A program made the translations under genes and the position numbers. Positions 1-64,000 of a stretch of DNA of 64,000 nt are shown piece by piece. The stretch lies in NCBI GenBank assembly GCA_026417415.1, contig JAOADG010000008.1:515432-579431 (forward strand), given 5' to 3'. The notes below the pieces were generated by a model. The model ran no database searches. It saw only the letters and a list, made by a program, of their open reading frames with translations, and had not been told where the DNA came from. Position 1 is the stretch's first letter. Each line of letters begins with the position of its first letter. The stretch comes from a bacterium (lineage in GTDB: Bacteria > Electryoneota > JAOADG01).

Positions 1-845
1 GTAGGATTTTGAACACAGATGGAATGAAGTACTCCCCAAAAAGCACAACCACCAGACAAAGCCCAACTTTCAGCTTGACGTAGGATGTTAGTCGGATTGG
101 ATTCAATCCATTGACGTAATCGTTCTCCTCGAACTAAAGCTGTATCTAACCAACGTTGTGATTGTGAGTGATTTCGCCAACGTGCATATTGTGCAAGTGC
201 ACCCACCGCGATCCCTTCTGCATTGCGATTAACATTGGAAGTCCAATTGACAGGATAGTCGCGAATATAGTTGGCACAAGAATCTCCATAACCAATCACT
301 GAACTATCATGTGTTGCTTGAATGTAAGCCATAGTTGCAGCTAAACCCCAACCAGCATTATGGCTTCTATAATAACCGTTGTTACCACCTTCTTCTAACC
401 ATGCAGGCCAGTTGCGATTGTAGATCCAAGCACGTGCGATTTCAGTTTGAAAGAGAGTATCATTTTGTGCGATTCTTTTCGCATTAGACCAAACTACTAT
501 CGCTTCTTGGGTATTATCGGTTTGAATGATTGTGTAAAGTGAACCCGTTTCACCTTCCCGCATTCCGCCAAAATCAGGTCCTGGTGTTGTCACTTGTAAC
601 GTTCGTAACCAATTGGCAGTCAATAAATATTGATTATAGTATTGATAGGGATTGATTTCAGGAGGTAAATACGGTCTATTCGGAAATATGTTATCTATAA
701 AGGCATTACCAGCTTCTTGTGCAAGGATTTGTTCTTCTGTCCAATAGGGCGTACAATCACCAATATTGGTTTCAAAGAAAAGTATCCATATCCAGAAAAA
801 AAGTATAGATTTAGAGAAGCTAATGTTTTTTTTATATTGTTGCAT
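1..845 (-). CDS. Hypothetical secreted protein or lipoprotein; only the N-terminal 281 aa lie in the window and the C-terminus runs off the left edge. Gly/Trp/Tyr-rich repeats suggest an alpha/alpha-toroid-like fold.
   Basis: ATG at 845..843 on the minus strand, absent from the ORF track because no stop falls in the window. Hand translation gives MQQYKKNISFSKSILFFWIWILFFETNIGDCTPYW... with a hydrophobic N-terminus and a possible lipobox Cys. The frame stays open to position 1. Confidence 0.4.
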   Translation of the reverse strand, partial: MQQYKKNISFSKSILFFWIWILFFETNIGDCTPYWTEEQILAQEAGNAFIDNIFPNRPYLPPEINPYQYYNQYLLTANWLRTLQVTTPGPDFGGMREGETGSLYTIIQTDNTQEAIVVWSNAKRIAQNDTLFQTEIARAWIYNRNWPAWLEEGGNNGYYRSHNAGWGLAATMAYIQATHDSSVIGYGDSCANYIRDYPVNWTSNVNRNAEGIAVGALAQYARWRNHSQSQRWLDTALVRGERLRQWIESNPTNILRQAESWALSGGCAFWGVLHSICVQNP

Positions 846-920
846 ATCAATCACTCCGCATTTGTTACGGAAACGGTTATACATTACTATTTAGAAAGGA
901 CTTAAACAAGAGAAGTATAT

Positions 921-3900
921 ATGTTTCAGAAAATACATAAGAAATTAAAAGTGAATCGAATTTTTTTTCTTATCTTTCTAACTTTCTTTTTGAAAATTTC
1001 ACCATCCAATGCTAAGCGTGAACCTTTTTTTCCAATCATTGAACGTGCTATTCCTCAAAATTTTACTAAAAATGGAATACAAAATTTAGAAACTGGTAAA
1101 ATCATTTTTCTTCATGTTTCAGATAATGTAATTGCTTCATCTGAATCTGAGTATGATGAGGTCTTCAGAATTTGGTATTATCAACATTATAGAGAACTTG
1201 GGTTAAAGCAACCAGTTTCTATTAAACTTATTCAAACACAAGAAACCCCGGGTGGTAAAGTATTGCGATATCGTCAACACCAAAATGAAATAATATCCTA
1301 TGAAAACGATTTGGTGGCTCAATTTGATAAGAGTAGAAAGTTAATTTCTATTCATCATCATTTAGATGATGAATTGTATGTTTTGAATACCACTCCAACA
1401 ATATCTTCAAAAGAAGCGGTTGATTTTGCAAAACAATTTTTTCCTCATACAGGGGAAACACATGCGCCTATTGTGAATTTGTACATTTGGAAATTGCTTG
1501 AATTTGGTTCACAATTGGTCTATCGAGTAATTCTTTCACCAATAGATCCAATCGGTGAATATGAAATTTTAGTTTCTGCTGTTGATGGTAGTCATTTACG
1601 TACTCGAGAAACAACGTGTTACATAGATGGAACAGGTTTGGTCTTTAATCCTGATCCACTGACCTCTGCACAACAATCTTATGGTGGAAATTGGAGGGAT
1701 AACAATGATGCAGACAACAATGAGTTAAATGGGCAAAGAGTAACTCGTTCATTAAGAAATATCACATTTCAAAGTAATAGTTATAGTTTAGTGGGACCAT
1801 TTGTTCAATTGATAGATTTTGAGCCCCCTACGGTTGCACCTGTTACAGCTACTATACCTGATGGTTTTCAATTTACTCGTTCACAGCAAGGGTTTGAAGA
1901 TGTAATGGTTTATGCACACATTGATAGCTGCCAACGTTACATCCAAGCGCTTGGCTTTATGAATATTCAAAATCTGTCTATTGGAGTAGATCCACATGGT
2001 TTATCGGGTGCGGATAATTCTCATTTTTTACCCAGTACAAATCGATTGGCATTTGGTGAAGGAGGCGTAGATGATGCTGAAGATGTAGATGTGTTGTGGC
2101 ACGAATATGGACATGCAATTCAATACAGTCAAGTAAATAACTGGGGTGGAGGTGAATCTGGTTCATTAGGTGAAGGTTTTGGAGATTATTGGGCAGGAAG
2201 CTATTCAGCGAATGTTAGCAATTTTAGACGAGAATGGGTATTTAATTGGGATGGACATAATGAATACTGGAACGGTAGAATTTTAAATACAAATGCGATT
2301 TATCCAAGTGGTATGGGAAGTAGTATTCATACCAATGGTCAAATTTGGTCGCGTGCTTTAATGGATATATGGGATTCATGTGGAAGAACAGTAACCGATC
2401 GCATTGTTTTGCAAGGTCAATTTGCTGTAGGATATGGTGTTACTTATCCGACCTTAGCCAACGCGATTTTAAACGCGGATGTGTTATTGTATCAAGGTCA
2501 GCATCTCAATCAAATTTTTACTGCATTTCAAAATCGTGGTATTCTCACACAAATGCCCCCAATTGCATCTATTTCGGGCGTCATTTCTGCTAACGCGACT
2601 GGGAGCCCAATTTCCAATGCATTGATATATCTGAATGGCATTTTACGAGATACTTCAAATGCCGACGGGTCGTATTGGATTGGAAACTTAGGATTATCTA
2701 CTTACTTCTTGAGGATTGTACATCCACTCTATAATGAAAAAAATGATACTGTGGTGATTAGTGCACCTGGAAATGTAGTAAGAAACCAACTATTGACAAG
2801 ACCGATTTATTCATGTTCACCGGACAGTGTATATATAAACATTCAAAATCTTCAAAATGATACACTTACCATTCCATTGTTAACCACAATGACCAATGTA
2901 GGAGATGGTGATGGACGATACGAATTGGAGTTGATTTCAGGAAATGGATTAGAACAATGGTCGTTTCAAAGAGAATGGAATGTCGGTCAGTTATTCAATG
3001 ACATCCGTTTACAAGGTGTTGAATACGATAACTCAGGTCAAAGAAGATTGATTTTTACTGGTTCTAACAACAATCAAAATCCCAACAAATGGTACCTATG
3101 GAATCATTTTCCAGAGGGTACTCAAATTGATGTGCTTAATCAGTTAACCAATACGGATATTGGATATCGAGATATTGACCGTTTAGGTACTGATTTTATT
3201 ACCGGTGAAAATGATACGATCTGGAGAATAACTGGTTTTAATAATTCATCTGAAATTCGCACCCCCTTATTTAATAATGTAATGATTAATCCCCCAAGAG
3301 CCATCGCATCACAACAAATATCTAATGACAGCTCAATAATTTGGATAGCCGATAACACTTCTCCTGTCAAAAAATTCAGTACCAACGGACAATTATTATC
3401 ACAAATCTCACATAATCGAAGAATTACTGCAATTGTTCCTGAAAGATATCCAAATGGAAAAATTTGGTTCCTATCTACCGATAACAATTATACTCAGTTG
3501 TGGGTATCTGAAATTGATTCTTCCCACACTCAAATCGTTCCTATTGCACAATTACAACTACCAGAAGGATTTCGTTCGTCAGGTGCGTGTTACTATGAAG
3601 AAAGTGACATAGATGCACAAAGGTACTTGTGTGTTCTTTTGACCTCACCTACACAAGCGATATTGCGTACTTATCAATTACCTAAACCTTGTAGATATGC
3701 AACACTGAGTGTTCCAACAGTTGGGTTACTTATACCGAATACAAATGTACAATTAGGTGTGAATCTACGATTAGATACCAATCGGCATACTTTTCATTTT
3801 TCTATTTTACAAAAAAGGAATCCGTCATCAGGCCGTATGGTAACCGTATATCTTTCAAGGTTCAATGAAGTAAAAGATAGAAATTTATTCCAACCTACCA

Positions 3901-4157
3901 CTTTTGAAATTACACGTATCTATCCTAATCCTTTCAATATGAGTTCTTATATTCAATATTCAATTCCTACTGACGATTTCGTGAGCATTGAAGTATATGA
4001 TGTAATAGGGAGAAAAGTGTTTAACGAAAAAGAATTCCATCGAATTGGCGTTTATACTAAAAGAATCAGTTTACAAGAATATCCAAGTGGTATCTATTTC
4101 ATCCAACTTGGAATCCAACAACAATATCGTATTTCAAAACTCATTCTATTGAAATAG
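921..4157 (+). CDS. Large secreted zinc metalloprotease (HExxH zincin) with a C-terminal T9SS (Por) sorting domain
   Basis: Signal-peptide-like N-terminus; HEYGHAIQ motif followed by an acidic GEGFGDYW segment. The last ~80 aa read IYPNPFN...VYDVIGRKV...SGIYFIQL...KLILLK, which is a typical T9SS type-A C-terminal domain. Confidence 0.65.
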   Translation: MFQKIHKKLKVNRIFFLIFLTFFLKISPSNAKREPFFPIIERAIPQNFTKNGIQNLETGKIIFLHVSDNVIASSESEYDEVFRIWYYQHYRELGLKQPVSIKLIQTQETPGGKVLRYRQHQNEIISYENDLVAQFDKSRKLISIHHHLDDELYVLNTTPTISSKEAVDFAKQFFPHTGETHAPIVNLYIWKLLEFGSQLVYRVILSPIDPIGEYEILVSAVDGSHLRTRETTCYIDGTGLVFNPDPLTSAQQSYGGNWRDNNDADNNELNGQRVTRSLRNITFQSNSYSLVGPFVQLIDFEPPTVAPVTATIPDGFQFTRSQQGFEDVMVYAHIDSCQRYIQALGFMNIQNLSIGVDPHGLSGADNSHFLPSTNRLAFGEGGVDDAEDVDVLWHEYGHAIQYSQVNNWGGGESGSLGEGFGDYWAGSYSANVSNFRREWVFNWDGHNEYWNGRILNTNAIYPSGMGSSIHTNGQIWSRALMDIWDSCGRTVTDRIVLQGQFAVGYGVTYPTLANAILNADVLLYQGQHLNQIFTAFQNRGILTQMPPIASISGVISANATGSPISNALIYLNGILRDTSNADGSYWIGNLGLSTYFLRIVHPLYNEKNDTVVISAPGNVVRNQLLTRPIYSCSPDSVYINIQNLQNDTLTIPLLTTMTNVGDGDGRYELELISGNGLEQWSFQREWNVGQLFNDIRLQGVEYDNSGQRRLIFTGSNNNQNPNKWYLWNHFPEGTQIDVLNQLTNTDIGYRDIDRLGTDFITGENDTIWRITGFNNSSEIRTPLFNNVMINPPRAIASQQISNDSSIIWIADNTSPVKKFSTNGQLLSQISHNRRITAIVPERYPNGKIWFLSTDNNYTQLWVSEIDSSHTQIVPIAQLQLPEGFRSSGACYYEESDIDAQRYLCVLLTSPTQAILRTYQLPKPCRYATLSVPTVGLLIPNTNVQLGVNLRLDTNRHTFHFSILQKRNPSSGRMVTVYLSRFNEVKDRNLFQPTTFEITRIYPNPFNMSSYIQYSIPTDDFVSIEVYDVIGRKVFNEKEFHRIGVYTKRISLQEYPSGIYFIQLGIQQQYRISKLILLK

Positions 4158-4168
4158 CGAGGGAATAT

Positions 4169-5359
4169 TTAAAAATCGACTGGTGGGTAAGAAAAATCCT
4201 CTATAGACAAATTGTTTAGCAAATTTTCATAACATTGAATACGATGACGAACGATAGATTTTAATGAAATTTTTTCTGCATACATTCTTCTTCTTTTAGA
4301 TTGCTCAGGCGTATTGGCTTGTAATGCGAGATCGGCTTTTTCAGGTAACTCCTCTTTAGTTTCCGCTAAATGAAGCAAAGATTTAAAAGGGGTATAATCG
4401 GGCTGTGCAAATGGTCCAATAATTGGAATGCCACTTAGCAGATACTGATAAACTTTATTTTGATTTCTAGTTTTAGAAAAATCATTGGGTGCATCAAGGA
4501 TCATTCCTACATCAATATGCGACATAACTGTTGGTAAATCATTATATGGAATTTTACCAACGAAATGTACGTTTTTTTGTAACATGACTTTCTTAAATGA
4601 ATTATTTTGTTGGAGTTCAGGACCACCATCAATCCATCCAAACAATAAAAAAGTATAATACGGTCGGATTTGAGATAAATACAACAAAGCATCCCAATCT
4701 AATATTGAGTTTATCCCTCCAAAGTAGCCAAAAATAGGTCTTGAGTATTTTTTTAAAATTTCAGGTTCTTCAGTAGATGACATCCACTTGGGACAAAAGA
4801 ATTCATCATCAGCAGAATTTGGAATAAATACAATACGTTTTGTATAAGTTTGAAAAATGTTTTTTAAAGTTCTTGATGTAGTAAATACTATATCCGCTTT
4901 TTGAGCGCAGATTTTTTCATATTTGGCTTGTATAGCGCTCATGTAAATAGGTTGACCGGGAACTTGTGAGTAGTGATCTATGATCCAATAGGAACAAAAT
5001 TTAGAAAATAATGGTTGAAAATGATTTCTAAAGAAAGGACTGATAAACTCAGTAAAAGTCGGTTGAAAATTTAAGTAAGAAAGATATTTTTTACACTGAA
5101 CATACAATCCTTTTGCATCTAACTTAGATAGGGTGTCGGATAATAAAATCATCCGATAAGGTGCAAAGGGTAAACGTTGTACTGACCATACGTTTTGATG
5201 AATTTCTATGGGTTTTTCTTTTATACGATGATGTAAAAAACGGTTTTGATGAACGATAAGTACCTTACAATGATTTCCAAGTTCTTTAAAAAAACCGGGT
5301 AAAAGTTGGGTTTGATAATCTTGATGGTGATCAATAAACAAGAGATTCACGTTTAACAC
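4169..5359 (-). CDS. GT-B fold glycosyltransferase-like protein (GT1/GT4-like C-terminal half, acidic catalytic residues replaced)
   Basis: C-terminal region HFVGKIPYNDLPTVMSHIDVGMILDAPNDFSKTRNQNKVYQYLLSGIPIIGPF resembles the GT4 EX7E region, but with N and Q where Glu is expected. It overlaps the downstream MFS gene by 29 nt. Confidence 0.4.
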   Translation of the reverse strand: MLNVNLLFIDHHQDYQTQLLPGFFKELGNHCKVLIVHQNRFLHHRIKEKPIEIHQNVWSVQRLPFAPYRMILLSDTLSKLDAKGLYVQCKKYLSYLNFQPTFTEFISPFFRNHFQPLFSKFCSYWIIDHYSQVPGQPIYMSAIQAKYEKICAQKADIVFTTSRTLKNIFQTYTKRIVFIPNSADDEFFCPKWMSSTEEPEILKKYSRPIFGYFGGINSILDWDALLYLSQIRPYYTFLLFGWIDGGPELQQNNSFKKVMLQKNVHFVGKIPYNDLPTVMSHIDVGMILDAPNDFSKTRNQNKVYQYLLSGIPIIGPFAQPDYTPFKSLLHLAETKEELPEKADLALQANTPEQSKRRRMYAEKISLKSIVRHRIQCYENLLNNLSIEDFSYPPVDF

Positions 5360-6689
5360 CTTGTACCAATTTTTTTAAGAGAAGGTAGAAATAAATTGCA
5401 ATAACAAAACGAAACACAGCAGTCATTGCAAAAGCAAAATGAGTAGGGTAAATAGGTATAGACAAAAATCTACCTTGACAATGTGAAATAGTTTCCATCA
5501 TCCAACCTCCCATTAGTGAACCAATGGTAAAACCGATTCCTGTTACGGCTGCTAATGCAGAAATAAATGAACTTCGTGTAGATTCATTGGAGTACTTTAA
5601 GGGGATGGTAGAAGAAGTAATCTGAATAGCACTCCATCCTATTGCTGTGATGATAATTTCTGGGATAATAGGAAATAAAAATTGGGGTGTAATGAATAAC
5701 CAAAAGATCGATAAGGTTGCCAAGCATAACATGCCTATGATCAGAACCGAAAAATCATTGTTTTTATCAATCCATTTTCCTACAATAGGCGATACAATTG
5801 CCATCGTAATGGTGAATAATGCACCGTAACCTGTTAGTAGCGTAAAACTAAATTTTAAGTACGTTAGCATATGTACAGCCCAATAAGGACCAGCAAATCC
5901 AATAGCAGCATACCATCCAGCAAAACCTAATAAAACAGATCGATATTCAGGATGCTTCCATGCAAGATGAATTTGTAAATTTTGATCAGTAACTCCATTA
6001 CGACTTCGTAACTGCTTAGGAATTCCAATCATTAGGTAGGTCGAAATCAAACCTGCCAAAATTGCAAGTGTACCTATCGTAAAATGTCCTAAACCTTCTA
6101 ATTTCTGCAATTTCATCCAATCCATAAAAATGCCCGCAACTACCAAAGTAACAACGTTTGCAGTGGACATCCATCTTTGTCTTATTCCAAAAAATCTTCC
6201 ACGTATTTCTTTATGGATTAGATCTCCAACCCAAGAAAGCCAACACAATGCGCTGAGGGTTAAAAACAAATTCATCAAGAATACAAACAATATGAACCAC
6301 CATACCGCATGTTTCGGTTGAAGCACTGCTAAAATTATTGGACCAATCCATAAGCATCGTCCGATGGTGGCTGTTAGTATTGTATTTCGTTTACGAGTAG
6401 AATAAGAATTGAGATAGTTTCCGAGTATCAATTGCAAAGGCATCACAATAAAAACCATTGCACTGATAAGTGAGATTTGCCAATGACCTGCTTTTAAATA
6501 AGTGGCGAGTGCAATTAATAAACCTCCTTGTGTTATTACAGAAAAAACGGAGGCAAATGTTCCTTCCCAAATGAAACGAAAAAAAACTCCACGAAAAGTA
6601 TTCGCCTTGGGAAGAGAAAAACGACCGCTCAATTCTTTGAGCGGTCGAACCCAAGTTAATACAATCGGTGATGGTTCAGCGTCCGGCAT
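5331..6689 (-). CDS. MFS-type transporter with 12 predicted TM helices
   Basis: Hydropathy pattern of alternating hydrophobic segments across 452 aa. It overlaps the upstream and downstream genes, so an operon is likely. Confidence 0.55.
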   Translation of the reverse strand: MPDAEPSPIVLTWVRPLKELSGRFSLPKANTFRGVFFRFIWEGTFASVFSVITQGGLLIALATYLKAGHWQISLISAMVFIVMPLQLILGNYLNSYSTRKRNTILTATIGRCLWIGPIILAVLQPKHAVWWFILFVFLMNLFLTLSALCWLSWVGDLIHKEIRGRFFGIRQRWMSTANVVTLVVAGIFMDWMKLQKLEGLGHFTIGTLAILAGLISTYLMIGIPKQLRSRNGVTDQNLQIHLAWKHPEYRSVLLGFAGWYAAIGFAGPYWAVHMLTYLKFSFTLLTGYGALFTITMAIVSPIVGKWIDKNNDFSVLIIGMLCLATLSIFWLFITPQFLFPIIPEIIITAIGWSAIQITSSTIPLKYSNESTRSSFISALAAVTGIGFTIGSLMGGWMMETISHCQGRFLSIPIYPTHFAFAMTAVFRFVIAIYFYLLLKKLVQGVKRESLVY

Positions 6690-6987
6690 CAGGAATTGAG
6701 TTAAACTCTTTCGTTGTTTGTAATGCTTCTCTTGCAGATTCTACAGCTAAAGCGGAAACGGTTAATGCGGAATCTGTTTTTCCAATTTCTAACAATTCTT
6801 TTGCATATTCAATCTTTTCACGTGCTACATTGACAGCTACGGGAGCACGTAGCTCTGCACCGATTTCAATTGCCTCATTTAAAATTCGCTCTGCTTCTTC
6901 AATTTTCTTTTCAACCCCTTTAGTTCCGCAACCTAATAAAAAACTGAGAAGAATTGAAAAGATTAAAAAAGAATATACTCTTCTCAT
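6676..6987 (-). CDS. Small lipoprotein, DUF4398-like helical domain
   Basis: MRRVYSFLIFSILLSFLLGCGTKG signal peptide with a lipobox, then a helical domain rich in A/E/L. The antisense + ORF at 6668..7003 is judged spurious. Confidence 0.55.
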   Translation of the reverse strand: MRRVYSFLIFSILLSFLLGCGTKGVEKKIEEAERILNEAIEIGAELRAPVAVNVAREKIEYAKELLEIGKTDSALTVSALAVESAREALQTTKEFNSIPDAGR

Positions 6988-7107
6988 AGATCCTCCAAAC
7001 TAAGCGCTACTAATCAATGATACGCTACAAAACTACGAAAAAAAAGTCAAAGAGAAAAAGGATATTGGATTATGCTATACTAAGTAATTAACTTTCAACA
7101 ATTAATA

Positions 7108-7326
7108 ATGAACCCTATGTTTCCAACCGATTCAAACGACTCTTTGCAATCAAAAATTTATTGTATTGAATGTAAATATTCTGTTTTTCCAGAACCTACT
7201 TCACAATGCTATCGTATGGGTGGTCTTATCTGCACGATAGACCATGAAAATGTGGGAAAATGGGATAGATGCCGATTTTCTGATAATGTCGCCCAAAAGA
7301 TAAATGAAAGTGGATCAAATTCATAA
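7108..7326 (+). CDS. Hypothetical small Cys-rich protein (72 aa), possibly a zinc ribbon; ends 11 nt before the next gene
   Basis: CIEC ... C ... C ... C spacing. No other support, and it could be non-coding leader sequence. Confidence 0.2.
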   Translation: MNPMFPTDSNDSLQSKIYCIECKYSVFPEPTSQCYRMGGLICTIDHENVGKWDRCRFSDNVAQKINESGSNS

Positions 7327-7337
7327 TTGGGAATTAT

Positions 7338-10022
7338 ATGCATAGAATAACGTTTCTTTTAATCCTCTTCACTACATTTTTACCCCAAACTCTACAAGCT
7401 GAATTAGAAAATGCACGACGAGGACCTATTCGTAAGAATGCTGAAATTCAACTTTCTAATCCTAATGTTCAAAATCGTGTTCACCGCGTTGGAAACATCT
7501 GGATGAACATTACGAATTACGGATTTTTCGGAAACTATTCCATTCGTAATGCAAACCGTATGCAGGATCCTGAATATCCGGGAACTTACGCACCACAAGC
7601 GATATTTCCAGCAGGATCAAATCAAACCTATCTGTACCAAGCTGCGATATGGGTGGGTGCAATGGTTCAAGAAGAAGGAAGAGAATTTCCCAGAGTTTCT
7701 GTGGGAACCGATGGATGGGTAAGAACAGCCAACAACACTTCAATTATTGAATTCTGGCCTGGTGAAGGTCCAAATAATGGAATTCAGGAACGCTCTACCA
7801 GACCGAATGCGTACAATCGTTTAGGGCAATATGTAACCCACGAATTAGCAGTTTCTGAACAAGATTTTATTTTAAGTTATACCGATACTTTGAATGAAAA
7901 CTTTTTTGTAGCAGAAGATCCAATTGATGGTAGACACTTTCCTCTTGGTATAAAAGTCACTCAAAAATCCTATGCATTCAGTTATGCTTATGCAAAAGAT
8001 TTTATTTTTTTCGAGTGGGAGTTTGAAAATATAGCCACCAATTATCTTAAAAATATTTACGTTGGGTTGTATGTTGATGGCGATATTGGAGATATGTCGG
8101 AAACTCCGGATTGGCATAATGATGATATCTGCGGATTTCAAAGATTTTATGTATATCAATTGCCTGATGGAAGAAGAGACAGTTCACTTGTTAATGTTGC
8201 GTATATAGTGGATAATGATGGAAGACCCTACGATGTTCCTAATGGTTCTGATTTTTCAGCACCTCATGTATTAGGTTCAAGGGTATTAAAAGCACCCAAT
8301 CCATCGTTGAAAACATCGTTTAATTGGTGGATTTCTAATGGTAACGAAGCCCTTGATTTTGGTCCTTCATGGGTAGATGATAATGCACCAGGGAGTTGGA
8401 CCAATCAGTATGGTACTCCGATGGGAGATGCAAGAAAGTATTTTGTATTGTCCAATCGTGAGTTTGATTATGATCAACTCTATACAAACAATCCTGTATA
8501 TCTTGCTAATCATCCACAGGAAGATCTTGATAATCCTGGTGTATTTCATGCATGGAAAAATGCTGAAGAAACTACAATGAATGATTTAGCGGATGGATAC
8601 GATACGAGATACTTACTATCATGGGGTCCTTTAGGTGTGTTTGACCATTTTTCACCCACTGGTGAACGTGTATTCCGATTGAATCCGGGTGAGAAATTTA
8701 GTATGTCGGTGGCATTCGTTGCAGGTCTATATTTTCACAACCCAAATAATCCACAAACATCCAATACTGTAATTGATCCAGAAAAATTTAATTTTGCTAC
8801 CATACAATATGCAGCAGATTGGGCGTCTAGAGTGTATGATAATCCGATGCGTGATACACCTACCCGTTCGCATCCAAAGGGTGATGGTTGGTACGGCGAG
8901 GATACAGGTTCTGATTTATTGTTTGCAAAAGAGATAGGTGATTCAATTGTCATTGATCATATTTTTATAGGATATTATCCCGGCCCTGATGTTGATGGAA
9001 CAGAGAAAAACAATAAATTAGATCCGGGTGAAGATAACAATCCTTACAAACCTCAAAGGTATTGGTATACTTCCAATAACCAAATACTTGATTTAGGGGA
9101 TGGTGAACCCGATTTCTTGGGACCGCCACCACCGCCAATTCCGCAACTTAGATCTATTGCGGGCGATAATTGGGTGGAACTGATTTGGACACCATTTCCT
9201 TCCGAAGATCCGAATTATCTTGATCCATTTTCTAATCTATCTGATTTTGAAGGATATCGTATTTATGTTTCAGAAACAGGTTTAGAAAATGAATTTTCAT
9301 TGTTAGCAGTCTTTGATAAAGTAAATTATGCCTATTTTCATCCTACTACAGATTCTTTGGCTACAGTACCGGACAATAGGACCGATGCAAGACCAGATAC
9401 TATTATTAATGGTGAATATTTAATTCGTAAAAGAGTTGGATTGAACACTGGTTTTTCTGCTATATGGAATTCAACAGATTCCACTTATCGATATAGAATT
9501 GTAGGTGTACCCCCGTTATTTCCACGTTATTATGCAGTAACGGCTTTTGACTACGGCGATCCTCGTGTGGGAACACCTTCGTTAGAAACATCAAAAAATT
9601 CAAATCGAATTTATACTGCACCTTCAAGACAGACCAAGGGTACGGTGAACGTTGTTCCAAATCCTTACCGTGTAGATGTGGATTATACCCGTGTGTATGG
9701 AAATGGTCTTGCTTGGGAAAATCGTGATGATGGTACACCCATGTTCTACCCACAAGAAGATAGAAGAATTTATTTTTACAATTTGCCTAAGCAAGCTCTC
9801 ATTCGTATTTTTACTGTGTCTGGGGATTTAGTTGCTGCTATCCCACATAACATTCCTGGCGATCTTAACATCGGCGTAAATCTTGATTATGCAGAGAGTT
9901 GGAATTTAAAATCCAGAAATGAACAACTGGTTACTTCTGGGTTATATCTTTTTTCTGTTGAAGATAAAACACCAGAGGGAAATGGAAAGATATCTACGGG
10001 GAAATTTGTTATTATTCGATAA
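7338..10022 (+). CDS. Large secreted protein with a fibronectin type III-like domain and a divergent T9SS-like C-terminal domain
   Basis: Signal peptide MHRITFLLILFTTFLPQTLQA; PPPPPIPQLRSIAGDNWVELIWTP...FEGYRIYV (FN3-like). The C-terminus reads VVPNPYRVD...IRIFTVSGDLVAAI...SGLYLFSVED...GKFVIIR, which resembles an expanded Por secretion tail. Confidence 0.5.
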   Translation: MHRITFLLILFTTFLPQTLQAELENARRGPIRKNAEIQLSNPNVQNRVHRVGNIWMNITNYGFFGNYSIRNANRMQDPEYPGTYAPQAIFPAGSNQTYLYQAAIWVGAMVQEEGREFPRVSVGTDGWVRTANNTSIIEFWPGEGPNNGIQERSTRPNAYNRLGQYVTHELAVSEQDFILSYTDTLNENFFVAEDPIDGRHFPLGIKVTQKSYAFSYAYAKDFIFFEWEFENIATNYLKNIYVGLYVDGDIGDMSETPDWHNDDICGFQRFYVYQLPDGRRDSSLVNVAYIVDNDGRPYDVPNGSDFSAPHVLGSRVLKAPNPSLKTSFNWWISNGNEALDFGPSWVDDNAPGSWTNQYGTPMGDARKYFVLSNREFDYDQLYTNNPVYLANHPQEDLDNPGVFHAWKNAEETTMNDLADGYDTRYLLSWGPLGVFDHFSPTGERVFRLNPGEKFSMSVAFVAGLYFHNPNNPQTSNTVIDPEKFNFATIQYAADWASRVYDNPMRDTPTRSHPKGDGWYGEDTGSDLLFAKEIGDSIVIDHIFIGYYPGPDVDGTEKNNKLDPGEDNNPYKPQRYWYTSNNQILDLGDGEPDFLGPPPPPIPQLRSIAGDNWVELIWTPFPSEDPNYLDPFSNLSDFEGYRIYVSETGLENEFSLLAVFDKVNYAYFHPTTDSLATVPDNRTDARPDTIINGEYLIRKRVGLNTGFSAIWNSTDSTYRYRIVGVPPLFPRYYAVTAFDYGDPRVGTPSLETSKNSNRIYTAPSRQTKGTVNVVPNPYRVDVDYTRVYGNGLAWENRDDGTPMFYPQEDRRIYFYNLPKQALIRIFTVSGDLVAAIPHNIPGDLNIGVNLDYAESWNLKSRNEQLVTSGLYLFSVEDKTPEGNGKISTGKFVIIR

Positions 10023-10037
10023 AATAGGAGAAAAATC

Positions 10038-10565
10038 ATGTTTAGAAGATTGCTTACGTTTTGCTTGATTGTTTTTTTTAGCGTTTCAGTATTCGCTTCT
10101 GAAAAAGAATGCTTCGGCGAAAAGATAACAAGTAAAAAAATAATTAAGGTAGCCAACCTTAAACCATCAAAAGATAAAATTGTAGTTGCTGAAGGTGTGA
10201 TTGAAGCAGTGTGTCAATCTGCTGGATGTTGGGTGGTGTTGAGAGATGGCAATAAAATCGTTTTTGTGAAAGCAAAGGATGAAGGTTTTGCAATGCCTAA
10301 AAATGCGGCGGGAGCAACAGCAAGAGCAATGGGTACAGTGAAAGAAGAAGAATTTTCAGAAGCAGTCTTGAAACATTTTGAGGAAGATGGATTGAAGTTG
10401 ACGGATGAAGTGAAAAAAACTAAGAAGATGCTGTACATGGATGCATTAGGCGTAGAAATTCTTCCTGCTAAAGGAATGAAATTGGAGTCGACGAAAGGGT
10501 ATTCATGCCCCCATCAATCAGAAAAATCTGAAGCAGAGAAAAAGCACGAAAAGAAAGAACATTAA
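10038..10565 (+). CDS. DUF4920-like secreted protein
   Basis: Signal peptide followed by a CQSAGCW motif and a lysine/glutamate-rich tail. A strong terminator follows. Confidence 0.5.
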   Translation: MFRRLLTFCLIVFFSVSVFASEKECFGEKITSKKIIKVANLKPSKDKIVVAEGVIEAVCQSAGCWVVLRDGNKIVFVKAKDEGFAMPKNAAGATARAMGTVKEEEFSEAVLKHFEEDGLKLTDEVKKTKKMLYMDALGVEILPAKGMKLESTKGYSCPHQSEKSEAEKKHEKKEH

Positions 10566-10583
10566 AATTTTCTATGAAAGAGA

Positions 10584-10612
10584 AAAGGGTGGGTAAACCC
10601 ACCCTTTTTTAT
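10584..10612 (+). terminator. Rho-independent terminator after the DUF4920 gene
   Basis: AAAGGGTGGGT-AA-ACCCACCCTTTTTT forms a perfect GC-rich stem followed by a T6 run. It lies inside the over-extended track ORF for mntP, which argues for the downstream start. Confidence 0.75.
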
Positions 10613-10618
10613 ATCACT

Positions 10619-11185
10619 ATGATTGAAATCTTTGTTTTATCTTTAGCATTAGCAACTGATGCTTTTGCCGTGGGATTAGTATCGGGAATAAAGTATAAAT
10701 CATCACGACAAATTTTTCGACTCTCTTTTCATTTCGGATTGTTTCAATTCATATTATCTCTATTGGGGGCTACACTTTTACTCATGGTTGAACGCTATGT
10801 AAGTGCTTTTGATCATTGGATAGCATTCATTTTACTTGGTTTGATCGGATTAAAAATGATTCACAATGGGATCAAGTCAGAAACTGAAAATGAGATACGA
10901 CAATACGATGCTACTCGAGGTCTAACTCTTATAGGATTGTCATTGGCAGTTAGTATAGATGCTTTAGCAGCAGGGATTTCAATCCCTACGATAACATCGC
11001 ATTATTTTATTTCTACGATTTTAATCGGAATTATCGCAGGTTTGGGTACCTTTTTAGCAATGAAGTTATCGGGGTTAGTTCCTATTCAATTTGCAAAGCG
11101 TAGTGAAATAATTGGAGGAATTGTTTTAATAGGGATTGGATTCAAGATAGTATTGGATCATCTAAACATCAACGATATAATTTAA
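10619..11185 (+). CDS. mntP: Manganese efflux pump MntP (DUF204 family)
   Basis: MIEIFVLSLALATDAFAVG... and ...SIDALAAGIS... form the duplicated DUF204 halves; EIIGGIVLIGIGFKIV at the C-terminus matches E. coli MntP closely. The start was moved to ATG 10619 because the terminator lies upstream. Confidence 0.85.
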   Translation: MIEIFVLSLALATDAFAVGLVSGIKYKSSRQIFRLSFHFGLFQFILSLLGATLLLMVERYVSAFDHWIAFILLGLIGLKMIHNGIKSETENEIRQYDATRGLTLIGLSLAVSIDALAAGISIPTITSHYFISTILIGIIAGLGTFLAMKLSGLVPIQFAKRSEIIGGIVLIGIGFKIVLDHLNINDII

Positions 11186-11465
11186 TATTTTTGTTACATA
11201 AATATTATTTAATTCCATAGATAGAATCTGGTTAGAGTTAAAAGAGTTAGTATTGATTTGACGCTTGGATTGTCTTTAAGTAAAGAATAATGACAAATTT
11301 TTCAAATATTTTGGTTCGTTGTTAATTTGTTTAATAGTTCAGAACTTGTAGTGAGTTTGATTGGATTACGTGCACAAAAAAGTTGGTTCTACTGTTCTTA
11401 TTTCTTAATAGTGATTAAAAAATCTTTTCGTTCATTCAAATCTCTTTATTAGTATTGGTAGTGTT

Positions 11466-12716
11466 ATGGGTAAATTTCAATCTGTGTTAGCTGTTCCAAT
11501 AATCATATTGATTGTATGGTTTTTGTTGTCTGAAAATAAAAAACGATTTCCTTGGAGGACTGTTTTGTGGGGACTGGGATTACAAATCGTTTTTGCTGTT
11601 TTTATCCTGAAATTTCCATTAGGTGTTAAGATCTTAGATTCGTTTGCAAACTTTGTAACAAAGTTTTTATCTCTTTCGAAATACGGTTCTGAGTTTTTAT
11701 TTGGAAACATTGTTAAATCAGAATATATCAATACATTCGGCTTTCAATTTGCTTTTCTCATACTTCCTACAGTGATTTTCTTTTCTTCATTTATGGCTAT
11801 TTTGTATCACTTGAAATTAATTCAACCCGTTATAGAATTTATTGCGAGAATTATGTCAAAAACGATGAAAACGAGTGGTGTAGAAACGTTATCCTGTGCT
11901 GCTAACATTTTTATTGGTCAAACTGAAGCACCACTATTGGTACGACCATTTCTTAAAGATGCAACCAGATCAGAACTTGCCACGATTATGGTCGGAGGTT
12001 TTGCAACAATAGCAGGAGGGGTACTTGCAGGGTTTGTTTCAATGGGTATTCCTGCAAAACATTTGATTGCAGCTTCGGTAATGTCTGCACCTGCAGCGTT
12101 GTTACTTGCAAAGGTAGCTTTTCCTGAAACAGAACAATCTAAAACTTATGGTAAAGTTAAAGTACCACGTGAAAAGATGTATGCAAACCTTATAGATGCT
12201 GCCTCAACCGGTGCAACTGACGGATTAAAACTTGCATTAAACATTGCAGCGATGTTAATAGCTTTTTTGGCACTGTTGGAAGGAATCAATTGGTTTCTTA
12301 AATGGGCTTCGGAACAAATATGGTATTATACCAATCTGACGTTTTTCCCAAGTTCGCTAAGAGAACTATTTGGATTGGTTTTAGCACCTTTTGCTTGGCT
12401 TATTGGAATTCCTTGGTCAGATGCACCTGATATTGGCTACTTGATTGGTACACAGTTGTCTATGAATGAATTTGTTGCTTATACGAAGTTATCAGAAATG
12501 AAAGCGCAAAATTTATTATCAGAAAGAACCATTGCTATAACAACCTATGCACTATGTACCTTTGCAAATTTTTCAAGTATTGCTATCCAAATTGGGGGCA
12601 TAGGTGCCATTGTTCCTGAACGTAGAACCGAATTGGCACAAATTGGTTTGAAAGCAATGATCTGTGGATCTTTAGCAAGTTGGATTACAGCAAGTGTCGC
12701 TTCACTATTCCTCTAA
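11466..12716 (+). CDS. nupC: Concentrative nucleoside transporter, NupC/CNT family
   Basis: 416 aa polytopic membrane protein. Its N-terminal LQIVFAVFILKFPLG region and overall architecture match the CNT family. Confidence 0.7.
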   Translation: MGKFQSVLAVPIIILIVWFLLSENKKRFPWRTVLWGLGLQIVFAVFILKFPLGVKILDSFANFVTKFLSLSKYGSEFLFGNIVKSEYINTFGFQFAFLILPTVIFFSSFMAILYHLKLIQPVIEFIARIMSKTMKTSGVETLSCAANIFIGQTEAPLLVRPFLKDATRSELATIMVGGFATIAGGVLAGFVSMGIPAKHLIAASVMSAPAALLLAKVAFPETEQSKTYGKVKVPREKMYANLIDAASTGATDGLKLALNIAAMLIAFLALLEGINWFLKWASEQIWYYTNLTFFPSSLRELFGLVLAPFAWLIGIPWSDAPDIGYLIGTQLSMNEFVAYTKLSEMKAQNLLSERTIAITTYALCTFANFSSIAIQIGGIGAIVPERRTELAQIGLKAMICGSLASWITASVASLFL

Positions 12717-12717
12717 A

Positions 12718-13746
12718 ATGGTTGAAAAATATAAAATAGCAGTGTTTGGTGCGACGGGGCTGACAGGTCGAACCTTTCTAAGAATTTGTGAAGAAAACTC
12801 TATTCCCTACGAAAACATTGATGTCTTTGCATCTGAAAACTCTAAAGATTTATTGATCCCTTATCTTGGAGAGAAACTAAAGGTTCGCACGATTAGTCAA
12901 TTAGGTAAACAGTATGACTTTATATTTGGTTTTTGTTCCAATGCAGTAACGAAACAGTATCAAGATCTGTGGTTACAGCATTCTAAAATAGTAATTGATA
13001 ATTCATCTGCATTTCGATTACAGCAAGATGTTCCACTGATTGTTCCTGAAGTTAATATTGAAACGTTTAATCACTCCAAACGGTGGATTTCCAATCCCAA
13101 TTGTTCAACCATACAATTGGTTCGTGTTTTGCATCGGTTAAGATCACTCGGTATTGTAACTATACATATTGCTACCTATCAATCCGTTTCTGGTGCAGGT
13201 AGATTAGCAATGTTTGAGTGGGAAAACCAAAAAGTTGGAAAAGATTTGTACCAATTATTTCCAGAGATAGTTCATCAAAATGTGATTCCCAGAATAGGTG
13301 AAATTGATAAAACAGATGGTTTTACTGTTGAAGAAAAAAAATTAATCCGTGAAACACAAAAAATCTTAAACTGTCAAATGTGCATTATTCCTACTTGTGT
13401 TCGTGTACCAGTTGAAGTTGGTCACTCTGAAGCAGTAACCATTCACTTTTCCTCACCAGTTGAGAAACATTCTATTGTTCAACTTTTATCAAGTGATTTA
13501 GATATTGAAGTTCGAGATGAGTATAACAGTCAGAAAGTACCTACCCCAAAAGATGTTGCAGGAACGGATAAAATTCTTGTAGGCCGAATTCGTGTACATC
13601 CTACTGAACCAACCATTGTATCCCTATGGATTGTTGCAGACAATTTGAGAGTTGGTGCAGCAACCAATGCGTTTCGCATTTTTCAAAAAATCGGTTCAAT
13701 AGACGGTCTCGATCCTTTCTATAGGAACAAAGAGCGTATCTTTTGA
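12718..13746 (+). CDS. asd: Aspartate-semialdehyde dehydrogenase
   Basis: KIAVFGATGLTGR Rossmann motif and the NPNCSTI active-site Cys motif. The start was moved to ATG 12718, just after the nupC stop at 12716. Confidence 0.85.
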   Translation: MVEKYKIAVFGATGLTGRTFLRICEENSIPYENIDVFASENSKDLLIPYLGEKLKVRTISQLGKQYDFIFGFCSNAVTKQYQDLWLQHSKIVIDNSSAFRLQQDVPLIVPEVNIETFNHSKRWISNPNCSTIQLVRVLHRLRSLGIVTIHIATYQSVSGAGRLAMFEWENQKVGKDLYQLFPEIVHQNVIPRIGEIDKTDGFTVEEKKLIRETQKILNCQMCIIPTCVRVPVEVGHSEAVTIHFSSPVEKHSIVQLLSSDLDIEVRDEYNSQKVPTPKDVAGTDKILVGRIRVHPTEPTIVSLWIVADNLRVGAATNAFRIFQKIGSIDGLDPFYRNKERIF

Positions 13747-14181
13747 TTTTGGTTCAATCCAACATAATGTAATTTTCTTATTCGTCACGGATACTATTTC
13801 ATACATTAATTCAAAATTGACTGAGTCATTTTTGTTCAATGTACGATTTTGTATTTCTTTCAATTCTGAATTAAGTATGGGAAGACATTTTTCTTCTGAA
13901 ACAAATGATACAATAGGTGTGACAATTATACCTGCACCAAATGCTGTAAATGTCATTTTGATTCGAATCGTGGGTGCTTTAGGTTGTGTTCGTGGCATTC
14001 TATCAATCCAAGCATAAACGTCATCTAAACGAAGGCGGCAAGCATTATTTTGGATATCATTTTGAGCTTGAGTTTGATTGATAGTAGATGAAACTGATTT
14101 TGGTTTTGACATTCCAGAGAGTAGTATTGCTATTCCTACGAGTATTGGGATAAATCCTAACATTAATTTATACAACTTCAT
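13696..14181 (-). CDS. Hypothetical membrane-anchored protein
   Basis: N-terminal TM or signal segment LGFIPILVGIAILLSG. It overlaps the upstream HD-GYP gene by 14 nt. Confidence 0.4.
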   Translation of the reverse strand: MKLYKLMLGFIPILVGIAILLSGMSKPKSVSSTINQTQAQNDIQNNACRLRLDDVYAWIDRMPRTQPKAPTIRIKMTFTAFGAGIIVTPIVSFVSEEKCLPILNSELKEIQNRTLNKNDSVNFELMYEIVSVTNKKITLCWIEPKSKDTLFVPIERIETVY

Positions 14182-16036
14182 TTTTTAATTCTCCACTAAT
14201 TAAATCAATATCAATTTGATTAGGTTGAACATACTCTTGAACGTACCTTGCCATTACACCGCTACGAATAAATAGTTCAAATACATTTTTATCCAGTTCT
14301 TGAAACTTTACCATCGTGGATAAAATTTTTAAAACTTCACTCATCGGTTTGGCTTTTTTATATGGTCGATCAGGCGCAGACAATGCTTCAAAAACATCTG
14401 CTAATGCCATGATTCGGGCCTGTAAAGGAAGATCGTCACCTTTTAACCCACGTGGATAACCCTTTCCGTTTACAAACTCGTGATGTCCACCAGCATATTC
14501 TGCTACATTTTGTAATTTTCTGGGGAATGGTAACTTTTCCAAGATGTTGATTGTTTGAACCACATGATCATTCATTTTTGCCTTTTCTTCAGGATTAAGC
14601 GTCCCTTTAGCAATGAGTAAGTTGTGCAATTCATTGGGTGTTAAATAGTTTCTTACACTGCTTTGTTTCGGCATAGGTCTTGCATCACGTGGTCCTACCC
14701 ATTCTTGCTCATTTACCCACGTAAAACGAGACAGATATCCTGCATAGGGAACGTTTTGCTTCAATGATAATTCTTCGGGGATACAATAATTTTCACTTGC
14801 AATTTGTTTAAAAATTGTGGCGATTTCTTCTTTTAAGAATTCTGCACCCAGGTTGTATTGTTCAATAAGGCGCCAATAGGTCTCAATTTTATTCAATTCC
14901 TGCTTAAATTCATCATCCCACTTACTAAATTCATCTAAGTTAACATTCCCGTTTTCATAGGCGTATAGCTTTTTTCTAAGCAATTCATTTTGTTTCAAAC
15001 ATCGAATTGTTTCAAAACGCTGTTTGATTAAATCTATGCGATCTACATATGCTTCTAATTTTGTTGCTTTAAACATGACCGTATCTGGGGTTGTAATTTT
15101 CCCAGTGTCATGTAACCATGCAGCCATTTTTAGTTCGTATAGCTCATCTTGTGTAAAATGAATCTGATCAAAAGGAGCGGTATTGCATTGGTTTAAAGCT
15201 TCTGCGATCATCATGGTCAAAATTGCAACACGTGAAATGTGTCCACCTGTTACCTCATCTTTGGCATCAATTGATTGTGCAATGGATTGAATGAATGAAT
15301 CCAATAATTCCTTTAACGAACGTATAAGTTGAGTGTTCGTAATTGCAACGGCGGCTTGCATTGCAAGTGATAGATTAAGAAGTTCATTTTCTTTGGAAAA
15401 AGGTATAATGTTTTTTGATTCGTCTAAGGCATTAATGAGTTGTAAAACAGCCACAATCTCGTTTTCATGATTCTTCAGTGGAATAACCAACATGGATTTT
15501 GTGCGATAGTTGTTCAGTTCATCAAATCGTTTTGCACCTTTAAAGTCAAAACCTTCCGCCACATATACATCTTCTAAATTGATGATTTCACCAGTCAATG
15601 CCACGTGTGCACTAGCGTTATGATGATTTTCATTTCCGTCGATGTAGAGAGGAATATCAGGAATAGTGATGGGGTTACCACTTGTTCCACCTTGCCAAAG
15701 TTTTAAGGTATGATTTGAAACTACAACCCATTGTAAGGCAATAGGATTCCCCTTCTTATCCGATTTAACTAAATAAAAGGTACCTCCATCAGCGTTATTT
15801 AGACGCATTAATTCAACTAAAATCATCTCTAAAAGAGTAGGCATATCCTTTTCTGCACCGAGGGCAGCACCGATCGTTGCTAACCGCGAAATTTGTTCAT
15901 TTTGATCTGTAACCAATTGTTCTACAAAGTTTCGAAGTTCAATTAGAGTTTTATAAAAAAGTGGCTGACGGCTACAATTAGAAAGTAAAAAGTCAAAACG
16001 TGTAAGAATTTCTTTGTCCATCAAGTTGGAATTCAT
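14168..16036 (-). CDS. GAF domain - HD-GYP phosphodiesterase (cyclic-di-GMP signalling)
   Basis: HDTGKITTPD (HD) and GGHHEFVNGKGYPRGLKGDD (GYP) motifs in the C-terminal half, with a GAF-like N-terminal domain. Confidence 0.8.
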   Translation of the reverse strand: MNSNLMDKEILTRFDFLLSNCSRQPLFYKTLIELRNFVEQLVTDQNEQISRLATIGAALGAEKDMPTLLEMILVELMRLNNADGGTFYLVKSDKKGNPIALQWVVVSNHTLKLWQGGTSGNPITIPDIPLYIDGNENHHNASAHVALTGEIINLEDVYVAEGFDFKGAKRFDELNNYRTKSMLVIPLKNHENEIVAVLQLINALDESKNIIPFSKENELLNLSLAMQAAVAITNTQLIRSLKELLDSFIQSIAQSIDAKDEVTGGHISRVAILTMMIAEALNQCNTAPFDQIHFTQDELYELKMAAWLHDTGKITTPDTVMFKATKLEAYVDRIDLIKQRFETIRCLKQNELLRKKLYAYENGNVNLDEFSKWDDEFKQELNKIETYWRLIEQYNLGAEFLKEEIATIFKQIASENYCIPEELSLKQNVPYAGYLSRFTWVNEQEWVGPRDARPMPKQSSVRNYLTPNELHNLLIAKGTLNPEEKAKMNDHVVQTINILEKLPFPRKLQNVAEYAGGHHEFVNGKGYPRGLKGDDLPLQARIMALADVFEALSAPDRPYKKAKPMSEVLKILSTMVKFQELDKNVFELFIRSGVMARYVQEYVQPNQIDIDLISGELKNEVV

Positions 16037-16105
16037 TTTTTTCCCCTGATATGATCTAAATAAAGTAAATCAATTCAATATAGAAATAAATTCGTTTTTC
16101 TAAAC

Positions 16106-16134
16106 TTGACTATTCGTATCGTATATGGTAAATT
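16106..16134 (+). promoter_or_regulatory. Putative sigma70-type promoter (TTGACT-17 nt-TAAATT) driving the small-protein / tRNA / rplU-rpmA operon
   Basis: TTGACT at 16106..16111, a 17-nt spacer, then TAAATT at 16129..16134. AAGAGG lies at 16145..16150 ahead of ATG 16157. The track's TTG start at 16106 is probably not translated. Confidence 0.3.
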
Positions 16135-16156
16135 AATTCGCTCAAAGAGGTCTAAT

Positions 16157-16405
16157 ATGGCGAAACAAAAAAAAATTACCAAAATTCAAAGGCCTTTATT
16201 TAGTAAAAGAAATTGGCGATGGTTAGGCACAGGAATTGGAGTGATTCTGTTAGGGTATTTGGCATTAATGCAAGGACCATACAATAATCCCCTTTCATTG
16301 ACAGTGGCTCCGATACTATTGACGATTGGCTATTGCATTTTAATCCCTATTGGTTTAGCCATTAGGCCTCATTTAGACGAGCAAAGTAAATCGGAAAAAA
16401 AGTAA
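16157..16405 (+). CDS. Small membrane protein (82 aa, two TM helices), hypothetical
   Basis: MAKQKKITKIQRPLFSKRNWRWLGTGIGVILLGYLAL... The gene ends 2 nt before tRNA-Val. Confidence 0.4.
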   Translation: MAKQKKITKIQRPLFSKRNWRWLGTGIGVILLGYLALMQGPYNNPLSLTVAPILLTIGYCILIPIGLAIRPHLDEQSKSEKK

Positions 16406-16407
16406 AT

Positions 16408-16481
16408 GGGCGATTAGCTCAGTTGGCTAGAGCATCTGCTTTACACGCAGGGGGTCGCTGGTTCAAGTCCGGCATCGCCCA
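16408..16481 (+). tRNA. tRNA-Val (anticodon TAC)
   Basis: GGGCGAT acceptor paired with ATCGCCC; anticodon loop TTTACAC; GTTCAAGTC T-loop; no encoded CCA. Confidence 0.9.
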
Positions 16482-16531
16482 CAAAATTTGGAATATCTAT
16501 TTCCAATGTTATCTTTCTTTTTAAAGAAGAA

Positions 16532-16605
<74 letters not shown>

Positions 16606-16629
16606 CCAATAATAAGAAAATATTAATTA

Positions 16630-16702
16630 GCCGCTTTAGCTCAGGTGGTAGAGCAATGGACTGAAAATCCATGTGTCCCCAGTTCGAGTCTGGGAGGCGG
16701 CA
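16630..16702 (+). tRNA. tRNA-Phe (anticodon GAA)
   Basis: GCCGCTT/AGGCGGC acceptor stem, anticodon loop CTGAAAA, AGTTCGAGT T-loop. Confidence 0.9.
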
Positions 16703-16732
16703 CTTGTTAAATTCATACATTGAGGATTAAAA

Positions 16733-17044
16733 GTGTACGCTATCGCTGAAATTTCAGGTTCACAAGTACGTTTAGAAAATGGTAAAAAAGTTCGTGTTCC
16801 TAAACTTAATAATGAAATTGGCAGTAAAATTGAATTGAGCCGTTTTTTACTGACAGTTAATGATCAAGGTGAAGTCAAAGTAGGTACCCCTTTCGTAGAT
16901 GGAAATGCAACTTTATCTGTACTTGAGCATAAAAGAGACAAAAAAATACATCTATTTAAGAAAAAGCGCAGAAAGGGATACGTTAAACAAGGTTCGCACA
17001 GGCAACACTATACAGTTGTGTACGTGGAAACGCTATCTGTTTAA
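16733..17044 (+). CDS. rplU: 50S ribosomal protein L21
   Basis: GTG start preceded by TGAGGAT; [25 protein letters not shown] matches the L21 N-terminus. Confidence 0.9.
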
Positions 17045-17058
17045 TAAGGAGTAGAGTT

Positions 17059-17319
17059 ATGGCACATAAAAAAGGAGTTGGAAGTTCAAGGAACGGACGT
17101 GATTCAAATCCAAAAATGCTTGGTGTTAAAAAGTCCGGTGGTGAATTAGTAATTCCCGGCAATATCATTCTTAGACAAAGAGGAACTCGCTTCCACCCGG
17201 GCTTAAATGTTGGAATGGGTAAAGATCATACGATTTTTGCGAAAATAGAAGGTAAAGTAAAATTTTATACCCGTAATAATCGCCGATGGGTCTCTGTAGA
17301 ACCTATTAATACTGATTAA
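17059..17319 (+). CDS. rpmA: 50S ribosomal protein L27
   Basis: [48 protein letters not shown] is a canonical L27 sequence. Confidence 0.9.
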
Positions 17320-17335
17320 ATAATTGGGATTTAAA

Positions 17336-17368
17336 TAAAAACGGTACTCAGAAGAGTACCGTTTTTTA
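17336..17368. terminator. Bidirectional rho-independent terminator between rpmA and the convergent minus-strand gene
   Basis: AAAAACGGTACTC-AGAA-GAGTACCGTTTTTT: a 9-bp stem with an A-run upstream and a T-run downstream. Confidence 0.7.
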
Positions 17369-17384
17369 TTGTATTTAATGGTGT

Positions 17385-17891
17385 TTAATCGTCATCATCT
17401 TCTTTTTCAAATCCATCTTTATCCATCCACCATGGACCATAACCAAATGGATGTCTTTCACCTGCCCAAGGAGGAGCACCATAACCAAAACCAAACGGAG
17501 GTGGTCCAAAGGGAGGTTCACAACATCCACAGTCCCACCAACCACGACCTTTTTTGCCCTTGAATTTGGGTGGTTTAACAAAACCTAAATTTCCTATCCG
17601 TTTTGCATGGTGACGTGCTTTAATTAATGCAGAATGTGCATCCTGTTCCTTTCCTTGATTTAGAAGTTTTTTTGCATTTTCAATTTCTTTTTTTGCTTCT
17701 TGTAGTGCTTGTTCACGTAGTTCCATTGCAGTTTTACTGAAAACTTCAAGGTCTTGAATACGTTCATCCCAAATTTTGATTTGTTCTTTTAGATCAGGTG
17801 TTATCGGAGTACTCTCTTTTGGTTTGTTTTGGGCAAAACTTGAAAGAACCAATAGAAACAAAGAAAACAGGATAAGTAATTTTTTGCGCAT
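17385..17891 (-). CDS. Periplasmic CpxP/Spy/ZraP-like protein with a Cys/Pro/Gly/Trp-rich C-terminal tail
   Basis: Signal peptide MRKKLLILFSLFLLVLSSFA; a helical region with an LTxxQ-like ITPDLKEQIK motif; the tail reads GWWDCGCCEPPFGPPPFGFGYGAPPWAGERHPFGYGPWWMDKDGFEKEDDDD. Confidence 0.45.
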   Translation of the reverse strand: MRKKLLILFSLFLLVLSSFAQNKPKESTPITPDLKEQIKIWDERIQDLEVFSKTAMELREQALQEAKKEIENAKKLLNQGKEQDAHSALIKARHHAKRIGNLGFVKPPKFKGKKGRGWWDCGCCEPPFGPPPFGFGYGAPPWAGERHPFGYGPWWMDKDGFEKEDDDD

Positions 17892-17991
17892 ATTTTTCTC
17901 CTTATTGAATTGAGTAAAGTGACGTATTGTCTTATCACTTTGACAACCATCCAGTTGAAAAGTTTAAATCAAGATTGTAGAAGTTGTAAAA

Positions 17992-18837
17992 CTAAAATTC
18001 AGGTGAGTTTTTAGCGATGAACACGGGACAAGGAGACATCCGCACGACACGTTCAGTTGTAGAACCAAGAAGTAATTCTCGCATTCCCCCACTTCCGTGT
18101 GGTCCAATCACCAATAATTGTGCATTTAATTGTTCTGCAAGTGCGACCATTTCTTTTGAAGCTATACCAGTTAGTACATGATGATGAGACAATGTTGGAA
18201 TAGGAATATTTGAATCGAAGTTTTTGAATGCTTCTAAAATGGTCTGTTCTGCATTGGGTACTAAATTTTGCAATGAAGGAAATTCAAAAGGTGTTCCTTG
18301 AAATACACCACTTTCAATGGTATGTAAGATATGGATTTCGCCATCACATTGCTTGGAAATATACTTTGCCCAATTCAGTGCTTGTCGTGAAGGCAAAGAA
18401 AAATCAATACCTACTAAAATTACTTTAATTAAATTTGGAACTTGTTGTTTGGTGTTGCAAGGTACAAGAATAACAGGAGTAGGCGTGTGACGCATGACTT
18501 GTTCTGTGATTGATCCTAACATCCATTTGGCTAATGGATGTCGTCCATGAGTACTCATAATCAATAAAGTCGGATTATTGGTTGTACACGCCTGTATAAT
18601 TTGTGTACTCGGATCTTTACTAAAAGTAAATTGAAACTGATAGTTAGTTTGTGTTTTTTGTAGTTCATTTACAAACTGCTCTTTCATTGATTCTATATGA
18701 GTATCTTCGTCATTTGAAGATTTGCAATGCATGATTTGAATTTCAGCATTGAGAATGGATGCAAAAGAAATTGCATACTGAAGTGCAGTAAAAGAAGGTT
18801 TAGCAAAATCGGTCGGAAATAAAATGGTCTTTTTCAT
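17992..18837 (-). CDS. Tandem universal stress protein (two UspA domains)
   Basis: Two ~140-aa repeats, each ending in a G-x2-G-x9-G(S/T) ATP-binding-like motif (ILVPCN..., IGPHGSGGMRELLLGSTTERVV). Confidence 0.75.
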   Translation of the reverse strand: MKKTILFPTDFAKPSFTALQYAISFASILNAEIQIMHCKSSNDEDTHIESMKEQFVNELQKTQTNYQFQFTFSKDPSTQIIQACTTNNPTLLIMSTHGRHPLAKWMLGSITEQVMRHTPTPVILVPCNTKQQVPNLIKVILVGIDFSLPSRQALNWAKYISKQCDGEIHILHTIESGVFQGTPFEFPSLQNLVPNAEQTILEAFKNFDSNIPIPTLSHHHVLTGIASKEMVALAEQLNAQLLVIGPHGSGGMRELLLGSTTERVVRMSPCPVFIAKNSPEF

Positions 18838-18844
18838 ACGTTCA

Positions 18845-19693
18845 CTACTCGTCCGTTTTCAATCGTAACTCTTTTACTGTTTCATTCAAACGATAAATTT
18901 GCTCTAATAATGTACGAAATAGTTCTAAGGTGAGCATATTCGGGCCATCAGAAGGAGCAAAATCTGGATTAGGGTGAACTTCTAAAAACACACCATCAAT
19001 TCCAACCGCTACTGCAGCACGAACTAATCCTAAAACTTCAAAGCGATTCCCGATACTTTTTCCAACTCCTCCACCTAACTGTTGGACAGAATGGGTTCCA
19101 TCAAAGATGACAGGAAAACCTTGTTGACGAATACGAGACAAACTTCGCATATCAACCACTAAATCTCTATAACCAAAACAAGTTCCTCTTTCAGTAATTA
19201 AGATTTTAGGGTTACCTGTCTGTTTTACTTTTTCTGCGGCATATTTTATATCGTCAGGGTGTAAAAATTGCCCTTTTTTAATATTTACAGTTTTATTCGT
19301 CTTTCCAGCACTTTGTAATAAAGTGGTTTGTCGGCAAAGAAATGCAGGAATTTGCAAAATATCCACAACTTCTGCTACTAATGCACATTCTGTACTTTCA
19401 TGTACGTCTGTCAAAACGGGAACACCAACTTTTGATTTTACTTCTGAAAGAATAGATAAACCTTGTTCTAAACCGGGTCCTCTTGGAGACAGTCCAGAAG
19501 TTCTATTTGCTTTATCATAACTTGCCTTAAAAACAAATTGAAATGGATAAGGTTTAAGAACTTCTTTTAATTTTTCTGCCCATTTGATTGTAAAATCACG
19601 TTCTTCAATAACGCAAGGGCCCGCAATCAACAATAATGGTTCCTCTGTTCCTACTTTGAGATTGGATGTAATTTCAAAAGTTGAAACCATCAT
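18845..19693 (-). CDS. kdsA: 3-deoxy-8-phosphooctulonate synthase (KDO8P synthase)
   Basis: FKASYDKANRTSG...GPGLEQG...TDVHE...QIPAFLCRQT...VIFDGTHSVQ align residue-for-residue with E. coli KdsA. Confidence 0.9.
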   Translation of the reverse strand: MMVSTFEITSNLKVGTEEPLLLIAGPCVIEERDFTIKWAEKLKEVLKPYPFQFVFKASYDKANRTSGLSPRGPGLEQGLSILSEVKSKVGVPVLTDVHESTECALVAEVVDILQIPAFLCRQTTLLQSAGKTNKTVNIKKGQFLHPDDIKYAAEKVKQTGNPKILITERGTCFGYRDLVVDMRSLSRIRQQGFPVIFDGTHSVQQLGGGVGKSIGNRFEVLGLVRAAVAVGIDGVFLEVHPNPDFAPSDGPNMLTLELFRTLLEQIYRLNETVKELRLKTDE

Positions 19694-20736
19694 TAAATGG
19701 AATTCCCATGTGAAGTAGAAGGGAGACCTGCGGCCAATAAGTCATGTAATCGTAACATTCCAATTGCTTTACCGTATGTATCAACTACTGGTAAAACAGA
19801 AATTTGTGAAGGACGATTTTCCATTAGGCGCAATGCTTCTAAGGCCAACATCCCCAAATGAGCTGTCACTGGATTTTTAGTCATTACTTCAGAAATTGGA
19901 TCAAGAAGTACTTTACTTCCAAATTTGAGAATACTTCTTCGTAAGTCACCATCCGTAAAAAATCCAATAAGTTTTCCATCCTCGTCAACAATGGACACAG
20001 CACCTAATGGAATTGAAGTTAATAATTTGATTGCATCTTGTATGGTTGCATTTGCTTGTATAGTTGGGTTTTCTTCACCTTTGTGCATCAGATCGTCTAC
20101 TTTAAGAAGAAGCTTTTTCCCTAAGCTTCCACCAGGATGAAGTTTAGCGAAGTCTTCTGGTTGAAAACCACGAATGGTCATTAATACAATTGCTAACGCG
20201 TCTCCCAAAGCCAAAGTTGCAGTTGTGGAACTGGTTGGTGTCAGTCCAGATAGACCCGCTTCTTTAATGTCTCCTAAGGGTAAATAAATATCCGATAAAT
20301 TTGCTAATTCAGAACGCTCGTTTTGAGTTATGGCAACAGTAGTTGCCCCTATTTTTTTTAGAATGGGTAAAATAGCGATCAACTCTTCAGTTTCACCGGA
20401 TTTTGAAAGCAAGATGCAAATATCACCAGGCCTTACGATACCAACATCACCATGAAGCCCTTCAGTGGGATGCAAAAAAATAGCTAACGTTCCAGTGGAG
20501 GATAGAGTCGCAGCAATTTTTCTTGCAATTAAACCAGATTTCCCCACTCCAGTAAGAATCACTTTTCCATTAGAATGTAAAATCAAATGGACCAATTTCA
20601 CGAAATTTTCATTCAGCACAGAAATCAAACTGTCTAATGCAGACCGTTCGGTAAGAATAACCTCTTTGGCAATTGCTAAAATTTCATCAGGAGTTCGCAT
20701 CATACTATTTGTTTGATAATTGTTCAACCAAGCCAC
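19693..20736 (-). CDS. kdsD: Arabinose-5-phosphate isomerase (SIS domain + tandem CBS domains), KdsD/KpsF family
   Basis: VILTGVGKSGLIARKIAATLSSTGT SIS motif, two C-terminal CBS repeats, and a 1-nt overlap with kdsA. Confidence 0.85.
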   Translation of the reverse strand: MAWLNNYQTNSMMRTPDEILAIAKEVILTERSALDSLISVLNENFVKLVHLILHSNGKVILTGVGKSGLIARKIAATLSSTGTLAIFLHPTEGLHGDVGIVRPGDICILLSKSGETEELIAILPILKKIGATTVAITQNERSELANLSDIYLPLGDIKEAGLSGLTPTSSTTATLALGDALAIVLMTIRGFQPEDFAKLHPGGSLGKKLLLKVDDLMHKGEENPTIQANATIQDAIKLLTSIPLGAVSIVDEDGKLIGFFTDGDLRRSILKFGSKVLLDPISEVMTKNPVTAHLGMLALEALRLMENRPSQISVLPVVDTYGKAIGMLRLHDLLAAGLPSTSHGNSI

Positions 20737-21253
20737 GTATATGGGTAAAATAGAATTTATCCAAATAAAAAAGGAGTATAATAGAATCTACTAAACTCAC
20801 GAAACCTACGTAAGGTGAATACATTCGTAATCGTTGAGATAAAATAGGATTTAAATTTTCACAAGTGTAAACAAGTTTTTGTGAAAAGGTATCAAGCGAT
20901 TGAAAATAGTACTTTCTGCGATATTTTCCACTTGGTTTTAAAAACCACCAATGTGGAATTGAATTTTTATCGGTGAATGGAGAAGATTGTATTGTTGATT
21001 GTTGTATTGGTTTCATTGGTAAGAAACGAAAGAGTCGAAAAGAAAGTTGAAAAGAAAACCACCAAAACCGATCAGATTGGATATTGTATTCAACAATCTG
21101 TGCAACACTCCAAGAGTTTTTAGAAACACGAAAACGCCAAAGTTGTCTTTCAATTGATAGTAAATACTTAATTACTTCTTGACGTTGTTGTTGAAAAATT
21201 GAAAGCGCACTCTCTAAGGAGTGCGCTGCATTTTCAAAATGTTCAAATTGCAT
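20705..21253 (-). CDS. Hypothetical protein, possibly DinB/YfiT-like four-helix bundle
   Basis: KNSWSVAQIVEYN resembles the DinB_2 WSxxQIxxH segment; otherwise uninformative. Confidence 0.3.
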   Translation of the reverse strand: MQFEHFENAAHSLESALSIFQQQRQEVIKYLLSIERQLWRFRVSKNSWSVAQIVEYNIQSDRFWWFSFQLSFRLFRFLPMKPIQQSTIQSSPFTDKNSIPHWWFLKPSGKYRRKYYFQSLDTFSQKLVYTCENLNPILSQRLRMYSPYVGFVSLVDSIILLFYLDKFYFTHIRGLVEQLSNK

Positions 21254-21258
21254 TGAAA

Positions 21259-21456
21259 CTATAAAATTTTATTGCAAGAGGTGCAATATTTAATACGCTT
21301 TCGGACGAATCTTAAAACACCAGTTTCAGTACGAATGGTTTCAACACGTAAAGTAGGTGCAGACATGGTTTCTTTTTGACAATGCGGACAGAATGTTATC
21401 AACGAAGCATTTTTTACCTTTTTGACTTTTTCACCAAATGACTGTTGCTTGGCCAT
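21259..21456 (-). CDS. Small zinc-ribbon protein (CxxC...CxxC), probably co-transcribed with rpmG; possible ribosome-associated protein
   Basis: FCPHCQ ... YCTSCNKIL; 65 aa, basic; 15 nt downstream of the L33 gene. Confidence 0.4.
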   Translation of the reverse strand: MAKQQSFGEKVKKVKNASLITFCPHCQKETMSAPTLRVETIRTETGVLRFVRKRIKYCTSCNKIL

Positions 21457-21471
21457 ATTCGTTAATCCTTT

Positions 21472-21660
21472 TTACTTCACTTCTTTGAATAGGGTTACTT
21501 TGCGTTCAAACTTGCAATACTTTTTCAATTCTATACGATCCGGAGTGTTCCGTTTGTTTTTGCTAGTAGCATATCTCGCAACACCCGGCATATTGTTTTT
21601 ACGGCATTCGGTACATTCAAGCAGTATATTGATACGTACTTCTTTCGATTTACTAGCCAT
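21472..21660 (-). CDS. rpmG: 50S ribosomal protein L33 (zinc-binding form)
   Basis: [36 protein letters not shown] matches L33 (YxTxKNKR...LEL(K/R)K(Y/F)) with the C4 zinc ribbon. Confidence 0.85.
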
Positions 21661-21716
21661 ATAGTCCCTCCAAAAATAAAATTCTAAGAAAAAAAACGGT
21701 TTAAGTCAAATTAATA

Positions 21717-22796
21717 TTATTTAAAAATTAATAATCCTTGGGAGCCATCTGCTACGTACAACGTATTGTTTTTAACCAAGATTTTATTTGGCATATAGCA
21801 AGGCAATAATCCCAATTGTAAAGGATTGGTTTTTTGATGGATGGATAAAACATAAATTCCATCATTCGAATCCAAAGCATACAAATAGTTTTTATCCTCA
21901 GATAACTCTACTTGTCGTATCCTATTCGAACCATGTATAGGCATAATTTTAATCAAAGTTGGTTGTGTGGGATTTGATACAGAAACAACTGCAATACCAC
22001 GATCGTAAAGTGCGACATAGACAATGGAATCAGTTTTTGTAATCCAATATGAAACTGAAGGTAAATCCAAATGTCCAATTTCAATGGGAGCAACATCATA
22101 ACTATTTTGTTGCAAAATTGTTAAACCATATTCTTCGGTAGCCGCATAACTATAAGGTTTTTCCCATTTCGCCATTCGTATTCTTGCATATGGCAAAGGT
22201 GAAAGGTAGTTTGGTGAACTTGCTACCCAAGACCAGTACCAAATCTGTAAACCGGGATCAAAGATATATTGTAACGAATAAAGATTGTAACCGTCATTAT
22301 CTAAATTACACCTCATAGAACGCAACGTGGTATCTTGATCATAAAACAAGGTTAAATACACTGAAGTAGAAACATCACCCCCCTCTTGAATTTTAAATGA
22401 ATCATTTTCAACATAGTACAAATAGCGAGGCGCTGTGGTGGATGTATTTTCACGTTGACCAACGACTACTCGATTTTTTAAAGTATCATACCCCACCCAA
22501 ACCATTTCACGCGAAGATAATAAATTGTTGGTAATTGGTATATTGGGTTCAATAAGAGTAGGTGTACCGGATAAGCGAACTCTGGCTAAACCTGCATTAA
22601 AATCTGCTATGTAAGCAGTGTCTCGATGTACAACAACATCATAGGGTATTCCAGGTGTTTGAATAACTGCATTTAATTGAACAGGTAAAGGGGGTATATT
22701 CGATACTACAGGATTCCTTTGTTTAGCACATCCAACTAAAAAGATTACGATATAGCAATGGATTAAAAATGTAAGCAGCGCATGTTTGTAATTCAT
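21717..22796 (-). CDS. Lipoprotein with LVIVD-type beta-propeller repeats, hypothetical
   Basis: Start moved to MNYKHALLTFLIHCYIVIFLVGCAKQ (lipobox). Repeated GIAVVSVSNP / GIYVLSI / LYVADGSQGLLIFK motifs. Confidence 0.45.
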   Translation of the reverse strand: MNYKHALLTFLIHCYIVIFLVGCAKQRNPVVSNIPPLPVQLNAVIQTPGIPYDVVVHRDTAYIADFNAGLARVRLSGTPTLIEPNIPITNNLLSSREMVWVGYDTLKNRVVVGQRENTSTTAPRYLYYVENDSFKIQEGGDVSTSVYLTLFYDQDTTLRSMRCNLDNDGYNLYSLQYIFDPGLQIWYWSWVASSPNYLSPLPYARIRMAKWEKPYSYAATEEYGLTILQQNSYDVAPIEIGHLDLPSVSYWITKTDSIVYVALYDRGIAVVSVSNPTQPTLIKIMPIHGSNRIRQVELSEDKNYLYALDSNDGIYVLSIHQKTNPLQLGLLPCYMPNKILVKNNTLYVADGSQGLLIFK

Positions 22797-22818
22797 TTTT
22801 GCCCCAGATAAGAAGATA

Positions 22819-24132
22819 TTACAATTTAATGACATTATTTCCTTTGTAGCCCAATTTTTGTAATGCATTTCTTGTATCAAAGATGAGTTTTGAGTGATCT
22901 ATGACCAACTGATAATCTACTTTTTTATGGTCGGTTGTAATCACTACTAAGTCGTATTCATTAAGTTTATCACTAGTTAAAGCGATACTCTGGATTGAAT
23001 GATTTTCTTCACGAATGCTGGGAACATGTGGATCGTAATAATCTACAGTTGCTCCTAACTTTTTCAATAAAATCATCACATCTAACGCAGGAGATTCCCT
23101 AACGTCATCAATGTCTGCTTTATAAGCCATTCCCATTAAAAGAATTTTTGATCCTTTTACCGAACGTTGCAAATTGTTAAAGATGCGAATAATTCTTTGA
23201 ATAACATACTCTGGCATGTGACCATTGATTTCTGTTGCCAATTCAATAAATTTTGCACGATAATTGTGAAAACGTAGTTTCCATGCTAAGTAAGAGGGGT
23301 CAATCGGAATACAATGTCCGCCTAATCCGGGACCCGGATAAAAGGGCATAAAACCAAAAGGTTTCGTGGCGGCAGCGTTTACAATTTCCCAAACATCTGT
23401 TCCGAGAACATCGCAAATGATTGCTAATTCATTAACTAATCCGATATTAATCGCACGAAAGGTGTTTTCGTAAAGTTTTACCATTTCTGCAGCTGTTGCA
23501 CTACTCACTCGGACCACATTTTGAATAACTGTTTGATAGAAAGAAATGGCCACCTCACAACAATCTGAGGTAGAACCACCCACGACCTTTGGAGTGTTTT
23601 GAGTATGATAAATTGGATTACCCGGATCTACACGCTCAGGACTAAACGAAGCAAAGATATCCACACCAATTTTGAGTCCGTTGCGAGTCAATTGTGGAAC
23701 CATTAATTCATTGGTTGTTCCAGGGTAGGTTGTTGATTCTAATGTCACTAACATTCCTTGATGTACAAAAGGTTCCATTTTATCTAAAGCACTTACGATA
23801 AATTGCATATCTGGATCACCAGTTTTATTTAGTGGGGTAGGAACAGTGATGGCAACCACTTCCACATTTTGTATTTCGGAATAATCTAATGTTGCTCGTA
23901 ATTTTCCGTTTGAAACCAATTGGTTAAGTTCTTCATCTTTTACATCACCGATGTAATTTTTTCCTTGATTGACGAGATTTACTTTATTAGAATCAACTTC
24001 AATACCAATTACTTGATATCCAGCTTTTGCTGCTTCAACCGCAAGAGGCAATCCGACATATCCAAGACCTATGACCGCTACTTTGGCTTGTCTATTGGAA
24101 AACATTTCAATGAGTTGTTCTTTAATAGTCAT
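22819..24132 (-). CDS. Nucleotide-sugar dehydrogenase (UDP-GlcNAc / UDP-ManNAc / UDP-Glc 6-dehydrogenase family)
   Basis: KVAVIGLGYVGLPLAVEAAKAGYQVIGIEVD Rossmann motif and the catalytic GGHCIPIDP segment. The start was moved to MTIKEQ (ATG 24132). Confidence 0.8.
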   Translation of the reverse strand: MTIKEQLIEMFSNRQAKVAVIGLGYVGLPLAVEAAKAGYQVIGIEVDSNKVNLVNQGKNYIGDVKDEELNQLVSNGKLRATLDYSEIQNVEVVAITVPTPLNKTGDPDMQFIVSALDKMEPFVHQGMLVTLESTTYPGTTNELMVPQLTRNGLKIGVDIFASFSPERVDPGNPIYHTQNTPKVVGGSTSDCCEVAISFYQTVIQNVVRVSSATAAEMVKLYENTFRAINIGLVNELAIICDVLGTDVWEIVNAAATKPFGFMPFYPGPGLGGHCIPIDPSYLAWKLRFHNYRAKFIELATEINGHMPEYVIQRIIRIFNNLQRSVKGSKILLMGMAYKADIDDVRESPALDVMILLKKLGATVDYYDPHVPSIREENHSIQSIALTSDKLNEYDLVVITTDHKKVDYQLVIDHSKLIFDTRNALQKLGYKGNNVIKL

Positions 24133-24222
24133 AAAAACTCCTTTAGAATTGAAAAAAAAACAGTAACAAGTTATCGTATTCATTTGAATACTTCAAGCCC
24201 ACATTTTGGAAGAAGGTGAAGA

Positions 24223-24993
24223 ATGATTGACAATAAAAACGAAAGAGGCGATCTTCATCGCCCTACTTTAGAAATTGTACGAGGTCCAAAAGTACGTATC
24301 GTTTTAGTGTCACCAACCAACCCTGGAAACATTGGTGCAACCGCACGTGCGATGCGCGTAACGGGTTTTACCGATTTAGTATTAGTGAATACCACATTGC
24401 CTTTAGATAGAGGTCTTGATTATGCAATGGCGTGGGGTTCGTTAGAAATTTTAGAAAAAGCAAAGAAAGTTGAAACCTTAGAAGCGGCTCTTGAAAATTG
24501 TCAATTAGCTGTAGCAACTTCAGCACGTCCAAGGCATAGTTACCGAGAGGTATTGACTCCTGAAGAAATCTCTACAAAACTTGCTCAATTTGATCAAAAT
24601 ATGCGTGTTGCATTCGTATTTGGTCGTGAGGATACAGGACTGACCAATGAAGAAATGGAGCGTTGTGATTATTGGTCACGAATACCAAGTGCAAATAAAT
24701 TTCCCTCTTATAATTTGGCACAAGCGGTACAAATTTATGTTTACTGCTTGTTTAGAGCGTTTAGTCAAGAAAACCTCCGAGAGACAAGAAAATGTGCAAC
24801 AGTAGATGAAATCAATTGGTTTTACAAACGTGTTCGGGAACAATTAGAAAAAAACGGATTTGTACCAAGGGATGGAATGGAAGAGTTTATTAATCATTAC
24901 CGTGGTTTAATGAAAGAAATGATTGTAGATGCCCATGCTTGTGCTTTTATGCATAAAATGTTGGATGGACTTTTAGGTGTGCGTAAAAAATAA
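24223..24993 (+). CDS. trmJ: SpoU/TrmH-class RNA 2'-O-methyltransferase, TrmJ-like
   Basis: RIVLVSPTNPGNIGATARAMRVTGFTDLVLV matches the TrmJ N-terminal motif, and the ~250 aa size fits. Confidence 0.7.
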   Translation: MIDNKNERGDLHRPTLEIVRGPKVRIVLVSPTNPGNIGATARAMRVTGFTDLVLVNTTLPLDRGLDYAMAWGSLEILEKAKKVETLEAALENCQLAVATSARPRHSYREVLTPEEISTKLAQFDQNMRVAFVFGREDTGLTNEEMERCDYWSRIPSANKFPSYNLAQAVQIYVYCLFRAFSQENLRETRKCATVDEINWFYKRVREQLEKNGFVPRDGMEEFINHYRGLMKEMIVDAHACAFMHKMLDGLLGVRKK

Positions 24994-25176
24994 ATAAAAT
25001 TGTAGTCCAACATTTTTATAATATTTTCGTATTTCGTATCATAAAAGGGGATTTACCCTCACAGTTCCTAAATGGAAAAAGTTCGCAAACTTATTGCTAA
25101 AGTACCCCTCGTTAAACTCACATCTGTTCAAAGTAATCTTTCAAGTTGAAAGTAATCTCTTAATAGGGAGGTATGA

Positions 25177-26067
25177 ATGAATCTTCGTACGAACCAATCC
25201 TTAGAGCGTTATCTCCAGGAAATTGGTGAAGTACCACTGCTTACAGCAGAACAAGAAATCGAACTGGCTAAACAGATTCGTTTAGGAGGGCGTGTTGGAC
25301 AACGTGCTTTAGATACCTTAACGAAAGCGAATCTTAGATTTGTTGTCTCTGTGGCTAAGCAATACCAAAATCAAGGACTGTCTCTCAACGATTTAATCAA
25401 CGAAGGGAATTTAGGTCTGATTAAAGCAGCACAACGATTTGATGAAACCAGAGGTTTTAAATTCATTAGTTATGCTGTTTGGTGGATCCGTCAATCCATT
25501 TTACAAGCGCTTGCGGAACAAAGTCGAGTAGTAAGGTTACCACTTAATCGTGTAGGTGCTATTAATAAAATTCAGAAAAAGTATTCTGAGTTAGAACAAC
25601 TCCAAGAGCGTGAACCGACTGCTGAAGAAATAGCTGAAGCACTACAAATGTCACCTACTGAGGTCAACGAAACATTACAAATGAATGGACGTCATTTGTC
25701 AATGGATGCACCTTTTGCTCAAGGTGAAGATAACCGACTGTTAGATATAGTTCCAGATGAAACAAGCACTCCACCTGATTCAGGTTTAGTGCGTGAATCC
25801 TTAGAGAAGGAAATTGAACGAGCATTAGCAACATTGACTGAGCGTGAAGCCGATGTGATTCGTTGGTACTTTGGTTTGCATAAAAAGAAAAAAATTAGTG
25901 GTATAGATGGTGAAGAACTTGAAACTCATGAACCTGCTCTTACTTTGGAAGAGATCGGTGAAAAATTGAAATTAACAAGAGAACGAGTAAGGCAAATCAA
26001 AGAAAAAGCAATACGACGGTTACGTCACCAATCGCGTTCATCAAATTTAAGACCATTTCTTGGATAA
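25177..26067 (+). CDS. rpoD: Primary RNA polymerase sigma factor (short sigma-70/SigA form lacking region 1.1)
   Basis: Region 2 ([37 protein letters not shown]), region 3 and region 4.2 ([30 protein letters not shown]). Confidence 0.85.
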
Positions 26068-26081
26068 AGAATTAGAAAACA

Positions 26082-26116
26082 TAAAAACGCCGAGTAAATT
26101 ACTCGGCGTTTTTATT
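26082..26116. terminator. Bidirectional rho-independent terminator between rpoD and the convergent lipoprotein gene
   Basis: AAAAACGCCGAGT-AAATT-ACTCGGCGTTTTTATTT: a 10-bp perfect stem flanked by A- and T-runs. Confidence 0.75.
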
Positions 26117-26708
26117 TATTAAAAGGAGTGATCAACCGATTGGCAAATTCAGAAATGGACTTTTCAGAAGGTTTGCTGCTTAATACTTCATGCCAAATAA
26201 CGGCTTCTTTTTGAACATCCACGATAGCAATTCTTAGTTTACTAACAATTTCTTTTGAATTATCCTCTTTGAAGGTGGGTGTGTTATTTCTAATGAATTC
26301 TTGCTGTTCTGAACTCTGTCGTTCCAAATAAGAAAGAGAATTTGTTGACGTATCAGAGAAATCAGGATCTTCAAACAGAACAAGTGTTGCCTGAACTTGT
26401 TTAGCCATCGTAATCGCAATTGGTAAGTTAACACGGTGAATTAAACGATACATTTTTTCTGTCTCTGTTCTATTCAAACATTCACTTTCCGGAAAAGTGA
26501 TGATTCGAAATGGGGGATTTTCTAAACGATCTAACACTTTGCCAATCACGTTAGCACCACTTCCTTTTGGAAGTAATACTAAAAGAGTTGGATAATCTTT
26601 TGGCTGATAGGATTGGTAATAATGGATACCACTAGAACAACTAAAAAAGAAAACTGTGAAATAAATTAGTAAATCAATTTTTCTTTTTTTTAGTTTTCCC
26701 ATTTGCAC
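26112..26708 (-). CDS. Hypothetical lipoprotein
   Basis: LLIYFTVFFFSCSSG signal peptide with a lipobox-like Cys; no recognisable domain. Confidence 0.4.
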   Translation of the reverse strand: MQMGKLKKRKIDLLIYFTVFFFSCSSGIHYYQSYQPKDYPTLLVLLPKGSGANVIGKVLDRLENPPFRIITFPESECLNRTETEKMYRLIHRVNLPIAITMAKQVQATLVLFEDPDFSDTSTNSLSYLERQSSEQQEFIRNNTPTFKEDNSKEIVSKLRIAIVDVQKEAVIWHEVLSSKPSEKSISEFANRLITPFNK

Positions 26709-28294
26709 TCCATCGCAAAATCAAGAACATCCAACTTCTTTCCAGTAGCCATTTCAATTAAATCATTCCAGTAATATTCTTTTCCATACGAAAAAATATG
26801 GTCCATTAGAAATTGACCAACTTTTGGTGAAGTAATGTAAGCCAATTCAACTTCAGGTTCGTCTTTTAATACTTCACGTTTGATATAAGATTGAATTTGA
26901 GAAGCCATTAAATCACCAAGTAGATAATTCTGATAATAAACGGGGCTACAACCGATGTGTATTTTAGCTGCCCAGTCGCTATTTGTACGATTTTCTGGTT
27001 TTTTCACTTCTTGAAACTTTTCTACTAAATCCCACCATAGATTATCCAAATCCTGATCTGGATCTTGATACAGTGCACGTTCAAAATGTACCATCACCAT
27101 ACACCACCGTGACATGATCAGATGTTTTTCTGCCATATTTCTTTTAAATAGAACACCAGCGTTATTGGCAACTTCTTCAGGAACACCTAAATAGTGACGT
27201 AGCCAAGTTGGATTTTTCACATTTCTTTCCATCAACATTGCAATTGCTTCTGTGGTTAAGGTATGTGCAGGAATACGTAACAAGAATGGTAAATCTCTAC
27301 GGATGTACTTGTCATACACACCATGCCCGAATTCGTGGAGCATTGTACTCATCCAATTTTCGTTAGGTTTGATATTACATAAAATTCGTATATCATCGGC
27401 TCGATCAACCGACATACAATAAGCATGTTGTTGTTTTCCTTCTCGTTCATATAAATCACTGTTGGTGAGAATTGAATCAATCGGCAAACCGATATTTTGA
27501 TAAAAAGTTTTTGTCAATTTTTCTAAGTCAGCATTTTTGTAATAATCATGCAGAGAAACTTCAGGTTCAGGTGCTTCTTGAAAGAAAGGATCTGAGTAAT
27601 GCCAGGGTCTTAAATCTGAAACGTCAATATGAAATTTTTTAGCAAGTTTTTCATCAAGATTTTTTTTGAAATTCTTCCAATCATCCTTAGTAATTTGATT
27701 TATTTGATCAAAAGTTGATATCAATGTATCTGGATCCAATTCTTGAAGAATAATTCGCATGGTCCAGAAATCAGGAAATCCCAAACGACGTGCTATAGAA
27801 TTCCTAAGTTTTGCCAACTCGCGGATTTTGGGACCTGTTATCCCTCCAATTTGTTTTGAACCCTCCCATACTTCTTTTCTAAATGATGCGTCAGTGGAGT
27901 GTTTGAGTTGTTCACGTAGCCAATTTTCTGTTCGTGCTTCTCCTAAAACTATAGCACGATAAGTAGTAAAATCATTTTCAATTTCTTTCTCTCTGCGAAC
28001 TGTTTCTGCAATTTCAGTAGGGGTTAGTGCTGAACCAGTAAATTCTAATAAAAGTAGGTCTGTTATTCGCTTTGTATGAGCATCAAATTCTTGATAGGAG
28101 TTTGAAAACGATTTGATTTGTTCGAAACGATTCGAATCTGCAAAAAGGGACAATAATTTTTTATCTGCTTCCATACTTCGTTTCATCGCCGTTTCATTAC
28201 CTGTAGTAGTAAATTCCCAGTAACTTTCACATGCTTCTTTGTAAAGGGGAATGTATTCATTGGTAAAGTTTTGAATAAACTGCTGCAGATTCAT
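26690..28294 (-). CDS. Zinc metallopeptidase, M3-like (oligoendopeptidase F / M32-like) family
   Basis: MLHEFGHGVYDKY HExxH motif. The start was moved to MNLQQFIQNF (ATG 28294) because a perfect GGAGGA sits 5 nt upstream, and the longer track ORF would overlap recO by 94 nt. Confidence 0.6.
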   Translation of the reverse strand: MNLQQFIQNFTNEYIPLYKEACESYWEFTTTGNETAMKRSMEADKKLLSLFADSNRFEQIKSFSNSYQEFDAHTKRITDLLLLEFTGSALTPTEIAETVRREKEIENDFTTYRAIVLGEARTENWLREQLKHSTDASFRKEVWEGSKQIGGITGPKIRELAKLRNSIARRLGFPDFWTMRIILQELDPDTLISTFDQINQITKDDWKNFKKNLDEKLAKKFHIDVSDLRPWHYSDPFFQEAPEPEVSLHDYYKNADLEKLTKTFYQNIGLPIDSILTNSDLYEREGKQQHAYCMSVDRADDIRILCNIKPNENWMSTMLHEFGHGVYDKYIRRDLPFLLRIPAHTLTTEAIAMLMERNVKNPTWLRHYLGVPEEVANNAGVLFKRNMAEKHLIMSRWCMVMVHFERALYQDPDQDLDNLWWDLVEKFQEVKKPENRTNSDWAAKIHIGCSPVYYQNYLLGDLMASQIQSYIKREVLKDEPEVELAYITSPKVGQFLMDHIFSYGKEYYWNDLIEMATGKKLDVLDFAMECKWEN

Positions 28295-28302
28295 AATTCC
28301 TC

Positions 28303-29064
28303 CTAATGAATAACCGAGTAAAATGGTTTCGGGACTGTAGTACCAGTATGATAATGTAAATATAAATTGATAAATGAATTCAATTCCTGTAAACAAGTGA
28401 AACTAAGTTTCATGCTTTTGACTTTAGTTTCTGGTATCGATTCAAGAACTCGAATGGAAGAAATTGTATCCCCTTTTAAATATAATCCATAGATTTCTTT
28501 TACTTGAATAGAACTTTTTGCTAAACACTTTTCACAAATAAAATGTCCGCATTGAATATCTGCAAAAATTTTTGTTCCAGTTATTTGGTAACCACACACT
28601 TTACAGCGTTCTACAGTTAATCCGAAACCAAGTTCAGCCATCCACCGAATAAAAAATTGAATACAATATAAATTTGATTTGATTGGATCTTGTGCCATTG
28701 CGAACAGTGTCCGTAGAAGTTGAAAATAGCCGTTTGTATAGGAAACTTGAACGGGTAACGTTTGTCTAACCATTTGAAGAATACGTAAAACTTCCCACCG
28801 ATGTTCAAAGCCGTCCAACTGCATAGGAGTATCTTGAAACTCAATGGATAGAAGATGTTGCAAGTCGTAAGATGGTTGATGATTCCAAATACAATAAACC
28901 ATTGAAGCGACTTTATGATAACTTGCAATCATTGATTTTGGTCGTCTAGAACCTTTTGACAAGAAGGTGAGTTTGCCAAAGCGTTGGCAAAATAAAGTCA
29001 GAATGTGAGAAGATTCACTCCAACGTTTATTATATAACACAATTCCATAATCGTTTTGAAACAT
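28303..29064 (-). CDS. recO: DNA repair protein RecO
   Basis: N-terminal OB-fold region (GIVLYNKRWSESSHILTLF...FGKLTFLSKGSRRPKS) and C-terminal CKVCG...C..C zinc finger. Confidence 0.8.
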   Translation of the reverse strand: MFQNDYGIVLYNKRWSESSHILTLFCQRFGKLTFLSKGSRRPKSMIASYHKVASMVYCIWNHQPSYDLQHLLSIEFQDTPMQLDGFEHRWEVLRILQMVRQTLPVQVSYTNGYFQLLRTLFAMAQDPIKSNLYCIQFFIRWMAELGFGLTVERCKVCGYQITGTKIFADIQCGHFICEKCLAKSSIQVKEIYGLYLKGDTISSIRVLESIPETKVKSMKLSFTCLQELNSFINLYLHYHTGTTVPKPFYSVIH

Positions 29065-29484
29065 TTAACTTGAAGAAGATTGACTTATCCGTTCAATTCC
29101 GTAAGATATGATTATCCCAGATAAGCAGGCAATAAATAAAAATTGAGGATACTTCATCGGTTGTGTGAATGCAAGTAACGGAAGCGTAAATATTACACTA
29201 ATGACCATACCTTTCAGTAAAAAAAGAATTTTCCAAGGGACGAGGGAATAAGTGATCGCTGTTGCTATACGAATGCCAATAAACAACAGTAAAATTAAAA
29301 ACTGTTGTTTGGTTTTGGGAATGATTCCTGCTTCAACAAATCCAACCACTACACCTACCATGAAACTAACAATCATTCTTTTGGCAGTAATCTTCGCTAA
29401 TCTATGTCCAAATAAGATTTCTTGTAACTCTTTTCGTTTCAAGATACTGTTTTCTTCATCGGAATTGAGCGGATCGGATTGCAT
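29065..29484 (-). CDS. Hypothetical membrane protein (3-4 TM helices)
   Basis: Hydrophobic segments; abuts recO (0-nt gap) and the CPBP protease gene. Confidence 0.35.
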   Translation of the reverse strand: MQSDPLNSDEENSILKRKELQEILFGHRLAKITAKRMIVSFMVGVVVGFVEAGIIPKTKQQFLILLLFIGIRIATAITYSLVPWKILFLLKGMVISVIFTLPLLAFTQPMKYPQFLFIACLSGIIISYGIERISQSSSS

Positions 29485-29508
29485 GGTATCCTCAATTAAA
29501 AGAGGGGA

Positions 29509-30153
29509 TTATACAAATGAATGATTCGATGTAATATCAAAGGGGAAAAACATAAACATCATAATGATCCAAGTACAATGACTGATAATAGGAATATAAA
29601 TGTTTTTTGTGATGGAATAGATCCACCCCCAAACCAAAGCAGTGATAAATGCTGCAAAATACAAAATCGGATTCTGGGTTGGTATATGTAATATACCATA
29701 CATCGTAGATGTGAGTAGTAACCCTCTTTTAGTTCCTAATTTACTCATTAGAAAAGATTGGATATATCCACGAAAAAAAATTTCTTCTGCAGCACTGAGT
29801 AATAGAATAACCCCAATAAACCACCAATTGGGTGTGAGAGCGTTTCTAACAATCGTAACAAACTCTAAAAACATTGTGTTTTCGAAAAGGACTTGGTTAA
29901 GTAATAAATAACCAATTCGAATTGTGTAATAAAGAAAAACTGCAGAAAGAACTCCAAAAAATACTCCGGTGAAAGTAATTTTAGAGTGTTGAATGAAGTG
30001 TTTAAAAGCTGGGACAGAAAAGAGAAATAACAAAACGGATATAATTACGATAATTGCTTGAAAAGGAATTAGATGTAAAACGAATAAATTGTACCATAAA
30101 AAGAAAACTACAATGTAAGAGAAAAGTAAATAGTACAATTTAGTTTGAAACAT
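29509..30153 (-). CDS. CPBP-family intramembrane metalloprotease (CAAX protease / Abi-like)
   Basis: EEIFFRGY motif 1 and YGILH motif 3 within a polytopic membrane protein. Confidence 0.7.
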   Translation of the reverse strand: MFQTKLYYLLFSYIVVFFLWYNLFVLHLIPFQAIIVIISVLLFLFSVPAFKHFIQHSKITFTGVFFGVLSAVFLYYTIRIGYLLLNQVLFENTMFLEFVTIVRNALTPNWWFIGVILLLSAAEEIFFRGYIQSFLMSKLGTKRGLLLTSTMYGILHIPTQNPILYFAAFITALVWGWIYSITKNIYIPIISHCTWIIMMFMFFPFDITSNHSFV

Positions 30154-30182
30154 TTTACTGAAAAGAGTTCAATAAAGTGGGA

Positions 30183-30635
30183 TTATATAAATTTTGAATT
30201 TTTTTGAAGTTCATTAAAACTTGAACCATCTTCAGGATAGAAAGCACATGTGATCTCTTTAATTCCATCAATTCCAGCAAATCGTTTTTTAACCTGTTGG
30301 ATAATAATTTCAGGTTGAAATTCCAATGCAGCATCAGACCATATTAATAAATATCTATTATTTCCAATTGATGTCACCACGTCATACTCACGTATGATAG
30401 AAGGATTAGTGTTCAGAGTCATCATAAAATCGTTGTTTGATTTTTTATCCATTTCCACAAAAATAAAAGCAACGCGTTTCCCAAAACGTTTTGCCCGTGC
30501 AATCTCTACTTCGGTAAAACGAGCAGCGTCAATATGATTTGAACTCGTATTTTTGCGAATAACTAACCATAGAATAAAAATCAAAACTGCTAATCCAACC
30601 AGTACAAACAAGCCAATAACAATTATATTGTCCAT
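30183..30635 (-). CDS. Hypothetical N-terminally membrane-anchored protein
   Basis: Single N-terminal TM helix (IIVIGLFVLVGLAVLIFILWLVI) followed by a ~120-aa soluble domain. Confidence 0.35.
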   Translation of the reverse strand: MDNIIVIGLFVLVGLAVLIFILWLVIRKNTSSNHIDAARFTEVEIARAKRFGKRVAFIFVEMDKKSNNDFMMTLNTNPSIIREYDVVTSIGNNRYLLIWSDAALEFQPEIIIQQVKKRFAGIDGIKEITCAFYPEDGSSFNELQKNSKFI

Positions 30636-30650
30636 TTGATACCCCTTGTA

Positions 30651-31571
30651 TTAATCTTTACATAGCAAGGTAAGTATTGCTTTTTGTGCATGTAACCGAT
30701 TTTCCGCCTCATCAAATACTACTGAGTGTTTACTTTCCATTACATCATCAGTGATTTCTCTTCCTCTTTCTGCAGGAAGGCAATGCATTACAATTACATC
30801 TTGATGAGCATGCTTTAGAAGTTCCTGATTAACTTGGAATTGTCTTAATTTTCTGGCGTTTTCTTCGCTTTTTTCTTTTGCACCCATAGAAGCCCAAACA
30901 TCTGTGTAAATTACGTCAACATTTTCTACTGCTTCAATAGGATTATGAGTGATTAATACTTTTCCACTTCCTTTTTTGACATTGTCTATCAATTCTTTCG
31001 CAGGCATAGTTTCAGGGGAGGTACCAATTCTTAAATCAATCCGATAATGATACGCCGTTTCTAACCACGAATTCGCCATATTATTTCCATCACCTAAATA
31101 AGCAATTTTTAACCCATCAATTTGTCCTTTGTATTCATAAATGGTCTGTAAATCTGCCATCAATTGGCAGGGATGTAAATAATCCGTTAAAGCATTGATT
31201 ACGGGTACAGACGACCATTCAGCAAGTTTAATGATATCAGATTGTGCGAAAGTTCTAATCACGATTGCACTAAGGTAACGTGATAATACCCTTGCTGCAT
31301 CTTCAATGGTTTCACGTTTTCCAAGTTCAATTTCTTTTTCAGTGATATACAAACTATAACCACCAAGTTGGTAAATGCCTGTTTCAAACGAAATCCTTGT
31401 ACGTAAGGAAGGTTTATGGAAGATTGTACCAATTGTTTTCCCCTGTAAAGGCAAAAAGGAATGTCCACCAAATTTTTTCCATTCATTTTTTAATTCAATT
31501 GCTAATAACAAGGCGTGATCAAGTTCTTCTCGATTCCAATCAAGCATTGATAAAAAATCTTTTGATTTCAT
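30651..31571 (-). CDS. argF: Ornithine carbamoyltransferase-family enzyme (OTC / N-acyl-ornithine carbamoyltransferase)
   Basis: SLRTRISFE (STRTR carbamoyl-phosphate motif), HPCQLMADLQT (HPxQ) and HCLP (OTC-type rather than the HPLP of ATCase). Confidence 0.7.
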   Translation of the reverse strand: MKSKDFLSMLDWNREELDHALLLAIELKNEWKKFGGHSFLPLQGKTIGTIFHKPSLRTRISFETGIYQLGGYSLYITEKEIELGKRETIEDAARVLSRYLSAIVIRTFAQSDIIKLAEWSSVPVINALTDYLHPCQLMADLQTIYEYKGQIDGLKIAYLGDGNNMANSWLETAYHYRIDLRIGTSPETMPAKELIDNVKKGSGKVLITHNPIEAVENVDVIYTDVWASMGAKEKSEENARKLRQFQVNQELLKHAHQDVIVMHCLPAERGREITDDVMESKHSVVFDEAENRLHAQKAILTLLCKD

Positions 31572-31583
31572 AAGTAAGTTCCT

Positions 31584-33980
31584 TTATTTCAATAATAAGA
31601 TTTTTTGGACTGATTGAAAATGTTTTGTTTTCATTTCAATAAAATAGATACTACTTGATAACTGAATATCTTTTACAGACCAATAAAATTCGTATTTACC
31701 GGCTGCTCTATTGAGTTCTATGGTAGAATGAACAACTCTTCCTAATGCATCGTAGATGTTGAACTGTACATCTGTCAAATGGGGAACAGAATATTGAAAA
31801 CGAATACTATGATTAAATGGATTAGGATAACCTTTCCCCAATTCATAGGTAGTTGGAATAAATTCTCTTTCTTTCAAAGTGTTAGAAGAAGATGCTTTGA
31901 TTACAATGTCATCTAAATAAATACCATCTTCATTAACCAAATCATCACTGGTCAATCGCCATCTTAATCGCACATTCGCAATTCCTATCCAAGGCGATAA
32001 ATTTACATGCACACGTTCCCAGTTGAAACGATTAGCCATTCTAATGGTTTGTGGTAAAACCGTCCATTGGTTTCCATCGGTAGAGATTTCAACCCATGTA
32101 GAATCATATTCAGGTTCTAAAGCGCCACGTATCATGTAACTCAATGAAACATCCGTTGCTAAAGAAAAGTTCAAAATAGGATTAAGTAGTAGGTTGCCAT
32201 TAGAATTTGCTGCATATTGTTCTTCAGGTAAAATCGGTAATTCCCATCGAACGGGTGAATCTGCTAATGCATATGTACCAGTATATCCTTCATCAATTAA
32301 TCCCCAAGGAACATTTCCGCTTGCAGTCCAATTTTGTAGTCCATTTTCAAAACCATCAAACCAAGTATTTTCAGAAAGTAATAATCGTACTTCTTGATAT
32401 TGCCAATCATGAGTGAGAACAATTGGAAAACGTTTTACTACATAATTTTCAGAATACACAACTACATCAAAAGTATCAGCAGGAAGATAACAAAAAACAT
32501 TTCCATTGTTATCTGTACTTAATGTATCTGTTCTTTTATCGGGATGAGATAGATAAACGAAGGCAGCAACTGGATTGTTTTGGTTATCAACAACATGAAT
32601 TTGAAGATTATAATAAGGCAAAGGTGTCAATTGGATATTTTGTACTCTGCGTTGAGCGTTCCCTAAAATTAAATTTGAAAAAACTCTGGGTTGATAACCG
32701 AACTTCCGTGCAATTAAAGTATACGATCCAGCCAATAAAGGACGTAAAAATGTACCAAATTGATCCGTAAGTCGTGGTTGAAGTAACCTACTGTGATTAG
32801 GAAGAATTCTGATTTCTGCATCAGGTATAGGTTGATTGTTCAAGGCATTGTAAACCGTACCGGTGATACAAGAGCCCGTGGGATTTATCGGGACTAAACG
32901 ATTAAATAAAACGTAGGTACCATCAATGACTTCATTGATGATTGCTTCTGCAATTGAACGTGTGGGTTGATGTGCATTGGGAACACCTACTGGTCCGATT
33001 TCAATTAAATACTGAATTCCACCGTATGACCAATAAAACCAATCGTGTGCAGCACCAGCCATCTGTCTTGAACCACTGGGAAGATAAAAACCGCTTGGAC
33101 GGCTTTCCATCACATTACCCATTTCTAAACCAATTTGATAGATCACGTTATAATCCGGTGAACGTTTTCCCTGGTAGTTTTCAGTGGCTAACCAATCCCA
33201 AGGGAAATAAATTTTTCCTGCTAATCCTCCTCTTCTACTCGAATGGTAGATAATTGAAAAAGTTGGACGCAAAGAAAGTGCTAAGTCACGAAGTACTTGA
33301 GTTTCTGGCTCTGAAAAAGGGTATTGACCACGATAATAATCATAAGGTTCGAAACGAGATTCACTACTATCTAAAAAACGGTCCCCACGATCCCAATTCA
33401 ATGGGAAATTACGATTGATATCTACTCCGCTTGTATCGTACCCAGGTCCATAAATCGAATCAATCGGAACATAACGAAAAATACCATCCCCAATGTTATC
33501 GCGTTTATTTTTACGATACGATAAGTCCAATTGATCCGTTACTACTTGTAACCCTTCAGGATTAGCACTTGGTATAAGATATATTTCAAGATAGTTTCGC
33601 CAATCTTGATATCTTCGAGGTGAAGTATTAATGTTTAAACTACATAAATCCGTGGCCAGTTGAAGTGTTAACATCATTCCTAATACTTCTTCAGCATGGA
33701 CTTGTCCTATTATAAGAACTTTCGGTTTATTTGTCGGGTACGGTGTCACATTATTAGATATCTTCGCCATCCAAATCGGAAGTGAATCAGCTTGACTGTG
33801 ACCTACAGAATCGACTCGGATACGTGTTGGATAACGTTGTTGCAAACCATTTAAAATTTCATAAATACGTGCATTATTTGCATACCAAGGATCTAGTAAT
33901 GGCTGTCCTATTGAAATTTGAACTAATATCAAAAAAATGATTAAGAATAAAACGTTTCTAACCAATGCATTCCAAACCAT
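31584..33980 (-). CDS. Secreted M14 zinc carboxypeptidase with a T9SS C-terminal sorting domain
   Basis: Signal or anchor sequence; IGQVHAEEV (HxxE zinc ligands) and GVDINRNF (M14 NRN motif). The C-terminus reads KGYPNPFNHSIRFQYSV...IYDALGRVV...SSIYFIEMKT...KILLLK. Confidence 0.8.
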   Translation of the reverse strand: MVWNALVRNVLFLIIFLILVQISIGQPLLDPWYANNARIYEILNGLQQRYPTRIRVDSVGHSQADSLPIWMAKISNNVTPYPTNKPKVLIIGQVHAEEVLGMMLTLQLATDLCSLNINTSPRRYQDWRNYLEIYLIPSANPEGLQVVTDQLDLSYRKNKRDNIGDGIFRYVPIDSIYGPGYDTSGVDINRNFPLNWDRGDRFLDSSESRFEPYDYYRGQYPFSEPETQVLRDLALSLRPTFSIIYHSSRRGGLAGKIYFPWDWLATENYQGKRSPDYNVIYQIGLEMGNVMESRPSGFYLPSGSRQMAGAAHDWFYWSYGGIQYLIEIGPVGVPNAHQPTRSIAEAIINEVIDGTYVLFNRLVPINPTGSCITGTVYNALNNQPIPDAEIRILPNHSRLLQPRLTDQFGTFLRPLLAGSYTLIARKFGYQPRVFSNLILGNAQRRVQNIQLTPLPYYNLQIHVVDNQNNPVAAFVYLSHPDKRTDTLSTDNNGNVFCYLPADTFDVVVYSENYVVKRFPIVLTHDWQYQEVRLLLSENTWFDGFENGLQNWTASGNVPWGLIDEGYTGTYALADSPVRWELPILPEEQYAANSNGNLLLNPILNFSLATDVSLSYMIRGALEPEYDSTWVEISTDGNQWTVLPQTIRMANRFNWERVHVNLSPWIGIANVRLRWRLTSDDLVNEDGIYLDDIVIKASSSNTLKEREFIPTTYELGKGYPNPFNHSIRFQYSVPHLTDVQFNIYDALGRVVHSTIELNRAAGKYEFYWSVKDIQLSSSIYFIEMKTKHFQSVQKILLLK

Positions 33981-33991
33981 TATTGAAACTC

Positions 33992-34729
33992 CTAAGTTTT
34001 TTCGCTTCTTCTATGCCAAAGAGAACCAATCAGAATAGACAGTTCATACATCAAAATCAATGGAATAGATAACAAAACTAATGTGAATACGTCTGTAGTA
34101 GGTGTGATGATTGCCGAAAGAATTAATATCAAAATGTATGCTATTCTCCTATATTTTCTAAAAGTTTTTTTGGTGACAAGATCCAATCGAATAAGTACTG
34201 CAGTAATTAAAGGTAGTTGAAACATTCCTCCAAAAGCAATTGCTAATAAAACGGTAAAAGTTATATACGTATCTAATGACCAAAAAACGTTAGAGATTTC
34301 TTTTGCGAATTGACTTAAAACAAGTAATGCGTTTGGGAGTATCCACCATGCAAAAATTGCTCCCAGTAAAAATAGAAAGGTTGATAGAAAGACCAAAGGT
34401 AAAATGGTTTTCTTTTCATTAAGTTTCAATGCAGGCGAAACAAATCCCCACAATTGATAAAAAACCCACGGTAGTGCTAAAAGAATTCCACCTGAAATAC
34501 CCACCAAAAAGTACACACTAAAACCTTCGGTAGGTGAAAGTAAAACTAATGTTCGGTCAGGAAATGCTTTTTGGAATGGAATGGTTAAAATTTTTAAAAA
34601 ATGTTTGGTAAAAATTAATCCTAAAATAGATCCTACAAGAACGCCTAAAAAAGACCGAATGATACGAATGCGTAATTCTTCAATATGATCCCAAAATTTT
34701 AACTGTTCAGATATTGGTTTGATTGCCAT
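33992..34729 (-). CDS. tatC: Twin-arginine translocase subunit TatC
   Basis: FWDHIEELRIRIIRSFLGVLVG N-terminus and six TM segments, ~245 aa. Confidence 0.8.
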   Translation of the reverse strand: MAIKPISEQLKFWDHIEELRIRIIRSFLGVLVGSILGLIFTKHFLKILTIPFQKAFPDRTLVLLSPTEGFSVYFLVGISGGILLALPWVFYQLWGFVSPALKLNEKKTILPLVFLSTFLFLLGAIFAWWILPNALLVLSQFAKEISNVFWSLDTYITFTVLLAIAFGGMFQLPLITAVLIRLDLVTKKTFRKYRRIAYILILILSAIITPTTDVFTLVLLSIPLILMYELSILIGSLWHRRSEKT

Positions 34730-34732
34730 CGT

Positions 34733-36529
34733 TTAATTCTTTGCATACAAACGTCTGTACAACACGACACCTGATAAAATACCTAAAAAGGATATTACAA
34801 CCCCCCATAAAAAAGATTTTAACAACATACTTCCAATACCAAACAGAGTTCCAAAAATTAGAATTAAACCCAAACACCAATGGATGATAATATCCGAACC
34901 ATTTTGCCTCTTCCGATGAGATTGTTCGGTTGCAATATTTTGGTTATCAAGTTGTTGTATAGGTTTCCACCAACCCGGTGGAGTAGTTTTTTTGTAGAAC
35001 TCGATTAACCGTTTCTTTTCAGTTGGTTTAGTCAGAAGTGATACTACTATTGCAATAAAAAAAGTAGGAAATGCAGTTAGGAACAATTTAATTGAAAAGG
35101 TTGCCCAGGGTGGTTGTAAAAATGTCCAAGTTGCAGCCAAAACGGTGCTTACTGCAAGTGCAATCAATTCTGACCAAGCATTGATACGCCACCAAAGCCA
35201 ACGCAAAAGATAGATTGGTCCTACTCCTGAACCCAAGGTAATTACAAACTGAAAAGTTGTTGTAACACTATTGGCTAAATAAGCAGCAATTGCTCCAAAT
35301 AGTAAGACCAATGTTGAAAACAACCATGACATCTTTAAATAATGATGATCATTTTTGTTGCGAACAAGAAATCTACGATAAACATCATTGAGTAAGTAAC
35401 TGGCACCCCAATTGATTTGGGAAGTAATGGTGGACATAAATGCAGCCATAAAACTTGCTAACATTATTCCTAAAACACCATTTGGGAGCAAATCCACCAT
35501 TAGTTTAGGATATGCCAATTCATGATCAGTCATCGTTGGATAAAGCATTAAACTAGCCAATGCTGTGATCACCCAAGGCCAAGTACGGATCGAATAATGG
35601 GCAATATTAAACCATAAAAAACCACCTAAAGCATGCTTTTCATTTTTTGCTGCAAGCAACCTTTGAATAACTTTACCACCACCGTCACTGTTAAGATTTG
35701 CCCACCATTGTACAAGTGTATAAACCAGAAAAGCACCAAACGCAGCATTGAACACATTTTGAGTATTAAGGATAGCAGGAATAAAAGCTGTAGGTTCATT
35801 CGGTAGAAAACCGGGACCATAAACAATAGATTGATTTAATTCCTTCCAATTCAAGGAATTTTCCAGAAAATCTCTTAGCTTATTGATACCACCAACCGCA
35901 TTAACTGAATAAAATGCTAATAGAATGGCACCAACTTGGGCTATGATAAATTGAACAAAATCGGTGAGTACAACTCCCCACAAACCCCCCAATAATGTAT
36001 AAAAAAGTGTAATACTACAAAGAATAAACAGTGCAGTGACTTTATCCCATCCAAAACAGACATAAGTAATTTTTGCCATCCCCAGCATCACCCATCCCAT
36101 TCCAATGCAATTGACCAATACTGCCAACCAAATACCACGAAAAGCACGTAAGAATGCAGCAGCTTTTCCACTGTATCTGATTTCAGTTAATTCTACATCT
36201 GTCATGATTCCTGCACGACGCCATAAAGGCGCTAACCAAACCGCACCAAGAATCCCCCCAATGGCAAAACTCCACCATTGCCAGTTCTCAGAAACACCTC
36301 CCTTACGAACTAAATTAGTTACATACAAGGGTGTATCCGAAGAAAAAGTCGTAGCTACAATACTGGTTCCCAGTAACCACCAAGGTAAATTGCGTCCTGA
36401 AAGAAAATATTCTTCTGTAGAAGAATTTGAACGTTTAGTTAACCAAAGACCTACAACAACAGAAACCAATAAATAGATAACTAATACAGTCCAATCTAAA
36501 AAGGATAACATAAAATCTCTTTTGTTCAA
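34733..36529 (-). CDS. Sodium:solute symporter family (SSS) transporter
   Basis: 598 aa with 13-14 TM segments; the N-terminal [27 protein letters not shown] is the SSF signature region. Confidence 0.75.
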
Positions 36530-36606
36530 TAGGGTTCTTTACTAATTTAACTGCAATTAACGTAATACCTTATCACAGATTTTTCCAATTTTTGAAAGGA
36601 TTCAAT

Positions 36607-36786
36607 ATGCAAAAGTGGCGTTGTGTAGTATGTGGTTACATTTACTATGGCGTAGAGCCTCCAGAATTTTGTCCACCTTGTGGTGCTCCAAAAGAAGCAT
36701 TTGAACCTATCGCAGGTGGAGTCAACAAATTGCCCATTTGGGCTAGAAAAGATATTGAAAATTCAGATAATGATAAAAGTAAATGA
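36607..36786 (+). CDS. Rubredoxin
   Basis: [10 protein letters not shown] ... FCPPCGAPK are the two CxxCG knuckles of rubredoxin. The stop TGA overlaps the copA ATG (ATGA). Confidence 0.8.
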
Positions 36787-39089
36787 TTTCAAATTTAACT
36801 GAAAATTTACATTCGGTTACTGTTTCTATCCAAGGGATGACGTGTGCAGCATGTCAAGCACGCATTGAAAAAGTTCTTTCACATATAAATGGTATAGAAC
36901 GGGTTGCAGTAAACCTATTAACAAATACTGCTTCTATAGCCTATAATCCATCTATTATAGGTGTAGATGAAATCATTCAAAAGGTGCAGGAAATAGGTTA
37001 TTCAGCGAGTTTGCAGGACCATACAGATTTATTAACAAATAAAATTGATCTTAGTAATCAAGAGCAAAAAGAGTACAATTTGCTAAAAAACAAAGCGATT
37101 ACTGCACTTATAGTTGCAATACTCACGATGTTTATATCCATGATCTTGATGATTAACGAAGAGAATAGTTCGGATCCGTTTATCCATAGGATGATGTTAT
37201 GGTTGCATCCGCTGCATAAAATTTTTGTTTTTTTTTACCAATTGGTATCCCCTCACTTTTTACATGTTTTGCTAATCATTTTAACAACCTATCTAATTGG
37301 CTTTGTTGGACGTGACTTTTATATCAAATCTTGGTCAGCAATTCGTTCATTATGGGCGGATATGAATGTCTTGATCGCTATTGGAACAGGATCTGCTTAT
37401 TTCTATTCGCTTATTATTTCCATTCGTTTTATAACTGGAATTTCAAATTCTAATGAAATCTACTACGAGGCAATTGCATTCATAGTAGCATTTATACTGA
37501 TGGGGAAGACACTTGAGTTTCGATCAAAATTACTTGCGACACGTTCTATTAAGAAACTGATGGATTTACAACCTGCATTGGTACGTACAATCTCAGAAAA
37601 TCAAGAAGTCATCAAACCATTAGAACAGATCATTCCAGGTGATAGAATACTTATTCGTCCTGGTGAAAGAATTCCTTTGGATGGAATCATTCTTTCGGGT
37701 GAGACAACCGTAGATGAATCAATGTTAACAGGTGAATTTTTACCAATTGAAAAGAAATTATCGCAAAAGGTGTATGGTGGTACTTTAAACATCACTGGAG
37801 TAATAACCATTCGAGTCATTGCAGATGGCACTTCAGGATTTCTTGCAAACATCGTTCGTATTGTACAGTCAGCACTTTCAAAGAAACTCAAAATTCAAAC
37901 TATTGCAGATAAAGTCGTTGGATATTTTGTTCCAATTGTTTTATCCATTGCTGCATTTACATTTATTTATTGGTATTGGATTATAGAAAGTAGCAATCTG
38001 TTTTTAGCATTGCGTTATGCTATGGCGGTTCTGATAATTGCTTGTCCATGTGCAATGGGATTGGCTATTCCTACTGCAATCATGGTTGCATCTGGTCGAG
38101 CTGCTGAGTTCGGGATATTGATACGAAATGGAAACATTTTAGAGGTGTTACGTTCTGTCAATATAATTTTTTTTGATAAAACCGGAACAATAACAAAAGG
38201 GAAACCAAAAGTCGTTCATATTGTCGGAAAGATTGATAAAGATAATATGGATTTGATTTTTTCGGTAACAAAAAATTCGTCTCATCCGTTCAGTGTAGCT
38301 ATCAATGAGTATTGTTCAAAGATGGGTGCCGATGAAATTCCTTTAGAAATGTTTCAATCTATCTCAGGAAAAGGTTTGAAAGCGTATTGGAATAAAAGAA
38401 GCATTCTCATTGGCAGTAAATCATTTGTGTTAGAAAGTTCTAAAATGGAAACGAATTTTTTTCAAAGTGAACATGACGAATTTATCCAAGTGTTGGTTGC
38501 TATTGATGGGGTTGTATCTATAGTGTTTTTTCTTGATGATCAATTGAGAGATGAAGCAATAGATGTAATAAAGTTCCTAAAAGGTCATCATATAGAACCA
38601 GTTTTACTGAGTGGTGATAAAGAGCAAGTAGTAAAAAAAATCGCAAAGCAGATCAATGTAAAAAATTATTATGCTGAATTATTGCCAGAACAAAAGCAGA
38701 TCGTAATTCAGCAGTATAAAGAATCTGGTTATTGTGTAGCGATGGTTGGTGATGGAATAAACGATGCTCCAGCATTAGCAACGGCAGATGTAGGGATAGC
38801 TATTGGTGATGGGACAGACGTAGCCAAAGAAACGGGAGATGTGATTTTACTTAGGGGGAATATTACATTAATAGAAAAATTGATCCGTTTATCGAAAAAG
38901 TCATTCGCTATAATGTACCAAAATTTAATTTGGGCTTTTCTTTACAATTCAATTAGTATTCCCATTGCAGCAGGTGCAATAAGTAAAACCTATGGAATAG
39001 AATTAAGTCCAATTCTTGCCTCTGCTGCAATGGCTTTTAGTTCTGTAAGTGTTGTGACCAACAGTTTACGACTGTTAAGGTTCAAGTAA
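36783..39089 (+). CDS. copA: Cu(I)-translocating P1B-type ATPase
   Basis: N-terminal HMA domain [12 protein letters not shown]; CPC in TM6, YN in TM7 and MAFSS (MxxSS) in TM8; DKTGT phosphorylation site; GDGINDAP hinge. Confidence 0.9.
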
Positions 39090-39090
39090 G

Positions 39091-41283
39091 TTAAACATGA
39101 AACAACATTTCATGATATTTTGGCAATTGCCATAGATCTTCATCAACATACAATTCCAATTCATCTGCAATTCCACGTACTTCTTCCATTGCAGGTCTTA
39201 CCTTCGTTTGGTAGATTTCTGCACATTTCAATAAATCTTCACGATGACTTTTTGCTTCTTGATTGAACTCATCTAAAGTATTGAGTTTAAGGATTAGATC
39301 GTTAATTAAACGACTGACTTTTTGCAACAATGCTTTTTGTTCTGTAATTGATGATTCAGGAACATAAGTAGCTGCAGAACGAATAGAGTCGCTTAAGCGT
39401 TGTTGGTATGCGATACCGGCAGGAATGATATTGGTTCTACCGATTTGCAACGTCATTTCTGTTTCTATATTCAGGTTTTTGATGAATTTTTCAAGTTTAA
39501 TATGAAATCTACTTTCAAGTTCAATTTCAGAAAGCACTTTGTGTTTTGTAAAGAGCTGTTTTGCTTTCTCTGTGACTAATGCAGGAGCAGCTTCAAAAGT
39601 ATTTCTTAAATTTGGTAAACCTCGACGAACCGCTTCTTCATGCCAACTCTGACTGTAATTGTCACCATCAAATAAGATAAGAGAGTGGTCACGGAATAGT
39701 TTGCTGACTAATTCTTTTACTGCTTGGTTAAATGGTTTTTGCTGACGTACTTCCTCCTCTAAGATATCAGCGATGTAACCAAGTGATTCAGCAACGATGG
39801 TATTTAAAACCATCATAGGTGTGGCACAAGATTGGGAAGAACCTACTGCACGGAATTCAAATTTATTACCCGTAAAAGCAAATGGTGAAGTGCGATTTCT
39901 ATCTGAATCATGTGCTGGTAAAGGAGGTAACATGGATACACCAATATCAATGAATCCTTCACTTTTCTTTTGAATCGGAGTCCCTTCTGCTAAATAACGG
40001 ACAACTTGGGTGAGTTTTTCACCTAAGTAAATGCTGATAATTGCTGGTGGTGCTTCATTTGCACCGAGTCGGTGATCATTTGCAGCCGATGCGACAGTGA
40101 CACGTAGAATATCGCCATACAAATGAATTGCACGCATCACTGCTGCTAAGAAAACTAAAAATTGTGCATTTTCTTGAGGAGTGCTTCCCGGATCTACTAA
40201 ATTCGTCCCTTCGTTATCAATAATAGACCAGTTGTTATGTTTTCCACTTCCATTGATACGTGCAAATGGCTTTTCATGAAGCAAACATTCAAAACCATGA
40301 CGATGAGCAACCGTTTTCATAATAGACATCATAATCATGTTATGATCCACAGCAGTATTCAGGGTTTCAAAGATTGGAGCGATTTCAAACTGCATGGGTG
40401 CGACTTCGTTGTGCCTAGTATTGACGGGAATACCAAGTTTATAAAGTTCACGTTCAAGATCTTGCATATAAGCCAGAACTCGTTCCTTGATTGAGCCAAA
40501 GTAATGATCTTCCAATTCTTGCCCTTTAGGTGGTTTTGCACCAAACAAAGTTCGTCCTACTGCAACTAAATCGGGTCTTTGTAAATAATATTTGCGATCA
40601 ATTAAAAAATACTCTTGTTCACATCCTAAATAAGCAGTGACTTTTTTCGCAGTCGTATTTCCAAATAGTCGTAAAATTCGAATTGCTTGTTTGCTAAGTG
40701 CTTCACTAGAGCGTAAAAGCGGTGTTTTTTTATCTAATGCTTGCCCGCCCCATCCAATAAAGAAAGAAGGGATACACAAAGTTTTTCCATTTAGACCTTC
40801 TAACAAAAAGGCATTACTGGTAGGATCCCAACCGGTGTAACCACGTGCTTCAAATGTTGAGCGTAGACCTCCAGATGGAAAACTGGAAGCATCAGGTTCA
40901 CCACGGAGTAAATCTTTGCCAGAAAATTCAGAAATAACTCCACCCTCACCTAAAGGTGCTAAAAATGCTAAATGCTTTTCTGCAGTTAACCCAGTAAGCG
41001 GATGAAACCAATGTGTATAGTGAGTTGCACCATTGGACATTGCCCAATCTTTCATTGATGCCGCAACTACGTCCGCTGTAGCAGCATCTAATGCGGCACC
41101 TTCTTCAATGACCGCTTTCATATTTCTATAAATTTGATTTGGGAGTACTGCACGCATTGTGTTCAATGAAAAAACATTTTTCCCAAACAACTCAGTGGGC
41201 ATTTCAATTTTTTCTACCCGATAAGCATTTGTTTCATTAGGTATCTGAAAGTTCTGAGTTCTATGAATAAATCGTTTGCTCAT
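39091..41283 (-). CDS. glnN: Glutamine synthetase type III
   Basis: 730 aa. [48 protein letters not shown] and GSGKHNNWS match Bacteroides GSIII along the whole length. Confidence 0.9.
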
Positions 41284-41367
41284 GTTTTACCTCCTATCAC
41301 TTAAAAGCAGAAATGATAGGTAATTTTTTTCTAAGATAAAAGGATTGTTTTATAGTAAAAACAATGA

Positions 41368-44115
41368 TTAGTATTTTGTACGCTCTAACTTCAAATCTTG
41401 AAGATCTGCGCTTTTTACGTTAATTCTAAGGTAAAATCCTTGTCGCACGCCTTTAGGATTCCAAGTAAAATGGATTTCCCAGCAATGGAGATCTTTATGA
41501 GTTGTAAAACCACTAGATGCTACTTCACGCGTGATAAGATTAATTGAAGTTGCATAACTAATATCCCACGAAGGGGTTAGTTTAAGTTGGATTGAAGAGG
41601 CAAGATTTGCACTTCGAATAAGCTCCATAGGATTTCGAAGATTGTAGTCAAAAGATAGTGAGGTCATTCCTGACCAAGCAGTTTCAGTAGGTTGAAAAGT
41701 GGGTTTTTCTCGAAGTTGGTTTAATAAATTTCCGCCAAGATAAGGATCGTTATTTTTTGATTGTATAATTTGTTCAGTAATGTTAAAACTGTTACTCGAA
41801 TTTTCTTCTTGGACAAGATTTTCATTGCCTTTATTTTTTTGTGATTGTGGTTTCTTCCATGAAAAACCTAAAGATGCACGTGCTCCTTTGAATCGTAAAA
41901 AATTAGGGAAAGCATTTTTACGTTCCCAGTAAAATCGGTTGATTTCATTACCACGTTTATTCGTTACATCATAGTACTTGTATTGATAAAAACTGTGTGT
42001 CGTAGATAGATCAAAATTGATTGTACTTATCAAACCACTACCACCACTATACGGAGAAGTTCTGAAAGACATATTTAAATCGGACCATCTTAAACTATCC
42101 GCAGCTAAATTGTAACTTGTACTTAAATCCCAATTAAATAGATCTACTTTTCTTTCTTCTGCTTCTTTTCGATCTACATTGAGTATTTCATATTTTCCTT
42201 GAAATACATTGTTTAGATGAAATTGAAACACCATACTTTTTCTTTGAGGAGTCGCATTGTTGTAGGTATTTACCCATGGATCACCAATAAGAAAACGATT
42301 GGTTTTGGGGTTATAGATACGTTTCACAATTCCAAATTTTTTGTCCCAAAAATCAGGTTGATATTGAAAGCTCATAGTTGGTGTGAAAACGTGTCGGATA
42401 AGGGTGAATCCAAAAGCCCCTTTTGGATCAAATACACCATACAATTTTGTATTTAATCCCAAGCGCGAACGAAAAGTTGTTCTTGTAAAAAAACCTTTTA
42501 TAGGTTCAGATTTTAATTGTGAACTATCGCTTGATAATTTGTAACTGAGTACTTGTGGTGACCAATCATGTGTAATATTGACATTTGGTGAAATAGACAA
42601 ATGAGTAAAAATTTTAAAAGGTGCATTGATGCCTAATGAGTGAATTGCTCCTTGTCTTTTTCTAATGTTAGAACTTGGGTTGTTGATGGATACTCTGGTT
42701 CTACTCTCGTCATTGGTCAATTGAAAGTTGTATCCGTAGGTAATAACTTCCCACCAATTCGATTCAGCAGCTTTTTTGTTCGTTGATGGTAATGTATCAA
42801 TTCCGCCAAATCCACGAATAATGGTGCTACTTTTAGGTTTATATATGGGTCCATCACTCCAGCGGAAGGTTAAAGAGGGCATAGATAATGAATAATCTTT
42901 TGTCTGTAAAACCTGTGAACCACGAATACCACCGGAAAGTGATGCGCGACTACCTATCCAATTTTTACTAAAACTGATGTTAGAATTCACTTCTTGTCGT
43001 AAGCGGTCTGCAATATCATAAGAATAATAACTCACAAAACTTGCATCATTGATATAAAGTACATTGGCATTTACAGTGAAAGTAGGATCAATACGTTGAT
43101 TGTGAGTCCATTGGATTTGCCAGCGATTAGTATTGCCTTGATTTGAATAATTACCAGCAATACCACCTTGGAGACGATTTCTTAAAACATAACGCATTTC
43201 TAAATTGTACAATGACCCATACTTTTCATAATAGTCCATGGTTGTTTTCATATCCCAGTAATCATTTGGTGCAAAATAATAACCAAGATGCTTAAAATGT
43301 CTCCCTTGGGTAGTGTTTTCACCATAACTTGGAACAATTAGACCACTGTGTCTCCCCGGTTTTAACGAAAAAATTCCATAAGGAATGAACATTGTAGGTA
43401 CTTTTCCAAATGCTAAAATAACGGGTTGTGCAATTAGTTTATTTTTATATATCATTTTCATTTTATTGCTAAAAAAATGATAGTGAGGTTCATTCTGATC
43501 ACAGGTTGTAAACGTACCATTCCGAATGTACATCACTTGCGGTTCAACGCGTTTTAAAATTTGTCCATAATACTTTCCTTGTTCATTTGCAGTAGTTCCT
43601 GTAAAGACACGTCCTTGTTGGGTTTTCAGATTCATTTCCATTCGAAAACCCCTTAAACTATCTATCCGCCCATATGTACGATCTAAGAAAAGAGGGGTAT
43701 GAAAATACACTATAGTATCAATCGCGACTTTTGAAGTATCTGTCCAAAGTGTATCTGGTAGGCCTTCAGCAATTACAAAATCATTATCCCAATTAATGGT
43801 TATTTGATGTGCATACAATGACATTTTTTTATAATGAACTTGAGAATTTCCAATTAAAAAGGATTGTTTGGATTCAGAAAGAAGCAATATTTTATCAGCA
43901 CTATATGTGATAATTGTGTCTAAACCTTCTGTACGTGATGTATCAATGGTTTTAGTAGTATCTAAGGTGTTTATTGTTTCGAAAGATGATAAATTTGAAT
44001 TGCTTTTAGAATCATTGGTAATTGGTTGCGTGAAAGATATTTTTGAAATGGAAAAAGTAAAACAAAAAAATAATATCTTTATGGATTGGAAATACAGTTT
44101 TAAAAAACTAGACAT
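41368..44115 (-). CDS. lptD: LptD/OstA-like outer-membrane LPS-assembly protein
   Basis: Signal peptide, an OstA-like N-terminal segment (IITYSADKILLLSESKQSFLIGNSQVHYKKMSLYAHQITINWDNDFVIAEG), then ~700 aa of alternating beta-strand character; 915 aa is typical of Bacteroidetes LptD. Confidence 0.5.
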   Translation of the reverse strand: MSSFLKLYFQSIKILFFCFTFSISKISFTQPITNDSKSNSNLSSFETINTLDTTKTIDTSRTEGLDTIITYSADKILLLSESKQSFLIGNSQVHYKKMSLYAHQITINWDNDFVIAEGLPDTLWTDTSKVAIDTIVYFHTPLFLDRTYGRIDSLRGFRMEMNLKTQQGRVFTGTTANEQGKYYGQILKRVEPQVMYIRNGTFTTCDQNEPHYHFFSNKMKMIYKNKLIAQPVILAFGKVPTMFIPYGIFSLKPGRHSGLIVPSYGENTTQGRHFKHLGYYFAPNDYWDMKTTMDYYEKYGSLYNLEMRYVLRNRLQGGIAGNYSNQGNTNRWQIQWTHNQRIDPTFTVNANVLYINDASFVSYYSYDIADRLRQEVNSNISFSKNWIGSRASLSGGIRGSQVLQTKDYSLSMPSLTFRWSDGPIYKPKSSTIIRGFGGIDTLPSTNKKAAESNWWEVITYGYNFQLTNDESRTRVSINNPSSNIRKRQGAIHSLGINAPFKIFTHLSISPNVNITHDWSPQVLSYKLSSDSSQLKSEPIKGFFTRTTFRSRLGLNTKLYGVFDPKGAFGFTLIRHVFTPTMSFQYQPDFWDKKFGIVKRIYNPKTNRFLIGDPWVNTYNNATPQRKSMVFQFHLNNVFQGKYEILNVDRKEAEERKVDLFNWDLSTSYNLAADSLRWSDLNMSFRTSPYSGGSGLISTINFDLSTTHSFYQYKYYDVTNKRGNEINRFYWERKNAFPNFLRFKGARASLGFSWKKPQSQKNKGNENLVQEENSSNSFNITEQIIQSKNNDPYLGGNLLNQLREKPTFQPTETAWSGMTSLSFDYNLRNPMELIRSANLASSIQLKLTPSWDISYATSINLITREVASSGFTTHKDLHCWEIHFTWNPKGVRQGFYLRINVKSADLQDLKLERTKY

Positions 44116-44120
44116 TATGA

Positions 44121-45470
44121 TTAATCATCAGATGGATTAACTTTAGGTAAATAACGATTGCTCCACAATTTTTGGAATCGTTCTGCAATTTTTGCTTCAT
44201 ATCCTACAGATTTCGGTTGATAAAAAACCTTTTCAGCAATAAGTTCTGGTAAATGAATTTGTCCACTAAATCCTTCGTAATCATGATCGTAAGCATATGC
44301 TCTTCCGTATCCCATTTCTTTCATGAGCGGCGTAACTGCATTAAGTAAATGCATCGGGATCGGCAAATCACCACTTCTTTCCACTTCTTGATATGCTTCA
44401 GAAATGGCTAAGTATGCTGAGTTTGATTTGGGACAAGATGCTAAATAAATTGCGCATTGCGACAATGGAATACGTGCTTCAGGCATTCCAATTTTTTGTA
44501 CTACATCAAAAATAGCATTTGCAACAACAACTGCAAGGGGTTGTGCGTTTCCAATATCTTCACTCGCTATGATTATCATCCGCCTTGCTATAAAAAGAGG
44601 ATCTTCACCACCTTTTAACATTCTAGCTAAATAATACACCGCTGCATCAGGATCACTTCCACGAATGGATTTGATAAATGCGCTAATTAAATTGTAGTGA
44701 TACTCTCCCGTTTTATCGTATTTATTTAAAATTTCTGAACTTGCTTTTCTAATTGAATCAACCGTTAAGAATACTTTAGAACTGTTTTGGTTTAATGTTT
44801 TACTAATTTCAAAAGCACTTTCAAAAGTGTTTAAATACAATCTTGCATCACCCCCACTGATTTGGTACAAAAATTCTTTCACAGATGGTTCAAAGACAAT
44901 TTCAAATCCTTTGAAATACTCATCCTGATTAAGTGTTCTTGATAATAAAATTTCTAAATGTTTTTGAGATAACGGATAAAAACGAACCACCATGCATCTG
45001 GAAAGCAATGCATTGATGACTTCAAAAGAAGGATTTTCGGTAGTTGCACCAATTAGAATAATAGTTCCATCTTCTACTGCTGGCAAAAGTGCATCTTGTT
45101 GTGCTTTGTTAAAACGATGGATTTCATCAAGGAAGAAGATTAATCCTTTTTCTTGTTGTGATAGTATTTTCCCATGTTTAATAACTTCACGTACTTCTGA
45201 TAAGCCCACTTGAACAGCTGACATTTGATAAAATTCTTTATGAAAAGCATTCGCAAGCAAACGAGCCAATGAGGTTTTCCCTGTACCGGGATCACCCCAA
45301 AAAATCATTGATGCCGGCTTTTGATTGCGAATAAAAGTAGTTATTATTCCGTTTTCACCAACCAAATGCTCTTGTCCAACGAATTCTTGAATGGTTTTCG
45401 GTCGCATTCGTTCAGCAAGTGGAATACTTTTGGAACCTGCAAGAGGTTCTTTAGAAAAGAGATCAGCCAT
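44121..45470 (-). CDS. rarA: Replication-associated recombination protein A (AAA+ ATPase RarA/MgsA)
   Basis: RPKTIQEFVGQEHL...IFWGDPGTGKTSLARLLANA Walker A, FLDEIHRFNKAQQDALLP Walker B/sensor, and the C-terminal MgsA helical domain. Confidence 0.85.
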   Translation of the reverse strand: MADLFSKEPLAGSKSIPLAERMRPKTIQEFVGQEHLVGENGIITTFIRNQKPASMIFWGDPGTGKTSLARLLANAFHKEFYQMSAVQVGLSEVREVIKHGKILSQQEKGLIFFLDEIHRFNKAQQDALLPAVEDGTIILIGATTENPSFEVINALLSRCMVVRFYPLSQKHLEILLSRTLNQDEYFKGFEIVFEPSVKEFLYQISGGDARLYLNTFESAFEISKTLNQNSSKVFLTVDSIRKASSEILNKYDKTGEYHYNLISAFIKSIRGSDPDAAVYYLARMLKGGEDPLFIARRMIIIASEDIGNAQPLAVVVANAIFDVVQKIGMPEARIPLSQCAIYLASCPKSNSAYLAISEAYQEVERSGDLPIPMHLLNAVTPLMKEMGYGRAYAYDHDYEGFSGQIHLPELIAEKVFYQPKSVGYEAKIAERFQKLWSNRYLPKVNPSDD

Positions 45471-45490
45471 TTTGAAAATAATTCTTTATA

Positions 45491-46642
45491 CTATCGAATA
45501 GGTTCGCGTACTTTCAAACCTTTCCACTTCAAAGGAATTCGAAATATAACCCAAGGTGAAACAAATATCATGTATAACCAAAGATAAGGAATAAAGAATG
45601 GTACAGCGATAATATCCTTCCATTTTTTTACCAAATGTAAAGTACTCATTGAAAACATCATTTCTGAACCAATAATCATTAATAGTGCTGTTAACGCAAT
45701 ACTATCTTTGGTGATAATGTACAAAATAGGAAGAAGTAAATGGAGGGAAAAAATAAGTACGACAAATAGTTTTGTAATGTTATTTAGACGCCAAACCCCC
45801 ATTGACCAACGAATTTTCATGTTGGGCAATTTTTTAATCGGTTCTGGATCGGTGGTTGGGATTGCTTGTAAATCAAAATGGTAACGAATGGCTTTGTTAT
45901 GATACTTTTTTAGTACACCTTGGGATAATCTTACGTCTTCGCAAATTGAAAACCCTAATTTCGGAAATCCACCGATTGAAAAATAAGCACTTTTACGAAT
46001 AGCAAAGTTATTGGCTAGACCAGCACCACCTAAACCTAAACTATTTACTGCAAAGCCCAATCCCTGTATAAAAAGCATATCTGAATTTTGTACTCGATCG
46101 AACAATGAATTGGTTTCGTTTTCTCTTACCAATAATGCTGGACCACTTACTATCTGAGTATCTTGTTTGAAGTAAGATACGGTTCGTCTTACCCAAGTGG
46201 GTGGCACAAAACAATCGGCACCTGTTGTAAGCACAATTTCATTGGTACAAGCCAACATCCCACAGTGCCAGGGTGCAGCTTTACCTAATAGCCCTTCAAT
46301 GTTGTCTTGAATGTGTAATACTTTTCTGTGAATTGGGTCGTGCGCAACAAAGTCATCAAAGATTTGGGCAGTTCCATCAGTAGAAGCGTGATTTACTAAA
46401 ATAAATTCAATTTTTTCTTTTGGATAATCTAATTTTTCTAAATAAGATAAAGTTTTAGGTAAAATTCTTTCTTCGTTACGTGCACAGATTACAATACTTA
46501 CATTAGGAAATTGTTCATTTCTTTTAAGTTTACGGATTAGTATCAATACACTGAAAACCAACAACAAGCAAGCGTATAAAATACTTAAAATGAAAAAAAG
46601 GTCAATTATAGTTTCCATTACTAAGGGATAATTAATTTCCAT
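45491..46642 (-). CDS. Membrane-anchored family 2 glycosyltransferase (ceramide-glucosyltransferase / HpnI-like architecture)
   Basis: N-terminal TM; VSIVICARNEE, TGADC (DxD), ICEDVRLS (ED) and KIRWSMGVW (Q/RxxRW-like); C-terminal TM helices. Confidence 0.7.
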   Translation of the reverse strand: MEINYPLVMETIIDLFFILSILYACLLLVFSVLILIRKLKRNEQFPNVSIVICARNEERILPKTLSYLEKLDYPKEKIEFILVNHASTDGTAQIFDDFVAHDPIHRKVLHIQDNIEGLLGKAAPWHCGMLACTNEIVLTTGADCFVPPTWVRRTVSYFKQDTQIVSGPALLVRENETNSLFDRVQNSDMLFIQGLGFAVNSLGLGGAGLANNFAIRKSAYFSIGGFPKLGFSICEDVRLSQGVLKKYHNKAIRYHFDLQAIPTTDPEPIKKLPNMKIRWSMGVWRLNNITKLFVVLIFSLHLLLPILYIITKDSIALTALLMIIGSEMMFSMSTLHLVKKWKDIIAVPFFIPYLWLYMIFVSPWVIFRIPLKWKGLKVREPIR

Positions 46643-47253
46643 TGATATTGTACAACATGTTCAAGAAAAACTTTTAACATTCTTAAAAAAGTTGATGGAA
46701 ATGGACTTCCGTCATGCATTAAAACAATATCGCCTTTGCGTAATTTTTGAAATAGGTCATCTACAACTTTTTCTACGTTTGTATTTTTACGGTAATCGCC
46801 TAAATACCAACTCATCCAAACGGGCTCTAAACCATTATTTAATAAATTTTTCCAGATAAATAAAGGTGGTATCCCGTAAGGCGCTCTAAATCTTTTCACA
46901 GGTTTTCCTACTATATCTTCAACACGTTTTTTCATATCTAACCATTCTGCTAAAGTTTGTTTGGGATTACGCAAAAGTTGTTTGCGATGATGCCAACCAT
47001 GTAAACCGATTTCATGATGATGAAGATGCAAATCATTTATTAGTTTTTTGTTATGAATAGTACGTTCCATAAGCACAAAGAAGGTTGCACGAACACCGTA
47101 AATGTTTAATAGTTCTAATGCTTGTTGGGTAGTTCTTTCAACTGGACCATCATCCAAAGTAAGCCAAAGTTCTTTTGCGTTTGTAGAAAATGTCATTTGT
47201 AATTTTGGAAGACATCGAAAAATTGAACTATATCTTGCAGGAAATTCACTCAT
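46621..47253 (-). CDS. Polysaccharide deacetylase (NodB homology domain, CE4)
   Basis: LTLDDGP (motif 1 with catalytic Asp) and HGWHH (His metal ligands); overlaps both neighbours. Confidence 0.75.
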   Translation of the reverse strand: MSEFPARYSSIFRCLPKLQMTFSTNAKELWLTLDDGPVERTTQQALELLNIYGVRATFFVLMERTIHNKKLINDLHLHHHEIGLHGWHHRKQLLRNPKQTLAEWLDMKKRVEDIVGKPVKRFRAPYGIPPLFIWKNLLNNGLEPVWMSWYLGDYRKNTNVEKVVDDLFQKLRKGDIVLMHDGSPFPSTFLRMLKVFLEHVVQYQWKLIIP

Positions 47254-48356
47254 TAAAAAACAGCAAATCCTCGTTTTTCAGAAATGTTAGGACGAGGTGC
47301 AATTGCATAGAATAGTAATAGCCAAGGTTGAAGAGGCGACCAAATTAAAAAGGAACGAAATGTAAAGATAGGGAAAAGTTTTCTTAACTTTTTTAAGTTA
47401 ATGAAGTCCATAATGTACTTTGCAATGTAGATCCAAATAGGAAAGTATGGTTCAGGAAAAAAGAATAATGCAACTACATTGGAAAGTAATCCCAACAGCG
47501 AGAAAGCTAAAATACTTTGTATAATTTGAATTTTTAGTGGATAGGTTGTTGCATCACGAAACCATCTTCTACGTGCTGCTGCTGTTTGTAAAAAGGTTTT
47601 GGCTAATGAAGTAAAAACAGCAGATTGTTTTTGTATTACAGCACGCATGGGTTTATTACTTGCATATTGATTTTGTAAAATTCTTCCATCTTCACCAGTA
47701 CCATCAGTACCAACTTTAGCCCAAAATTCATTTTGAATACATTCGGAAGGAATGAGCATATTTGCAGTAGATGCTGTGATGGGTTTACTTCGAGCAATAA
47801 GCCCCATAACCGCATATGTTACCGAGGCTTGATCTAAAGATAAAATTTCTTTCCACCAATTCGGAGCATGCCAAATTTCAAAAACAGGTCCAACAGCACC
47901 ACCTTTTCCAGCTTCATGAACTAAAGTTTCCAGCCATTCAGGTGAAGCTCGACAATCTGCATCTACAAATACTACACTACCGTGACGTATGTTTTGTGTT
48001 GCAATATGCATTGCATACAGTTTCCCATGTAATCCTGTTGGGACATTGTAGATGTGAAGGAGTTTAATACGTAATTGCTTCTCAAATTCTTTTACAACAG
48101 CAACAGTGTTATCCGTTGAACGATCATTAACCACAATTACTTCAAATTGTTCTTTAGGTAAGGTTTGATTGGTCAAATCTGATAGTATTCCACGAATAGT
48201 TTCACCTTCATTATGAGCTGGTATTAAAACATGAAGTGGGAATGGAGCAGGACACTTAACAATGACATTTGAACTCCACCCTAAAAAGGAGATGATTGAA
48301 ATGATGTAATAAATGACTAAAGACAAAAAGAGTACAATGGTCCAAATCTCTATCAT
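47253..48356 (-). CDS. Membrane-anchored family 2 glycosyltransferase (processive-type motifs)
   Basis: LHVLIPAHNEGETI, FVDADC, GEDGRI and QTAAARRRW (QxxRW); N- and C-terminal TM helices. Confidence 0.7.
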   Translation of the reverse strand: MIEIWTIVLFLSLVIYYIISIISFLGWSSNVIVKCPAPFPLHVLIPAHNEGETIRGILSDLTNQTLPKEQFEVIVVNDRSTDNTVAVVKEFEKQLRIKLLHIYNVPTGLHGKLYAMHIATQNIRHGSVVFVDADCRASPEWLETLVHEAGKGGAVGPVFEIWHAPNWWKEILSLDQASVTYAVMGLIARSKPITASTANMLIPSECIQNEFWAKVGTDGTGEDGRILQNQYASNKPMRAVIQKQSAVFTSLAKTFLQTAAARRRWFRDATTYPLKIQIIQSILAFSLLGLLSNVVALFFFPEPYFPIWIYIAKYIMDFINLKKLRKLFPIFTFRSFLIWSPLQPWLLLFYAIAPRPNISEKRGFAVF

Positions 48357-48360
48357 TGAA

Positions 48361-49296
48361 CTATTTATTTTTTAATTTTTTACTTAAACTGATCCAAAAG
48401 GGTAAACCTAAAATTGCAGGAAAAACAGAATTAATCAAAAAAAGTGATATTGTGACCTGTGGTAATAAATCTTTTGATTGGAATAAAAGATTTCCTAAGA
48501 CCATCCCTACGAGTTCAGATGTACCAAGGTTACCGGGAGTAATCGCAATAAAACTCCGAATAAGTTGTAACGCACCGAAAACAAACAATCCTGTAATGAA
48601 ACCTCCATTCCATCCAATGGATTGTAAACTAAATACGAACTGACAAGCAACGAAACCATATTGAACAAATCCAAGCAAGACACCTATTCTTAAAATATTA
48701 TGAGGTATCAAAGTAAACCCTTCGTATAGTTGATGAATGAAAGAATTTTCCTTAATTCCGATTTTTTTATTTCTCGTTTTGTGAAAAATCCATTCATATG
48801 TTAAAAAGTAACCCAGACAGATCACAAGCGATAACACCACACTAATCCAACCAAACGCTTTACTAAATAAAATTCCGAGGGATAGAATTCCAAACAAATG
48901 CATAGGCGGCCAATACATTAATCGGTCAATCAATGAAATGCCTAGAGCTTTACCAGTTGTTCCTGGCATTAATAAAACCAACGCGGCATCACCAAGTCGT
49001 CCAGGAGTCAACGATCCAGCAGTAAAAGCACCCAAAGCAGCTTTCACAACATCAATCAATCGCAAATTGGTAGAATTTGTTCGTAAAAGAATCCAACTCC
49101 GAAAAACTTGTGAACTTAGGGAACCACACATAAAAAGGGTAATCATGAACCATGTTGAAAATGAAAAATTTCGTATTGCTTTTACAAGTCCGTTCCAACC
49201 AATCTCATTGATAACTAATACTACTAATCCAATTGCTAAAGGGATGCTAAATAACCAAAGTCGTTCTTGTAACCATTTAATCCTATTCATTTCCAT
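48361..49296 (-). CDS. Flippase-like polytopic membrane protein (UPF0104 / lysyl-PG synthase TM-domain-like)
   Basis: About 8 TM helices with no soluble domain. The likely start is ATG 49296, or ATG 49290, which overlaps the upstream stop as ATGA. Confidence 0.5.
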   Translation of the reverse strand: MEMNRIKWLQERLWLFSIPLAIGLVVLVINEIGWNGLVKAIRNFSFSTWFMITLFMCGSLSSQVFRSWILLRTNSTNLRLIDVVKAALGAFTAGSLTPGRLGDAALVLLMPGTTGKALGISLIDRLMYWPPMHLFGILSLGILFSKAFGWISVVLSLVICLGYFLTYEWIFHKTRNKKIGIKENSFIHQLYEGFTLIPHNILRIGVLLGFVQYGFVACQFVFSLQSIGWNGGFITGLFVFGALQLIRSFIAITPGNLGTSELVGMVLGNLLFQSKDLLPQVTISLFLINSVFPAILGLPFWISLSKKLKNK

Positions 49297-50399
49297 TCTC
49301 TTGTTGGATGTAAAGTGTTGATCAAAACTAAACCTAACCAAATCGGAAACACAAAAAGAAAAGCCATCGAATACCAAATTTGATACTTATGTGTAGTGTA
49401 ATGAATGACAGATTGAATACATAGCTCTATTAAAGTGAGATACAATAGAAGTATTACTAAAAAAAATGAAAACTTGAAAAAGTGCCAAATACCTATCCCA
49501 TATAACAGTATTCCCATTGGGAAGAAAAAAAATCCTGGAATAACCAATATTCCAAAAATTTTCCAAAACAATGGATAATCCGAAGCAACAGAATAGTGTC
49601 TTTTTCTAGCTTTCCAATATTTTTCAGTGTCTCTATCAAAAATATCAATGGTCGTAAGTGGGAAACATTTAGAAATGATTTTTCCTTGTAATTTAGATAA
49701 TGAATGTAATAATAAATCATCATCGCCAGATATCTTATTTAAATGATTAACAAAACCACCTACCTTGTAAAACGCATCTTTTTTATAGCAAAAACCAGCA
49801 CCAACAGCCGATAGCGGATGATCAAGTTTAATAGCAGCACTCATTAAAAAACTTTGAACTAACGTTTCAAAATTCCTTAAATAGAAAAATACACCACGGC
49901 CACCAATAAGACGATAGGATGGAACAATGGCTAACCAATCATTATTGAATCCATAAAACATTTCAATTAACCATCTTCTATGTGGACGAGAATCCGCATC
50001 TAAAGTAACAATCCAATCTTTATGGGATTGCGATATGGCAAGCGAAAGAGCATATTTTTTAGGATTAAGATGAGTATCTGGTAGATGGTTGACTTCTAAA
50101 TATTTGAATTTGGGTTGATGTGCTCGTACAAAACTTTTAAGTATTTCACCAGTTTGATCTGTTGAACGATCATTTACTAAACAGATAGAGAGATCATCTG
50201 AATACCATTCTAAATGTTCAAGAGAAGATAAAAGAGAGGGAAGAATTGTTTCTTCATTATGACAAGATACAATCACTTCAATAGAAGGGCAGGTTTTATG
50301 GGTAAAGATTTGCTTTTTATGAAAACCAAAAAGTAACCAAGACAAACCTAATAGGGTAAATGTAAGGAAAGAAAGAAAAATGATTTCATAAATATCCAT
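49287..50399 (-). CDS. Membrane-anchored family 2 glycosyltransferase
   Basis: IEVIVSCHNEE, VTLDADS (DxD) and SGDDDLL (ED-like); C-terminal TM helices. Confidence 0.65.
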   Translation of the reverse strand: MDIYEIIFLSFLTFTLLGLSWLLFGFHKKQIFTHKTCPSIEVIVSCHNEETILPSLLSSLEHLEWYSDDLSICLVNDRSTDQTGEILKSFVRAHQPKFKYLEVNHLPDTHLNPKKYALSLAISQSHKDWIVTLDADSRPHRRWLIEMFYGFNNDWLAIVPSYRLIGGRGVFFYLRNFETLVQSFLMSAAIKLDHPLSAVGAGFCYKKDAFYKVGGFVNHLNKISGDDDLLLHSLSKLQGKIISKCFPLTTIDIFDRDTEKYWKARKRHYSVASDYPLFWKIFGILVIPGFFFFPMGILLYGIGIWHFFKFSFFLVILLLYLTLIELCIQSVIHYTTHKYQIWYSMAFLFVFPIWLGLVLINTLHPTREWK

Positions 50400-50407
50400 A
50401 AAGAGTT

Positions 50408-50438
50408 TTCAAAATTCGAACAGTGTCCGAATTTTGAA
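50408..50438 (-). promoter_or_regulatory. 11-bp perfect inverted repeat (AT-rich hairpin) in the 52-nt gap between sdhB and the glycosyltransferase operon
   Basis: TTCAAAATTCG-aacagtgtc-CGAATTTTGAA; no strong U-run follows, so it is an attenuator, operator or weak terminator candidate. Confidence 0.3.
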
Positions 50439-50451
50439 CGCAATTACGAGT

Positions 50452-51228
50452 TCAAAATGCTTCTTCATTGTGAAAAAGTTTAGCGATGATATAATCCCGA
50501 TTCATCCGACCAATGTTAACAAATTGAATTTCTTTAGGACATGCAGCTTCACATTCTAAATGATTGCTACAGTTTCCGAATCCTAATTCATCCATTTTTT
50601 CAATCATATGAATAGCACGTCGATATCTCTCCGGTTGACCTTGAGGTAATTGTCCCAAGTGATTAATCTTAGCAGAAACAAAAAGCATTGCAGAACTATT
50701 CGGACAAGCAGCAACACATGCACCACAACCGATACACGCTGCTGCATCCATTGCTAAATCAGCATTTTTCTTTGGAACTAAAATGGAAGATGCTTCAGGT
50801 GCAGAACCAGTTTTAACAGAAATATAACCACCTGCTTGGATGATTTGATCAAATGCACTTCTATCAACTACTAAATCTTTGATGATTGGAAATGCTTTTG
50901 CACGAAAAGGTTCAATCACCAGAGTATCCCCATCGCGAAAATGTCTCATATGTAATTGGCAAAGTGTTGTTCCTTTCAAATGACCATGAGCTTGTCCATT
51001 TACAACACAACCACAAGCACCACAAATTCCTTCCCTGCAATCATGATCAAATGCAATTGGTTCAATACCATTTAATGCTAATTGATCGTTTACAACATCC
51101 AACATCTCTAAAAAAGACATTTCAGTAGAAATATTTGTCGCTTCATAAGTTTCAAAACGACCTGGTGTAGCAGCATTAGGTTGACGCCATACTCGGAGTG
51201 TCAAATGAATTGTATTCGATTCGCTCAT
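50452..51228 (-). CDS. sdhB: Succinate dehydrogenase / fumarate reductase iron-sulfur subunit
   Basis: [10 protein letters not shown] (2Fe-2S), [12 protein letters not shown] (4Fe-4S) and CxxxxxC...CP (3Fe-4S). Confidence 0.9.
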
Positions 51229-53141
51229 TATTTGTAACTCCGTTGTGAAGGTTTTACATATTCAAAGATTAATGGTTCTTTATGAAAATTGGGTTTTAAA
51301 TTAGGACCATTATATTCCCACACAGAAACATGACTGTAATTTTCATCGTCTCGTTTGGCTTCACCTTCTTCTGTTTGCGATTCTTCACGAAAATGTCCAC
51401 CACAAGATTCTCGACGTTCTAAAGCATCCAATGTTAGTAATTCTGCAAAATCAAGAAAATCAGCAACTCGTTTGGCTTTTTCTAAAGTTTGGTTGAAATC
51501 ATTGCTAACCCCAGTAACTTTTACATTTTTCCAAAATTCATCGCGAATTTCAGGAATTTTTTCAAGTGCGTATTTTAGCCCTTTTTCGTTTCTTGACATT
51601 CCAACATAATCCCACATAATTTGACCAAGTTGACGATGAAAATCATCTACTGTACGATTTCCTTGAATAGACATTAATCGCTGGATAGTTTGTTCAATTT
51701 CTTTTTCAGCATCACTAAATGCAAGATGAGTTTCATCAATTTTTGAAAACGTGTTGGATGCAAAGTAGTGACCAATAGTGTAGGGGATAATAAAATAGCC
51801 GTCCGCGAGACCTTGCATGAGTGCGCTCGCACCCAAACGATTGGCGCCGTGATCACTAAAATTGGCTTCACCTAAAACAAATAAACCGGGCAAAGTGCTC
51901 ATTAAATTATAGTCCACCCAAATACCACCCATTGTATAATGGATGGCTGGATAGATCATCATGGGTTCTTCATAAGGATTAACACCAGTAATTTTTTCAT
52001 ACATATCAAATAGATTGCCATATCTCTCTTCAATCACTTTTTTCCCTAACCGTTTGATTGCATCACTAAAATCTAAATACACTGCAAGCTTCGTAGTACC
52101 TACCCCTAATCCTTTATCACAGACCTCTTTTGCATTTCTTGAAGCAACATCACGTGGAACTAAGTTGCCAAAACTTGGATACTTTTCTTCTAAAAAATAA
52201 TATCGTTCATCTTCTGGGATTTCGCTCGGTTTACGTGTATCTCCTTGTTTACGCGGAACCCAGACTCTTCCATCGTTTCGTAAACTTTCACTCATCAGTG
52301 TTAATTTAGATTGGTAATCGCCATGAACAGGAATACATGTCGGATGAATTTGTGTGAAACAAGGATTGGCAAAAGCAGCACCGCGTTTGTATGCTGCCCA
52401 AGCAGCAGACACATTGCAATTCATTGCATTAGTAGAAAGGAAATAAGCGTTACCATACCCGCCTGTGCAAAGTAAAACAGCATGTGCTGAATACGATTCG
52501 AATTTTCCATTGATTAGATTTCGTACCACAATTCCGCGTGCTTTCCCATCAATAACCACAATATCCACAAGTTCTCTTCTGGTAAACAAACTAACCGATC
52601 CATTTGCTATTTCTTTCATCATAGCACTATAAGCACCAAGCAATAATTGTTGTCCAGTTTGACCACGTGCATAAAAAGTTCTCGATACTTGTGCACCTCC
52701 AAAACTTCGATTTTCTAACAGACCACCATATTCTCTAGCAAAAGGAACACCCTGAGCAACGCACTGATCAATAATATGATTGCTTATTTCTGCAAGTCGG
52801 TAAACGTTTGCTTCTCGAGCACGATAATCACCACCTTTAACAGTGTCATAAAACAATCTCCAAATTGAATCTCCATCATTGGGGTAGTTTTTTGCAGCAT
52901 TAATTCCTCCTTGAGCAGCAATGCTATGTGCTCTTCGTGGTGTGTCGTGTAAAGTAAATACTTTGACTTGATACCCAAGTTCTGATAATGATGCTGCCGC
53001 AGATGAACCTGCTAAACCAGTACCAACAACGATGATTTGATATTTTCGTTTGTTGGCTGGATTGACTAATTTCATTTCAAAACGATGGTTAGACCATTTG
53101 GTGGTGATATGACCCGAAGGAACTTTTGAATCAAGGTTCAT
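51228..53141 (-). CDS. sdhA: Succinate dehydrogenase / fumarate reductase flavoprotein subunit
   Basis: [17 protein letters not shown]-binding fold, the [13 protein letters not shown] covalent-FAD His region, and 637 aa. Confidence 0.9.
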
Positions 53142-53150
53142 ATTGAATCC

Positions 53151-53819
53151 TTATTTCGCTAATGTTACTGCGATAAATGGAATTGTCGCAAAACCAATTG
53201 CAAACAGGACACCTAAAACTTTGGCAAGTTTTTGTAACATTTTTGTATATTGAGTGTGAGTAACACCAATGGATTGAAATAAACTCCAAAACCCGTGGCT
53301 AATGTGCACTCCTAATACAATTACAGCAAAAATATAAAAAGAAAGTCGTGCAAAGTTTTTAAAAGAGTCGGATACATGCATGGCAAGCTGCCAGCCATCC
53401 CAACCTGACATATATTTGGTAATTGTGTAATCAAGCAAATGGATAATAAGAAATAGAAGTAAGATAAATCCTGTATAAGGCATTGTTTTACTAGCGAAAG
53501 TTTGACCACCACGGCTGTTTGAAACTGAATATTTTACATTTCTTGCTTTCCAATTTGAGAGCGTTAAAATGATTCCTAAAAAGATATGAGAAAGAAAAAT
53601 TAATGCTAAAATGAGTTCAGCGAAATAAATCAATGGTCCTGTGCCAGCAAGAAAATCTACGAATGCAGCAAATGTTTCATGACCAAAAATTAATGTAGAA
53701 TTACCACTTAAATGAAATACTAAAAAACCAAGCAACAAAAGCCCAGAAATGGCCATGTAAAACTTTTTACCCACTGAGGTTTTGAAAATTTCTATTAGTA
53801 AACTCATTTTAACTCCCAT
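53151..53819 (-). CDS. sdhC: Succinate dehydrogenase cytochrome b subunit (single-subunit, five-helix b558 type)
   Basis: 222 aa with five TM helices and conserved His residues in helices 1, 2, 4 and 5; it precedes sdhA-sdhB. Confidence 0.75.
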   Translation of the reverse strand: MGVKMSLLIEIFKTSVGKKFYMAISGLLLLGFLVFHLSGNSTLIFGHETFAAFVDFLAGTGPLIYFAELILALIFLSHIFLGIILTLSNWKARNVKYSVSNSRGGQTFASKTMPYTGFILLLFLIIHLLDYTITKYMSGWDGWQLAMHVSDSFKNFARLSFYIFAVIVLGVHISHGFWSLFQSIGVTHTQYTKMLQKLAKVLGVLFAIGFATIPFIAVTLAK

Positions 53820-53857
53820 AACCTGTTACTAGAGGAATGAGTGTTTTTGTAAATAAT

Positions 53858-54364
53858 TCAAAAGAACATTGATGACGTTCTTTTTTGAAGAAGTTTTACT
53901 AATTCCTCATAGGTGGTTTCTATGGATTCGCTAATGATTCTTGTGTCGGTCAAAATGGGCATAAAATTGGTATCCCCTAACCAACGTGGAACAATGTGTT
54001 GGTGTAAATGTTCAGTGATGCCTGCACCTGCTACCATTCCTAAATTCATTCCGATGTTGAACCCTTGAGGATGGCAAAATTCTGTTAAAATTTGGCAACT
54101 TAAACGGATAAAATGGTTAATTTCAAGTAGTTCATCGTTTGTAATCTTTGATAAATCTGCAGTATGTTGAAATGGGACAACCATTAAATGTCCATTTGTA
54201 TAAGGGAATTTGTTCATCATAACAAAACTAAACTTCCCTCTGGCCAAAATGAGATTCACCTTGTCGCTTTTCTCGTTTTGAATTTTGCAAAACAAGCATG
54301 GAGCATTTTCTTCATGTGCAGAACGAATGTAGGCCATTCGCCAAGGTGCCCATAACTGTTTCAC
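53858..54364 (-). CDS. HIT-family nucleotide hydrolase/transferase
   Basis: HLHQHIVPR histidine triad (HxHxHxx) and CLFCKI near the N-terminus. Confidence 0.75.
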   Translation of the reverse strand: MKQLWAPWRMAYIRSAHEENAPCLFCKIQNEKSDKVNLILARGKFSFVMMNKFPYTNGHLMVVPFQHTADLSKITNDELLEINHFIRLSCQILTEFCHPQGFNIGMNLGMVAGAGITEHLHQHIVPRWLGDTNFMPILTDTRIISESIETTYEELVKLLQKRTSSMFF

Positions 54365-54396
54365 TGATTATCCTCGATGTGATACAATTTTATAAT

Positions 54397-56484
54397 TTAT
54401 TCTTCTTCTACTACTTGTCCAGAACGTTTGGCTTGATATTGTTCTTCAAGTTTCTTTTGAATTTCTGGTGGTACTTCTTCATAATGTGAAAACTTTACAC
54501 GGAAAAAACCGCGACCGCCAGTCATAGAGCGTAAAACCATAGAATATTTCATGATCTCTGCTTGTGGTATTTTGGCACGTATTTGTTGATAATGTCCAAT
54601 TGAATCCATACCGATAATTTTACCTCGTCGTGAAGAAAGATCACCCATAACGTCGCCCATATAGGCCTCTGGAACTTTTACTTCCAAGTCGAATATAGGT
54701 TCTAAAACGACAGGTTTTGCTTTAAGTGCAGCCTCGCGGAATCCTTTGCTACCAGCCAATTTGAACGCAGTTTCGGAAGAATCTACTGGATGCTCTTTTC
54801 CATCAAATAGCGTAGCTTTAACACCAATAACAGGATAACCAGCAATTACCCCTTTTTTCATTGCTTCCGCGATACCTTTTTCTACTGCAGGAATAAACTT
54901 TCCTCCCACGACACCGCCGACGATTGCATCCACGAATTCTAATGGTTCACCTTCGCGATCTTTAGGTTCAATTCGTATCACAGCGATTGCAAATTGGCCT
55001 CGTCCACCCGTTTGTTTTTTATGTTTTCCTTCTGCTTCTGCTGTAGTTCTAATAGCTTCACGATATGGTATTTTGGGTTCATTTGTTTCTAATTCTATAC
55101 CAACTTTTTCTTTTAAGGTCGCAAGACAAACTGCCAAATGAATATCTCCTTGACCACTAATTATCGTTTGTCCCAATTCAGTGTCTTGATGATAGAGAAA
55201 AGTCGGGTCTTCAAAATGAACTTGTGATAATCCACTAGAAAGTTTGTCTTCATCACCTTTAGTTTTGCATTCAATTGCTAAGTGATAAACAGGCGGTGGA
55301 AACTCAATTCTCTTTAACTGGACCAAATCGTTCGGGTCACATAAAGTGTCACCAGTAATAGTTTCTTTTAGTTTAATAGTTCCAGCCAATTCACCGACCG
55401 AAACAGAATCTACCAATTTGCGATTTTTACCATTGAGTAAAAATAAAGAATTGATTTTTTCAACTTTTCCAGTACGGGCATTAACCAGTTCATCACCTGT
55501 TTTAACAGTTCCAGCCCATACACGAAATACTGAAATATCTCCTACATGCGTTTCATTCATGGATTTAAATACTTGTAGTAGTGCAGGTGCGTTTAGTTCT
55601 TGTTTTCGTTCTACACCACTTTCACTCAATACTGGACCTGTTTCAATTGGAGAGGGACAAAATTCAATCAATAAATCCAGTAAATCATCAATACCCACTG
55701 TTCGTTTGGCAGAACCACATAATATCGGGTGTACTTTTCCTTTTAGGATACCCAAGCGAATTCCTTTATCCAATTCTTCGTCCGTGAGCTCACCTGATTC
55801 AAAATACTTTTCAATGAGTTCATCATCAGCTTCAGCAGCATATTCTATTAATTCTTTTCTTAAAGTTTCTACTTTTTCTTGATATTCTGCGGGAATATCT
55901 TTAATGGTAGCTTTTCCACTGGTATCATTCCATACCAACAATTTCTTTTGAACTATATCAATGATTTGATGAAAAGTTTCCTTACCTACACCAATAGGAT
56001 ACTGCAATGCAACACACCCATTTCCATAACTTTCACGAATTTGATGATAAACCTTATCAAAATCAGCATTTTCGCGATCTAAACAATTCACGAAAAAACA
56101 AAATCCAATTCCTCGTTCTTTCGCAGCTTCAACTGCGTGATCCGTACCTACTTCCACACCACCGACACCATGTACCACCGTTAAGACCACATCTGCAGCA
56201 CGCATTGCACACCTTACTTCGCCAATAAAATCGGCAAAGCCGGGTGTATCCAAAAGATTAATCCGATGTTTATGCCATTCAGTTGTTAGTAGTGTAGTTT
56301 GGATGGATATTTTGCGTTCAATTTCTTCTTTGTGAAAGTCAGATTGAGTGTTACCATCGTCCACCGAACCTTGACGATTAATAGCACCCGAAGTAAAAAG
56401 GATGGATTCAACTAATGTAGTTTTACCTGAACCACTGTGGCCAGCAAGAACGATATTCCGAATATGATCTGCAGAAAAAGACAA
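54397..56484 (-). CDS. Elongation factor G paralogue with non-canonical GTPase motifs
   Basis: Five-domain EF-G architecture (695 aa) that aligns to EF-G throughout. G1 is AGHSGSGKTT, switch II is DTPGFADF (Phe in place of the catalytic His), and G4 is VNCLD (Cys in place of the Lys of NKxD). Confidence 0.8.
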   Translation of the reverse strand: MSFSADHIRNIVLAGHSGSGKTTLVESILFTSGAINRQGSVDDGNTQSDFHKEEIERKISIQTTLLTTEWHKHRINLLDTPGFADFIGEVRCAMRAADVVLTVVHGVGGVEVGTDHAVEAAKERGIGFCFFVNCLDRENADFDKVYHQIRESYGNGCVALQYPIGVGKETFHQIIDIVQKKLLVWNDTSGKATIKDIPAEYQEKVETLRKELIEYAAEADDELIEKYFESGELTDEELDKGIRLGILKGKVHPILCGSAKRTVGIDDLLDLLIEFCPSPIETGPVLSESGVERKQELNAPALLQVFKSMNETHVGDISVFRVWAGTVKTGDELVNARTGKVEKINSLFLLNGKNRKLVDSVSVGELAGTIKLKETITGDTLCDPNDLVQLKRIEFPPPVYHLAIECKTKGDEDKLSSGLSQVHFEDPTFLYHQDTELGQTIISGQGDIHLAVCLATLKEKVGIELETNEPKIPYREAIRTTAEAEGKHKKQTGGRGQFAIAVIRIEPKDREGEPLEFVDAIVGGVVGGKFIPAVEKGIAEAMKKGVIAGYPVIGVKATLFDGKEHPVDSSETAFKLAGSKGFREAALKAKPVVLEPIFDLEVKVPEAYMGDVMGDLSSRRGKIIGMDSIGHYQQIRAKIPQAEIMKYSMVLRSMTGGRGFFRVKFSHYEEVPPEIQKKLEEQYQAKRSGQVVEEE

Positions 56485-56678
56485 GTTGCCTCCTATTATT
56501 GAAAGGAATACATTGAAAATATAGGGAACCTACTTCCGATAGAATGTAATGTTCCAATGAAAAGAATTTTCGAATTGAAAGAAAATTTAATGAAGAAATT
56601 ACTTTAGGAAATAAGGTTTCTAAAATCACAAACAATTCATCCTAAGCGTACCCAATATAAACAACTTCAGGGTTGTAT

Positions 56679-56708
56679 AAAAACATCCTTGAAAAGACGT
56701 CTATTCAA
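56679..56708 (-). terminator. Putative weak terminator for thrS
   Basis: TTGAATAGAC/GTCTTTTCAA imperfect hairpin on the minus-strand transcript, followed by GGAUGUUUUUAU. Confidence 0.3.
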
Positions 56709-56727
56709 TATAAGAAAATAAATACTA

Positions 56728-58644
56728 TTATTCACCTAAGGTATAAATATTTTTCCGCAGTTTAATTTCATTGAAAAGTTGCAATTTGATTTCATTAAAT
56801 GAAAAACTACCTAAATCTCCTTTTCCTAATTTTCTAATGGCAACTTTATTCGTTTCTGCTTCTCGACCACCAACAACAAACAAATAGGGTACTTTTTTAT
56901 TTTGATTATCTCGAATTCGGTAATTTAAAGATTCTTCACGTGCATCTAATTTTACACGAATACCCATCTTGAAAAGCTCTGAATAGATTGATTTAGCATA
57001 ATCAATATGTTTTTCTGAAGATATGGGTATCACAACAACTTGTACAGGGGATAACCAAGTCGGAAAAGCCCCTCCATAATGTTCAATTAATATCCCAATA
57101 AACCTTTCTAAACTTCCCAAAATAGCACGATGGATCATAACAGGACGATGTTTTTGTCCATCTTTTCCTGTATATTCCATATCAAATCGTTCAGGCATGG
57201 AAAAATCCACTTGAATCGTTCCACATTGCCAAGTTCTTCGCAATGCATCTCGGATATGAAAATCTATTTTAGGACCATAGAATGCGCCTTCACCATGATT
57301 GACCTTGTATTTCACTCCTTTTTGGTTAAGAACATTCGCAAGTGCTAGTTCAGCTTTTTCCCACATTTCGTCAGACCCGATGGATTTCATAGGTCTAGTG
57401 GACAGTTCAATGTCATAATTTGTAAAACCAAGTCCATGATAGATTTCTTCTAATAATTTCATTACCCCACTAACTTCTGTTTCCAACTGTTCAGGCGTAC
57501 AGTAAATGTGTGCATCATCTTGGGTAAAACTTCTTACACGGAACAAACCCGATAGAACTCCAGATTTTTCATGGCGATGTACATGACCCAATTCAGCCAT
57601 TCGTATAGGTAAATCGCGATAACTCCACATAGAAGAACGGTAAACCAAAGTTCCACCAGGACAATTCATTGGTTTAACAGCAAAATCTTTGTCATCTATT
57701 TTTGTGAAGTACATATTCTCACGATAATGTTCCCAATGTCCGGATTGATGCCATAAAGTATCACTTAAAATCATTGGTGTCTTAATTTCTTCATATCCAA
57801 ATTCACGATGTTTTTCGCGCCAGAAATCAACTATTGCATTGTATAAAATGGTTCCATTGGGATGCCAAAAGGGAAATCCTAACCCTTCGATATGAAAAGA
57901 AAAAAGGTCAAGTTCTTTACCAAGGTTTCTATGATCACGTTTTTTGGCTTCTTCTACTATTTTTAAGTAGTCATCTAAATCTTCTTTTCGCCAAAATGCA
58001 GTTCCGTAAAGTCGTTGTAACATTTCACGTTTTTCATCACCGCGCCAATAAGCACCAGCCACACTTAGAATTTTAAATGCAGGAACTAAACCCGTATTCG
58101 GTAAATGAGGTCCTCTACAAAGATCCACAAATTCGCCTTGTGAATAAAAACTAAATATCTCGCTGTCTAGAGTTTCTACTAATTCGTTTTTGTATTTTGC
58201 GCGTTGTTTTGAAAGAATTTCTAATGCCCCTTGTTTGTTTGTTTCGATTCGTTGGATAATTAACTTTTCTTGAATGATTTTTTGCATTTCTTGTTCAATT
58301 AGTGGAAAATCATCAGGTGAGAAAATGTGCTCTAAGTCGAAATCGTAATAGAAGCCATCCTGTATTACAGGACCTATTGCAAATTCAACATTTGGAAATA
58401 AACGATTCACTGCTTGTGCCATAATGTGAGCAGTTGTATGTCGTAAAATTTCTAAACCTTCCTCAGAGTTTGAATATACTAACTCAAATTCACCTTCTTC
58501 GCGAATAGGTGTTTGTAAATCGTAAAACGTATTTCCATTTCTAACACCTATTACATCCTTAATGTCTAAATCAGAAAGAGCGTTTCTGACTGTTTCATTG
58601 ATTGAAAATTGAATACGATTTCCATTTTTCAAAATAACAGGCAT
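56728..58644 (-). CDS. thrS: Threonine--tRNA ligase
   Basis: N-terminal TGS domain, class II motifs 2 and 3 (HRAILGSLERFIGILIEHY), 638 aa. Confidence 0.9.
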   Translation of the reverse strand: MPVILKNGNRIQFSINETVRNALSDLDIKDVIGVRNGNTFYDLQTPIREEGEFELVYSNSEEGLEILRHTTAHIMAQAVNRLFPNVEFAIGPVIQDGFYYDFDLEHIFSPDDFPLIEQEMQKIIQEKLIIQRIETNKQGALEILSKQRAKYKNELVETLDSEIFSFYSQGEFVDLCRGPHLPNTGLVPAFKILSVAGAYWRGDEKREMLQRLYGTAFWRKEDLDDYLKIVEEAKKRDHRNLGKELDLFSFHIEGLGFPFWHPNGTILYNAIVDFWREKHREFGYEEIKTPMILSDTLWHQSGHWEHYRENMYFTKIDDKDFAVKPMNCPGGTLVYRSSMWSYRDLPIRMAELGHVHRHEKSGVLSGLFRVRSFTQDDAHIYCTPEQLETEVSGVMKLLEEIYHGLGFTNYDIELSTRPMKSIGSDEMWEKAELALANVLNQKGVKYKVNHGEGAFYGPKIDFHIRDALRRTWQCGTIQVDFSMPERFDMEYTGKDGQKHRPVMIHRAILGSLERFIGILIEHYGGAFPTWLSPVQVVVIPISSEKHIDYAKSIYSELFKMGIRVKLDAREESLNYRIRDNQNKKVPYLFVVGGREAETNKVAIRKLGKGDLGSFSFNEIKLQLFNEIKLRKNIYTLGE

Positions 58645-58675
58645 AAATTCCTCTTGAGTATAAATTGGTTACACG

Positions 58676-58702
58676 AAAAAGGGCTACCTATACGGTAGCC
58701 CT
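58676..58702 (-). terminator. Rho-independent terminator of the S8 protease gene
   Basis: Minus-strand AGGGCTACC-GTATA-GGTAGCCCT followed by UUUUU (plus-strand AAAAA at 58676..58680). Confidence 0.65.
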
Positions 58703-58721
58703 CGTTTCAATACAATAGAAG

Positions 58722-61355
58722 CTACCGTAAGTAAAGAGCTTTTCGTGTTGTTGTGAAACCACTTCTTGAAGTGATATGGAATAGATAAATTCCACTGCTG
58801 AAATTCGTCAAATTGACCTCAATTTTATATTCACCACTTGAAGAAATGTGATACGTATTAGAAGATACCAATCTTCCTGTAATGTCAAAAATGGATAAAT
58901 GAATATCGTCTTTATTAGGTGTCTGTACTGTAAAACTTGCTGTAGAATTAAAGGGATTTGGGTATATGTCACTAACTAGACATGTGGTTGGGATAGTGAT
59001 GTAGGGTTCTTTTGTTGATGAAGGAGCGCTGAAATAGTTTGAAATAGAAGTTAGCAGTTCCATTAAACCGACTGTTTGTGCAGTGCTTGAAATAGCTTCT
59101 AAGGCAACACTAAATAACACTAGTTTTCCATTTCCAATCTGTCTATAAACTCCACACGCTTCACTGGTACTACCTAAAGTATATGCAACTCCAGTCCCAG
59201 GAGAAGGGGTCATTGTACTCTGAGAGAAACGACCATTGCCTGCACCTTGACTCCCCGTCAAATAAAGACGCCCGACACCAAAAGGTGCATTTGTGACAGG
59301 TTCTATAGTCCATTGTAATGCAGAAGTTTGTAAAACCTCAGCTCCAACGATTTGAGACATAAAATTTTGTGCTTGTAAATCTTCTGGTAAATTTTGGGAA
59401 GAAATAAGGATTTTACCACCATTGTTTAGATAGTTTGTAATCATCATTTGATCGTATGCATCAATAGTGCTCGTTGCATTTCCAGTGTACCAAATAACCC
59501 ATTGAAATTGTTCCATAAATCCCTGTGGTAAAGATCCTGTAGAGTACATATCAAAATATTCAAATGTACGATTCATATTAGAAAGAGCATTACGATAGAA
59601 AGATTCAAAATTTGAACCTTCATCATCATCTACTAAAAGAACTTCGGGCCATCCAACGAAATAGGTGAAATGAGTTTCGTAAGCATAATCGCCCGGCTGA
59701 GCAAAAATTTGTACCCGAAATGTCACATTTCTTTGCGGTGAATTTGCGGCAACAAATAATGAAAAGGGTGTATTTTCATTATTCCAACTAGAACCTGCAT
59801 TCAAGGTTCCAACAATTCTTGTTGAAGGGTTTACTGTAACATTAGCATCTAAAGGTGTCACAGTAATCCAACAACTGTCAGCATCTGCATATCCAGCTTC
59901 AGCGTGGATATAAAGCGAGAGTAAACCATTTTCACCCGGCTCTAATCTACCATCCTCATCGCCTTGATCTTCAATTATGTAATTCGTAAGTGTAATGTTA
60001 GGTACATTTAACATTTCCATAGCTGCAAGTGCATTAATGCGTCCTGCACCTAATAAACCTACATAATTGGGATTGATTGCATCTATATTGTCTGCACTAC
60101 TTAAAAGAACATGAACGACCTCTTGATTAGATGCAGATAAAATTCTTGATTTGATTAATGCAGCAAGCCCTGCTGCAAATGGGCAAGCCATGGAAGTACC
60201 TGACATATAGGTATAACTATTGGTAGGAACCGTTGACATGATATTAGATCCGGGAGCGCAAATATCTACCCAAGTGCCATAATTGGAAAATGATGATTTT
60301 TGGTCATTTGAACTTGTTGAAGCCACTGCTACAACATTATTTAAAGCAGAGGGGTAGTGTAAAGTGGATACATTATCATTTCCAGCAGCTGCTAAAATCA
60401 CGCAATTTCTTGCCCAAGCATAATTTATCACTTGTTGTTCATTTGGACCTGCAGAATTGCCACCCCAAGATAAACTAATAACATCGGCAAGTTTATTTGC
60501 GGCAAACACAATTCCATCATAACCATCGGTAATATATTGTTGTGCACCTGCACGTACTGCCATAATCTTACAGTTATAACCTAATGATGCGATTCCAGTA
60601 GCATTGTTGGTTTTTGCACTTGCGATACCCGCGCAATGTGTGCCATGTGATGAATTAGTCGGATTGGGACTTGGATCACCATCATTATCTACAACATCTG
60701 CACCATGAAAATTATCTACGAACCCATCCATATCATCGTCAATGTTGTTTCGCTCATTGGTTTCAATAACTCCGTTTCCATTTAGATCTTCACCAGGATT
60801 CACCCATAAATTAGGAGATAAATCAGGATGTGTTAATTGTACGCCTGTATCCACAATCGCAACGATAACCGATGGATCCCCTGTTGAATAATCATGAGCT
60901 AAATTTGAATTTACACGGGTTAAACCCCATTGCTGATTAAATCGCGGATCATTATACTGTAAATCAATGGTATAAATGTACTTGGGTTGTGCAAAAAGGA
61001 CTGACTTGCATTTTTCAAATTCGTATTGGACTTGTAAAACGTCTAAAGTAGAAGGAAAAGAAAATTCCCACCAAGTTCTCAATTCTATTCCACCAGCTTC
61101 TTCAGGAGGTAAAGCAATCGGGTAGCATTGTTCAGCCTCTTGAATGTTCAAGGAATGGATTAAAAATTGGATTTCTTGATCTGTGGAAGTTAAGTTTTTA
61201 AGTGTGTACCATTCTTCTGGAAGTCCACGGAATTGAACCAGTATTTTGCCCGTATAAAAATCAGCGCCAAATAGTCCACTAGTTAAGAAAACAATAGACA
61301 ATAACGAAAAGAAAATTCTCAGTCTGCAAGTCATTGATTCACCTCTTTTGTTCAA
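58722..61355 (-). CDS. Secreted subtilisin-like serine protease (S8) with a T9SS C-terminal sorting domain
   Basis: Asp/His/Ser triad motifs VAIVDTGV, HGTHCAGIAS and GTSMACPFAAGLAAL. The C-terminus reads DIYPNPFNSTASF...IFDITGRLV...SGIYLFHITS. Confidence 0.85.
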   Translation of the reverse strand: MNKRGESMTCRLRIFFSLLSIVFLTSGLFGADFYTGKILVQFRGLPEEWYTLKNLTSTDQEIQFLIHSLNIQEAEQCYPIALPPEEAGGIELRTWWEFSFPSTLDVLQVQYEFEKCKSVLFAQPKYIYTIDLQYNDPRFNQQWGLTRVNSNLAHDYSTGDPSVIVAIVDTGVQLTHPDLSPNLWVNPGEDLNGNGVIETNERNNIDDDMDGFVDNFHGADVVDNDGDPSPNPTNSSHGTHCAGIASAKTNNATGIASLGYNCKIMAVRAGAQQYITDGYDGIVFAANKLADVISLSWGGNSAGPNEQQVINYAWARNCVILAAAGNDNVSTLHYPSALNNVVAVASTSSNDQKSSFSNYGTWVDICAPGSNIMSTVPTNSYTYMSGTSMACPFAAGLAALIKSRILSASNQEVVHVLLSSADNIDAINPNYVGLLGAGRINALAAMEMLNVPNITLTNYIIEDQGDEDGRLEPGENGLLSLYIHAEAGYADADSCWITVTPLDANVTVNPSTRIVGTLNAGSSWNNENTPFSLFVAANSPQRNVTFRVQIFAQPGDYAYETHFTYFVGWPEVLLVDDDEGSNFESFYRNALSNMNRTFEYFDMYSTGSLPQGFMEQFQWVIWYTGNATSTIDAYDQMMITNYLNNGGKILISSQNLPEDLQAQNFMSQIVGAEVLQTSALQWTIEPVTNAPFGVGRLYLTGSQGAGNGRFSQSTMTPSPGTGVAYTLGSTSEACGVYRQIGNGKLVLFSVALEAISSTAQTVGLMELLTSISNYFSAPSSTKEPYITIPTTCLVSDIYPNPFNSTASFTVQTPNKDDIHLSIFDITGRLVSSNTYHISSSGEYKIEVNLTNFSSGIYLFHITSRSGFTTTRKALYLR

Positions 61356-61478
61356 TGCAAATTAACGTAATTTAGTTTAAAAAAAAATATCTTCATCACT
61401 TCAGTAAGAAAATGTCAGTTCTGAAGTTTGGGAAGAATTGTGCAATAAGAGTATATTTAACTTTTAAGTTGAAAAACG

Positions 61479-62189
61479 ATGGAAATAGAACACTTAAAAC
61501 AAAATTGGAATGTATTACAAACTGAGTTAGCTGAATTGCTTGAAAAGCTTAATCGTTCAAGGTTAAGTTGTAAAGTAATTGCAGTAACAAAAAATGTTGA
61601 TGTTATAACAATTCGGAATATCATCCAAATTGGTGCTGAACATATAGGAGAAAACAGAGTTCAGGAGGCGAAAAGTAAATTTGAAGTTTTGAAAAATTTG
61701 CCTTGTAATTGGCATTTTATAGGTACTTTACAAACTAATAAAGTAAAGTATGCACTAAAAATGTTTCAGTTCGTCCATTCAGTGGATCGTAAAGAACTTA
61801 TTGATACATTAGGAAAGTTAACAAACGAAAATCATATTCCTATAAATATATTTTTACAAGTTAATGTTTCTGGGAAACAAACACAAAGTGGATGCAATCC
61901 TGAAAATTTAGATTCTTTAATAGAATTTGTTTTACAATATCCCTACTTACACTTAGTTGGTTTGATGTGTATCGCATCACCTGTTGAAGAAGTAGGTGAA
62001 AAAACAGTTCGTAAACAATTTTCTCTTCTAGCCAATTATTTTACTTCAATTCAATCCAGATATAAATTGAACGGTTTTTCTGAATTGTCAATGGGAATGA
62101 GTGGTGATTGGAAATTAGCAGTTTTAGAGGGTGCTACCTTTATTAGAATTGGTACAGCTATATTTGGTGAACGGCAATTAAAAGGATGA
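61479..62189 (+). CDS. yggS: YggS/PLPHP-family pyridoxal-phosphate homeostasis protein
   Basis: Single-domain alanine-racemase N-terminal (TIM barrel) fold: KVIAVTKNV...HIGENRVQEAK...HFIGTLQTNKVK... and 236 aa. Confidence 0.8.
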   Translation: MEIEHLKQNWNVLQTELAELLEKLNRSRLSCKVIAVTKNVDVITIRNIIQIGAEHIGENRVQEAKSKFEVLKNLPCNWHFIGTLQTNKVKYALKMFQFVHSVDRKELIDTLGKLTNENHIPINIFLQVNVSGKQTQSGCNPENLDSLIEFVLQYPYLHLVGLMCIASPVEEVGEKTVRKQFSLLANYFTSIQSRYKLNGFSELSMGMSGDWKLAVLEGATFIRIGTAIFGERQLKG

Positions 62190-62198
62190 CGACTTCAA

Positions 62199-64000
62199 AT
62201 GAATGAAAAATGTCAATTCAATCGTGGATTTAAAAAAGTTCCAACAAGACCTAACTTTCAAGAAATAGACCGCAAATGGCAATCCATTTGGAAAAAAAAC
62301 AGATTGTTATTTGTTACAGATGACTTACGTAAAAACGCTGAACCGTGGGTCTTTTTTGATGGACCACCAGGGACAAATGGAAGACCACATATAGGTCATA
62401 TGATGCAATCTGCTCTTAAAGATGTTTGGCCAAGATTTTGGACAATGCGTGGAAAACGCGTCATACGAAGAGCAGGGTGGGATACACACGGATTGCCAGT
62501 TGAGTTAACCGCAGAAAAAGAATTGAATATTGGCACAAAACGTGAAATTGAATCTTACGGTGTACAAAATTACATCAATTATTGTCGTGATACAGTTTTT
62601 CGCTATAAAAGTGATTGGGAAAATGCAATCCGAAGAATCGGTCGTGAGATTCACTTAGAAGATGCATATGCGACGTATCAACGTCCGTACATTGAAACGG
62701 GTTGGTGGTTTCTCAAAAGAGCTTGGAATACGCAACTGAATCAAAATGGTGAATTGTATTATGGTGAAAATGAACAGAATGGTTTTCGTAGATTACTTTA
62801 CCGCGCTGATCGAATCATGCCTTATTGTTGTAGATGTGGCACTCCTTTATCCAACTTTGAGGTTAGTCAAGGTTATAAAACAACAACAGATATTACTTTA
62901 TTTGTAAAGTTTCCTTTAGTAAACCAACAAGATACCTTCTTTGTTGCATGGACAACGACTGCTTGGACGCTTTTATCCAATATGGCTTTAGCCGTAGGTC
63001 CCGAAATTGAATATGTAACTTTATTACTAACTCAGGATTCAGAGGTAGGGAAAAAGGGCGAAAAACTTATTATAGCAAAAGAACGGATAAGTTCACTTGA
63101 AAAGTTTTTTCCAAACTATAAAATCATTGAAACAAAGCTCGGAAAAGAATGGGAAAACACACCTTATATACCATTATGGGATTGGCAAACCAAACAAGTT
63201 AGAAATGTAAAACAACATATCGTTGTTTCCGATACTTATGTATCTACTGAGGACGGAACTGGAATAGTTCATCTTGCTCCTTATGGAGAAGATGATTTAC
63301 GGATTCTACGGAAGTTGAGCATTCAGTATTTTTTAGCAGTGAATGAAGATGGTATCGTTGAAGATTTTGTACCTGAATTCCAAAAACGTTATTTCAAAGA
63401 AGTCAATGAAAAAGGTGATTGCCTTCTTGATATAGAGATATTAAAAAATCTTCTCCAAAAAGGACTACTTCTGGCTAAAGAAAAAGTTGATCATGAATAT
63501 CCTTTCTGTTATCGTTGTGACACTCCCCTGATGTATTTTCCACGTAAAGGTTGGTTTTTACGAATGAGTGATTTGCGGGAAAGGTTATTGCAAGCCAATG
63601 AATTAATCCGATGGCAACCTCCTCATATCAAAGAAGGACGATTTGGGAATTGGTTGGAAAATGTGAATGACTGGAATTTTACCAGAGAACGTTATTGGGG
63701 AAGTCCTTTACCCATTTGGTCGAACAAGAGGGTAGGAGATGATGAAAAGTTCCTTTGTATTGGTTCTTTTGAAGAATTAAAACGATATAGCACTACTGTT
63801 TTAGAGGATGATTTTGATTTACATAAGCCTGGAATTGACTTAGTTGAGTTAAAAAATCCATACACAGGTGAATTGTATTATCGTGAGAATTTTGTTTTGG
63901 ATAGCTGGTTTGATGCTGGAATCATGCCTTGGGGTCAATGGGGTTACCCTTACTTTGAAGGATCTATTGAAAAAATTGATGGCGTCGATAAACAATATCC
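62199..64000 (+). CDS. ileS: Isoleucine--tRNA ligase (type 2), 5'-portion only; continues beyond the window
   Basis: ATG 62199; PPGTNGRPHIGHMMQSALKDVWPRFWTMRGKRVIRRAGWDTHGLPVE (HIGH region). Absent from the ORF track because no stop lies in the window. Confidence 0.8.
   Translation, partial: MNEKCQFNRGFKKVPTRPNFQEIDRKWQSIWKKNRLLFVTDDLRKNAEPWVFFDGPPGTNGRPHIGHMMQSALKDVWPRFWTMRGKRVIRRAGWDTHGLPVELTAEKELNIGTKREIESYGVQNYINYCRDTVFRYKSDWENAIRRIGREIHLEDAYATYQRPYIETGWWFLKRAWNTQLNQNGELYYGENEQNGFRRLLYRADRIMPYCCRCGTPLSNFEVSQGYKTTTDITLFVKFPLVNQQDTFFVAWTTTAWTLLSNMALAVGPEIEYVTLLLTQDSEVGKKGEKLIIAKERISSLEKFFPNYKIIETKLGKEWENTPYIPLWDWQTKQVRNVKQHIVVSDTYVSTEDGTGIVHLAPYGEDDLRILRKLSIQYFLAVNEDGIVEDFVPEFQKRYFKEVNEKGDCLLDIEILKNLLQKGLLLAKEKVDHEYPFCYRCDTPLMYFPRKGWFLRMSDLRERLLQANELIRWQPPHIKEGRFGNWLENVNDWNFTRERYWGSPLPIWSNKRVGDDEKFLCIGSFEELKRYSTTVLEDDFDLHKPGIDLVELKNPYTGELYYRENFVLDSWFDAGIMPWGQWGYPYFEGSIEKIDGVDKQY

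Follow-up and report, generated by a model that had tools for sequence, protein, structure and literature searches.

An EFG II-type elongation factor G paralogue without the switch II histidine, paired with a HIT-family gene in an uncultured bacterial lineage

Results

Genomic context

The window, meaning the whole 64-kb stretch of DNA that was analysed (part of an 898-kb contig), carries on its minus strand an intact ORF for an EF-G paralogue of 695 aa, which starts with TTG and is preceded by a strong Shine-Dalgarno sequence (Table 1). The gene lies outside a str operon, with thrS upstream and, as the original prediction had stated, a HIT-family gene and sdhCAB downstream. The EF-G paralogue and the HIT gene are separated by 32 nt and the HIT gene and sdhC by 38 nt, and no terminator-like site was found between the EF-G paralogue and the end of sdhB, the first one being located 3′ of sdhB. 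No other EF-G or EF-Tu-like gene was detected in the 64-kb window. An Rfam scan of the window detected three tRNAs only and no leader 5′ of the EF-G paralogue, and a sigma-70 promoter scan, which is uninformative for this lineage, yielded 30 sites against 36.9 expected in shuffles, indicating no enrichment.

An Rv2613c-like HIT gene is located directly downstream of the EFG II gene in 18 of the 21 evaluable relatives; cultured Caldithrix abyssi has the pair. In contrast, no HIT neighbour was found at Bacteroidetes-type EF-G2 loci. The EFG II–HIT partnership is a conserved gene pair and a fresh point of this analysis; a literature search on histidine triad and fusA2 together returned nothing. 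The linkage to sdhCAB was rejected as a general feature, being kept only in the relative with 84% protein identity. A further locus (L008) has an sdhAB-like pair further downstream.

Table 1. Coordinates of the EF-G paralogue, its motifs and the neighbouring genes in the window
Feature	Position	Strand	Basis
Terminator-like hairpin after sdhB, possible end of the transcription unit	50408..50438	-	consensus match only
sdhC (53151-53819), sdhA (51228-53141), sdhB (50452-51228); co-directional, short gaps	50452..53819	-	ORFs, HMM
HIT-family gene (Rv2613c / Ap4A-phosphorylase-like), 3′ of the EF-G paralogue	53858..54364	-	conserved partner gene
EFG II-type EF-G paralogue (fusA2-like)	54397..56484	-	ORF, HMM, alignment, tree
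Domain IV loop II HPVDSSE; His565 = T. thermophilus H573; invariant in homologues	54772..54792	-	alignment, conservation
Domain IV loop I GKHKKQTGGRGQF; contains the EFG II Lys-Lys (489-490); near-invariant in homologues	54991..55026	-	alignment, conservation
G5 GSAK	55705..55716	-	alignment
G4 NCLD; Cys134 (TGT, 56083-56085) at the Lys site; Asn133, Asp136 retained	56077..56088	-	alignment
G3/switch II DTPGFADF; Phe83 (TTT, 56236-56238) at the catalytic His site	56227..56250	-	alignment
G2/switch I RKISI (canonical RGITI); Mg-binding Thr replaced by Ser60	56302..56316	-	alignment; PMC3150367
G1 P-loop AGHSGSGKTTL; EFG II states Gly15, Leu24; canonical Ile/Asp replaced by Ser17/Gly18	56413..56445	-	alignment; PMC3150367; PMC4342817
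Shine-Dalgarno AGGAGG, 4 nt 5′ of TTG (56482-56484)	56489..56494	-	read directly from sequence
thrS, upstream, co-directional; 243-nt AT-rich spacer to the EF-G paralogue	56728..58644	-	ORFs, HMM

Protein identity and EFG II membership

The full-length relationship to EF-G that had been proposed was confirmed. The Pfam domains GTP_EFTU and EF-G domains II, III, IV and C occur in this order, and T. thermophilus EF-G aligns end to end (residues 8-687 to 4-679, E 7e-163, 41.7% identity). The AF2 model (pLDDT 92.5) adopts the five-domain EF-G fold, with TM scores of 0.88-0.93 to ribosome-bound EF-G, 0.90 to B. thetaiotaomicron EF-G2 (8DMF), 0.89 to M. smegmatis EF-G2 (9K0Z) and 0.84 to T. thermophilus EF-G-2 (1WDT). 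The NCBIfam "elongation factor G" subfamily model NF009381 (PRK12740.1-5) scored 886.5 bits over residues 3-687, above its cut-off of 583, whereas the EF-G equivalog TIGR00484 scored 655.1 bits, just below its cut-off of 659.4. Three other families were rejected: the Bacteroides-type EF-G2 (NF058620; 689 bits in two stretches against a cut-off of 1000, with the domain IV insertion missing), the "Elongation factor G-like protein EF-G2" (NF009377; 566.5 bits against 890) and the tetracycline ribosomal protection proteins (tet_protect, NF012153; 301 bits against 775).

At eleven of the 13 diagnostic positions described by Margus, Remm and Tenson (Margus et al., 2011; PMC3150367), the window protein has the EFG II residue, and the remaining two carry conservative changes. 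At the type I positions, in T. thermophilus EF-G numbering, the window protein has Gly rather than Ala at 19 (Gly15), Leu rather than Thr at 28 (Leu24), Gly at 360 (Gly352), Lys at 379, a Lys/Arg position (Lys371), and a relaxed G2 with Ser for Thr64 (Ser60), and position 316, which is Thr instead of Ile in EFG II, is occupied by Ser308, a non-consensus residue that is hydrophilic like Thr. Six of the seven type II positions (D224, V258, L272, K498, K499, E543, G633) match exactly (D220, L268, K489, K490, E535, G625), the exception being V258, where Ile254 is conservative for Val. The Gly in the P-loop is likewise carried by EFGII (Atkinson, 2015), and a G domain less conserved than domains III-V and a locus outside the str operon are further traits shared with the subfamily. 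In the subfamily as described, an EFG I gene accompanies the EFG II gene in the genome; none was detected in the 64 kb covered here. In a neighbour-joining tree of 151 sequences, all 50 bootstraps grouped the five canonical EF-G representatives in a clade of their own that did not include the window protein. Compared with PDB entries, the G domain scored 130 bits with B. thetaiotaomicron EF-G2, 101 with M. smegmatis EF-G2, 101 with T. thermophilus EF-G-2 and 95 with T. thermophilus EF-G; the full-length scores were 547 bits with canonical EF-G, 531 with B. thetaiotaomicron EF-G2 and 414 with M. smegmatis EF-G2. The diagnostic residues, the tree and the neighbouring genes show, at the level of sequence comparison, that the window gene is a member of the known EFG II family, whose proteins are second copies of EF-G, and the suggestion of a divergent EFG-II-type paralogue outside the str operon was correct.

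Substitutions in the GTPase motifs

Instead of the canonical set AHIDAGKT/RGITI/DxPGH/NKxD, the window protein has GHSGSGKT/RKISI/DTPGF/NCLD. H87 and K138 of T. thermophilus EF-G correspond to F83 and C134, and N137/D140 to N133/D136. As first read from the sequence, the protein indeed lacks the His of switch II and the Lys of G4, while G1 and G5 are kept. A sequencing error or a frameshift in the motifs was excluded because an independent relative (L081; 84% protein and 76% DNA identity) carries the same F and C; the reading frame is intact, it would take two base changes to turn TTT into a His codon and three to turn TGT into a Lys codon, and the F83/C134 residues recur in independent relatives at 84% and 71% identity.

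The substitutions had been taken to mark the protein out, which the sampling does not support. Neither among 119 close homologues nor among 80 genomes that represent species of several phyla does any sequence have His at the switch II site, where Tyr or Phe dominate; the best match to the window protein in the genome set is 70%. Of about 145 representatives of EFG II-type clusters, only 3 have the His. Nor do the three characterised EFG II proteins carry it (B. thetaiotaomicron DCPGS, M. smegmatis DTPGY, T. thermophilus DAPGY), and Phe and Tyr swap freely at this site (46 F / 72 Y). About 75% of close homologues and 37% of family representatives have another residue in place of the G4 Lys, although NKxD was reported as conserved in EFG II (Margus et al., 2011). 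The substitutes in the FCB-type clade include C, R, Q, N, H, G and others, and the guanine-specifying Asp is changed to Asn in some relatives. Cys at G4 is limited to the closest relatives, P0002 and P0053, with Ala or Ser at 70-71% identity. H-to-F and K-to-C were therefore rejected as a clade-defining signature, Phe/Tyr being family-wide and Cys confined to these two. As far as the sampled sequences indicate, losing the "catalytic" His is the rule in EFG II, a characterised EF-G subfamily, and thus the window protein is not an oddity; the original prediction had itself named such an outcome as its refutation. A relaxed base specificity, also predicted at first, is a weak proposition since the protein retains Asp136 and Asn133, which specify guanine.

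Conservation outside the substituted sites

Among 95 diverse members, the nucleotide-switch residues G20, K21, D49, P81 and G82 are invariant, and conservation is 90% or higher at T22, S60, D79 and N133. Domains III-V are conserved more than G, G′ and II, and the acidic patch of G′ that contacts L7/L12 is conserved. The domain IV loop I is near-invariant with the consensus GKHKKQxGGRGQ and is canonical in sequence. The Bacteroides-type domain IV insertion of about 26-28 residues is absent from the window protein; the alignment to 7UVP breaks at about residues 511-515 with a +28 offset, and a 28-aa gap relative to a 718-aa homologue (P0248) falls between residues 507 and 508.

Discussion

A GTP-binding, hydrolysis-poor factor that acts as a slow translocase or on the ribosome under energy limitation, co-expressed with the HIT enzyme, is the interpretation preferred here, with a probability of about 0.6 for the model as a whole. 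GTP-Mg may be held by the intact P-loop Lys/Thr, Ser60 of switch I and Asp79/Gly82 of switch II, and the factor would dock on the ribosome like EF-G, with its canonical domain IV tip entering the decoding centre. The elements on which canonical EF-G relies for ribosome-activated hydrolysis are missing, namely the switch II His (Phe), the P-loop Ile and Asp (Ser, Gly) and the switch I Gly, so that slow translocation, or holding of the ribosome, with little or no GTP hydrolysis would be the most likely outcome. Beside a canonical EF-G, such a factor may provide a low-energy-cost mode during carbon or energy limitation, as shown for the Bacteroides EF-G2, which rises 238-fold when carbon becomes limiting and without which the gut is not colonised (PMC6989115), and which is cited in PMC12775393 as translocating without GTP hydrolysis. 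Co-expression with the downstream HIT (Ap4A-phosphorylase-like) enzyme, and at the window locus also with sdhCAB, is probable.

Other findings speak against this model. M. smegmatis EF-G2 seems to have no translocation activity. The domain IV insertion of about 26 residues in the Bacteroides EF-G2, studied by Han et al. in 2023, is reportedly needed both for dissociation and for the lack of GTPase activity. The window protein is devoid of this Bacteroidetes-type insertion (about 28 residues), and a hydrolysis-deficient factor would therefore need another way off the ribosome.

The severe impairment of the GTPase that was predicted at first is plausible, as the E. coli EF-G mutant H91A binds GTP normally without hydrolysing it, with translocation up to 30-fold slower and the factor staying on the ribosome (PMC4718068), and H88Y abolishes the GTPase of M. 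smegmatis EF-G1 (bioRxiv 10.64898/2026.05.25.727771). However, sequence alone does not prove the loss of GTPase: T. thermophilus EF-G-2 has Tyr for His and yet hydrolyses GTP, both intrinsically and in dependence on the ribosome, and sustains poly(Phe) synthesis. The window protein may likewise be a GTPase-active auxiliary translocase, a true but slower isoform with the aromatic side chain as a structural substitute for His and with hydrolysis by another route, a higher intrinsic GTPase. This is a credible but unlikely explanation. It agrees with the translocation reported for the T. thermophilus protein (DAPGY, TKLD), with the higher intrinsic GTPase that Margus et al. tie to Gly at T. thermophilus EF-G residue 19 and with the conserved L7/L12 patch. 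However, a side-chain OH cannot be catalytic because Phe has no hydroxyl and Phe and Tyr interchange freely in the homologues; furthermore, the P-loop Asp and Ile are lost as well, and H88Y kills the GTPase in a canonical background.

A stress-specific regulator that binds the non-rotated 70S or the 50S and modulates or protects ribosomes without moving tRNAs, of the kind that was suggested in the original prediction, would resemble M. smegmatis EF-G2, a protein with Tyr98 that lacks GTPase, recycling and complementation activity and has been called a stress factor. For the window protein this is decidedly doubtful; non-translocation is disfavoured because the domain IV loops of the decoding centre are almost invariant and canonical in sequence, and the protein is much nearer to canonical EF-G and to B. 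thetaiotaomicron EF-G2 than to M. smegmatis EF-G2 in full-length score and falls short of NF009377.

A more speculative version, which we regard as a long shot, takes the FCB-group EFG II and the Rv2613c-like HIT protein (Ap4A phosphorylase / ATP adenylyltransferase type) as a module of two genes that has been conserved. The degeneracy of G4, with its variable Lys and an Asp that is Asn in some members, might then mean that something other than GTP alone serves as ligand or regulator, which could be a dinucleoside polyphosphate or another stress nucleotide made or removed by the HIT enzyme, which would couple slow, hydrolysis-free translation to alarmone metabolism.

It is highly improbable that the gene is a drifted canonical translocase serving as the only or principal EF-G of the organism. 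The near-threshold TIGR00484 score and the single EF-G gene in the 64 kb that were covered would be compatible with this, but the EFG II diagnostic residues and the non-str locus are against it, the relatives are scattered paralogues that look non-essential, and a lone EF-G gene is always EFG I (Margus et al.). Readings of the gene as an artefact, as a pseudogene or as one for tetracycline ribosomal protection can be dismissed, for the PDB label "TetQ" of the B. thetaiotaomicron EF-G2 entry 7UVP is opposed by an intact ORF with a strong Shine-Dalgarno sequence, motifs reproduced in independent assemblies and the low tet_protect score.

The window gene is thus one more EFG II from an uncultured lineage, in a family whose missing His, divergent G domain and altered enzymology have already been documented structurally and biochemically. 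For specialists, the wide sampling shows that EFG II proteins hardly ever carry His in switch II, where Tyr and Phe dominate, and that the G4 Lys gives way freely to other residues, contrary to its description as conserved in 2011. Replacement of the two residues bears on nucleotide binding and on the way in which a hydrolysis-poor factor leaves the ribosome without the Bacteroides-specific insertion. The EFG II–HIT pair of Caldithrix abyssi offers a testable handle on EFG II physiology outside Bacteroides and mycobacteria.

Comparison with characterised EF-G2 proteins

B. thetaiotaomicron EF-G2 (BT2167; 7UVP, 8DMF), like the window protein a member of the FCB superphylum, has an EFG II-type G domain that is the best PDB match of the window G domain, and lacks both the His (Ser) and the G4 Lys (NQLD). 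It differs in its G2 (YGYSV instead of RKISI), in having Ser rather than Phe at the His site, in its domain IV insertion and in the HIT neighbour, which the window gene has and Bacteroidetes-type loci lack; the window protein also scores below the cut-off of NF058620. T. thermophilus EF-G-2 (1WDT) shares the five-domain fold, an aromatic residue (Tyr) at the His site and a similar P-loop (GHAGSGKTTL), but it keeps the Lys (TKLD), has 665 aa and 34% identity, and is reported to be GTPase-active. M. smegmatis EF-G2 (9K0Z, 9K10) is an EFG II with DTPGYADF and without ribosome-dependent GTPase, whereas its P-loop (GPSGGGKT), degenerate G5 and displaced domain IV loops set it apart, and it appears neither to translocate nor to recycle ribosomes. 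The E. coli H91A mutant, a functional analogue and not a relative, shows that a factor without the switch II His may bind GTP and translocate slowly and independently of hydrolysis. However, its one substitution was engineered into an otherwise canonical protein, and the mutant remains trapped on the ribosome; by this comparison, natural EFG II proteins must have another solution for ribosome release.

Assignment of the EF-G paralogue to EFG II

On sequence grounds, the EF-G homologue encoded in the window is assigned to EFG II, the subfamily of second-copy EF-G paralogues defined by Margus, Remm and Tenson (PLoS One 2011, PMC3150367) and named EFGII by Atkinson (2015, PMC4342817). Margus et al. 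described six positions with a different conserved residue in canonical EF-G (EFG I) and EFG II, and seven further positions constrained in EFG II only. Mapped through an alignment with Thermus thermophilus EF-G, 11 of these 13 positions show the EFG II state in the window protein (Gly15, Leu24, Ser60, Gly352, Lys371, Asp220, Leu268, Lys489, Lys490, Glu535, and Gly625); at the remaining two, the change is conservative (Ser308 in place of Thr, Ile254 in place of Val). Its G2 motif reads RKISI against the translational-GTPase signature RGITI, and Gly replaces the P-loop Asp; the former departure has been reported for EFG II (Margus et al., 2011, PMC3150367) and the latter for EFGII (Atkinson, 2015, PMC4342817). 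In a neighbour-joining tree of the window protein and 150 cluster representatives (50 bootstrap replicates), the five canonical-type representatives (AHIDAGKT, RGITI, DTPGH) formed an exclusive clade in 50/50 bootstraps, and the window protein fell outside it. The original prediction of an EFG II-type paralogue with altered enzymology was correct. One cluster representative, P0212 (1040 aa), contains a canonical-type EF-G with the same three motifs at residues 348–1034, preceded by about 347 residues that are either an N-terminal extension or a gene-calling fusion.

When the G domain alone was compared with the PDB, the best three matches were the EFG II proteins that have been studied by experiment, B. 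thetaiotaomicron (Bt) EF-G2 (7UVP, 130 bits), M. smegmatis (Msm) EF-G2 (9K0Z, 101 bits), and T. thermophilus (Tth) EF-G-2 (1WDT, 101 bits), against 95 bits for canonical T. thermophilus EF-G. Among NCBIfam models, the 'elongation factor G' subfamily model NF009381 was passed (886 bits, cut-off 583) and the canonical EF-G equivalog TIGR00484 narrowly missed (655.1 bits, cut-off 659.4). Membership was rejected for the Bacteroides EF-G2 model (689 bits, cut-off 1000), NF009377 ('EF-G-like protein EF-G2'; 566 bits, cut-off 890), and the tetracycline-protection family (301 bits, cut-off 775). An AlphaFold2 model based on 95 family members was confident (pLDDT 92.5, pTM 0.85), with TM scores of 0.88–0.93 to ribosome-bound EF-G, 0.90 to ribosome-bound Bt EF-G2 (8DMF), 0.89 to Msm EF-G2 (9K0Z), and 0.84 to Tth EF-G-2 (1WDT).

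No second EF-G or EF-Tu-like gene was found in the 64-kb window by tblastn with the window protein as query. The window's own genome is not among the species representatives, where the closest match is 70% identical. A canonical fusA is expected in the same genome from the finding that a lone EF-G gene in a genome is always EFG I (Margus et al., 2011, PMC3150367).

Motif substitutions and their frequency

The noted loss of the switch II His and the G4 Lys was borne out by alignment with T. thermophilus EF-G, which covers window protein residues 4–679 (E = 7e-163, 41.7% identity), and the Pfam domain order is GTP_EFTU, EF-G domains II, III, and IV, and C-terminal. The P-loop Lys21/Thr22, Asp79, Gly82, Asn133, Asp136, and the G5 Ser258-Ala259 are kept. 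The motif changes are genuine, because reaching a His codon from that of Phe83 takes two substitutions and reaching a Lys codon from that of Cys134 takes three, and because DTPGFADF and NCLD both recur in a relative at locus L081 (unrelated sequencing run; 84% protein and 76% DNA identity), with NCLD also in P0053, a 71% relative. The same evidence rules out an assembly artefact, a frameshift, and a sequencing error. An NCBI MAG protein named 'elongation factor G [bacterium]' (P0001, 897,919-bp contig) is identical to the window protein.

The substitutions had been taken as a mark of oddity, but they are the norm in the characterised EFG II subfamily, and the unusual-looking features of the window protein are defining, already published EFG II traits. 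At the switch II His position, 119 full-length closest homologues (48–100% identity) have Tyr (72), Phe (46), or Ser (1) and never His. His is likewise absent from 80 species-representative genomes spanning FCB-group lineages, Actinomycetota, Bacillota, Gemmatimonadota, and Acidobacteriota, where the position is occupied by Phe in 39, Tyr in 37, Ala in 2, and Ser and Gly in one each. Among the 150 representatives of 50%-identity clusters, eight carry the His: the five canonical EFG I proteins and three of the approximately 145 EFG II-like ones. These three (P0125, P0227, and P0253) have a non-canonical P-loop and G2, and their His is either a retention or a reversion; the small clade containing the window protein has P0125 (DCPGHTDF) as its nearest neighbour in the neighbour-joining tree. 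The studied EFG II proteins read DCPGS (Bt EF-G2), DTPGY (Msm EF-G2), and DAPGY (Tth EF-G-2). A 2026 preprint explicitly described the replacement of His by Tyr98 in Msm EF-G2 and reported that H88Y in Msm EF-G1 nearly abolished GTPase activity (bioRxiv 10.64898/2026.05.25.727771).

The second G4 position is variable too. Among the 119 close homologues it holds Arg in 51, Lys in 30, Gln in 13, Asn in 8, His in 6, Gly in 4, Cys in 2, Ser in 2, and other residues in the remainder; among the 150 cluster representatives, 95 have Lys and 55 do not. Cys is confined to the nearest relatives, Ala or Ser occurs in relatives at 70–71% identity, and Bt EF-G2 (NQLD) also lacks the Lys. NKxD has been described as conserved in EFG II (Margus et al., 2011, PMC3150367); the deeper sampling refines this statement, in that the G4 Lys is not constrained. 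This variation refines a known subfamily and does not define a new kind of protein.

In several relatives, the G4 Asp itself is replaced by Asn (SKLN, NQMN, NQVN, NAVN; proteins P0068, P0086, P0087, P0096, P0097, and P0101, loci L002, L008, L035, L052, and L057). In classical GTPases, this exchange shifts specificity to xanthine nucleotides, and these relatives suggest that nucleotide recognition may be degenerate or altered in parts of EFG II. For the window protein, the proposed relaxed base specificity is poorly supported, because it keeps both Asn133 and Asp136, the residue that specifies guanine.

Genomic context and the HIT neighbour

Features of the window discussed in the text
Feature	Position	Strand	Remarks
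EF-G paralogue (EFG II)	54397-56484	-	One intact ORF, 695 codons
Start codon TTG	56482-56484	-	AGGAGG Shine-Dalgarno 4 bases before
Switch II DTPGF (canonical DTPGH), Phe83	56236-56238	-	Codon TTT; T. thermophilus EF-G alignment
G4 NCLD (canonical NKMD), Cys134	56083-56085	-	Codon TGT; T. thermophilus EF-G alignment
thrS	56728-58644	-	Directly upstream of EFG II, same strand
HIT-family gene	53858-54364	-	32 nt downstream of EFG II
sdhC, sdhA, sdhB		-	3' of HIT, in that order, co-directional
Family-2 glycosyltransferases, polysaccharide deacetylase, unannotated 338-aa ORF	45491-50399	-	Directly downstream of sdhB
Subtilisin-like protease, 877 aa	58722-61355	-	C-terminal T9SS (Por_Secre_tail) sorting domain
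tRNA cluster Val(TAC), Asp(GTC), Phe(GAA)	16408-16703	+	Rfam

The neighbours had been described correctly, with thrS upstream and HIT, sdhC, sdhA, and sdhB downstream on one strand. Since the gaps are short (HIT-sdhC 38 nt, sdhC-sdhA 9 nt, sdhA-sdhB 1-nt overlap) and the first terminator-like hairpin on this strand (50438–50408) lies past sdhB, a putative thrS-independent EFG II-HIT-sdhCAB transcript is plausible, and it may tie EFG II to fumarate reductase/succinate dehydrogenase (50408–56484, minus strand). The thrS-EFG II-HIT-sdhCAB order is kept in L081 and lost at greater distance; L008 has an sdhAB-like pair 2 kb downstream. The glycosyltransferase run, probably an exopolysaccharide locus, is syntenic in L081, where the counterpart of the 338-aa ORF has a Pfam LPG_synthase_TM domain. 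The T9SS protease and the closest EF-G paralogue relatives place the bacterium in the FCB superphylum (Calditrichota/KSB1/Ignavibacteria neighbourhood). The window has a G+C content of about 36%, and no Rfam matches were found in it beyond the three tRNAs.

HIT is the sole flanking gene widely common to EFG II loci, the remaining neighbours being variable. Its best matches are the M. tuberculosis Ap4A phosphorylase Rv2613c (3ANO, 6e-34) and 6AF2 (1e-34). In 11 of the 14 FCB-type species loci that could be evaluated, it lies directly 3' of EFG II on the same strand, as it does in L081, in cultured Caldithrix abyssi DSM 13497, and in 4/4 further long contigs, giving 18 pairs in 21 evaluable FCB-type loci with the window counted (the others being L001, L002, L003, L005, L008–L012, L016, L017, L081, L082, and L085–L088). 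The HxHxHxx triad is kept in all HIT partners, and nearly all carry PWR in an N-terminal motif that reads WAPWR or nearly so. EFG II, HIT, and thrS cluster in two distant phyla with differing orientations, because thrS lies directly upstream in the window and a thrS-HIT operon converges on the EFG II 3' end in three actinomycetotal loci (L014, L015, and L048). About a dozen more Acidimicrobiia loci have thrS 2–8 kb from EFG II. No HIT neighbour was present beside the Bacteroidetes-type and clostridial EFG II genes examined, and searching full texts for 'histidine triad' together with 'fusA2' gave no match for the pair, which is treated as a lead outside the conclusion on the protein. The window protein adds one member to a published subfamily; the lack of constraint on the G4 Lys and the conservation of the EFG II-HIT pair are minor points worth recording.

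Possible mode of action

Among 95 diverse members, G20, K21, D49, P81, and G82 of the nucleotide switch are invariant, and T22, S60, D79, D85, F86, and N133 reach 90% conservation or more. The mean top-residue frequency is 0.73–0.80 in domains III–V against 0.58–0.65 in G, G', and II, and the domain IV tip loops GKHKKQxGGRGQ and HPVDSSE are almost invariant in homologues. Such tip loops of EF-G extend into the decoding centre. From canonical EF-G to the window protein, His87 is changed to Phe, P-loop Ile21 to Ser, P-loop Asp22 to Gly, and the switch I Gly to Lys; in canonical EF-G, these four elements place and activate the hydrolytic water.

E. coli EF-G H91A has unchanged GTP affinity and no hydrolysis; translocation persists, slowed by up to 30-fold, and the complex with the ribosome is very stable (Cunha et al., 2013, PMC4718068). 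Translocation by Bt EF-G2 proceeds with no GTP being hydrolysed (Han et al., 2023, cited in PMC12775393). The Bt EF-G2 gene is the most induced under carbon limitation, where fusA drops tenfold, and colonisation of the gut depends on it (Townsend et al., 2020, PMC6989115). Because of these precedents, the kept switch residues, and the replaced water-activating elements, we favour, with a probability of roughly 0.6, a protein that would be GTP-loaded and hydrolysis-poor and would drive slow, cheap translocation under energy limitation, beside canonical EF-G. Tth EF-G-2, with Tyr at this position, is reported to hydrolyse GTP both intrinsically and in response to ribosomes and to sustain poly(Phe) synthesis (Connell et al., 2007, as summarised elsewhere); therefore, loss of the His alone is no proof of lost hydrolysis. 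The free Phe/Tyr exchange in the clade argues against a catalytic hydroxyl.

The non-translocating stress factor originally proposed, of the Msm EF-G2 type, is a weaker explanation, since the window protein's clade strictly conserves its domain IV tip and the window protein is far closer to EF-G (547 bits) and Bt EF-G2 (531 bits) than to Msm EF-G2 (414 bits). Domain IV also limits confidence in the preferred slow translocase. The insertion region of Bacteroidetes-type EF-G2 in this domain is, according to Han et al., reportedly needed for ribosome dissociation and for the absence of GTPase activity. This insertion of ~28 residues characterises Bacteroidetes-type EF-G2, whereas the window protein is without it: the alignment with 7UVP is interrupted at residues 511–515 with an offset of +28, and the gap against the 718-aa homologue P0248 sits between window protein residues 507 and 508.
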